From: a virus
Reading direction: 5' to 3' (one strand)
Virus record (IMG/VR): IMGVR_UViG_3300020227_000065
Location: 1 to 11,095 of that record
Length of the DNA stretch: 11,095 nt
Shown here: positions 1-11,095 of the stretch, one piece after another
Layout of the letters: each line of letters opens with the position of its first letter
Position numbering within the stretch: position 1 is the first letter of the stretch
Notes under the pieces: model-generated
The model's database searches: none
What the model was told of the DNA's origin: nothing
Seen by the model: only the letters and a program-made list of their open reading frames with translations
Made by a program: the position numbers and the translations under genes

Positions 1-70
1 GCCCCCCCCCCTCTAATTGTCCAAATCCCCATAATAGTCTGACAATTATGTGCGAGTGAAGGTGGCTAAA

Positions 71-190
71 GATTCAAAATGATTAGAATTATCTGACAAT
101 ACGATCTATGATTCTAAAAGATTTCTGATAATTCAAAATGATTTTTTAACTTGACAACATGGGTCAAATATGATTCTATTTTGATTCATA
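71..190. repeat. Degenerate ~60-bp direct duplication inside the ITR, with three conserved blocks per unit
   Basis: ATTCAAAATGATT occurs at 72-84 and 131-143. TGACAA occurs at 94-99 and 152-157. TATGATTCTA occurs at 107-116 and 169-178. The block order is the same in both units, offset by 58-62 bp. The structure is mirrored in ITR-R. Confidence 0.6.
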
Positions 191-210
191 AATGGGGCAT
201 GTTGTCAAGT
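149..210. repeat. 13-bp inverted repeat (ACTTGACAACATG / CATGTTGTCAAGT) with a 36-nt spacer at the inner edge of ITR-L
   Basis: Arms at 149-161 and 198-210 are perfectly complementary. The left arm contains a consensus TTGACA (151-156). T-rich sequence follows (212-222). Confidence 0.8.
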
Positions 211-259
211 ATGTTTTATTTTGTCATATTTTGTTCTCTATTTTGTTAAGTCTTTTCTA

Positions 260-288
260 TTGCAATTAGATTCTATTTGTATTAGAAT
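260..288 (+). promoter_or_regulatory. Sigma-A-like early promoter candidate, TTGCAA-17 nt-TAGAAT
   Basis: TTGCAA at 260-265, a 17-nt spacer, then TAGAAT at 283-288. T-rich TATTTTG repeats lie upstream. It is ~15 nt upstream of the strong SD (AAGAGGTGA, 304-312) of the first ORF. Confidence 0.5.
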
Positions 289-317
289 AGTAGATAGTTA
301 GAAAAGAGGTGAAACAT

Positions 318-428
318 ATGACTATTAAGTGTAGAGTTTGGAACTCACTCACTAAAAAAGAAAAGTTGAAAATGCTACAAATAGAAGTAGAATATAACAT
401 TTTCAACTATATAAAGAAAGTATCCTAA
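318..428 (+). CDS. Untracked 36-aa micro-ORF (MTIKCRVWNSLTKKEKLKMLQIEVEYNIFNYIKKVS), hypothetical early protein
   Basis: Hand-translated: ATG at 318, TAA at 426-428. It has the best SD in the window (AAGAGGTGA), 5 nt upstream of the ATG. It is the first ORF downstream of the promoter candidate. No recognisable motif. Confidence 0.4.
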   Translation: MTIKCRVWNSLTKKEKLKMLQIEVEYNIFNYIKKVS

Positions 429-460
429 AACATTATAACATAGAAAAGGGGATTTTATTC

Positions 461-808
461 ATGGGATTTTTAGATAAGTATAATAAGAAACCATTATTTG
501 AGTATGACAACAACAAGGAAAGGGAATATATCAACTTGGAAGGGTTGGTCAATCATTTTGGAATTATGGAGGTTTATGATGTTCATGCATTGTTCATTAA
601 TACAAAATCAAGATATGGTGATGCACCTATCATTGTAACAGATGAATACATGGTAAACGCACCCCATCATCTATTAGAAACAGTAAAAGAAATGCTGGCG
701 GATAGTGATTTGATTAACATGATAAACAATAGAAAAGTAGGGTTCACTATCTATGGTTACAACGGTAAAAACGGTTATGGGTATTCAGTAGAATGGGTTG
801 AAAAGTAA
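461..808 (+). CDS. 115-aa early protein, possibly a phi29 p5-like single-stranded DNA-binding protein
   Basis: SD AAAGGGGA lies upstream. Size, position and a loose pattern match to my recollection of phi29 p5: YGDA...TV.E...DLI......F.V......KGN.F.S versus SRYGDAP...ETVKEMLADSDLINMINNRKVGFTIYGYNGKNGYGYS. A dedicated terminator follows. The functional call is tentative. Confidence 0.4.
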   Translation: MGFLDKYNKKPLFEYDNNKEREYINLEGLVNHFGIMEVYDVHALFINTKSRYGDAPIIVTDEYMVNAPHHLLETVKEMLADSDLINMINNRKVGFTIYGYNGKNGYGYSVEWVEK

Positions 809-816
809 GCTAATAA

Positions 817-846
817 AGGGGTGATTTAATTCACCCCTATTTTTAT
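817..846 (+). terminator. Rho-independent terminator/attenuator after the 115-aa gene
   Basis: Stem AGGGGTGA (817-824) / TCACCCCT (831-838), 6-nt loop TTTAAT, then ATTTTTAT. There is no room for a new promoter before the next start at 863. Confidence 0.8.
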
Positions 847-862
847 AAAAGAAGGTGAAGGA

Positions 863-1099
863 ATGGGAAAAAATAATATGTTGATTATTGGGAAATATTG
901 TCGTAATTACCGCATAACTATATTAGAATTAAGGTTACAAGATATAGAAGGGAATGAAAATGTAAAGTCTTTGTCTAGCTTTGAACATGGTAGAAGTAGC
1001 AACATTAACCACCTATTAAAATATGTAAAAGCATGTGAAACCAAACAACAAAAACTAGATTTTTTACAAGGATTGATTACAACTATAGAAGGTGAATAA
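863..1099 (+). CDS. Small helix-turn-helix (XRE/Cro-like) transcriptional regulator, 78 aa
   Basis: IGKYCRNYRITILELRLQDIEGNENVKSLSSFEHGRSSNINHLLKY fits the HTH_3 pattern (helix, ...S.[FI]E.G...). SD GAAGGTGAAGGA lies upstream. The stop TAA abuts the next ATG (1097-1102). Confidence 0.6.
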   Translation: MGKNNMLIIGKYCRNYRITILELRLQDIEGNENVKSLSSFEHGRSSNINHLLKYVKACETKQQKLDFLQGLITTIEGE

Positions 1100-1756
1100 A
1101 TGGTACTAGATAAAAGTTGGAAAAATATTGATAGGAAAATAGAAACGGGTCAAGAAAAATTTCAAAAGAAACAAGAAGCAAAAATAAGGAAATACCGGCA
1201 AGAAGCGTCAAGAAAAGTTAGTATGGCAAATAAACGATTGCAACGGTTGGAATTTAATAAACTTACAGACAATACCGCATATCAAAGTTTAGTAGGGGAA
1301 GATGGGAAGAAACCCCGTTTTAGTATTAGGGGAAAAGATTATAATGAAGTGCAACGGGAAGTTGCTAGAATGAATAAATTTTTAAATGCGGAAACTTCTA
1401 CTGTAAGGGGTTCTAATAGAGTATTAAAAGAAATGGCAAAAAATACGGGTATCAAATATAAAAATTTAACGGAATTAAAAAAGTCGGCTAGTAGTTTTTT
1501 CAGATTAGCAAACAAGGTAGAAGAATATTTAAGAACCGTAGAAGATAGAGCAAGTGCGGTAGGGTATCAAAAAATATGGGAAGCGGTAAACCAATATGTA
1601 CAAGAAGAAAGCATAGATTTAGCGGAAGCGGAAAACGATATTGATTATATGGTGGATAAGGTAGTAAAGAAAATTGATAAGGTTATGAATGAAGAAGAAA
1701 AATTTACTTTCTATGATACAGGTATGAAAGTAACAGGTTGGTACACGTTAAAATAA
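1100..1756 (+). CDS. Candidate terminal (priming) protein, 218 aa
   Basis: It sits immediately upstream of the protein-primed PolB, as in phi29 (gene 3-gene 2) and Bam35. The N-terminus is highly basic (KFQKKQEAKIRKYRQEASRK). The C-terminus is rich in Ser/Thr/Tyr (FTFYDTGMKVTGWYTLK). The genome has ITRs. I recognise no sequence motif, so the call is positional. Confidence 0.5.
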   Translation: MVLDKSWKNIDRKIETGQEKFQKKQEAKIRKYRQEASRKVSMANKRLQRLEFNKLTDNTAYQSLVGEDGKKPRFSIRGKDYNEVQREVARMNKFLNAETSTVRGSNRVLKEMAKNTGIKYKNLTELKKSASSFFRLANKVEEYLRTVEDRASAVGYQKIWEAVNQYVQEESIDLAEAENDIDYMVDKVVKKIDKVMNEEEKFTFYDTGMKVTGWYTLK

Positions 1757-1771
1757 TAGGGGATATGTAAA

Positions 1772-3883
1772 ATGATAGATATTAAACAACTAAAAATAGA
1801 AAACTTACAATCTATCAATATACCCACTATTAGAACCAATAAGAAAATAGAATATCTGAATATAGAAAGTGCATTCGATATTGAAACAACTTCTATAAAA
1901 TTACAGGGTGATGAAAAAAGCGCATTTATGTATATATGGATGTTCGGCATAGGTTATGGGGAAAATGTTTACTATGGTAGAACATGGAAACAATTTATAG
2001 ATTTATGTAAAATCCTACAAAAAACATACGGACTAAATAAAAACAAAAGATTAGTAGTTTATGTTCATAACCTGGGATATGAATTTCAATTCATGCGGAA
2101 ATATTTTGAATGGGAAAATGTTTTTGCGGTTGGGGAACGAAAACCCATAAAAGCACTATGTACCTATGGAATAGAATTTAGGGATAGTTATATATTAAGT
2201 GGGTATTCACTAGCAAAAACAGGGGAAAACCTACAAAAACACAATATCCAAAAATTAACGGGTGATCTAGATTATTCATTAATAAGAACCCAACATACTA
2301 CATTAACAGATGAAGAAATGGCATATTGTAACAATGATATAGAAGTAGTAAACGCGTATATCAATGAACAAATAGAACAATACGGGGATATTACAAAAAT
2401 ACCCTTAACAAATACGGGAAGGGTTAGAAGTTATGTAAGAAATAATTGTTATTATACAAGCAAGAATCATAGAAAATCAAGTAAGGGAAAATATTACCGT
2501 TATCGTAAAATCATGAATGATCTAACCGTTACTAAAGATGAATATGTAAGGTTAAAACGTGCTTTTATGGGGGGATTTACACACGCAAACGCAAATTATA
2601 GCGGTCAATTACTGGAAGGGGTAACAAGTATAGATTTTACAAGTAGCTATCCTAGTGTTATGTTAGCGGAACAATATCCAATGAGTAGGGGAAAAGAAGT
2701 ACAAATAAAAAACATATCCCATTTAGAATGGTACTGTAATAAATTTTGTATGTTGTTTGATATAAAATTACACAATGTAAGAAGTAAAATTCCACAAGAA
2801 AACTACATAAGTGAAAGTAAGTGCTATGTTTTAAAAGGTGCGGAAATTAATAATGGTAGGGTGTATAGTGCGGAAGAACTAGCCATGACAATTACTAATG
2901 TAGATTATGATATTATCAAACAATGTTATGAATGGGACGGAATAAGTGTTACTAATGTAATACGATACCACAAGGGATATTTACCTAAACCCATTATAGA
3001 AAGTATTTTAAAATTATATCAAGATAAAACCGTATTAAAAGGGGTAGAAGGGTATGAAGTCGAATACCTACTATCTAAAGGAATGTTAAATAGCGTATAT
3101 GGTATGTGTGTAACGGATATTGTAAAAGATGAACATACCTACTTAGATGAATGGGGAAAAGAGCCAGCTAACATAGAAGAACAAATACAAAAATACAATG
3201 AAAGTAAAAATAGATTCTTATATTACCCTTGGGGTGTATGGGTTACGGCATATGCAAGAAAAAATTTATGGACCGGTATTTTAGCATTAGGGAATGATTA
3301 TGTTTATAGTGATACAGATTCTATTAAAATGTTGAATTATGAAAAACATTTAGATTATATTGGTTGGTATAATACTATGACGGTACAAAAATTACAAGAA
3401 ATGTGTAAACATTATAAAATAGATGATAAACTATTAGAACCAAAAACCAAAAAAGGTGAAAGGAAAATGATAGGGATATGGGATTATGAAGGAACATATT
3501 CCCGTTTTAAAACATTAGGGGCGAAAAGATACCTAGTACAAGAAGGTGATAAACTCTTTTTAACGGTTGCAGGCCTTTCTAAACAAAATGGGATAAATTA
3601 CATGATTGAACAGTGTAATGGTGATTATGAAAAAGTTTTTCATATGTTTAATGATGAATTATATGTACCTGCTGAACGTACGGGGAAAATGACACACACC
3701 TATATAGATGAAAAACAAGAATACAGAATAAAAGACTATCAAGGAAACGATTCTACTATTAGTGTAGAAAGTGGAATACATTTAGAACCATGTGACTTTA
3801 CATTAAGTATATCCAAGCAATACGGAAAATTTTTAGATCAATTTATGAAAGGTTATTTATTTAAGGGGGTACAATACCAATGA
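1772..3883 (+). CDS. Protein-primed family B DNA polymerase, 703 aa
   Basis: Motifs by residue:
- Exo I: FDIETT (D36/E38)
- Exo II: HNLGYEF (99-105)
- Exo III: YCNNDIEVV (Y185/D189)
- Pre-motif A: FMGGFT
- Motif A: DFTSSYPS (D288)
- Motif B: KGMLNSVYG (K436)
- Motif C: YSDTDS (D514/D516)
- KxY: GAKRYL
All are collinear with phi29 DNA polymerase. Confidence 0.97.
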   Translation: MIDIKQLKIENLQSINIPTIRTNKKIEYLNIESAFDIETTSIKLQGDEKSAFMYIWMFGIGYGENVYYGRTWKQFIDLCKILQKTYGLNKNKRLVVYVHNLGYEFQFMRKYFEWENVFAVGERKPIKALCTYGIEFRDSYILSGYSLAKTGENLQKHNIQKLTGDLDYSLIRTQHTTLTDEEMAYCNNDIEVVNAYINEQIEQYGDITKIPLTNTGRVRSYVRNNCYYTSKNHRKSSKGKYYRYRKIMNDLTVTKDEYVRLKRAFMGGFTHANANYSGQLLEGVTSIDFTSSYPSVMLAEQYPMSRGKEVQIKNISHLEWYCNKFCMLFDIKLHNVRSKIPQENYISESKCYVLKGAEINNGRVYSAEELAMTITNVDYDIIKQCYEWDGISVTNVIRYHKGYLPKPIIESILKLYQDKTVLKGVEGYEVEYLLSKGMLNSVYGMCVTDIVKDEHTYLDEWGKEPANIEEQIQKYNESKNRFLYYPWGVWVTAYARKNLWTGILALGNDYVYSDTDSIKMLNYEKHLDYIGWYNTMTVQKLQEMCKHYKIDDKLLEPKTKKGERKMIGIWDYEGTYSRFKTLGAKRYLVQEGDKLFLTVAGLSKQNGINYMIEQCNGDYEKVFHMFNDELYVPAERTGKMTHTYIDEKQEYRIKDYQGNDSTISVESGIHLEPCDFTLSISKQYGKFLDQFMKGYLFKGVQYQ

Positions 3884-4980
3884 GTAAAAAAGAACAAAAA
3901 CCTAAATATTATAGTTTGAACCGTATTAAGAAAAAAAATGCGGTTTACAATGTAATATTTGGGGAACGTTCAAATGGGAAAACATATGCGGTATTAAAAG
4001 AGGGGATAGAAAACTACTGGAAAACAGGGGGGCAAATAGCGGTAGTTAGAAGATGGAAAGAAGATATAACAGGGAAACGGGCGCAAGGAATTTTTAATGC
4101 ATTAAATGAAAATGATGAGATACGAAAAATAACGAATGATGAGTTTGAAGGGGTACACTATTACAACGGTAAATTTTATTTATGTACCTATAAAGATAAT
4201 AAAGTAGTTTACAATGATACGGATATTATAGGATATACCTTTGCATTATCGGATAATGAACACAATAAAAGTATTTCCTATCCTAGAGTGCAGATAATTC
4301 TATTTGATGAATTTTTAACGAAACATTTATATTTAAATGATGAATTTGTTTTATTTATGAATACGATTTCCACTATTGTAAGACAACGGACAGACGTAAA
4401 AATATATATGCTAGGGAATACCGTAAATAAATACTGCCCATATTTTCAAGAAATGGGATTGAACCATATATTGAAAATGGAACAAGGTACAATAGATGTT
4501 TATAAATATGGGGAAAGTGGTTTAACGGTTGCGGTGGAATACTGCGCAAGTACCCAACATAAAAAAGCGAATAACTTCTATTTTGCTTTTAACAATCCTA
4601 AATTAGAAATGATAACAGGGGGCGCATGGGAATTAAATATTTACCCCCATAGTCCTATTAAGTTTAAGCCTAAAGATATTAAACTAATTTACTTCATTCT
4701 ATTTAACGATAATACCTATCAATGCGAAATAGTGGTAAAAGGAAACATTACATTTACATTTATTCATATTAAAACTACAGAATTACAGAATACTGAAAAG
4801 GATTTAATCTATACACTAGAATATATTCCCAAAATAAATTATAATAGAAACATATTTAAGCCTATTAATAAGGTGCAAGAAAAAATTGTATGGTATTTTA
4901 AAACGGATAGAGTGTATTACCAAAATAATGAAGTAGGAGATGCAATCTCTAACTACTTAAAAATATGTAAGAGAGGATAG
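3880..4980 (+). CDS. phi29 gp16-like DNA encapsidation (packaging) ATPase, 366 aa
   Basis: YNVIFGERSNGKTYAVLK...GGQIAVVRRWKED matches gp16 LNFVIGARGIGKSYAMKV...GEQFIYVRRYKPE (Walker A). YPRVQIILFDEFL matches gp16 YPNVSTIVFDEFI (Walker B). ATGA overlap with the polymerase stop. Confidence 0.9.
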   Translation: MSKKEQKPKYYSLNRIKKKNAVYNVIFGERSNGKTYAVLKEGIENYWKTGGQIAVVRRWKEDITGKRAQGIFNALNENDEIRKITNDEFEGVHYYNGKFYLCTYKDNKVVYNDTDIIGYTFALSDNEHNKSISYPRVQIILFDEFLTKHLYLNDEFVLFMNTISTIVRQRTDVKIYMLGNTVNKYCPYFQEMGLNHILKMEQGTIDVYKYGESGLTVAVEYCASTQHKKANNFYFAFNNPKLEMITGGAWELNIYPHSPIKFKPKDIKLIYFILFNDNTYQCEIVVKGNITFTFIHIKTTELQNTEKDLIYTLEYIPKINYNRNIFKPINKVQEKIVWYFKTDRVYYQNNEVGDAISNYLKICKRG

Positions 4981-4983
4981 AAT

Positions 4984-5169
4984 ATGATGGACGAATTTAC
5001 AAGTTTAATTAGTAACGTAGGATTCCCGATCGCAATTAGTATTGCCTTATTTTATCAATTAATGAAAACCAATGAAATAGTACGGGAATTTCAATCTACA
5101 ATAGATAATAATACCGCTACAATGGAAAGAATGTTGGATAGATTAGAAGATACTAAAAAGGTGGGGTAG
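4984..5169 (+). CDS. 61-aa single-pass membrane protein, YvrJ-family-like; the only holin candidate
   Basis: One hydrophobic segment (LISNVGFPIAISIALFYQLM) followed by a charged C-terminal tail. The SLISNVGFPI...Y.L pattern resembles the YvrJ family as I remember it. Confidence 0.5.
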   Translation: MMDEFTSLISNVGFPIAISIALFYQLMKTNEIVREFQSTIDNNTATMERMLDRLEDTKKVG

Positions 5170-5172
5170 TAG

Positions 5173-6213
5173 ATGTATAATTATAAAAATAAAAGGGATA
5201 ACATAAAACAGTTAAATAAATATATGTTATCCCGCACCCTTTCTATGTTTAACTATTCGGATTTACCTACTACATTACCTAGTGTAGAAATGGAAAAACA
5301 GTTACAGAAAAAAGGGTACACCTTTATTACTATGGTAGAGGGTTCATTGTATGCATTTCAGGGGGGTTTAGGTGGTGAACCCAACCCCTATGGACAACCA
5401 ACGAAAATAACCATTAATAACCCTTCATTAAACTATAGTGCAACATTAGATATAGAAAAAGATGGGGTATTAATTAAAAATGATGATATGATGATGGGGT
5501 TGTTTACACTATTTGATAAATATAATACCTTATTAATTGAAAATGAAATTACTATGTTTATAAATTCCTACAATACGAGGGTTCAAACGCTTTTAAGTGC
5601 AGGTGATGATTCTACCAAAGAAAGTGCGGAATTATACCTAAAGAAAGTAATAGAAGGGGAATTGGGTATCATAGGGGAAAACCAATTATTTGAGGATTTA
5701 AAAGTGCAAAAAGCGCAAGCAGACAATGCAAACGTAACAACTCAACTAATAGAGTTTAACCAATATTTGAAAGCAAGTCTATATAATGAAGTAGGCTTAA
5801 ATGCTAACTTTAATATGAAAAGGGAAAGACTAAATTCTAGTGAGGTGAAACTCAATACCGACAACCTATACCCCCTTATTCATAATATGCTAGAAAATCG
5901 AAAACAAGGCATAGAGAAACTAAATGAAATGTATGATTTACAAATAGGTGTGGAATTTGGTTCTATATGGAATTTTAGAAATATTAGTGATACAATAGAA
6001 GAACCTAAAGAAACCATAGACGAACAAGAAGAACCAACATTGGAAAATGAAGAACCTTCATTGGAACAAGAAGAACCTATTTTGGAAGATGAAGAACCAA
6101 CATTGGAAAATGAAGAACCAATTTCGGAAGATGAAGAACCAATTTCGGAAGATGAAGAACCAATTTCGGAAGATGAAAGTGCTACTACATTAGAGGAGGT
6201 GGAAAAAAGATGA
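5173..6213 (+). CDS. Portal / upper collar (connector) protein with an acidic C-terminal repeat tail, 346 aa
   Basis: The N-terminal pattern LSRTLSMFNYSDLPTTLPSVEMEKQLQKKGYTFIT resembles phi29 gp10 ([28 protein letters not shown]). Its size and its position next to the packaging ATPase fit a portal. The C-terminal 50 aa are (EEPxxE[NQD])7. Confidence 0.75.
   Translation: MYNYKNKRDNIKQLNKYMLSRTLSMFNYSDLPTTLPSVEMEKQLQKKGYTFITMVEGSLYAFQGGLGGEPNPYGQPTKITINNPSLNYSATLDIEKDGVLIKNDDMMMGLFTLFDKYNTLLIENEITMFINSYNTRVQTLLSAGDDSTKESAELYLKKVIEGELGIIGENQLFEDLKVQKAQADNANVTTQLIEFNQYLKASLYNEVGLNANFNMKRERLNSSEVKLNTDNLYPLIHNMLENRKQGIEKLNEMYDLQIGVEFGSIWNFRNISDTIEEPKETIDEQEEPTLENEEPSLEQEEPILEDEEPTLENEEPISEDEEPISEDEEPISEDESATTLEEVEKR
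6028..6174 (+). repeat. In-frame tandem repeat, 7 x 21 bp, encoding EEPTLEN/EEPSLEQ/EEPILED/EEPTLEN/EEPISED x3
   Basis: Units start at 6028, 6049, 6070, 6091, 6112, 6133 and 6154. Units 5-7 are identical at nucleotide level (63 bp) and units 1 and 4 are identical. A degenerate copy lies upstream (5998-6027, EEPKETIDEQ). Confidence 0.95.
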
Positions 6214-6749
6214 TGTTTAATGAGTGGATAAAAGATAATTCTTTATTTAGTGAAATTGATTCTATTAAACCTTTCCCCTTTATATCTCAACATGGGGCAA
6301 AAAACATAGATTTAGTTTATAAAATGAGTTATGGAAGTAAAACCATTCCCAAAAATGTGGAATGTTTAACGGTTAATGAAGTTGCTAACATAATTGTTGT
6401 TAATTATGGGGATAGCTGGAATAACAAATATAGCCTATTAAAAGATGAAATTTTATTAGGGGTGGAAGAAAAAACCGTATTAGATGAAACCGTAACAGAT
6501 GAATATTTAAGGACTATGAGTAGTAACCAAGAAAATAAAGTAAGTGCTTTTAATGATGATGAATTAAGTCCTAACGATTCTAGCAATGATTCCCTAAATG
6601 ATAAAAGCGATAAAGATGTAAACAGGAATAGGGAAATTACAAAAACAAGTTTGAACGCTATTAAAACACAATTAGAAATATTCAATTCCAATTTTATCAA
6701 TATAGTATGTAAAGATGTAAGTAAAATTGTTTCACTATCAATCTATTAA
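6210..6749 (+). CDS. Hypothetical 179-aa morphogenesis/virion protein with an acidic Ser/Asn/Asp-rich linker
   Basis: Strong SD GAGGAGGTGG (6192-6201) and an ATGA overlap with the portal stop. Low-complexity segment SPNDSSNDSLNDKSDKDVNRN. It occupies the slot after the portal where phi29 has the lower collar, but I recognise no motif. Confidence 0.55.
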   Translation: MMFNEWIKDNSLFSEIDSIKPFPFISQHGAKNIDLVYKMSYGSKTIPKNVECLTVNEVANIIVVNYGDSWNNKYSLLKDEILLGVEEKTVLDETVTDEYLRTMSSNQENKVSAFNDDELSPNDSSNDSLNDKSDKDVNRNREITKTSLNAIKTQLEIFNSNFINIVCKDVSKIVSLSIY

Positions 6750-6778
6750 AAGGGGAATGTAAAATGAAAATTACACAA
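6748..6778 (+). repeat. Duplicated translation-initiation region, copy 1 (SD + ATG + MKITQ codons)
   Basis: AAAAGGgGAATGTAAAATGAAAATTACACAA matches 7074-7104 at 30 of 31 positions. The 24 nt at 6755-6778 are identical to 7081-7104. Confidence 0.9.
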
Positions 6779-7033
6779 CACTTTTCTAACCTAATGAAGG
6801 AATTAGAAAGTGACTTTAAAAAAGCAAGTAGCTATAATGCCTATTCGAAATTTCATGAAATGGTTACTATTAGAGCAAAGGCTGGGGCATATAGAGAGAT
6901 ATTAAGACCGTTACTATTAGATCATACTAAACAACATTTAAACGGTGATGTAAAAAGGTTTAATGAAGAGTTGAAAGTTTTTCAGGAAAAATGTAGTAAT
7001 CAAATTAATAAAGTATTAAACGATGTAATCTAA
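6764..7033 (+). CDS. 89-aa predicted helical protein, candidate scaffolding protein
   Basis: It lies directly upstream of the major capsid gene, as phi29 gp7 (98 aa) lies upstream of gp8. It is small, charged and heptad-like in composition. The call rests on position and composition only. Confidence 0.4.
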   Translation: MKITQHFSNLMKELESDFKKASSYNAYSKFHEMVTIRAKAGAYREILRPLLLDHTKQHLNGDVKRFNEELKVFQEKCSNQINKVLNDVI

Positions 7034-7073
7034 TAAAAAACAACATTTTAATTTTAGACTATAAATTTATCTA

Positions 7074-7104
7074 AAAAGGAGAATGTAAAATGAAAATTAC
7101 ACAA
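7074..7104 (+). repeat. Duplicated translation-initiation region, copy 2 (SD + ATG + MKITQ codons)
   Basis: AAAAGGaGAATGTAAAATGAAAATTACACAA. See copy 1. Confidence 0.9.
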
Positions 7105-8250
7105 TTACACGAATTAGTAAACATGGCCACACAAGAAGTATTAGGAACAGAAGTCGTAGTAAATGAAGATTTAAGTAATATTGTAGATGTTGGTAATCAA
7201 ATTATTAATAGTGATAATGTTGATAACTATGTTAAAAAGCTAGTGAATCATATTGGAAAAGTAACATTTAAGAACCGCCTATATAGTGGGGGTGCGCCTA
7301 GTGTATTAATGGATTCATGGGAATATGGTTCAATCCTAGAAAAAGTTAGTGCGGATATGCCACACGCTACAGAAAATTCAAGTGCTATGCTTAAAAATGG
7401 GGAAGATTATTCACCCGATATTTTCTACCAACCTTCAGTTAGCGCACAGTTTTTCAATAGCAAAATCACCTTTGAAATTCCTTTATCATTTACGGAAAGA
7501 CAAGTAAAAGAATCATTCAGTAATGCGAATCAATTAAACGGATTTATTTCCATGCTTTCAACAAGTGTAGAAAATGCTATGACTGTGAAGCTAGATTCCC
7601 TTATTATGCGCACTATCAATAATATGACGGGAGAAACATTAAAAGCTGATCTAGATAATGAGGGTGAAATTGATTTAACTAGCACAGGGGTAAAAGCGGT
7701 AAACCTTCTAAAATTGTATAATGAAGAATATGGGGAAACATTAGAAAAAAATAAAGCACTATCAAATAGTAATTTTATTCGATACGCAACCTATATCATA
7801 GGGTTGTATAGTGATAGAATCTCTAAAATTAGTACCCTGTTCAATATTGGGGGAAAAGAACGTTTCACAAGTGGGGATTTTAAAAAGACTGTTTTATTAT
7901 CAGACTTTGAAAAAGCTAGTAATATTTTCTTGAAAGCAGATATTCAAAATCAAGAACAAATTACGTTGCCAACCCATGAAACCGTACCATATTGGCAAGG
8001 TAGCGGAAATTCATATAGCTTTGATGATGTTTCAAGTATTAATGTTAAAACTTCTACAGGTGCGGAAGTGAACGCATCGGGAATTTTGGGGGTTATGTTT
8101 GATAGGGAAGCTATAGGGGTTGCAAACCTAGATAGAAGGGTAACAACCAATTACAACCCTAAAGCAGAATTTTATACGAACTTCTATAAATTTGATGCTG
8201 GATATTATAACGATTTGAATGAAAACTTTGTAGTATTTTTCATAGGTTAA
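7090..8250 (+). CDS. Major capsid protein (phi29 gp8-like, HK97 fold expected), 386 aa
   Basis: The N-terminal pattern ...VGNQIINSDNVDNYVKKLVNHIGKV resembles gp8 ...[26 protein letters not shown]. It is the largest head-module ORF, lies downstream of the scaffold-like gene, and is followed by a strong terminator. Confidence 0.7.
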   Translation: MKITQLHELVNMATQEVLGTEVVVNEDLSNIVDVGNQIINSDNVDNYVKKLVNHIGKVTFKNRLYSGGAPSVLMDSWEYGSILEKVSADMPHATENSSAMLKNGEDYSPDIFYQPSVSAQFFNSKITFEIPLSFTERQVKESFSNANQLNGFISMLSTSVENAMTVKLDSLIMRTINNMTGETLKADLDNEGEIDLTSTGVKAVNLLKLYNEEYGETLEKNKALSNSNFIRYATYIIGLYSDRISKISTLFNIGGKERFTSGDFKKTVLLSDFEKASNIFLKADIQNQEQITLPTHETVPYWQGSGNSYSFDDVSSINVKTSTGAEVNASGILGVMFDREAIGVANLDRRVTTNYNPKAEFYTNFYKFDAGYYNDLNENFVVFFIG

Positions 8251-8259
8251 TCATTTCAT

Positions 8260-8290
8260 GGGGTGCGGTTAATCGTACCCCTTTTATTTT
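8260..8290 (+). terminator. Rho-independent terminator/attenuator after the capsid gene
   Basis: Stem GGGGTGCG (8260-8267) / CGTACCCC (8274-8281), 8 bp including one G-U pair. Loop GTTAAT, then TTTTATTTT (8282-8290). Confidence 0.85.
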
Positions 8291-8302
8291 GGGGGTGTAA
8301 GG

Positions 8303-8740
8303 GTGGAAATTACGTTATATAATACATTGGATAATGATAATGTTATCAATAAAGATTTAACTATGATTTATTCATTTAGTTTGAAATTGAAAAAAGATAC
8401 GGACATTGTAAACCCTACTATATTATTGAATGATAAAAATAGTATGGATTTTACAGAATGTAATTATTGTTATTTAGAAGATTTTAACCGTTATTACTTC
8501 ATTAGGGATATAGAAAGCATAAATAATAATATTTGGCGGTTGGCACTGGAATGTGATGTACTGGAAACCTATAAAGATGATATATTGAATAGTGATGTTG
8601 AAATAAACAGGAAAATAAAACAAGGCGATTTTATAGAAGGTAATTTTAAAACACAAGTTATAAAAGAGGTAGACATATATAAAAGTGATGTAGTTATGGA
8701 AGATGTGAGTAAAATTATACTTTCTACTATAGGGGGTTAA
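8303..8740 (+). CDS. 145-aa tail protein resembling the N-terminal domain of phi29 gp9-type tail knob proteins; GTG start
   Basis: CNYCYLEDFNRYYFIRDIESINNNIWRLALECDVLETYKDDI compares with gp9 [47 protein letters not shown], sharing the E.DVL.T signature. The GTG at 8303 sits 7 nt after GGGGG (8291-8295). The first in-frame ATG is 20 codons further in. Confidence 0.5.
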   Translation: MEITLYNTLDNDNVINKDLTMIYSFSLKLKKDTDIVNPTILLNDKNSMDFTECNYCYLEDFNRYYFIRDIESINNNIWRLALECDVLETYKDDILNSDVEINRKIKQGDFIEGNFKTQVIKEVDIYKSDVVMEDVSKIILSTIGG

Positions 8741-8743
8741 TGT

Positions 8744-10204
8744 ATGGCTATTAAAAGTAGGCATTTTTATTGGGATATTGAAAATAGGCATAGGGTAGAA
8801 TCATTTTTTATTTATAATCATGGTAGTGGTACGGGTGCGGATAGAAACTATATGGAAGAATCATTTGATTATCAATTTACAGGGGAAAATACCTATACTA
8901 TTACAATTAATGCTAAGAGTGGTTATGGTTTTATTGAACCCCCGTTAATACGTCATTTTACAAGTGCGGATTCCACTGTGAGTGATTCATCTATACCAAT
9001 GGAAATTAATGAGGATAGAACACAAGCAACATTTACATTTACCAATGGAAACGGGAATTATTACGGGTTGGATAATGACTGGAAATTATATCTTTATAGT
9101 GAAGTAGAAGATTATTTAGGAATAGTTAAAACCTTTACCGCTTCATTACTAATGAATAATGTTACTTGTCATTTTAAAAATGGAACGGAAACCATTACCC
9201 TAAATTATGGGGAAAGTAAAGAAATTCCCGTAGGTAATTATAATATTGAAATAGTAGTAAATAATGGTTTTAAAATTGTTAGTATTACCGCAACCCATGA
9301 AGAAATTGGTCCTAATCCAAGTGGGGAAATGTATTTTTCTATATCAGATGATGGGAAGAAAGCAACGGGGAATAGTGATTTTAATGAAGGGGATACCCTA
9401 ACTATTAGGGGTGTAACGGAAATTGTAGAGGGTGTGCCTAGTGTAGTAGGTACGTTTAACCATTTATATTTAATAGATAGTACCAATTTACGAAAATTAA
9501 CGAATCATATTACAGTAATGGAAGCTAAAGAAGAAAGAGATACCATTCAACAGTATATGATAAATGTATTAAGATTCCCATTCAATATAAATGAAACCCA
9601 TATAATAGGTAATAATGGGGTTATATTAGGGGCGAAAATATTTGATAAATTAGAAGTATTAGAAATAGATATAGATCAACTAACTATAGATATGGGTAAA
9701 ATAGAAATACCGTTAAAATATAATAATACCTTTGATTATCTAAATACAAGTTGTATTTTACATTTACCCTACTCAGAAAATATAGAGTTAGAACCTAGTT
9801 ATATTATAGGTGAAACTATTTTTATAGAATATATTGTAAGTCTATATGATGGGGAAGGAACAATAAATATTAGTAGTAGCAAGATAGATGATGTTTTTCT
9901 ATCCCAACCTATCAAAATAGGTACGGTTATACCTTATTTTAACCATAATCAAAAAGGATACACACAATCCCAGCAAACATTGTTAGGTGTATATAATAAG
10001 TTAAAACAGGCATATGTAGAAGTAATTAGGAACATACCATATGAAAATGATAGTCCATTTAATGATGGGGTGATAACTCAATCTAAATTAAAAAATGAAA
10101 AGGGTTATGTTAAAGTGAATAATATAATACTAGAAAATAAAGCAACTTCACAAGAAAGAAATGAAATTATTAGAATGTTGGAAAGTGGGGTATTTATTAA
10201 ATGA
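8744..10204 (+). CDS. 486-aa tail protein: beta-rich N-terminal half (candidate receptor-binding modules) plus a conserved-looking C-terminal tail-tube/knob-like half
   Basis: SD AGGGGG lies 7 nt upstream. It is the only large ORF between the capsid and lysis genes. The N-terminal ~240 aa contain two similar beta-strand-like modules (YTITINAKSGYGFIEPP and YNIEIVVNNGFKIVSITAT). The C-terminal half has LHLPYSENIELEPSYIIGETIFIEYIVSLYDGEGTINI, a pattern I associate with phage tail hub/knob barrels. Confidence 0.5.
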   Translation: MAIKSRHFYWDIENRHRVESFFIYNHGSGTGADRNYMEESFDYQFTGENTYTITINAKSGYGFIEPPLIRHFTSADSTVSDSSIPMEINEDRTQATFTFTNGNGNYYGLDNDWKLYLYSEVEDYLGIVKTFTASLLMNNVTCHFKNGTETITLNYGESKEIPVGNYNIEIVVNNGFKIVSITATHEEIGPNPSGEMYFSISDDGKKATGNSDFNEGDTLTIRGVTEIVEGVPSVVGTFNHLYLIDSTNLRKLTNHITVMEAKEERDTIQQYMINVLRFPFNINETHIIGNNGVILGAKIFDKLEVLEIDIDQLTIDMGKIEIPLKYNNTFDYLNTSCILHLPYSENIELEPSYIIGETIFIEYIVSLYDGEGTINISSSKIDDVFLSQPIKIGTVIPYFNHNQKGYTQSQQTLLGVYNKLKQAYVEVIRNIPYENDSPFNDGVITQSKLKNEKGYVKVNNIILENKATSQERNEIIRMLESGVFIK

Positions 10205-10878
10205 TGTACTATGACAAAAGAAACCGTAACAACATTAAAAAACTAGCAAATAACACTAGAAAAAAGGCTTTGCAATGGTATGAATTTTGTGTAAAGAATA
10301 ACATTAATATTTTAGTATATGAAACAATTAGGGACGAAAAAACGCAACGGGAGAACGTGCAGAAAGGTGTTTCTCAAACCATGAAAAGTTACCATTTAGT
10401 AGGACAAGCACTGGATTTTGTACCCGTTAATTCTAAAGGTGAAACCCTATGGAATGGGTATGGTGCTAGTGATATAAAGAAAGCTATTGAACATGCCAAA
10501 AAACTAGGCTTTGAATGGGGTGGCGATTGGAAAGGTTTCATAGATAAACCCCACCTACAATATAATTATAATGGTTATGGTTCGGATTCATTCGATAAAC
10601 CTTCTAATAATGAACAAATAACAATGGATATTGAAAACCTAGTAAAACGTACTATTAGAGGTGATTTTGGTAACGGTGAAGAACGTAAAAGAAAATTAGG
10701 TTCTAATTATCAAAGAGTACAAGATATTATTAATGGTAAAACTTATAATAATTCAGTTAATATTGACGATTTAGTGAAGCGTACTATTAGAGGTGAATTT
10801 GGCAACGGTGCTGAACGTAAAAAGAAACTAGGAAAACATTACAATGAAGTGCAAAAAAGAATAAATAAAATGTATTAA
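10201..10878 (+). CDS. Endolysin: peptidase M15 (VanY/L-Ala-D-Glu peptidase-like, LAS fold) catalytic domain + two CW_7 (Cpl-7-type) cell-wall-binding repeats
   Basis: Zn ligand pattern SYH65LVGQALD72 (H-x6-D), EWGGDW and DKPH118LQ. Two repeats carry LVKRTIRG[DE]FGNG.ERK.KLG..Y..VQ..IN, matching the CW_7 consensus. No signal peptide. ATGA overlap with the upstream gene. Confidence 0.9.
   Translation: MMYYDKRNRNNIKKLANNTRKKALQWYEFCVKNNINILVYETIRDEKTQRENVQKGVSQTMKSYHLVGQALDFVPVNSKGETLWNGYGASDIKKAIEHAKKLGFEWGGDWKGFIDKPHLQYNYNGYGSDSFDKPSNNEQITMDIENLVKRTIRGDFGNGEERKRKLGSNYQRVQDIINGKTYNNSVNIDDLVKRTIRGEFGNGAERKKKLGKHYNEVQKRINKMY
10627..10872 (+). repeat. Two CW_7 repeat units (10627-10737 and 10762-10872) within the endolysin
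   Basis: aa 143-179 and aa 188-224 are highly similar. The nucleotide strings are also close (…CGTACTATTAGAGGTGA[TA]TTTGG[TC]AACGGTG…GAACGTAAAA…). Confidence 0.85.
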
Positions 10879-10884
10879 TAACTT

Positions 10885-11095
10885 TACTTGACAACATGCC
10901 CCATTTATGAATCAAAATAGAATCATATTTGACCCATGTTGTCAAGTTAAAAAATCATTTTGAATTATCAGAAATCTTTTAGAATCATAGATCGTATTGT
11001 CAGATAATTCTAATCATTTTGAATCTTTAGCCACCTTCACTCGCACATAATTGTCAGACTATTATGGGGATTTGGACAATTAGAGGGGGGGGGGC
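10885..11095. repeat. Right inverted terminal repeat (ITR-R), 211 bp, ending GGGGGGGGGGC-3'
   Basis: Exact reverse complement of 1-211. It begins 6 nt after the endolysin stop codon (10876-10878). Confidence 0.97.
10886..10947. repeat. Mirror copy of the 13-bp-arm inverted repeat at the inner edge of ITR-R, immediately after the last gene
   Basis: Arms at 10886-10898 and 10935-10947. It starts 8 nt after the endolysin stop and is the only potential RNA hairpin downstream of the + strand gene train. Confidence 0.8.

Follow-up and report, generated by a model that had tools for sequence, protein, structure and literature searches.

We consider it highly probable that the window, the whole 11.1-kb stretch of viral DNA analyzed here (GC 30.6%), represents nearly all of the linear genome of a virulent, phi29-type mini-podophage of the astrithr/DU_PP_III/Phanie group, an explanation in which we include the helper and host discussed below. 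Gene set and gene order are common to the window and this group (Table 1), and the original prediction of a phi29-type, protein-primed genome of ~11 kb bounded by inverted terminal repeats (ITRs) was right. The lineage itself is not new; the window is a new, divergent member of a known group.

Table 1. Features of the window, in order of nucleotide position
Feature	Position	Strand	Basis
Left ITR	1..211	.	Perfect complement of 10885-11095
Imperfect palindrome, ITR inner edge	149..210, mirror copy 10886-10947	.	Inverted repeats I3, I4
36-aa ORF	318..428	+	Ribosome-binding site present
Conserved early protein, 115 aa	461..808	+	Homologues in related loci
Terminator-like hairpin and T-run after 115-aa gene	817..838	+	Consensus match only
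Conserved small early protein, 78 aa	863..1099	+	Homologues in relatives
Putative terminal protein, 218 aa	1100..1756	+	Directly upstream of polymerase; homology
Protein-primed family B DNA polymerase, 703 aa	1772..3883	+	PF03175 1.6e-13; phrog_1907 6.6e-89
phi29 gp16-type DNA packaging ATPase, 366 aa	3880..4980	+	PF05894 6.7e-18; phrog_2150 1.2e-31
Holin-like membrane protein, 61 aa	4984..5169	+	phrog_4898 (holin) 1.9e-08
Connector/portal (upper collar), 346 aa	5173..6213	+	PF05352 2.4e-17; phrog_2038 1.5e-40
Conserved structural protein, candidate small lower collar, 179 aa	6210..6749	+	Position; weak matches
Orphan ORF, 89 aa, at place of phi29 scaffold gene	6764..7033	+	No homologue
phi29-type major capsid protein, 386 aa	7090..8250	+	PF25622 1e-54; phrog_2006 6.6e-34
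Terminator-like hairpin and T-run after capsid gene	8260..8281	+	9 pairs, 6 G-C
Tail knob, N-terminal part (separate protein), 145 aa	8303..8740	+	Profile match; phrog_2248 (tail protein) 5.9e-05
Tail knob, C-terminal part, 486 aa	8744..10204	+	Homology to gp10 C-terminal parts
Endolysin, M15 L-alanyl-D-glutamate peptidase and two CW_7 repeats	10201..10878	+	PF13539 (Peptidase_M15_4) 7.9e-14; PF08230 6.3e-21
Right ITR	10885..11095	.	Perfect complement of 1-211

Gene layout and relatives

The predicted unidirectional layout was confirmed, with all 14 open reading frames (ORFs) on the + strand and 93% of the window covered (13 ORFs of ≥60 aa with homologues plus a 36-aa ORF). A strong G-rich ribosome-binding site precedes each gene. 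GC and AT skews are positive along the whole window, the sole exception being an AT skew of −0.026 at 8001 to 8500. Between the end of the endolysin gene at 10878 and the start of the right repeat at 10885, there is no space for a minus-strand gene. Several relatives (L010, L031, L036, L046, L213, and others) are likewise unidirectional.

NCBI files DU_PP_III and Phanie under the genus Astrithrvirus, which includes Salmonella phage astrithr, and a 2024 review assigns the 11- to 14-kb phages Astrid, DU_PP_III, and Phanie to MCP cluster 23, beside the similarly small cluster 30 (PMC11476376). GenBank records of the group span 11,151 to 11,885 bp. Related capsid proteins were found in >300 IMG/VR stretches and >400 metagenome stretches, none of them on a contig longer than about 14 kb. 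The suggestion of a distinct, very reduced lineage is therefore correct with respect to phi29, Cp-1, C1, P68, and phage P1 but not as a claim of novelty. Core proteins of the window are 25 to 66% identical to those of DU_PP_III and Phanie, with nucleotide similarity of about 26 to 27%. No near-identical classified genome exists, and no near-identical complete genome was found; Logan contigs 90 to 100% identical to the window came from six sequencing runs.

Phanie (Aci01-2-Phanie, OX458330, 11,885 bp, Acinetobacter), described as a satellite podophage by Pourcel et al. (2024), shares the order small early gene, putative terminal protein, polymerase, ATPase, small membrane protein, connector, ~180-aa protein, capsid, 145-aa knob N-part, knob C-part, and lysin (protein identity, 28 to 65%; nucleotide similarity, about 26%). 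Its ITR carries a related terminal motif, GGGnTATCC followed by G and a C-run; like the window, it has a lysin ending in CW_7 and no fiber gene. In contrast, the right end of Phanie carries two minus-strand genes and that of the window none, and Phanie has a CHAP rather than M15 lysin, a GC content of 37%, and a knob C-part of 854 rather than 486 aa, the window having fewer inserted domains; of the two, only the window has the 89-aa orphan and, on the left, the 36-aa and 115-aa genes. DU_PP_III (MF979562, Pectobacterium) and Astrithrvirus (Salmonella phages astrithr, Astrid, and assan), at 11.5 to 11.7 kb, keep the same core module order (polymerase 59 to 65% and capsid 59 to 60% identical to the window); however, their similarity of about 27% is under the 70% genus threshold, and they carry two to four minus-strand genes at the right end and CHAP lysins.

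Intergenomic similarity to the window was higher for L213 (ENA ERZ4239850, 10,734 bp) and L133 (fermentation metagenome, 9,373 bp), at about 60% each, and for the complete relative L010 (IMG/VR 3300010244_000056, 10,020 bp), at 48%. All three are unidirectional, with GC contents of 30 to 31% and the window's gene order, including the left-end 115-aa gene; L213 matches the window in lysin type (M15+CW_7) as well. The 89-aa ORF and the first knob domain are missing from all three, and L010 lacks a lysin gene after the knob gene. phi29 (Bacillus, Salasmaviridae) shares with the window its polymerase, gp16-type ATPase, connector, and capsid families, its tail-knob fold family (N-part, via phage C1), and linear DNA with terminal repeats. 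phi29 differs in its 19.3-kb size, 6-nt repeats, divergent early and late operons, prohead RNA, one-gene knob, 293-aa lower collar, appendages (gp12), tail peptidoglycan hydrolase (gp13), and head fibers (PMC11476376 and established knowledge). These phi29-only features were not found in the window, the prohead RNA by Rfam search.

Terminal repeats and genome ends

Inverted-repeat analysis placed perfect 211-nt repeats (100% complementary) exactly at both window edges, as predicted, and chance cannot give this. The left ITR is the presumed replication origin. At the inner edge of each arm, the imperfect palindrome contains TTGACA (RNA fold z-scores of −5.0 and −6.6 for the two copies) and is a candidate operator or terminator.

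The window's ITR is homologous to those of its relatives in kind and in terminal motif. In a comparison of DU_PP_III, Phanie, L010, L036, and L046, relatives start with GGGATATCC ahead of a C-run; in the first three, the genome start reads GGG(A/T)TATCC, then G and the C-run. The window's first letter is the G that follows this motif (GCCCCCCCCCCTCT...). Since the relatives carry GGG(A/T)TATCC before that G, ~9 terminal nucleotides are probably absent from the window at each end. The description of the genome as complete is therefore slightly too strong. The contig does begin in a homopolymer run, a typical assembly break point, and some IMG/VR relatives have Illumina adapter sequence inside their terminal repeats, as might be expected if the ITRs were an assembly artifact or the contig a piece of a larger genome. 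Nevertheless, we regard such an origin as extremely improbable: homologous ITRs of 118 to 250 nt (Phanie, 171 nt; DU_PP_III, 219 nt; L010, 180 nt) with shared terminal motifs occur in independent isolates and metagenomic relatives, whose genomes are 10 to 12 kb with the window's gene order. Moreover, no gene of the set is missing relative to Phanie, and the related contigs do not exceed about 14 kb and show no bacterial flanks.

Replication, packaging, and head genes

Family and PDB matches identified a phi29-type DNA polymerase, packaging ATPase, connector, and capsid protein, along with a holin and an endolysin. Upstream of these, the 36-aa ORF had no family match; it recurs at 97% amino acid identity in a 90%-identical contig (L126), where it is called as a gene. 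Homologues of the 115-aa protein were present in 80 of 212 related loci (27 to 93% identity), each near a contig end and reading inward. This protein matched nothing in Pfam, PHROG, or PDB and is possibly the ssDNA-binding or DNA-binding protein reported for the small-phage group (PMC11476376). The 78-aa protein, with no Pfam match, is 33 to 43% identical to the first gene product of DU_PP_III and Phanie; in L213 and L133, identity is 60 to 72%. The 218-aa product is 54 to 57% identical to its equivalent in DU_PP_III and Phanie, and its family is kept in 61 loci. Because it had no match to known or solved terminal proteins, we infer that role from its position and its homology to the relatives' equivalent gene. 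The polymerase matched phi29 polymerase 1XHX (3.6e-10) and is 64.5% identical to its DU_PP_III and Phanie counterparts. By homology, the putative terminal protein would prime replication by this polymerase from both ITR ends, and full genome ends starting with GGG would make sliding-back possible.

The packaging ATPase (PDB matches 5HD9 [7.5e-12] and 7JQQ) is 64 to 66% identical to those of DU_PP_III and Phanie, and the connector (7PV2, 1FOU, and 1H5W) is 46 to 53% identical; a 21-nt tandem repeat (5980-6189, repeat family D1) encodes the connector's acidic C-terminal tail. Capsid protein identity was 59 to 65% with DU_PP_III and Phanie, 86% with L213, 82% with L133, and 74% with L010. These homologies suggest that the ATPase would package the DNA into a capsid of phi29 type, with entry via a connector that is also of this type. 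The 89-aa ORF is a strain-specific insertion: it has no homologue among the 212 related loci, is lacking in L124 and L125, two contigs of 95% identity, and is bracketed by a 31-nt direct repeat (D12; 6748-6778 and 7074-7104).

Tail, lysis genes, and host

The original prediction identified no lower collar, fiber, or appendage gene. This holds for the fiber and appendage, but the 179-aa gene is a weakly assigned candidate for the small lower collar, which has been mapped for the group at this place (PMC11476376). Its product is 25 to 28% identical to the DU_PP_III and Phanie equivalents, and AlphaFold2 modeled it with a helical N-domain, a C-terminal helix, and a long beta hairpin of low confidence. 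Foldseek against BFVD returned two unnamed proteins (1.8e-06 and 6.1e-06) and then weak "lower collar" matches (E, 0.4 to 2.8); neither fold nor profile comparison gave a PDB match.

Two genes together encode the tail knob. The N-part is 37 to 42% identical to those of DU_PP_III and Phanie, and its family profile matched the major tail protein of phage C1 (4EO2, residues 51 to 147; E = 1.6e-04) as well as chain 8EGS_Y (major tail protein). The C-part shares ~30% identity with the C-terminal regions of gp10 from DU_PP_III and Phanie; the C terminus of Phanie gp10 has been equated with that of phi29 p9 (PMC11476376). Conservation lies at residues ~235 to 486, and AlphaFold2 modeled residues ~37 to 230 as a pair of beta-sandwich domains; the first domain (aa 5 to 127) is strain-specific (369-nt indel versus L124/P0023). 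For the C-part there was no PDB match by profile or fold, and Foldseek gave only weak matches to Ig/FN3-like tandem-domain proteins. Only the 36- and 89-aa ORFs remain unassigned, leaving no room for a fiber gene. Fiber genes are lacking across the whole group, and a small lower collar, a two-gene knob, and no fiber genes are described for MCP cluster 23 (PMC11476376). Homology predicts a tail of just a small collar and a knob from two gene products.

Helper dependence is shown for Phanie only, which was reported to be noninfectious without a helper myophage tail (PMC11476376, citing Pourcel et al.). With moderate confidence, we extend it to the window: a particle without fiber, appendage, or separate wall-piercing enzyme probably cannot adsorb alone and may borrow the contractile tail of a coinfecting myophage, as shown for Phanie, with the variable beta-sandwich domains of the knob as the likely interface. 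Alternatively, the phage could be an autonomous minimal podophage whose short tail adsorbs by itself, the knob beta-sandwich domains binding the receptor and the endolysin perhaps opening the wall from the virion. The genome has complete modules for replication, packaging, head, knob, and lysis, the outer knob domains differ between 95%-identical strains, as often in receptor binders, and Salmonella phage Astrid was called "non-satellite" in a 2025 preprint; in addition, the lysin of Phanie is similar to the one at the tail tip of phage Andhra (PMC11476376). Autonomy is nonetheless doubtful, if a serious possibility, given that Phanie has the same tail gene set and that the window has neither a fiber or appendage gene nor space for one. 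Record names and descriptions also suggest other phages in several source preparations: one is named "K58 g2," one has a NODE_9 contig name in metagenome style, and one refers to a cocktail of nine phages.

The holin-like protein has identical copies in six Logan contigs, and the endolysin shares 60 to 67% identity with lysins from phages of Bacillus and Listeria; by homology, the two would lyse the cell. The endolysin gene overlaps the stop codon of the knob gene.

The named cellular homologues of the lysin domain are Bacillaceae in every case, which makes a host from this family probable. The strong G-rich ribosome-binding sites of all genes also favor such a host. The best phage matches of the catalytic domain came mostly from Bacillus phages and then from phages of Listeria and Geobacillus (58 to 67% identity). 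CW_7 is uninformative on host because the Phanie lysin also carries it. Cultured relatives all come from Gram-negative lysates (recorded from Salmonella, Pectobacterium, Acinetobacter, Enterobacter, Vibrio, and Shigella), and their lysins, that of Phanie included, are of the Gram-positive-looking CHAP+CW_7 type. Catalytic domains are freely swapped within the group. The window's phage might instead infect a Gram-negative host and have acquired only its Bacillaceae-like lysin domain horizontally. We consider this unlikely: the M15 domain is 54 to 75% identical to Bacillaceae and Bacillus-phage proteins, with no named match outside the family, and no spanin candidate was seen in the window, although the relatives also lack obvious spanins. 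The closest capsid-protein relative in the metagenome-collection scan came from a fermentation metagenome, which likewise argues against a Gram-negative host. MAG bins containing relatives, however, span many phyla, which weakens the case for the Bacillaceae.

Genome ends, gene content, and layout

The window represents a genuine phage genome that is close to complete; a minimal set of genes and the lack of a fiber are known traits of the group to which it belongs. Positions 1-211 and 10885-11095 are perfect reverse complements of 211 nt, with homologous termini in relatives, upholding the original prediction of a genome bounded by inverted terminal repeats (ITRs). The predicted unidirectional layout also held: all 14 ORFs (13 of 61 to 703 amino acids [aa] and one of 36 aa) lie on the plus strand, cover 93% of the sequence, and are each preceded by a G-rich ribosome-binding site. 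Every minus-strand ORF listed falls inside a conserved plus-strand gene. Both skews, GC and AT, stay positive throughout the window (GC content, ~30.6%), except for an AT skew of -0.026 at 8001-8500.

The genome had also been called complete, which proved nearly right. The window opens with a G followed by ten C residues (1-20; mirrored at 11076-11095). [quoted passage not shown] Because the window starts at this G, which the nine bases GGGnTATCC precede in relatives, ~9 nt are probably absent from each end; the full genome would then probably be ~11.11 kb, with ITRs of ~220 nt. The record of Enterobacter phage Entb_47 starts inside the C run and the window at the G before it, and the terminal homopolymer seems to be an assembly break point in the group. 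In three IMG/VR records (L056, L070, and L083), the first ~34 nt within the reported terminal repeats are Illumina adapter (GTGACTGGAGTTCAGACGTG or GTCTCGTGGGCTCGGAGATGTG), so part of those "ITRs" is artefactual. At the inner edge of each ITR of the window lies an imperfect palindrome, followed on the inward-reading strand by a T-rich tract (RNA fold z-scores of -5.0 and -6.6); the copy at 149-210 is a candidate that may act as an operator or terminator. A promoter scan of the window returned 76 sites against 64.6 ± 6.9 in shuffled sequences, indicating no excess.

In cultured relatives, the right end holds two to four genes on the minus strand, whereas the window has none; with the endolysin stop at 10878 and the right repeat starting at 10885, there is no space for them. 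Fully unidirectional layouts like that of the window also occur in many uncultured relatives, including L010, L031, L036, L046, and L213. Across genomes, the conserved 115-aa early gene (461-808 in the window) occupies one of two places: the left end, on the plus strand, or the right end, on the minus strand. In both it is close to the end of the contig and points inward. The layout of the window is therefore one of two common arrangements, and these placements suggest that the gene has moved from end to end. The observation covers the window and loci L012, L021, L022, L144, L167, and L168. A search of the 115-aa family profile against PDB sequences gave nothing meaningful, and a helix-turn-helix label for the 78-aa early protein was dropped, given that Pfam offers no support for it.

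Family matches for the polymerase, ATPase, connector, and capsid protein bore out the predicted phi29-type character of the genome (see table), and replication, packaging, capsid, and lysis functions would, by homology, follow the phi29 scheme. The terminal protein assignment is putative, based on position beside the polymerase and an equivalent gene in relatives; its family is kept in 61 related loci, and in searches with family profiles and PDB sequences it matched no terminal protein, whether catalogued or of solved structure. No RNA gene, and hence no prohead RNA, was matched in Rfam on either strand at E values up to 1, a search that a divergent RNA may escape, and ARAGORN found no tRNA in the window. 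The connector C terminus is encoded by a 21-nt tandem repeat (5980-6189) specifying acidic heptads of the form EEPxxE[DN]. Most Logan contigs of this phage reaching this repeat end inside it (6056-6099).

Features of the window, with the evidence for each assignment
Feature	Position	Strand	Evidence or description
Imperfect palindrome, ITR inner edge	149-210; mirror copy 10886-10947		13-bp perfect outer stem; TTGACA in both arms
Putative terminal protein, 218 aa	1100-1756	+	Directly upstream of polymerase; same gene in relatives
Protein-primed family B polymerase	1772-3883	+	PF03175 (1.6e-13); phi29 polymerase 1XHX (3.6e-10)
gp16-type packaging ATPase	3880-4980	+	PF05894; PDB 5HD9
Holin-like protein	4984-5169	+	phrog_4898
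phi29-type connector	5173-6213	+	PF05352; PDB 7PV2, 1FOU
Candidate small lower collar, 179 aa	6210-6749	+	Sole candidate for the collar reported in the group
Orphan 89-aa ORF in 326-nt unit	6764-7033; with flanking repeats, 6748-7104	+	Flanked by 31-nt direct repeat
phi29-type capsid protein	7090-8250	+	PF25622 (1e-54)
Knob N-terminal part, 145 aa	8303-8740	+	Family profile vs 4EO2 (phage C1 major tail protein) residues 51-147 (E = 1.6e-04); phrog_2248
Knob C-terminal part, 486 aa	8744-10204	+	Homology to Phanie gp10, and the 2024 review; conserved C-terminal half
In-frame insertion, 369 nt	8757-9125		Adds extra N-terminal beta-sandwich domain to knob protein
Endolysin	10201-10878	+	M15 peptidase domain and two CW_7 repeats

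Relatives and classification

A tblastn search with the polymerase recovered GenBank records of 10.4 to 11.9 kb at 49 to 65% identity, including Enterobacter phage Entb_47, Salmonella phages astrithr, Astrid, assan, and S.Kent 1-2-1, Vibrio phage K58 g2, and a Shigella phage. The window shares the traits of the astrithr/Phanie clade: gene order, a 10- to 14-kb genome with ITRs, a knob encoded by two genes, a gene of ~180 aa preceding that of the capsid protein, and no fiber gene. This clade, a family-level grouping, corresponds to MCP cluster 23 of PMC11476376. The group is also abundant, with at least 300 capsid-related stretches in IMG/VR and at least 402 in the metagenome collection, many carrying ITRs of 50 to 490 nt. 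The suggestion that the window might represent a distinct, very reduced lineage therefore fell as a claim of novelty, since the group, with its minimal gene set and absence of a fiber, was already described. Nor does the window found a category of its own, a published explanation already covering both the reduced set of genes and the absent fiber; within the smallest tailed-phage group known, it is a further divergent, near-complete genome.

By sequence comparison, the window is a new, divergent member of this group. DU_PP_III and Phanie, both listed under genus Astrithrvirus at NCBI, are collinear with it gene by gene, with proteins 25 to 66% identical. Nucleotide similarity to each is ~26 to 27% (blastn based), below the ICTV criterion for the genus, which asks for genome-wide similarity of at least 70% to the type species or another member; the comparison with the type species, astrithr, was at the protein level only. 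Under this nucleotide rule, the divergence of the window is probably at the genus level. Closest among near-complete genomes are L213 (ENA; 10,734 bp) and L133 (from a fermentation metagenome), each at ~60% similarity, followed by L010 (10,020 bp, ITR of 180 nt) at ~48%. No near-identical record was found among GenBank phages, where megablast gave a single 677-nt match (6% coverage, 74% identity), and an exact-protein look-up of the capsid protein and P0044 (the 11,095-bp JGI contig of the window itself) returned no match. Pieces of the same phage occur in Logan assemblies of six runs: SRR7698815 (the same strain, 99.9 to 100% identity), SRR33870480, -81, -83, and -84 (94 to 97.6%), and SRR30397417 (90%). 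A literature search with the SRA run numbers returned nothing relevant.

Tail proteins and a possible helper tail

The original prediction reported no lower collar, fiber, or tail hydrolase gene. For the fiber, appendage, and separate tail hydrolase this stood: no ORF in the window matches any of them, and only the ORFs of 36 and 89 aa are left without assignment. As to the collar, the group is described as having a small lower one (PMC11476376), and the 179-aa protein is the sole candidate for it. Its predicted model shows one helical domain, then a long hairpin, and ends in a helix; neither the family profile nor Foldseek gave a PDB match, and a Foldseek search of BFVD gave only weak matches, to lower collars.

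Two genes that share a reading frame encode the knob, with only a TAA stop and 3 nt between them (8738-8746). Relatives also keep two knob genes, arguing for a conserved split rather than a broken gene. Readthrough between the two was considered and rejected: the first gene ends in TAA, an ATG and a ribosome-binding site of its own precede the second, and relatives have the genes separate. The C-terminal region of Phanie gp10 corresponds to the phi29 knob's C-terminal portion (PMC11476376). The corresponding knob part in the window had no direct PDB match by profile or Foldseek. The N-terminal half of the 486-aa protein was modeled as two beta-sandwich domains, and Foldseek with the model of the protein returned only generic Ig/FN3 matches.

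Phanie virions are reported to be noninfectious unless a helper myophage supplies its contractile tail, with which chimeric particles form (PMC11476376, citing Pourcel et al. 2024), and related phages may also borrow helper tails (PMC11476376). The window carries the genomic correlate of this lifestyle, a set of tail genes like that of Phanie in which receptor binders are lacking. Record names and descriptions also hint at other phages in some source preparations: "K58 g2," a NODE_9 contig of a metagenome-style assembly, and a nine-phage cocktail. Alternatively, the window could be an autonomous minimal podophage with the knob domains serving as receptor binders; Astrid was called a non-satellite in a 2025 preprint. 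We favor dependence on a helper tail because of the account of Phanie and these record names, and would give such dependence about an even chance for the window.

Lysin, host, and strain-level variation

Lysins of the group, compared across the window and L001-L122, keep a constant CW_7 C terminus while the catalytic domain varies among CHAP, glucosaminidase, GH25, amidase_2, and M15, so CW_7 is uninformative about the host. Its use as a Gram-positive marker was rejected, since the Phanie lysin (CHAP plus CW_7) carries it as well. In L010 and some other complete relatives, no gene for a lysin follows that for the knob. The best phage matches of the M15 domain in the window are mostly Bacillus phages, then Listeria and Geobacillus phages (58 to 67% identity), and its named cellular homologues are all from Bacillaceae (including Cytobacillus, Bacillus, Metabacillus, Neobacillus, Niallia, Heyndrickxia, and Aquibacillus). 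Our best guess is a host in the Bacillaceae, which these matches make somewhat probable. This suggests that the group, whose cultured members so far all come from Gram-negative lysates, reaches Bacillaceae hosts. GTDB representative genomes contain 36 capsid-related stretches (L088-L123), all on contigs of metagenome-assembled genomes (MAGs), the longer of which (10 to 14 kb) match a whole phage in size. They fall in very different phyla, including Omnitrophota, Bacteroidota, Bacillota, Actinomycetota, and Cyanobacteria-like groups, a placement likely due to binning contamination; with whole phage contigs spread over so many phyla, bin labels were rejected as host evidence.

Strain-level differences were read against L124, a 95%-identical contig. 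The 326-nt unit with the 89-aa ORF is absent from L124, from L125 (also 95% identical), and from 212 related loci; its flanking 31-nt direct repeat duplicates the beginning of the capsid gene, with its ribosome-binding site and the codons for MKITQ. The 369-nt insertion in the knob gene is present in SRR7698815 (contig L132) and absent in SRR33870481 (L124, P0023). Tail borrowing has so far been demonstrated solely for Phanie. We offer only tentatively, as a rather doubtful reading, that the window is the first tail-borrowing satellite podophage infecting Bacillaceae, with the gained knob domain and orphan gene marking ongoing adaptation to a helper tail or host surface. On this same reading, a large Bacillus myophage serving as helper could even be the source from which the lysin domain was acquired. 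Taken with its 95%-identical relatives, the window shows where change is fastest: in the outer domains of the knob, in the catalytic domain of the lysin, and in where the early genes sit beside either ITR. These parts may bear on helper or host specificity.

Follow-up and report, generated by a model that had tools for sequence, protein, structure and literature searches.

A C-rich block near the ends of a phi29-like phage genome that probably lacks its outermost nine bases

The 11,095-nt stretch of viral DNA analysed here over its full length (the window) is probably the near-complete genome of a protein-primed phage that is 9 nt short at each end, with the G followed by ten C at its tips representing a subterminal origin element that occupies positions 10-20 of the full terminus.

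The genome and its inverted terminal repeat

The window opens with GCCCCCCCCCCTCTAATTG. Its first 11 positions read GCCCCCCCCCC and positions 11085-11095 are the exact reverse complement, so that both termini do consist of a G and ten C, as the first-pass annotation had described them. The two copies of G + C10 are the outer tips of an inverted terminal repeat (ITR) with arms at 1-211 and 10885-11095 that are identical at 100% of their 211 nt, as expected for a linear dsDNA replicon of the protein-primed type. The window has a GC content of 30.6% and a GC skew that is positive along the whole genome, and this tract is its only run of C or G of at least 7 nt. From 200 dinucleotide-preserving shuffles, the expected number of matches to the 11-mer with at most one mismatch was 0.07, and the two matches observed are the two arms of one repeat. 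Since the tract is the sole run of this kind and the shuffle expectation is as low as 0.07, we regard it as correct and not as a chance feature. The features of the repeat are as follows.

1-11, + strand: G + C10, left copy, equal to positions 10-20 of the full terminus in the anchored alignment with relatives; the G closes the conserved decamer GGGWTATCCG, and the ten C make up the C-rich box I of the putative origin
11085-11095, - strand: G + C10, right copy, reverse complement of 1-11
1-211, + strand: left ITR, 211 nt as assembled and probably 220 nt with the predicted 9 missing bases
10885-11095, - strand: right ITR, starting 6 nt past the endolysin stop codon
26-34, + strand: box II, TCCCCATAA, with CCCC at 27-30
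149-210, no strand assigned: imperfect palindrome at the inner edge of the ITR, with 28-nt arms (149-176 and 183-210) that are 79% complementary and a 6-nt spacer

The interior of the ITR (window positions 40-210 and their mirror) contains repeated CTGACAAT/TTGACAAC motifs as well as repeated GATTCAAAATGATT-like motifs, and promoter-like hexamers are enriched there (8 found versus 3.2 expected), some of them overlapped by the imperfect palindrome. Such an arrangement could drive transcription inwards from both ends.

The long open reading frames are all located on the + strand, and their products include the following.

1100-1756, + strand: terminal-protein candidate of 218 aa, encoded immediately before the polymerase gene and 54% identical to Phanie PHANIE_0020 (gp2)
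1772-3883, + strand: protein-primed-type family-B DNA polymerase, 703 aa (PF03175, E=1.6e-13, 50.9 bits against a cut-off of 25.8)
phi29 gp16-type packaging ATPase (PF05894, E=6.7e-18)
phi29-type connector (PF05352, E=2.4e-17)
phi29-type major capsid protein (PF25622, E=1e-54)
holin-like protein (phrog_4898, E=1.9e-08)
10201-10878: endolysin with an M15 peptidase domain (PF13539, E=7.9e-14) and two CW_7 repeats (PF08230, E=6.3e-21)

The polymerase falls within the protein-primed clade of family B and is 59-64% identical to its counterparts in Acinetobacter phage Phanie, Pectobacterium phage DU_PP_III, Enterobacter phage Entb_47 and Salmonella Astrithrvirus phages, all of which are annotated as DNA polymerase. 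The product of 1100-1756 is a candidate terminal protein with a putative priming role; a profile search placed it in no Pfam family above the cut-off, and a terminal-protein counterpart is among the genes common to the phage group in a review of phi29-like phages (PMC11476376). The protein-primed context proposed at first reading is thus borne out by the PF03175 polymerase, the perfect ITR and an upstream gene that resembles its Phanie equivalent.

Gene order and proteins are shared with the Astrithrvirus-group phages DU_PP_III (MF979562) and Phanie (OX458330), with identities of 64% for the polymerase and 54% for the terminal-protein candidate, and with the gp16-type ATPase, the connector and the phi29-type capsid protein in common. 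The ITRs of these two phages are likewise long, 171-219 bp. The window differs from them in the CW_7 wall-binding repeats of its endolysin and in having no minus-strand genes at its right end, where Phanie and the astrithr group have 2-4 small ones (comparison with L002, L005 and L006); at its left end it has extra small open reading frames at 461-808 and 863-1099 without a family match. With phi29 it shares the virion and replication gene set (PF03175, PF05894, PF05352 and PF25622), but phi29 has a 6-nt ITR with an A-reiteration, no C-tract and a pRNA; an Rfam scan of the window matched no family and recognised no pRNA.

A megablast search against deposited phages recovered a single segment of 677 nt with 73.8% identity to DU_PP_III, corresponding to about 6% of the window, and no match to astrithr, Astrid or assan. 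In ICTV practice a genus is delimited at about 70% nucleotide similarity over the genome, a level that the window does not approach with genus Astrithrvirus; at the protein level its polymerase is 59% identical to that of astrithr. On sequence grounds the window is a new Astrithrvirus-related, phi29-like podovirus outside the genus Astrithrvirus. No relative was found in GTDB genomes searched with the polymerase.

Peptidase_M15_4 combined with two CW_7 cell-wall-binding repeats is an endolysin design in the Gram-positive style, and every named relative infects a Gram-negative host. Window sequence occurs in runs from plant, compost and fermentation metagenomes. A low-GC Gram-positive bacterium may be the host. 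Two further repeats were observed within the genes. The 3' end of the connector gene (5980-6189) contains at least 7 register steps of 21 nt, in overlapping 84-nt copies, which encode acidic heptads (EEPTLEN, EEPISED and similar). A 31-nt duplication with 97% identity (6748-6778 and 7074-7104) comprises a ribosome-binding site and a start codon and precedes two consecutive genes, an 89-aa open reading frame and the major capsid protein gene, whose products both begin with MKITQ.

The C-rich block in complete termini

To place the tract relative to complete termini, the deposited genomes of relatives were fetched whole and read at both ends, and IMG/VR contigs were retrieved with the polymerase, the capsid protein and a DNA pattern as queries. 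A GGG(A/T)TATCCG start followed by a C-rich block of 9-10 nt at positions 11-19/20 is shared by five independent relatives (DU_PP_III, Phanie, L014, L026 and L030). The first bases of these and two other contigs are listed here.

DU_PP_III: GGGATATCCG CCCCCCCCCC GTTCG...
Phanie: GGGTTATCCG CCCCCCTCC TATCC...
L014 (both ends): GGGATATCCG CACCCCCCC TCTCC...
L026: GGGATATCCG CACCCCCCCC TACCC...
L030: GGGATATCCG CACCCCCCCC ACGTT...
L081: GGGTTATCC CACCTCCCC ATCTC...
L091: GGGTATATCC CCCCCC TCC GTG...

We take the same GGG start in independent assemblies to be the mark of a physical DNA end. The G at window position 1 aligns with the G at position 10 of the relatives, and the C10 of the window corresponds to their positions 11-20, exactly as in DU_PP_III, which has an identical G + C10 (Phanie has G + CCCCCCTCC). 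The DU_PP_III and Phanie records carry GGGWTATCC outside this G, whereas the window does not. What had been described as a genome ending in G(C)10 is accordingly the end of a contig, outside which all five relatives have these additional bases at the same G. ITRs of relatives that start near window position 12 had also been envisaged, and the opposite was observed, in that the relatives start 9 nt further out.

An A or T breaks the C-block in L014, L026, L030, L011 and Phanie (for example CACCCCCCCC and CCCCCCTCC). Its purity thus varies among GGG-type relatives (C10, CAC8, CAC7, C6TCC), while the block occupies a constant position and spans about one helical turn throughout. The G at position 10 is not universal, with a C at the equivalent site in L081 and L091. 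A constant place and width combined with a variable purity fits an element that is recognised by protein or has a structural function, not a slippage substrate. Further in, about 30-41 nt from the true end, most GGG-type relatives, the AAAGGTA-type relatives and PRD1 have a TTCCC(C)A-type motif, the window counterpart of which is the CCCC of box II; in most of the GGG-type ends listed above it falls at about 33-40.

The nearest characterised system is that of the alphatectivirus PRD1, the ITR of which opens with GGGGATACGTGCCCCTCCCC and has a further CCCC at 32-35. The likeness consists of a 5' G-reiteration, then ATA, then a C-rich block at 11/12-20, PRD1 having GCCCCTCCCC where the C-tract sits at positions 11-20 of the restored end. 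Positions 2-20 of PRD1 and 1-19 of DU_PP_III are identical at 15 of 19 sites, a level reached by none of the 2.46 million internal 19-mers in the loci examined. The relatives match the PRD1-type layout at these 15 sites; the window lacks the outer part of it. PRD1 differs in having GGGG where the relatives have GGG, in its 110-bp ITR and in its membrane-containing tectivirus virion. The window polymerase showed a weak N-terminal match to PRD1 P1 (27% over 192 aa, E=1e-6), and the terminal-protein candidates had no detectable similarity to the PRD1 terminal protein. Because of the weakness of the first match and the lack of detectable similarity in the second, the resemblance between the origins may be convergent.

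The PRD1 origin is given as the terminal 20 bp of the repeat, preferably in double-stranded form (PMC4150772), and initiation is described as taking place opposite the fourth C of 3'-CCCC, followed by sliding back (PMC5175343). In adenovirus, the pTP/polymerase complex recognises positions 8-17 (PMC4150772). The adenovirus core origin is similar in having a conserved recognition block at about 8-18 nt from the end, internal to a short terminal reiteration and within a long ITR, but it is unrelated in sequence, and adenovirus primes with dCMP, jumps back on a trinucleotide repeat and employs host factors.

We infer the identity of the nine bases missing from the window, the role of the tract in origin recognition and the initiating nucleotide. 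The predicted sequence of the full terminus is 5'-GGG(A/T)TATCC-G-CCCCCCCCCC-TCTAATTG..., in which G + C10 would form the inner half of a double-stranded origin of about 20 bp that is recognised by the heterodimer of terminal protein and polymerase. The terminal protein would be joined to dGMP at an internal C of the template 3'-CCC, after which the end would be recovered by sliding back over the short GGG reiteration, in the way that PRD1 starts from the fourth C of its 3'-CCCC. Origin recognition through C10 and initiation with dGMP are our best reading, drawn from position and analogy.

The tract had been proposed as a possible site of initiation and sliding back, a role at odds with its position at 11-20 behind GGGWTATCCG in the complete relatives. 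The doubt raised earlier about the outermost G was nevertheless justified. As given, the window starts with GC... and has no terminal reiteration, while every complete GGG-type relative ends in GGG, which is the reiteration expected for sliding back. The paradox of an outermost G that a C-run could not regenerate disappears because the restored end would slide back on GGG (template 3'-CCC) and not on the C-run.

A real subterminal tract with another role is an unlikely alternative to origin recognition: it might act as a G·C clamp against fraying near the AT-rich WTAT, as an end-specific packaging signal on DNA carrying the terminal protein (TP-DNA), or through a G-rich structure of the displaced strand. 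Conservation of position and of a width of about one helical turn, as opposed to exact sequence, would suit a structural role equally well, and packaging of the phi29 type acts on TP-capped ends. Against this, PRD1 maps origin function to exactly the same interval, and the AAAGGTA-type relatives, which have the same packaging proteins, lack a long C-run and show only GACCC at about 15-20. A G-quadruplex formed by the template-strand G10 was considered and rejected, since a single run and one GGGG cannot supply four G-tracts of three.

Physical ends and assembly

The assembly of the window very probably lacks the last 9 bases at each end. The near-twins L011 and L030 have closely similar ITRs, and L030 has the full GGGATATCCG whereas L011, like the window, begins at the G. 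A variant from a compost metagenome (run X3) is about 91% identical to the window over 209 nt. Letters 1-209 of its 218-nt unitig align to window positions 209-1, an orientation checked against a second alignment record, and are followed by exactly 9 more, which are known by count alone and equal GGGWTATCC in length. The unitig has no listed difference and no indel relative to window positions 1-40, from which it follows that the variant also has C10. The extreme homopolymer at the very end is probably an artefact of a 9-nt truncation.

The ends were poorly covered in run X1, which contains the window at 99-100% identity: its unitigs cover the ITR only from position 106, and depth over the ITR is 26 as opposed to 37 over unique sequence, although a two-copy repeat should have twice the unique depth. 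Assembled sequence in runs X11, X5, X6 and X7 stops short of the first 20 nt, exact-protein look-ups for other assemblies of the window phage returned only contigs cut inside the genome, and the window's own end used as a DNA pattern had no match in IMG/VR. The metagenome contigs retrieved with the polymerase were mostly cut well inside the ITR. Several genomes deposited as complete are also cut inside their terminal repeats, among them L003 (Entb_47), L005/L007 (astrithr and assan), L004 and L008; the two ends of Entb_47 stop at different points of the C-block, and astrithr and assan start 66 nt inside the repeat of Astrid. The genome of Vibrio phage K58 g2 is either permuted circularly or has its cut within genes.

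The symmetry of the window ends would be no argument for completeness, as the two arms of the ITR presumably form one path in the de Bruijn graph and so stop at the same base. The stop at the same G is shared by the window and L011, and L065 starts at its C-run. In L115, a Nextera ME adaptor is fused to genome position 10 of a terminus that reads AAAGGTACG followed by CTACTG...; the junction sequence CTACTGACCC... corresponds to position 10 in the full-length L125 and L121, where AAAGGTACG is followed by CTACTGACCC. L115 thus starts 9 nt inside a capped end, an example of how exactly 9 nt can be lost in a tagmentation library. Ligation libraries reach the true end, as seen from TruSeq adaptors that are joined directly to AAAGGTA... 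or AAATATGCA... in L101, L100, L089, L128 and L118. We conjecture that the shared stop at the G reflects a limit or hot spot of tagmentation, or else a library or trimming scheme that misses the last 9 nt. Breakage of the de Bruijn assembly at the 8-nt palindrome GGATATCC (positions 2-9 of the relatives) was rejected as a cause, the palindrome being far shorter than any k used. Illumina adaptors, either TruSeq or Nextera, were left on the ends of eight IMG/VR contigs (L101, L128, L100, L089, L118, L115, L104 and L021). They are contamination of public records, yet they mark true physical ends and, in L115, one tagmentation start at position 10.

That the physical ends are truly 5'-G(C)10, either through loss of the outer 9 nt or as a second class of molecules starting at G10, we consider very unlikely. 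Initiation would then be strictly terminal, dGMP pairing with the last C at the template 3' end without any sliding back. In favour of such ends, that C would remain available for the formation of TP-dGMP, and the window and L011 are two independent assemblies that start at exactly the same G. However, the X3 variant, with no listed difference over 1-40, runs 9 nt further out, and the near-twin of L011 has the full terminus. Moreover, a GC... end is without the terminal reiteration through which characterised protein-primed systems recover their ends (PMC5175343), and the ends are under-covered in the very run that holds the window.

It is hardly credible that the C-tract, or the G and the tract, was added technically by terminal-transferase tailing, as an adaptor remnant or as a two-colour poly-G artefact. 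That suspicion could arise from an uninterrupted homopolymer at either end of a contig that is otherwise AT-rich, with poly-G at the 3' ends as a dark-cycle artefact would give. In isolates, however, and in metagenome contigs that come from unrelated projects and involve no tailing, the tract is found equally far from the end, with 9 conserved bases outside it. It contains an A or T in the five relatives named above and has the same length in the X3 variant, as judged from the absence of indels across it. The adaptors surviving on related contigs are ordinary TruSeq or Nextera ones and not C-runs.

End types within the family

The phi29 origin is AAAGTA, with sliding back over TTT, and the more distant members of the window's family end in AAAGGTA. 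These ends, AAAGGTA(C/T)..., close to the AAAGTA of phi29, were observed in a sister clade (L087, L096, L105, L116, L119, L125, L129, L130 and L106) with a capsid protein identity of 57-59%. One member, L106, reads AAAAAGGTA with two extra A, which may represent variation in end length from sliding back or an effect of assembly. A distant relative with a polymerase identity of 29% and a GC content of 52% (L024/L046) has GGGAC at both ends, with C-rich sequence deeper inside, and its two ends agree in just 5 nt of the repeat.

The combination of GGG(G)ATA, a C-rich block of one turn at 11-20 and CCCC near position 35 might, as a tentative and rather doubtful suggestion, be an origin design common to PRD1-like tectiviruses and one clade of phi29-like podoviruses, arising either from the exchange of an entire replication module, with its origin, terminal protein and polymerase, across two virus realms or from a physical need common to dGMP-primed initiation. 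Were this so, the AAAGGTA ends of the sister clade would record a change of priming specificity inside a single phage family.

The window genome, and probably other linear phage genomes derived from metagenomes, should be flagged as lacking a few terminal bases; an origin rebuilt from the window record would omit the bases that direct initiation. The current understanding of protein priming is unchanged by these results. For a poorly studied phage group that includes the satellite-like phage Phanie, the C-rich block is a concrete and testable candidate for the recognition half of the origin, and the occurrence of GGG... and AAAGGTA... ends in one family offers a natural series for how terminal protein and polymerase pick the initiating nucleotide.

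What the first reader, a model, noticed from the sequence alone, without database searches (positions are those of the whole stretch)
6028..6174. A recently expanded 7 x 21-bp tandem repeat gives the portal a ~50-residue polyacidic, proline-punctuated C-terminal tail
The portal ends in (EEPxxE[NQD])7. The last three units are identical at nucleotide level and units 1 and 4 are identical. That indicates recent slippage or recombination, and probably copy-number polymorphism.

As I recall, the C-terminal residues of phi29-type connectors lie at the wide, capsid-interior end. Twelve such tails would put several hundred negative charges inside the head, next to the DNA.

Possible roles are a built-in scaffold or assembly-nucleation handle, a DNA-mimic or charge brake controlling packaging and ejection, or an ejected anti-host peptide. 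I do not know of this feature in described connectors.
Basis: partly seen in the sequence, partly recalled or inferred. Interest (0 to 1): 0.65.

Follow-up and report, generated by a model that had tools for sequence, protein, structure and literature searches.

The report
Polyacidic repeat tail on phage portal
The portal protein of this complete 11-kb phi29-like phage ends in a disordered, strongly negative tail built from seven 21-bp repeats, and hundreds of relatives (cultured Astrithrvirus phages included) carry equally acidic but unrelated tails, so it is a conserved, fast-evolving and apparently undescribed feature of unknown function inside the capsid.

Summary
Window 6028-6174 is a 7 x 21-bp in-frame array (EEPxxE[NQD]). 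Units 1 and 4 are identical, and so are units 5-7. It sits at the 3' end of a phi29-type connector/portal gene (5173-6213).

It is not an assembly artefact. A second assembly carries the identical array, and k-mer depth fits three identical units.

It is not peculiar to this phage. In 99 cluster representatives with tails of at least 30 aa, none has net charge of zero or above (median -23; the most acidic of all 106 tails surveyed is -136). Six cultured Astrithrvirus-like phages have tails of 89-156 aa with net charge -17 to -30. phi29 has only about 25 weakly acidic residues.

The tail sequences are unrelated between lineages. 41 of 48 tail-coding regions hold tandem repeats, and 39 of those 41 have a period divisible by three. 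Portals with identical domains differ in copy number (7 versus 3 units).

The tail replaces the short disordered "crown", which faces the capsid interior. AlphaFold gives pLDDT below 50 there. Per virion the tails total about -384 charges.

Function is inferred. My best guess is a DNA-like polyanionic brush that helps start shell assembly on the portal, because no scaffolding gene is recognisable. A role in managing packaged DNA is a close rival.

Verdict: new variant of a known kind, moderate interest.

The parts
5173..6213 (+). Portal / upper collar connector gene (346 aa, pI 4.3, net charge -38)
   Evidence: ORF list. Pfam PF05352 and PHROG 2038. A profile matches PDB phi29, GA1 and phiCPV4 portals at E 1e-16 to 1e-25. 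Foldseek top hits are phi29 connectors.
5173..5985 (+). Folded portal domain (aa 1-271), ending just after the family-invariant FGSxW motif (S264, W266)
   Evidence: The AF2 model is mostly confident for aa 1-271, with dips in the loops at about 161-190 and 211-230. 135 residues have pLDDT of 90 or more. Invariant columns come from alignment A1.
5986..6027 (+). Start of the disordered tail, including the degenerate proto-unit EEPKETIDEQ (5998-6027)
   Evidence: Register listing. pLDDT is below 50 from residue 272. The repeat finder family D1 extends the 21-nt register back to 5980 at 65% identity.
6028..6174 (+). Seven in-frame 21-bp units encoding (EEPxxE[NQD])7. Units 1 and 4 are identical and units 5-7 are identical.
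   Evidence: E-E-P and E6 are invariant. Proline codons vary synonymously (CCA/CCT). All other variation is in codons 4, 5 and 7.
6175..6213 (+). Non-repeat C-terminal end ESATTLEEVEKR plus the stop codon. It overlaps the ribosome-binding site and start of the next gene.
   Evidence: GGAGGTGG lies at 6195-6202, 7 nt before the ATG at 6210. The stop TGA (6211-6213) overlaps that ATG. In 27 of 66 relatives the next gene starts no later than 3 nt after the first base of the portal stop codon; in the loci printed the offset ranged from -5 to +7. The compost strain lacks one A of the run 6203-6208 and ends ...EEVEKDDV.
6210..6749 (+). Conserved 179-aa acidic protein immediately downstream. It is a probable lower-collar (gp11-like) protein rather than a scaffold. 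It matters for the argument that no scaffolding gene is recognisable.
   Evidence: A single ~180-aa acidic gene is the only ORF between portal and MCP in most of the 44 relatives examined. In the AF2 model, the N-terminal helices and the helix at 161-170 are confident. The middle (aa 85-145, including two short strands) is low-confidence. No PDB, Pfam or PHROG hit. The assignment is inferred from topology and from the phi29 gene order 10 then 11.

Best explanation
**What it is (shown).** The window is a complete 11,095-bp Astrithrvirus-like (phi29-related) phage genome. Its portal keeps the phi29 connector fold. The short disordered C-terminal 'crown', which faces the capsid interior, is replaced by a tail of about 75-80 residues. 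The tail is predicted to be intrinsically disordered and is strongly polyanionic.

The tail is encoded by in-frame 21-bp tandem repeats. Such repeats grow, shrink and homogenise quickly, presumably by replication slippage or unequal recombination.

Across the whole clade, selection preserves net negative charge, depletion of hydrophobic and aromatic residues (and, more weakly, of arginine), and disorder. It does not preserve sequence, unit type or length.

**How it most likely works (inferred).** Twelve tails form a DNA-like polyanionic brush around the inner mouth of the portal channel.

In the empty procapsid the brush would offer a multivalent, non-specific ('fuzzy') electrostatic handle. 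That handle would help capsid protein, or an unrecognised scaffold, start assembling on the portal. In phi29 this task falls to the scaffold-connector complex. These 11-kb phages have no recognisable scaffolding gene.

When DNA enters, it would out-compete and repel the tails. The tails would then remain as a non-sticky, DNA-excluding cushion over the channel.
For: **Identity and topology**
- Domain and fold assignment.
- The C-terminus of this fold is the capsid-facing crown, disordered in phi29, GA1 and phiCPV4 (PMC8703570, PMC10035634, PMC2582624).

**Disorder**
- pLDDT is below 50 with no secondary structure for residues 272-346.
- The charge-hydropathy calculation puts the tail on the disordered side.
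- A proline occurs every 7 residues.

**Selection on charge**
- 112 homologues have a median tail of 73 aa and net charge -19.
- 106 representatives of clusters at 50% identity or less have a median tail of 92 aa and net charge -23. None of the 99 tails of at least 30 aa has net charge of zero or above.
- In tails, E is 3.0x and D 2.3x as frequent as in the domain, while aromatic residues, Met and Cys fall to 0.05-0.23x.
- A null model using domain composition never reproduces this pattern in 2000 trials.
- Six cultured relatives have tails with net charge -17 to -30.

**Repeat turnover**
- 41 of 48 tail DNAs contain tandem repeats. 39 of those 41 have periods that are multiples of three. Many show 96-100% matches, and the unit sequences are unrelated between lineages.
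- 84 of 126 portal pairs with at least 93% identical domains differ in tail length. One pair is a clean 7 versus 3 units.
- The sister strain has a rearranged array.

**Assembly-handle inference**
- In most relatives, the only ORF found between portal and MCP is a ~180-aa protein whose predicted topology recalls the phi29 lower collar (description of gp11 in PMC6542822).
- The 89-aa basic ORF in front of the MCP gene is absent from the 95%-identical strain.
- phi29 capsid protein without functional scaffold forms isometric T=3 shells that lack a connector. The phi29 scaffold binds DNA (PMC11476376).
- A connector-scaffold complex nucleates phi29 assembly (PMC5529062).
- The MCP has a family-conserved basic stretch at aa 49-63.
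- A Gram-negative subclade carries a conserved amphipathic helix at the tip of the acidic linker, which looks like a tethered binding module.
Against: - There is no experimental or structural evidence for any partner.
- The MCP (net -16) and the ~180-aa protein (net -9) are themselves acidic overall.
- Tail length ranges from about 20 to 338 aa, which argues against any precise stoichiometric role.
- One relative with a 99% identical domain has a tail cut to 27 aa. This may be a real dispensable-tail variant or a short-contig artefact.
- The window lacks the terminal helix motif seen in the Gram-negative subclade.
- The lower-collar assignment of the 179-aa protein has no significant database support. 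A scaffold could still be hidden among the unassigned small proteins.
- Twelve tails are few compared with the roughly 180 subunits of a T=3 shell.
- The one paper that studied a relative in depth (Pourcel et al. 2024, phage Phanie) was not available to me. It may already discuss this region.
Confidence: 0.42

Rival explanations
1. The tail is a DNA-management brush only. It has no role in assembly. It acts after packaging as a polyanionic cushion. It would keep packaged DNA from jamming or sticking at the inner mouth of the channel, help position the last-packaged end, or add local repulsion that aids ejection.
For: - Negative charge is universal and arginine is moderately depleted (lysine only slightly).
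- The crown of phi29-type portals is said to contact the packaged genome (PMC8703570).
- Portal and tail channels are generally electronegative to avoid DNA sticking (PMC6702177).
- The P22 portal has a long C-terminal extension that is unstructured in the procapsid and organises only in the DNA-filled virion (PMC12005531).
Against: - phi29, GA1 and phiCPV4 manage larger genomes with a crown of only 22-25 residues (PMC8703570).
- The total tail charge (-384) is under 2% of the genome's phosphate charge.
- Tail length shows no relation to genome or contig length (Spearman rho -0.01, n=29; a crude test).
- This reading does not explain the conserved terminal helix module in the Gram-negative subclade.
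Confidence: 0.28
2. The tail is a nearly neutral low-complexity appendage. The free C-terminus inside the capsid tolerates slippage-generated repeats. The only constraint is that the tail must not bind DNA or aggregate, so acidic hydrophilic units survive. The tail does nothing positive.
For: - Length, unit type and sequence vary enormously, and turnover is fast even between portals with identical domains.
- Some representatives have tails of only about 20-30 aa.
- There is a possible truncated variant, P0103.
- phi29-type portals function with a minimal crown.
Against: - Tails are not merely non-basic but strongly acidic: D+E make up about 35% of the tail against 13% of the domain.
- No net-neutral tail occurs among 99 diverged representatives.
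- Non-repetitive tails, such as the 156-aa tail of astrithr, are just as acidic.
- Long tails persist in genomes of only about 11 kb, where coding space is at a premium.
- One subclade conserves a terminal helix motif.
Confidence: 0.17
3. The array is an assembly artefact: a collapsed or over-expanded repeat in a short-read metagenome assembly.
For: - Logan contigs (k=31) of every run break inside the array.
- The three identical units (63 bp) cannot be resolved by short k-mers.
- No raw reads were available.
Against: - An independent JGI assembly has the identical 7-unit array.
- K-mer depth in X1 (1.46x and 1.84x flank) fits three identical units and not two or four.
- Units 1-4 differ from each other, so they are uniquely placeable.
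- Comparable arrays occur in dozens of independent relatives.
Confidence: 0.04
4. The repeat is selected at the nucleic-acid level, for example as a packaging signal, a pRNA-like RNA, a promoter, or binding sites for a protein. The acidic peptide would be a by-product.
For: The array is purine-rich and lies just upstream of a translationally coupled gene. The pRNA of this clade is unidentified (no Rfam hit).
Against: - Relatives share charge but not nucleotide sequence or unit length (periods 6-75 nt).
- 39 of 41 periods are multiples of three.
- Within the array, the synonymous CCA/CCT change is tolerated while E-E-P and E6 are invariant.
- No Rfam family matches anywhere in the window.
Confidence: 0.03

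Closest known systems
Crown (C-terminal ~22-25 residues) of phi29-type portals: phi29 gp10, GA1 gp10, phiCPV4 gp17
   Same: Same fold and same position: the C-terminus directly after the last wing strand, facing the capsid interior. It is disordered in solved structures (PMC8703570).
   Different: The crown is 22-25 residues and only weakly acidic in phi29. Here it is 75-80 residues, net charge -32, proline-punctuated, and built from recent tandem repeats. In relatives it reaches 338 residues, and the most acidic tail has net charge -136.
Portals of cultured Astrithrvirus-like phages (Salmonella astrithr/Astrid/assan, Acinetobacter Phanie, Pectobacterium DU_PP_III, Vibrio K58 g2, Shigella vB_SHGBLB0004)
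   Same: The portal domain is 46-58% identical. The genome is the same ~11-kb type with the same gene order. The tails are long and acidic: 89-156 aa, net charge -17 to -30.
   Different: Their tails are mostly non-repetitive or use other units. Most of them end in a conserved amphipathic helix motif (LSDEDKQA..ELL..ELE type) that the window lacks; the Vibrio tail ends in an EP repeat instead. Their hosts are Gram-negative. The window's lysin (M15 plus CW_7 repeats) and 30% GC point to a Gram-positive host.
P22 portal C-terminal barrel (residues 601-725)
   Same: A long C-terminal portal extension that projects into the capsid. It is unstructured in the procapsid and sits among scaffold and ejection proteins (PMC12005531).
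   Different: The P22 barrel folds into a helical coiled-coil tube in the virion. The tail here has a proline every 7 residues and no predicted helix, so a barrel is not expected. No sequence relation was found.
Negatively charged disordered segments inside procapsids. One is the P22 scaffolding protein N-loop. From memory, the acidic internal peptides of the T4 head are another.
   Same: These are acidic, flexible polypeptide inside a shell that will be filled with DNA. The P22 N-loop's charge is implicated in DNA-driven scaffold release (PMC12005531).
   Different: Those segments belong to scaffold or core proteins that leave or are cleaved. Here the polyanion is permanently tethered to the portal, in 12 copies.
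Acidic disordered C-terminal tails of single-stranded DNA-binding proteins (E. coli SSB, T7 gp2.5). This comparison is from my own knowledge.
   Same: A polyanionic disordered tail that can mimic nucleic acid and competes with DNA for basic surfaces.
   Different: The protein family, location and partners are unrelated. This is an analogy of mechanism only.

Membership tests
phi29-type connector / portal (Pfam PF05352, PHROG 2038) | Sequence-profile match above the curated threshold | tested here: met
   PF05352 at 63.8 bits against a cut-off of 25.6, aa 12-262. PHROG 2038 at E 1.5e-40. The profile matches PDB 7pv2, 1h5w, 1fou and 7pv4 at E 7e-25 to 3e-16.
phi29-type connector / portal (Pfam PF05352, PHROG 2038) | Portal fold (clip, stem and wing, with the C-terminal crown facing the capsid) | tested here: met
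   The AF2 model (pTM 0.61, domain mostly pLDDT above 80) has Foldseek top hits 6qyj, 1h5w, 1ijg, 7pv2 and 7pv4 at probability 1.00 and E 1e-10 to 3e-15.
phi29-type connector / portal (Pfam PF05352, PHROG 2038) | Genomic context of a protein-primed, gp16-type packaging phage | tested here: met
   PolB PF03175, gp16-like ATPase PF05894 and phi29-like MCP PF25622 are on the same strand. The genome has 211-bp perfect inverted terminal repeats.
phi29-type connector / portal (Pfam PF05352, PHROG 2038) | Dodecameric ring at a unique capsid vertex | not testable with these tools
   Only a monomer could be modelled. Dodecamer stoichiometry is assumed from phi29, GA1 and phiCPV4.
Astrithrvirus-like mini-podoviruses | Linear genome of about 10-12 kb with terminal repeats and the gene order pol, ATPase, small protein, connector, ~180-aa protein, MCP, ~145-aa protein, large tail protein, lysin | tested here: met
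   Compared with NC_048862, OX458330, MF979562, OZ195715 and PV654518.
Astrithrvirus-like mini-podoviruses | Nucleotide-level relatedness to genus members (genus demarcation) | tested here: not met
   Megablast of the whole window against 50,697 phage records finds only a 677-nt stretch at 74% in DU_PP_III. Portal identity is 46-58%. The window is related at clade level but is not a member of the genus.
Intrinsically disordered polyanionic region | Low predicted order, low hydropathy, high net charge, no conserved sequence but conserved composition | tested here: met
   pLDDT below 50 with no secondary structure. Mean hydropathy 0.32 and mean net charge 0.43, on the disordered side. Composition is conserved while sequences are unrelated. 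Disorder is predicted, not measured.
Hypervariable coding tandem repeat (VNTR-like) | Identical adjacent units and copy-number differences between otherwise near-identical genomes | tested here: inconclusive
   Identical units are confirmed. Copy-number difference is shown cleanly in a relative (L013 versus P0039, 7 versus 3 units with a 100% identical domain). In the window's own lineage, the 95% strain has a different unit order and higher repeat k-mer depth. Its full array could not be read from k=31 contigs.
P22-like helical portal barrel | Long C-terminal alpha-helix forming a coiled-coil tube | tested here: not met
   No helix is predicted after residue 267, and a proline occurs every 7 residues.

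The most novel reading that the evidence does not exclude
In the smallest known tailed phages the portal carries its own substitute for a scaffolding protein. A tethered, DNA-mimicking polyanionic tail nucleates T=3 shell assembly on the portal. The incoming genome then displaces it. Its repeat number acts as a rapidly adjustable setting. That would be a new way of ensuring one portal per capsid without a dedicated scaffold gene.
Probability: 0.15. Interest if true: 0.8.

Novelty: new variant of a known kind. Interest (0 to 1): 0.52.

Why it matters
Portals are the assembly nucleus and the DNA gate of all tailed phages and herpesviruses. Their capsid-facing crown is usually a small helical or short disordered element.

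Here a whole, very large and mostly uncultured clade of about 11-kb phi29-related phages has replaced it with a long polyanionic disordered tail. The representatives search found 1,721 protein clusters at E of 0.001 or below, and the acidic tail held in all 106 of the 150 best-scoring clusters that could be scored. The tail is conserved in charge but not in sequence, and it evolves by repeat turnover.

Putting several hundred to over a thousand fixed negative charges next to tightly packed DNA is counter-intuitive. It occurs in genomes with no spare coding capacity, which argues for a function.

These phages have cultured members (Salmonella, Acinetobacter, Pectobacterium), so the question can be tested directly by truncation or charge-neutralisation mutants and by cryo-EM. 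The outcome bears on how minimal tailed phages incorporate a portal without a recognisable scaffold.

Practically, the array is a hypervariable marker for strain typing. It is also a predictable break-point for short-read assemblies of these phages.

Tried and rejected
1. **Close cultured relative by DNA.** None found.
2. **Rfam scan** at E of 1 or below for a pRNA or any RNA element in or near the repeat. No hit.
3. **The apparent 67-nt 'joint' in run X5 (6037 to 6105).** I first read it as a 3-unit deletion. I rejected that because the contig ends one base later, inside the array. It is a mapping effect of a different first unit, EEPIPED.
4. **The 89-aa basic ORF (6764-7033) as a phi29 gp7-like scaffold and natural partner of an acidic tail.** Rejected as a general explanation. 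It is absent from the 95%-identical strain, and no comparable ORF was found in most of the 44 relatives examined.
5. **The 179-aa protein as a scaffold.** AF2 topology and synteny favour a lower-collar-like protein. Foldseek and a PDB profile search gave nothing significant, so this stays an inference.
6. **'Filler or pressure-tuning' idea (tail length compensating genome length).** No correlation (rho -0.01, n=29). The test is crude because contig completeness and phylogenetic non-independence were ignored.
7. **A conserved short motif at the very C-terminus (E/D-E-K-K-V).** In the window, and on inspection of several relatives, these codons overlap the downstream gene's ribosome-binding site and start. 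SD-like sequence scored in 26 of 66 loci, so this is suggestive only.
8. **Literature.** I found no paper describing acidic portal tails. Several key papers were not held: Pourcel et al. 2024 (Phanie), Fu et al. 2010, Fu & Prevelige 2009 and Cai et al. 2008. I therefore cannot exclude prior description.
9. **Dodecamer or portal-MCP complex prediction.** Not possible with the single-chain tool.
Full report
**1. What is in the sequence**

The window is a complete linear phage genome of 11,095 bp. It has perfect 211-bp inverted terminal repeats and about 30% GC. All large genes lie on the + strand:

- a protein-primed family-B DNA polymerase (1772-3883);
- a phi29 gp16-type packaging ATPase (3880-4980);
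- a small holin-like protein;
- the connector/portal (5173-6213);
- a 179-aa protein;
- an 89-aa ORF;
- a phi29-like major capsid protein (7090-8250);
- two tail proteins;
- an M15 plus CW_7 endolysin.

The gene order matches the ~11-kb Astrithrvirus-like phages: Salmonella phage astrithr, Acinetobacter phage Phanie, Pectobacterium phage DU_PP_III, a Vibrio phage and a Shigella phage. Nucleotide similarity to them is essentially absent. Portal identity is 46-58%.

**2.

TRF reports a 21-nt period at 6028-6177 with 7.1 copies and no indels. In the portal frame the units read EEPTLEN, EEPSLEQ, EEPILED, EEPTLEN, EEPISED, EEPISED, EEPISED. Units 1 and 4 are identical in nucleotides, and so are units 5-7.

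E-E-P and the sixth-position E never change. The proline codon varies synonymously. All other variation falls in codons 4, 5 and 7. A degenerate EEPKETIDEQ precedes the array, and ESATTLEEVEKR follows it. Those last codons contain the Shine-Dalgarno sequence (GGAGGTGG, 6195-6202) and the overlapping start of the next gene.

From residue 272 the tail has 35 acidic and 3 basic residues and 8 prolines. That gives -32 per chain and -384 per dodecamer.

**3. Not an artefact**

The same protein is encoded on an independent JGI contig. That contig differs from the window by two mismatches over 8.7 kb and has the identical array.

Logan's k=31 contigs break inside the array, as expected for a 63-bp perfect repeat. 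In the run holding 95% of the window's sampled words, the two repeat unitigs have 1.46x and 1.84x the flank depth. Expected values are:

| Identical units | Unitig 1 | Unitig 2 |
|---|---|---|
| Two | 0.33 | 1.00 |
| Three | 1.33 | 2.00 |
| Four | 2.33 | 3.00 |
| Observed | 1.46 | 1.84 |

. Raw reads were not available, so this check is indirect but consistent.

**4. Where the tail sits**

The AlphaFold model built on 51 homologues is confident over most of residues 1-271. It has pLDDT below 50 and no secondary structure for 272-346. Foldseek returns the phi29 connector in prohead, virion and emptied states, then GA1 and phiCPV4 portals, at E 1e-10 to 3e-15. A sequence profile aligns to phi29 residues 29-283.

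In these portals the C-terminal 22-25 residues are called the crown. They are capsid-facing, disordered, and said to contact inner capsid proteins and packaged DNA (PMC8703570). The C-terminal wide end lies within the capsid (PMC10035634, PMC2582624). The tail is an enlarged, polyacidic version of the crown.

**5. The decisive finding: the tail is a clade-wide trait**

A word-indexed search found 2,920 homologues. An exhaustive search of representatives at 50% identity found 1,721 clusters at E of 0.001 or below. I split each protein after the invariant FGSxW motif.

- *Nearer homologues (112).* Median tail is 73 aa with net charge -19.
- *Diverged representatives (106).* Median tail is 92 aa with net charge -23. 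None of the 99 tails of at least 30 aa is neutral or positive. The extremes reach 338 aa and -136.
- *Composition.* Relative to the folded domain, tails are enriched 3.0x in Glu and 2.3x in Asp, and mildly in Thr, Pro and Val. They are depleted 2- to 20-fold in Leu, Met, Phe, Tyr, Trp and Cys, and nearly 2-fold in Arg. Random tails of domain composition never reproduce the all-negative pattern.
- *Cultured phages.* Tails are 89-156 aa with net charge -17 to -30. phi29 has only about 25 weakly acidic residues.

The accessible literature does not mention this. That includes a 2024 review of phi29-like phages covering Astrithrvirus. The Phanie paper was not held, so prior description cannot be excluded.

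**6. How the tails evolve**

Tail sequences are unrelated between lineages. Examples of units are EPTNEDTEPIE, VEPEPEQ, DETLDETP, ESGTEEQ, TDQP and NESGEETL.

At DNA level, 41 of 48 complete tail-coding regions from IMG/VR relatives contain tandem repeats. 39 of those 41 have periods that are multiples of three, and many show 96-100% matches. Among 126 portal pairs whose domains are at least 93% identical, 84 differ in tail length. L013 and P0039 have 100% identical domains and 7 versus 3 copies of a 21-nt unit.

The window's own lineage shows the same turnover. A compost strain is about 95% identical in the flanks. Its array starts with EEPIPED and ends EEPTLEQ-EEPILED-ESATTLEEVEKDDV. Its two repeat unitigs run at 2.4-4.6x and 1.6-3.1x the flank depth in four runs. 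That suggests more identical units than in the window.

One caveat applies: most of these comparisons rest on short-read assemblies.

**7. What selection sees**

Unit sequence, period and length are free. Net negative charge, hydrophilicity and disorder are universal. So the selected property is at the protein level and is compositional.

This argues against a nucleic-acid-level role. The period-of-three rule, the synonymous proline codons and the absence of any Rfam match agree.

It also argues against pure neutrality. A constraint of 'just do not stick to DNA' would give neutral tails, not 35% Asp plus Glu in genomes with no spare coding capacity.

**8. Mechanism (inferred)**

Between portal and capsid gene, most relatives have only a ~180-aa acidic protein. 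Its predicted structure has a small N-terminal helical domain, a long helix, a poorly predicted middle with two short strands, and a C-terminal helix. This resembles the published description of the phi29 lower collar gp11 (PMC6542822) and fits the phi29 gene order 10 then 11. No database search supports the assignment.

The 89-aa basic ORF in front of the capsid gene sits in a 326-nt insertion flanked by 31-nt direct repeats. It is missing from the 95%-identical strain. The conserved core therefore shows no recognisable scaffolding gene.

In phi29, a connector-scaffold complex nucleates assembly (PMC5529062). The phi29 scaffold binds DNA, and capsid protein without functional scaffold makes isometric T=3 shells that lack a connector (PMC11476376).

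My best explanation is that twelve polyanionic tails act as a DNA-like, multivalent handle. The handle would make the shell start on the portal, and the incoming DNA would then displace it. Afterwards the tails would remain as a non-sticky cushion at the channel mouth. Two weak leads point the same way:

- a family-conserved basic stretch in the capsid protein, aa 49-63;
- a conserved amphipathic helix at the tip of the acidic linker in the Gram-negative subclade.

Against this: no partner is shown, the candidate partners are acidic overall, tail length is extremely variable, and a possibly tail-truncated relative exists.

A purely post-packaging DNA-management role is nearly as likely. A near-neutral appendage cannot be excluded. 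An ejected peptide is unlikely, because the tail is part of the portal chain and no protease gene is recognisable. Tail length does not track genome or contig length.

**9. Verdict**

The feature is real and recently remodelled. It belongs to a large family-wide pattern that appears undescribed. It is best filed as a new variant of a known structure (the portal crown or C-terminal extension), not a new kind of system.

The descriptive part is secure. The function is open but directly testable in cultured relatives.

Noticed in passing
window 1-211 and 10885-11095: Perfect 211-bp inverted terminal repeats, so the window is a complete linear genome of 11,095 bp. [quoted passage not shown] Each ITR contains a 28-31 nt hairpin-type inverted repeat (149-210; 10883-10950) and 26-nt direct repeats spaced 59 nt apart (59-84, 118-143).
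   Followed up: partly
window 6748-7104: A 31-nt direct repeat (ribosome-binding site, ATG and the codons for MKITQ) at 6748-6778 and 7074-7104 flanks a 326-nt segment. The segment carries an 89-aa basic ORF (6764-7033, pI 9.3) just upstream of the capsid gene. The 95%-identical strain L089 and most relatives lack this segment, so it looks like a strain-specific insertion or duplication.
   Followed up: partly
window 8757-9125: 123 codons near the N-terminus of the 486-aa tail protein are absent from the 95%-identical strain L089, whose protein is 361 aa. This is an in-frame domain-sized indel in a probable receptor-binding or tail protein.
   Followed up: no
window 6210-6749: A 179-aa acidic protein follows the portal in nearly all of the 44 relatives examined. 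It has no Pfam, PHROG, PDB or Foldseek match. The predicted helical ends and a Ser/Asn/Asp-rich low-confidence middle recall the phi29 lower collar (gp11) topology. If that is right, the clade has no recognisable scaffolding gene.
   Followed up: partly
window 10201-10878: The endolysin combines Peptidase_M15_4 with two CW_7 cell-wall-binding repeats (DNA repeat 10628-10866). Together with 30% GC this suggests a Gram-positive host. All cultured relatives infect Gram-negative bacteria.
   Followed up: no
loci L002, L003, L004, L006, L008 and many P-numbered portals (C-terminal 30-45 aa): A subclade (the Salmonella, Acinetobacter, Pectobacterium and Shigella phages among the cultured ones) ends the acidic linker with a conserved amphipathic helix motif, ...LSDEDKQAxxELLxELExKE. 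It occurs in 36 of 218 tails by a strict pattern. It looks like a tethered binding module. The window lacks it.
   Followed up: partly
window 1-460 and whole window: No Rfam match at E of 1 or below anywhere, so no recognisable phi29-type pRNA. The left end (212-460) is non-coding and is a place to look for a divergent packaging RNA.
   Followed up: no
window 7234-7278 (MCP aa 49-63): A family-conserved basic stretch, KKLVNHIGKVTFKNR, lies in an otherwise acidic capsid protein. The mean net charge across 66 relatives is +2.6 per 15 aa. It is a possible contact for an acidic partner.
   Followed up: no
proteins P0078 and P0103: These portals have 99% identical domains, but one has a 111-aa tail and the other only 27 aa. 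This is either a natural tail-truncated variant or an artefact of a 1.1-kb contig.
   Followed up: no

Follow-up and report, generated by a model that had tools for sequence, protein, structure and literature searches.

The two adjacent tail open reading frames (ORFs) of the window, that is, the whole stretch of 11,095 nucleotides analysed here, are very probably separate genes, presumably co-transcribed and translationally coupled, each encoding one subunit of a two-gene tail knob; the subunits are referred to below as the N-part (145 aa) and the C-part (486 aa; Table 1). An initial annotation had remarked on their shared reading frame and proposed a split or read-through tail knob gene resembling gp9 of phage phi29. 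The split is right as evolutionary history, because the N-part has the knob N-terminal fold and single-gene ("fused") relatives are collinear with both parts; the mechanisms that depend on the frame are not borne out. Two-gene knobs are already known in very small phages, and the window is an ordinary new example: Evseev et al. 2024 (PMC11476376) describe the arrangement in the Astrithrvirus group as a "tail knob ... encoded by two genes".

The window comprises the entire 11.1-kb genome of a phi29-like (Astrithrvirus-like) podophage, with a GC content of 30.6%. It is bounded by 211-bp inverted terminal repeats (ITRs) and carries phi29-like PolB, gp16 ATPase, connector and capsid proteins. Its closest phages are those of the Astrithrvirus group, and it has the setting in which two-gene knobs occur: a linear genome of ~11-12 kb, terminal repeats, a protein-primed PolB, and knob genes flanked by those for the capsid and the lysin. 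Like the group, it combines an ~11-kb genome and ITRs with the gene order PolB, ATPase, small TM protein, connector, small collar-like gene, capsid, N-part, C-part and lysin. Its DNA is only distantly related, the single megablast match to Astrithrvirus-group DNA being 677 nt within the ATPase gene. Described members of the group were isolated on Gram-negative bacteria, whereas the window's endolysin comprises an M15 L-Ala-D-Glu peptidase and two CW_7 repeats and is 60-67% identical to Bacillus/Listeria phage lysins; this lysin type therefore suggests a Gram-positive host. A predicted hairpin with a 9-pair stem, including 6 G-C pairs, sits downstream of the capsid gene's stop (8250) and ahead of the N-part gene, and probably lowers transcription into the tail genes.

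Table 1. Features of the tail knob region, in window coordinates.
Feature	Position	Strand	Basis
Terminator-like hairpin and T-run	8260..8290	+	Consensus scan: GGGGTGCGG-TTAA-TCGTACCCC, tail TTTTATTTTG
Shine-Dalgarno-like GGGGG, 7 nt 5' of the N-part GTG start	8291..8295	+	Sequence reading
Tail knob N-part ("minor part"), 145 aa, GTG start, TAA stop	8303..8740	+	AF2 model, Foldseek, profiles, tblastn
Shine-Dalgarno-like AGGGGG for the C-part gene, within the conserved Gly-Gly codons ending the N-part gene	8731..8736	+	Sequence reading
Junction TAA-TGT-ATG: N-part stop 8738-8740, 3-nt spacer 8741-8743, C-part start 8744-8746	8738..8746	+	Sequence reading
Tail knob C-part ("major part"), 486 aa	8744..10204	+	AF2 model, alignment, Foldseek, tblastn, hhalign
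Variable segment, 375 nt (125 codons): disordered start and first Ig-like module	8751..9125	+	Comparison with compost phages
Conserved C-terminal domain, aa 234-486, VGTFNHLY onward	9443..10204	+	Alignment, hhalign

In the AF2 model of the N-part (pLDDT 77 overall, with block means of 81-93 for aa 1-100), the beta-rich domain of residues 1-110 has the knob N-terminal fold; residues 120-145 are disordered in the monomer yet conserved, with a nearly invariant TIGG at the end. The top nine Foldseek matches of this model in the PDB were all tail knobs (4eo2_A, 8egs_Y, 5fb5, 5fb4 and 5fei; probability 0.93-1.0, E 1e-3 to 6e-2, ~115 aligned columns), their source proteins being C1 gp12, the Andhra knob and phi29 gp9. 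Predicted on its own, the 145-aa protein thus has a knob N-terminal fold and not one unrelated to gp9. The family profile matches C1 gp12 residues 70-145 in the PDB (4eo2, E 7.8e-4), and the N-part weakly matches PHROG 2248, "tail protein" (positions 60-142 of 590). Searched with tblastn, the gp9-equivalents of Astrid (gp09), astrithr, Phanie (gp9) and DU_PP_III are 37-43% identical over 92-100% of the query (E 6e-30 to 2e-22). Against Pfam PF16838 (Caud_tail_N) the N-part scored 15.2 bits (E 0.032), under the gathering cut-off of 27, and only 3 of 50 N-part family members matched that family. The E.DVL.T signature which the initial annotation had associated with knob N-terminal domains is real: the window reads ECDVLET (aa 83-89) and phi29 gp9 EIDVLQT, with the counterparts PDVVMT in C1 gp12 and IDTVMT in Andhra. 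Homologues are nearly all 140-150 aa long, both the 258 close ones and the best 150 of 8866 profile matches, with hundreds measuring 142-149 aa; since stand-alone N-part ORFs of ~145 aa are the rule across hundreds of relatives, the split is old.

The C-part consists of a disordered stretch (residues 1-34), Ig-like beta-sandwich modules (~37-230) and the conserved knob C-terminal domain, so that the gene adjacent to the N-part encodes, as in the Astrithrvirus group, Ig-like domains in varying number ahead of a conserved C-terminal domain. The window has two such modules, its close variants one, and Phanie six. The variable segment of Table 1 is missing, in frame, from compost-metagenome phages ~95% identical to the window (joint 8750>9126 in X2 and X3), and for this reason we regard it as a dispensable or variable module; the shorter C-part in L169/P0121 is 361 aa. 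With tblastn, Astrithrvirus-group proteins were matched over aa ~196-486, at 29-35% identity in the C-terminal domain. Sequence and profile searches with the C-part against the PDB, Pfam (PF20934, phi29_gp9_C, included) and PHROGs found no match. Foldseek with the full 486-aa model returned only Ig/FN3 proteins within the top 50 in the PDB and uncharacterised relatives in BFVD, where the best named match was the Astrid gp10 equivalent (E 5e-24). For Phanie gp10, a structural match to the knob C-terminal domain has been reported (Evseev et al. 2024, PMC11476376).

Both parts can be placed on uncharacterised fused knob-like proteins of 455-580 aa in more distant relatives, encoded by 12-14-kb metagenomic podophage contigs (e.g. 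L040, L045, L062, L074 and L078), which had no match in Pfam or PHROG. The N-part family aligns with the fused N-terminus (hhalign probability 99.7%, E 1.5e-26), clearly over the N-terminal ~107 aa and reaching residue ~156, and the C-part from aa 234 onward aligns with fused residues 157-472 (probability 96.8%, E 3e-10). The fused family is thus collinear with the 145-aa protein followed by the last ~250 aa of the C-part; the ~233 aa between the split point and this homologous region are linker and Ig-like modules, which the single-gene relatives lack.

Similar comparisons extend, less strongly, to gp9. The fused-family profile is collinear with phi29 gp9 (hhalign probability ~75%, E 2.5e-5), and a profile merging the C-part with the fused C-terminal part matched the gp9 family (probability 74.7%, E 2.6e-5, core at gp9 436-582), whereas the C-part profile alone gave no signal against the gp9 family profile. 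Single-sequence hhalign comparisons with phi29 gp9 or C1 gp12 were uninformative; the last ~35 aa of the C-part (GYVKVNNIILENKATSQERNEIIRMLESGV) align with phi29 gp9. We take the sequence link from the C-part to gp9 to be moderate. The "knob/hub-like C-terminal half" ascribed to the 486-aa product accordingly stands as homology to the C-terminal part of the single-gene relatives, and more weakly as a resemblance to gp9 ~436-582. Pfam divides phi29 gp9, which itself scores 202 and 685 bits, into Caud_tail_N (7-122) and phi29_gp9_C (151-597), and the split point coincides with this domain boundary. Neither window protein reaches the gathering thresholds of these families.

One region of the C-terminal domain differs between split and fused forms. 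Between conserved anchors the C-part has 57 aa with 12% Gly/Ala/Ser and a maximum 19-residue hydropathy of 0.29, as against 94-152 aa, 24-42% Gly/Ala/Ser (30-42% in 15 of 16) and hydropathies of 0.8-1.8 in the fused relatives; the phi29 gp9 value is 1.29. The single-gene relatives retain here a hydrophobic, Gly/Ala/Ser-rich loop of 40-90 aa resembling the L-loop of gp9 (~417-491), to which a pore-forming role is attributed (PMC6542822). The window's clade is without this loop.

The absence of the pore-forming loop also bears on the best-surviving alternative, in which the 145-aa protein would be an independent tube-like or adaptor ring, derived from a knob N-domain and now serving as a separate tail-tube or docking module rather than as an integral part of the knob. 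Docking to some other structure is conceivable, for instance to the tail of a helper phage; Phanie is reported to require that of a helper myophage (PMC11476376). Consistent with such independence, weaker Foldseek matches of the N-part were neck/stopper proteins (9mu3_C, 8gtf_M and 3f3b), its domain is the terminal part of a far larger protein in some relatives (L046, L055 and L057), and in two others (L047 and L072) the N-part gene follows the C-part gene. However, the whole 145-aa protein, its conserved C-terminal tail included, can be aligned collinearly with single-gene knobs over their first ~156 residues, the two genes are nearly always adjacent and tightly coupled, and in published 6+6 AlphaFold models of Astrid and DU_PP_III the two knob parts form beta-sheets jointly (PMC11476376). 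We therefore consider a separate ring improbable.

The remaining alternatives concern the junction. As initially noted, the two ORFs are in one frame (ATA GGG GGT TAA TGT ATG GCT), because 8744-8303 = 441 = 3 x 147; a fusion would span 145+1+1+486 = 633 codons, phi29 gp9 having 599 aa. The AGGGGG noted 7 nt before the second ATG is likewise present, and SD-like purine runs occupy the equivalent place in 66 of 84 non-redundant relatives. This geometry, with one sense codon between the ORFs, invites the reading that low-level programmed read-through of the UAA yields a minor 633-residue isoform needed in the tail beside both separate proteins, and in-frame junctions do recur in the nearest relatives (L006 and L169) and 13 other non-redundant lineages. 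Yet two adjacent genes are expected to share a frame by chance in one case out of three, and among the 84 relatives the second gene is at frame 0, +1 and +2 in 14, 30 and 40, respectively, which makes the in-frame arrangement the rarest (binomial p 0.001 vs 1/3). The frame differs even within one species (astrithr, TAAATG; Astrid, TAATG), and in two relatives (L047 and L072) the gene order is swapped. Recoding signals were sought in the window and recoding at the TAA was rejected: no tRNA gene, hence no suppressor tRNA, was found, TAA, TAG and TGA each terminate other genes, and the RNA 3' of the stop shows nothing unusual (100-nt fold, z -0.13). The stop is followed by T, and UAAU is a strong termination context. 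The same geometry moreover recurs at three unrelated junctions of this genome (863-1099/1100-1756, 3880-4980/4984-5169 and 4984-5169/5173-6213), which brings to 4 of 12 the gene junctions that keep the frame across a gap of 0-3 nt. We hold programmed read-through to be very improbable.

Coincidence, also among the options first listed, accounts for the shared frame, the relatives being in frame no more often than chance would have it. The frame follows from a 3-nt spacer, one among many short spacings at this junction (-4 in 8 loci, -1 in 10, 0 in 1, +1 in 15, +2 in 16, +3 in 10 and +4 in 5, among the 84 non-redundant loci), and, on this comparative evidence, is a coincidence of tight gene packing without function. 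The stop itself is genuine, since the same junction occurs in assemblies from different studies: it is identical in X1/L006 and X2/X3/L169, which come from a plant metagenome (2019, 38x) and compost metagenomes (2025, 72x, ~95% nucleotide identity). No variant was seen at 8738-8740 among these independent assemblies, in which rare variants would not show because they are contigs rather than raw reads. That one 633-codon gene has been interrupted by a recent nonsense mutation, by faulty sequencing or assembly or by an artefact of propagation, as the likeness of the TAA to a single point change might suggest, has a negligible probability given the presence of this codon in independent assemblies, the hundreds of relatives with stand-alone ORFs and the well-placed SD site and ATG behind it.

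For the two-gene knob, we envisage an ancestor with a single knob gene of ~460-600 aa, as in phi29, C1, Andhra and some close metagenomic relatives, which would have been divided at the boundary between N-terminal and C-terminal domains. The C-terminal gene would then have acquired Ig-like modules, in varying number, at its newly created N-terminus and lost its hydrophobic membrane-active loop. Of the earlier proposal that an ancestral gene was split by a nonsense codon, with re-initiation, the old split and a separate initiation from the AGGGGG are retained; a recent nonsense codon is not, the split being conserved and occurring in all frames. Ribosomes would stop at the UAA, and the start at ATG 8744 would be served by the AGGGGG within the Gly-Gly codons that close the first gene. 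Both proteins may co-assemble, probably in six copies each, to build the distal tail tube beneath the collar. The 145-aa protein's conserved C-terminal tail, disordered in the monomer, would be expected to pair with the C-part, and the Ig-like modules to lie on the knob exterior.

With the Astrithrvirus group the window has in common both knob proteins and a closely spaced junction in which the SD site is embedded. Pourcel et al. 2024 (J Virol 98:e00667-24), judging from what the review by Evseev et al. relates of it, reportedly also describe phages of this group with a two-gene knob. The resemblance to the knobs of phi29 (gp9; 5FB4/5FB5), C1 (gp12; 4EO2) and Andhra (8EGS) lies in the N-terminal fold with its E.DVL.T motif, in a location downstream of the capsid gene and, less certainly, in a collinear C-terminal domain with a common C-terminal motif. 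Unlike these single polypeptides of ~570-600 aa, the window's knob is encoded by two genes, with Ig-like modules inserted at the split point and the gp9 L-loop missing.

Our result is mainly corrective: in a very compact phage genome, an in-frame stop junction should not be equated with a broken or recoded gene until relatives have been checked. Knob genes of this kind are hypothetical or unannotated in several public records, and we suggest the names "tail knob protein, N-terminal subunit" and "C-terminal subunit". Within a single set of relatives, one structural gene appears fused, split, order-swapped and extended, with the membrane-active loop gone from the split forms. The split, the added Ig-like modules and the loss of the membrane-piercing loop could conceivably be one adaptation, by which ~11-kb phages have ceased to breach the membrane themselves and dock onto some other membrane-breacher such as a helper tail; we think this unlikely. 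Phanie is the sole case in which dependence on a helper phage tail has been shown (PMC11476376). If true, the docking reading would carry a "tail piracy" lifestyle to Gram-positive hosts, given the window's Bacillus/Listeria-type lysin. The window in any case suggests that the group extends beyond Gram-negative hosts.

The initial annotation proposed that the two ORFs downstream of the capsid gene, encoding products of 145 aa (N-part) and 486 aa (C-part), represent a split gp9-like tail knob. By homology, this is right. AlphaFold modelled residues 1-110 of the N-part confidently, and its top nine Foldseek matches in the PDB were all tail knobs (C1 gp12, Andhra and phi29 gp9; probability 0.93-1.0). 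Sequence support was weak: the family profile matched 4eo2 at E 7.8e-4, PHROG 2248 ("tail protein") matched weakly over positions 60-142 of 590, and Pfam Caud_tail_N (E 0.032) fell under the cut-off. The E.DVL.T signature previously remarked upon is indeed common to gp9, where it reads EIDVLQT. The N-part has 258 close homologues, and of 8866 profile hits the top 150 are nearly all 140-150 aa long; it is a conserved stand-alone gene. Residues 120-145, ending in a nearly invariant TIGG, are conserved yet disordered in the monomer model.

In the model, the C-part opens with a disordered stretch, continues with Ig-like beta-sandwich modules (aa ~37-230) and closes with a C-terminal domain. The top 50 Foldseek matches in the PDB were to Ig/FN3 modules only. 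The best named match in BFVD was the corresponding protein of the Astrithrvirus-group phage Astrid (E 5e-24). Homologues total 343-679 aa, with the last ~250 aa conserved and the N-terminal region highly variable. In the compost phages X2, X3 and L169 (~95% identical), an in-frame deletion of 375 nt (8751-9125), with 6 nt of microhomology at its joint, takes out the first Ig-like module and shortens the C-part from 486 to 361 aa.

Single-gene relatives tie the two products together and, more weakly, to gp9. Among 160 related loci from viral and metagenome collections, there were about 16 in which the 145-aa domain formed the N-terminus of one fused knob-like ORF (455-580 aa). In profile-profile comparisons, the N-part family matched the fused N-terminus (probability 99.7%, E 1.5e-26), a permissive alignment including all 145 residues up to fused residue ~156, and the C-part family, from its own residue 234 on, matched fused residues 157-472 (probability 96.8%, E 3e-10). 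The fused family and the merged C-part profile were each collinear with the phi29 gp9 family profile (probability 75%, E ~2.5e-5), and within this match the C-terminal motif GYVKVNN...ERNEIIRMLESGV aligns with FNYVQTK... of gp9. As the Pfam domains of gp9 span 7-122 (Caud_tail_N) and 151-597 (phi29_gp9_C), the knob is split at a domain boundary. A hypothetical fusion of the two window ORFs would comprise 633 codons, compared with the 599 aa of phi29 gp9. In four further loci, L046 (2678-4405), L055 (2645-4420), L057 (1-1552) and L067 (3554-4462), the N-part domain sits at the C-terminus of a longer ORF of 300-590 aa (575-590 aa in the first three), with a C-part of 349-385 aa downstream; no family match was found for the extra N-terminal ~150-420 aa.

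The perfect 211-bp inverted terminal repeats at the window ends (1-211 and 10885-11095, starting GCCCCCCCCCC) mark the window as a complete phage genome, linear and 11,095 bp long (30.6% GC), which is among the smallest of tailed phages. The major genes are all encoded by the + strand, in an order identical to that of related phages, the nearest being the Astrithrvirus group; one Vibrio phage is also among them.

Features of the window genome and of the knob gene junction
Feature	Position	Strand	Remark
Protein-primed type-B DNA polymerase	1772-3883	+	gene order 1
gp16-type packaging ATPase	3880-4980	+	gene order 2
61-aa membrane protein	between ATPase and connector	+	gene order 3
phi29-type connector	5173-6213	+	gene order 4
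179-aa protein	after connector	+	gene order 5
89-aa protein	6764-7033	+	gene order 6
phi29-type major capsid protein	7090-8250	+	gene order 7
N-part then C-part	8303-8740, 8744-10204	+	directly after capsid gene
AGGGGG	8731-8736	+	end 7 nt upstream of C-part ATG
N-part stop TAA	8738-8740	+	then one codon TGT
C-part start ATG	8744	+	TGT directly before
M15 peptidase/CW_7 endolysin	10201-10878	+	after C-part

The connector C-terminus (6030-6200) carries an acidic tandem repeat of ~60 aa, (EEPxLE[NQD])n then (EEPISED)n, of which the overlapping +2-frame ORF (6047-6193) is a by-product. The 89-aa ORF, missing from the close relative L169, is bracketed in the window by a ~45-nt direct repeat (6734-6778, 7058-7102) and has an MKITQ start and similar SD sites in common with the capsid gene; these features resemble those of an accessory gene acquired or deleted via repeat recombination.

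Direct reading of the junction gave ACT ATA GGG GGT TAA TGT ATG GCT ATT. The N-part ORF (GTG start) and C-part ORF, starting 441 nt apart (8744-8303), occupy one frame, and every factual statement of the initial annotation was correct. Coincidence, one of the explanations then offered, is borne out by gene organisation in relatives. Across split loci, in which the two parts are separate genes, made non-redundant by clustering at 85% identity (n=84), the second gene occurs in all three relative frames (0/+1/+2 = 14/30/40), the in-frame arrangement being the least common (p 0.001 in a binomial test against 1/3). Junction spacings are continuous: -4 (8 loci), -1 (10), 0 (1), +1 (15), +2 (16), +3 (10) and +4 (5). 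Two frames occur within one species, as the junction is in frame in astrithr (TAAATG) but not in Astrid (TAATG), and in L047 (2295-4429) and L072 (2130-4432) the order is swapped, the capsid gene being followed by the C-part (556 and 622 aa, respectively) and then the N-part (155 aa). Three other window junctions (1099/1100, 4980/4984 and 5169/5173) likewise join ORFs of one frame across gaps of 0-3 nt, the stop alone or the stop plus one codon lying between the ORFs; such spacing is thus common throughout this compact genome. In 66 of the 84 split lineages, the last N-part codons contain an SD-like purine run. Given the frame counts, spacing continuum, astrithr/Astrid pair, swapped or displaced N-parts, other in-frame junctions and SD runs, the common frame is a coincidence. 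Neither promoter nor terminator was found between the N-part and C-part genes, an arrangement typical of a gene pair coupled in translation, as we infer here. A terminator-like hairpin (8260-8281, + strand, with a T-run to 8290) between the capsid and knob genes may reduce transcription past the abundant capsid message.

Read-through of the TAA, giving two tail isoforms, had been proposed from the common frame, and was wrongly suspected: the frame is not conserved, the window encodes no tRNA genes, and RNA 3' of the stop showed no more folding than shuffled controls (z -0.13). TAA, TAG and TGA are all in use as stops in the window. A recent nonsense mutation or sequencing error is rejected on independent assemblies, plant-metagenome contigs (38x) showing no difference from the window across the junction region and compost-metagenome contigs from another study (72x, ~95% identical) retaining GGGGGTTAATGTATGG exactly. 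The TAA at 8738-8740 is real.

The two-gene knob is already known, having been described by Evseev et al. 2024 (PMC11476376), in whose account the small protein is similar to the p9 (gp9) N-terminal part, the large protein comprises a variable number of Ig-like domains and then the p9 C-terminal counterpart, and 6+6 AlphaFold models predict beta-sheets common to both knob parts. The window is a new, divergent member of this group. Among public records, the C-part gene (~487 aa, 7877-9337) of Pectobacterium phage DU_PP_III (GenBank MF979562.1) is unannotated, the Phanie C-part is named "poly(beta-D-mannuronate) lyase", and other records name both knob genes "hypothetical".

A Gly/Ala/Ser-rich hydrophobic loop, present in the fused relatives (n=16 aligned) and in gp9, was missing from all 22 split-clade C-parts examined (window 9900-10080, aa ~395-450), the anchor-to-anchor segment spanning 52-58 aa in these as against 94-152 aa in the 16 fused relatives. 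In gp9 this is the pore-forming L-loop (PMC6542822). No statement of its absence from the split clade was found in the Evseev et al. 2024 review, and the observation may be new. The window endolysin is 60-67% identical in its M15 domain to L-Ala-D-Glu peptidases of Bacillus and Listeria phages and bears two CW_7 cell-wall-binding repeats, which suggests, at the sequence level, a Gram-positive, Bacillales-like host. Described Astrithrvirus-group members, in contrast, were isolated on Gram-negative bacteria; the sequencing runs holding the window phage are plant and compost metagenomes. Phanie is infectious only when attached to a helper myophage's tail, as PMC11476376 cites from Pourcel et al. 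2024. It may be speculated that the absent L-loop, together with a Gram-positive-type lysin, reflects helper dependence in a Gram-positive setting.
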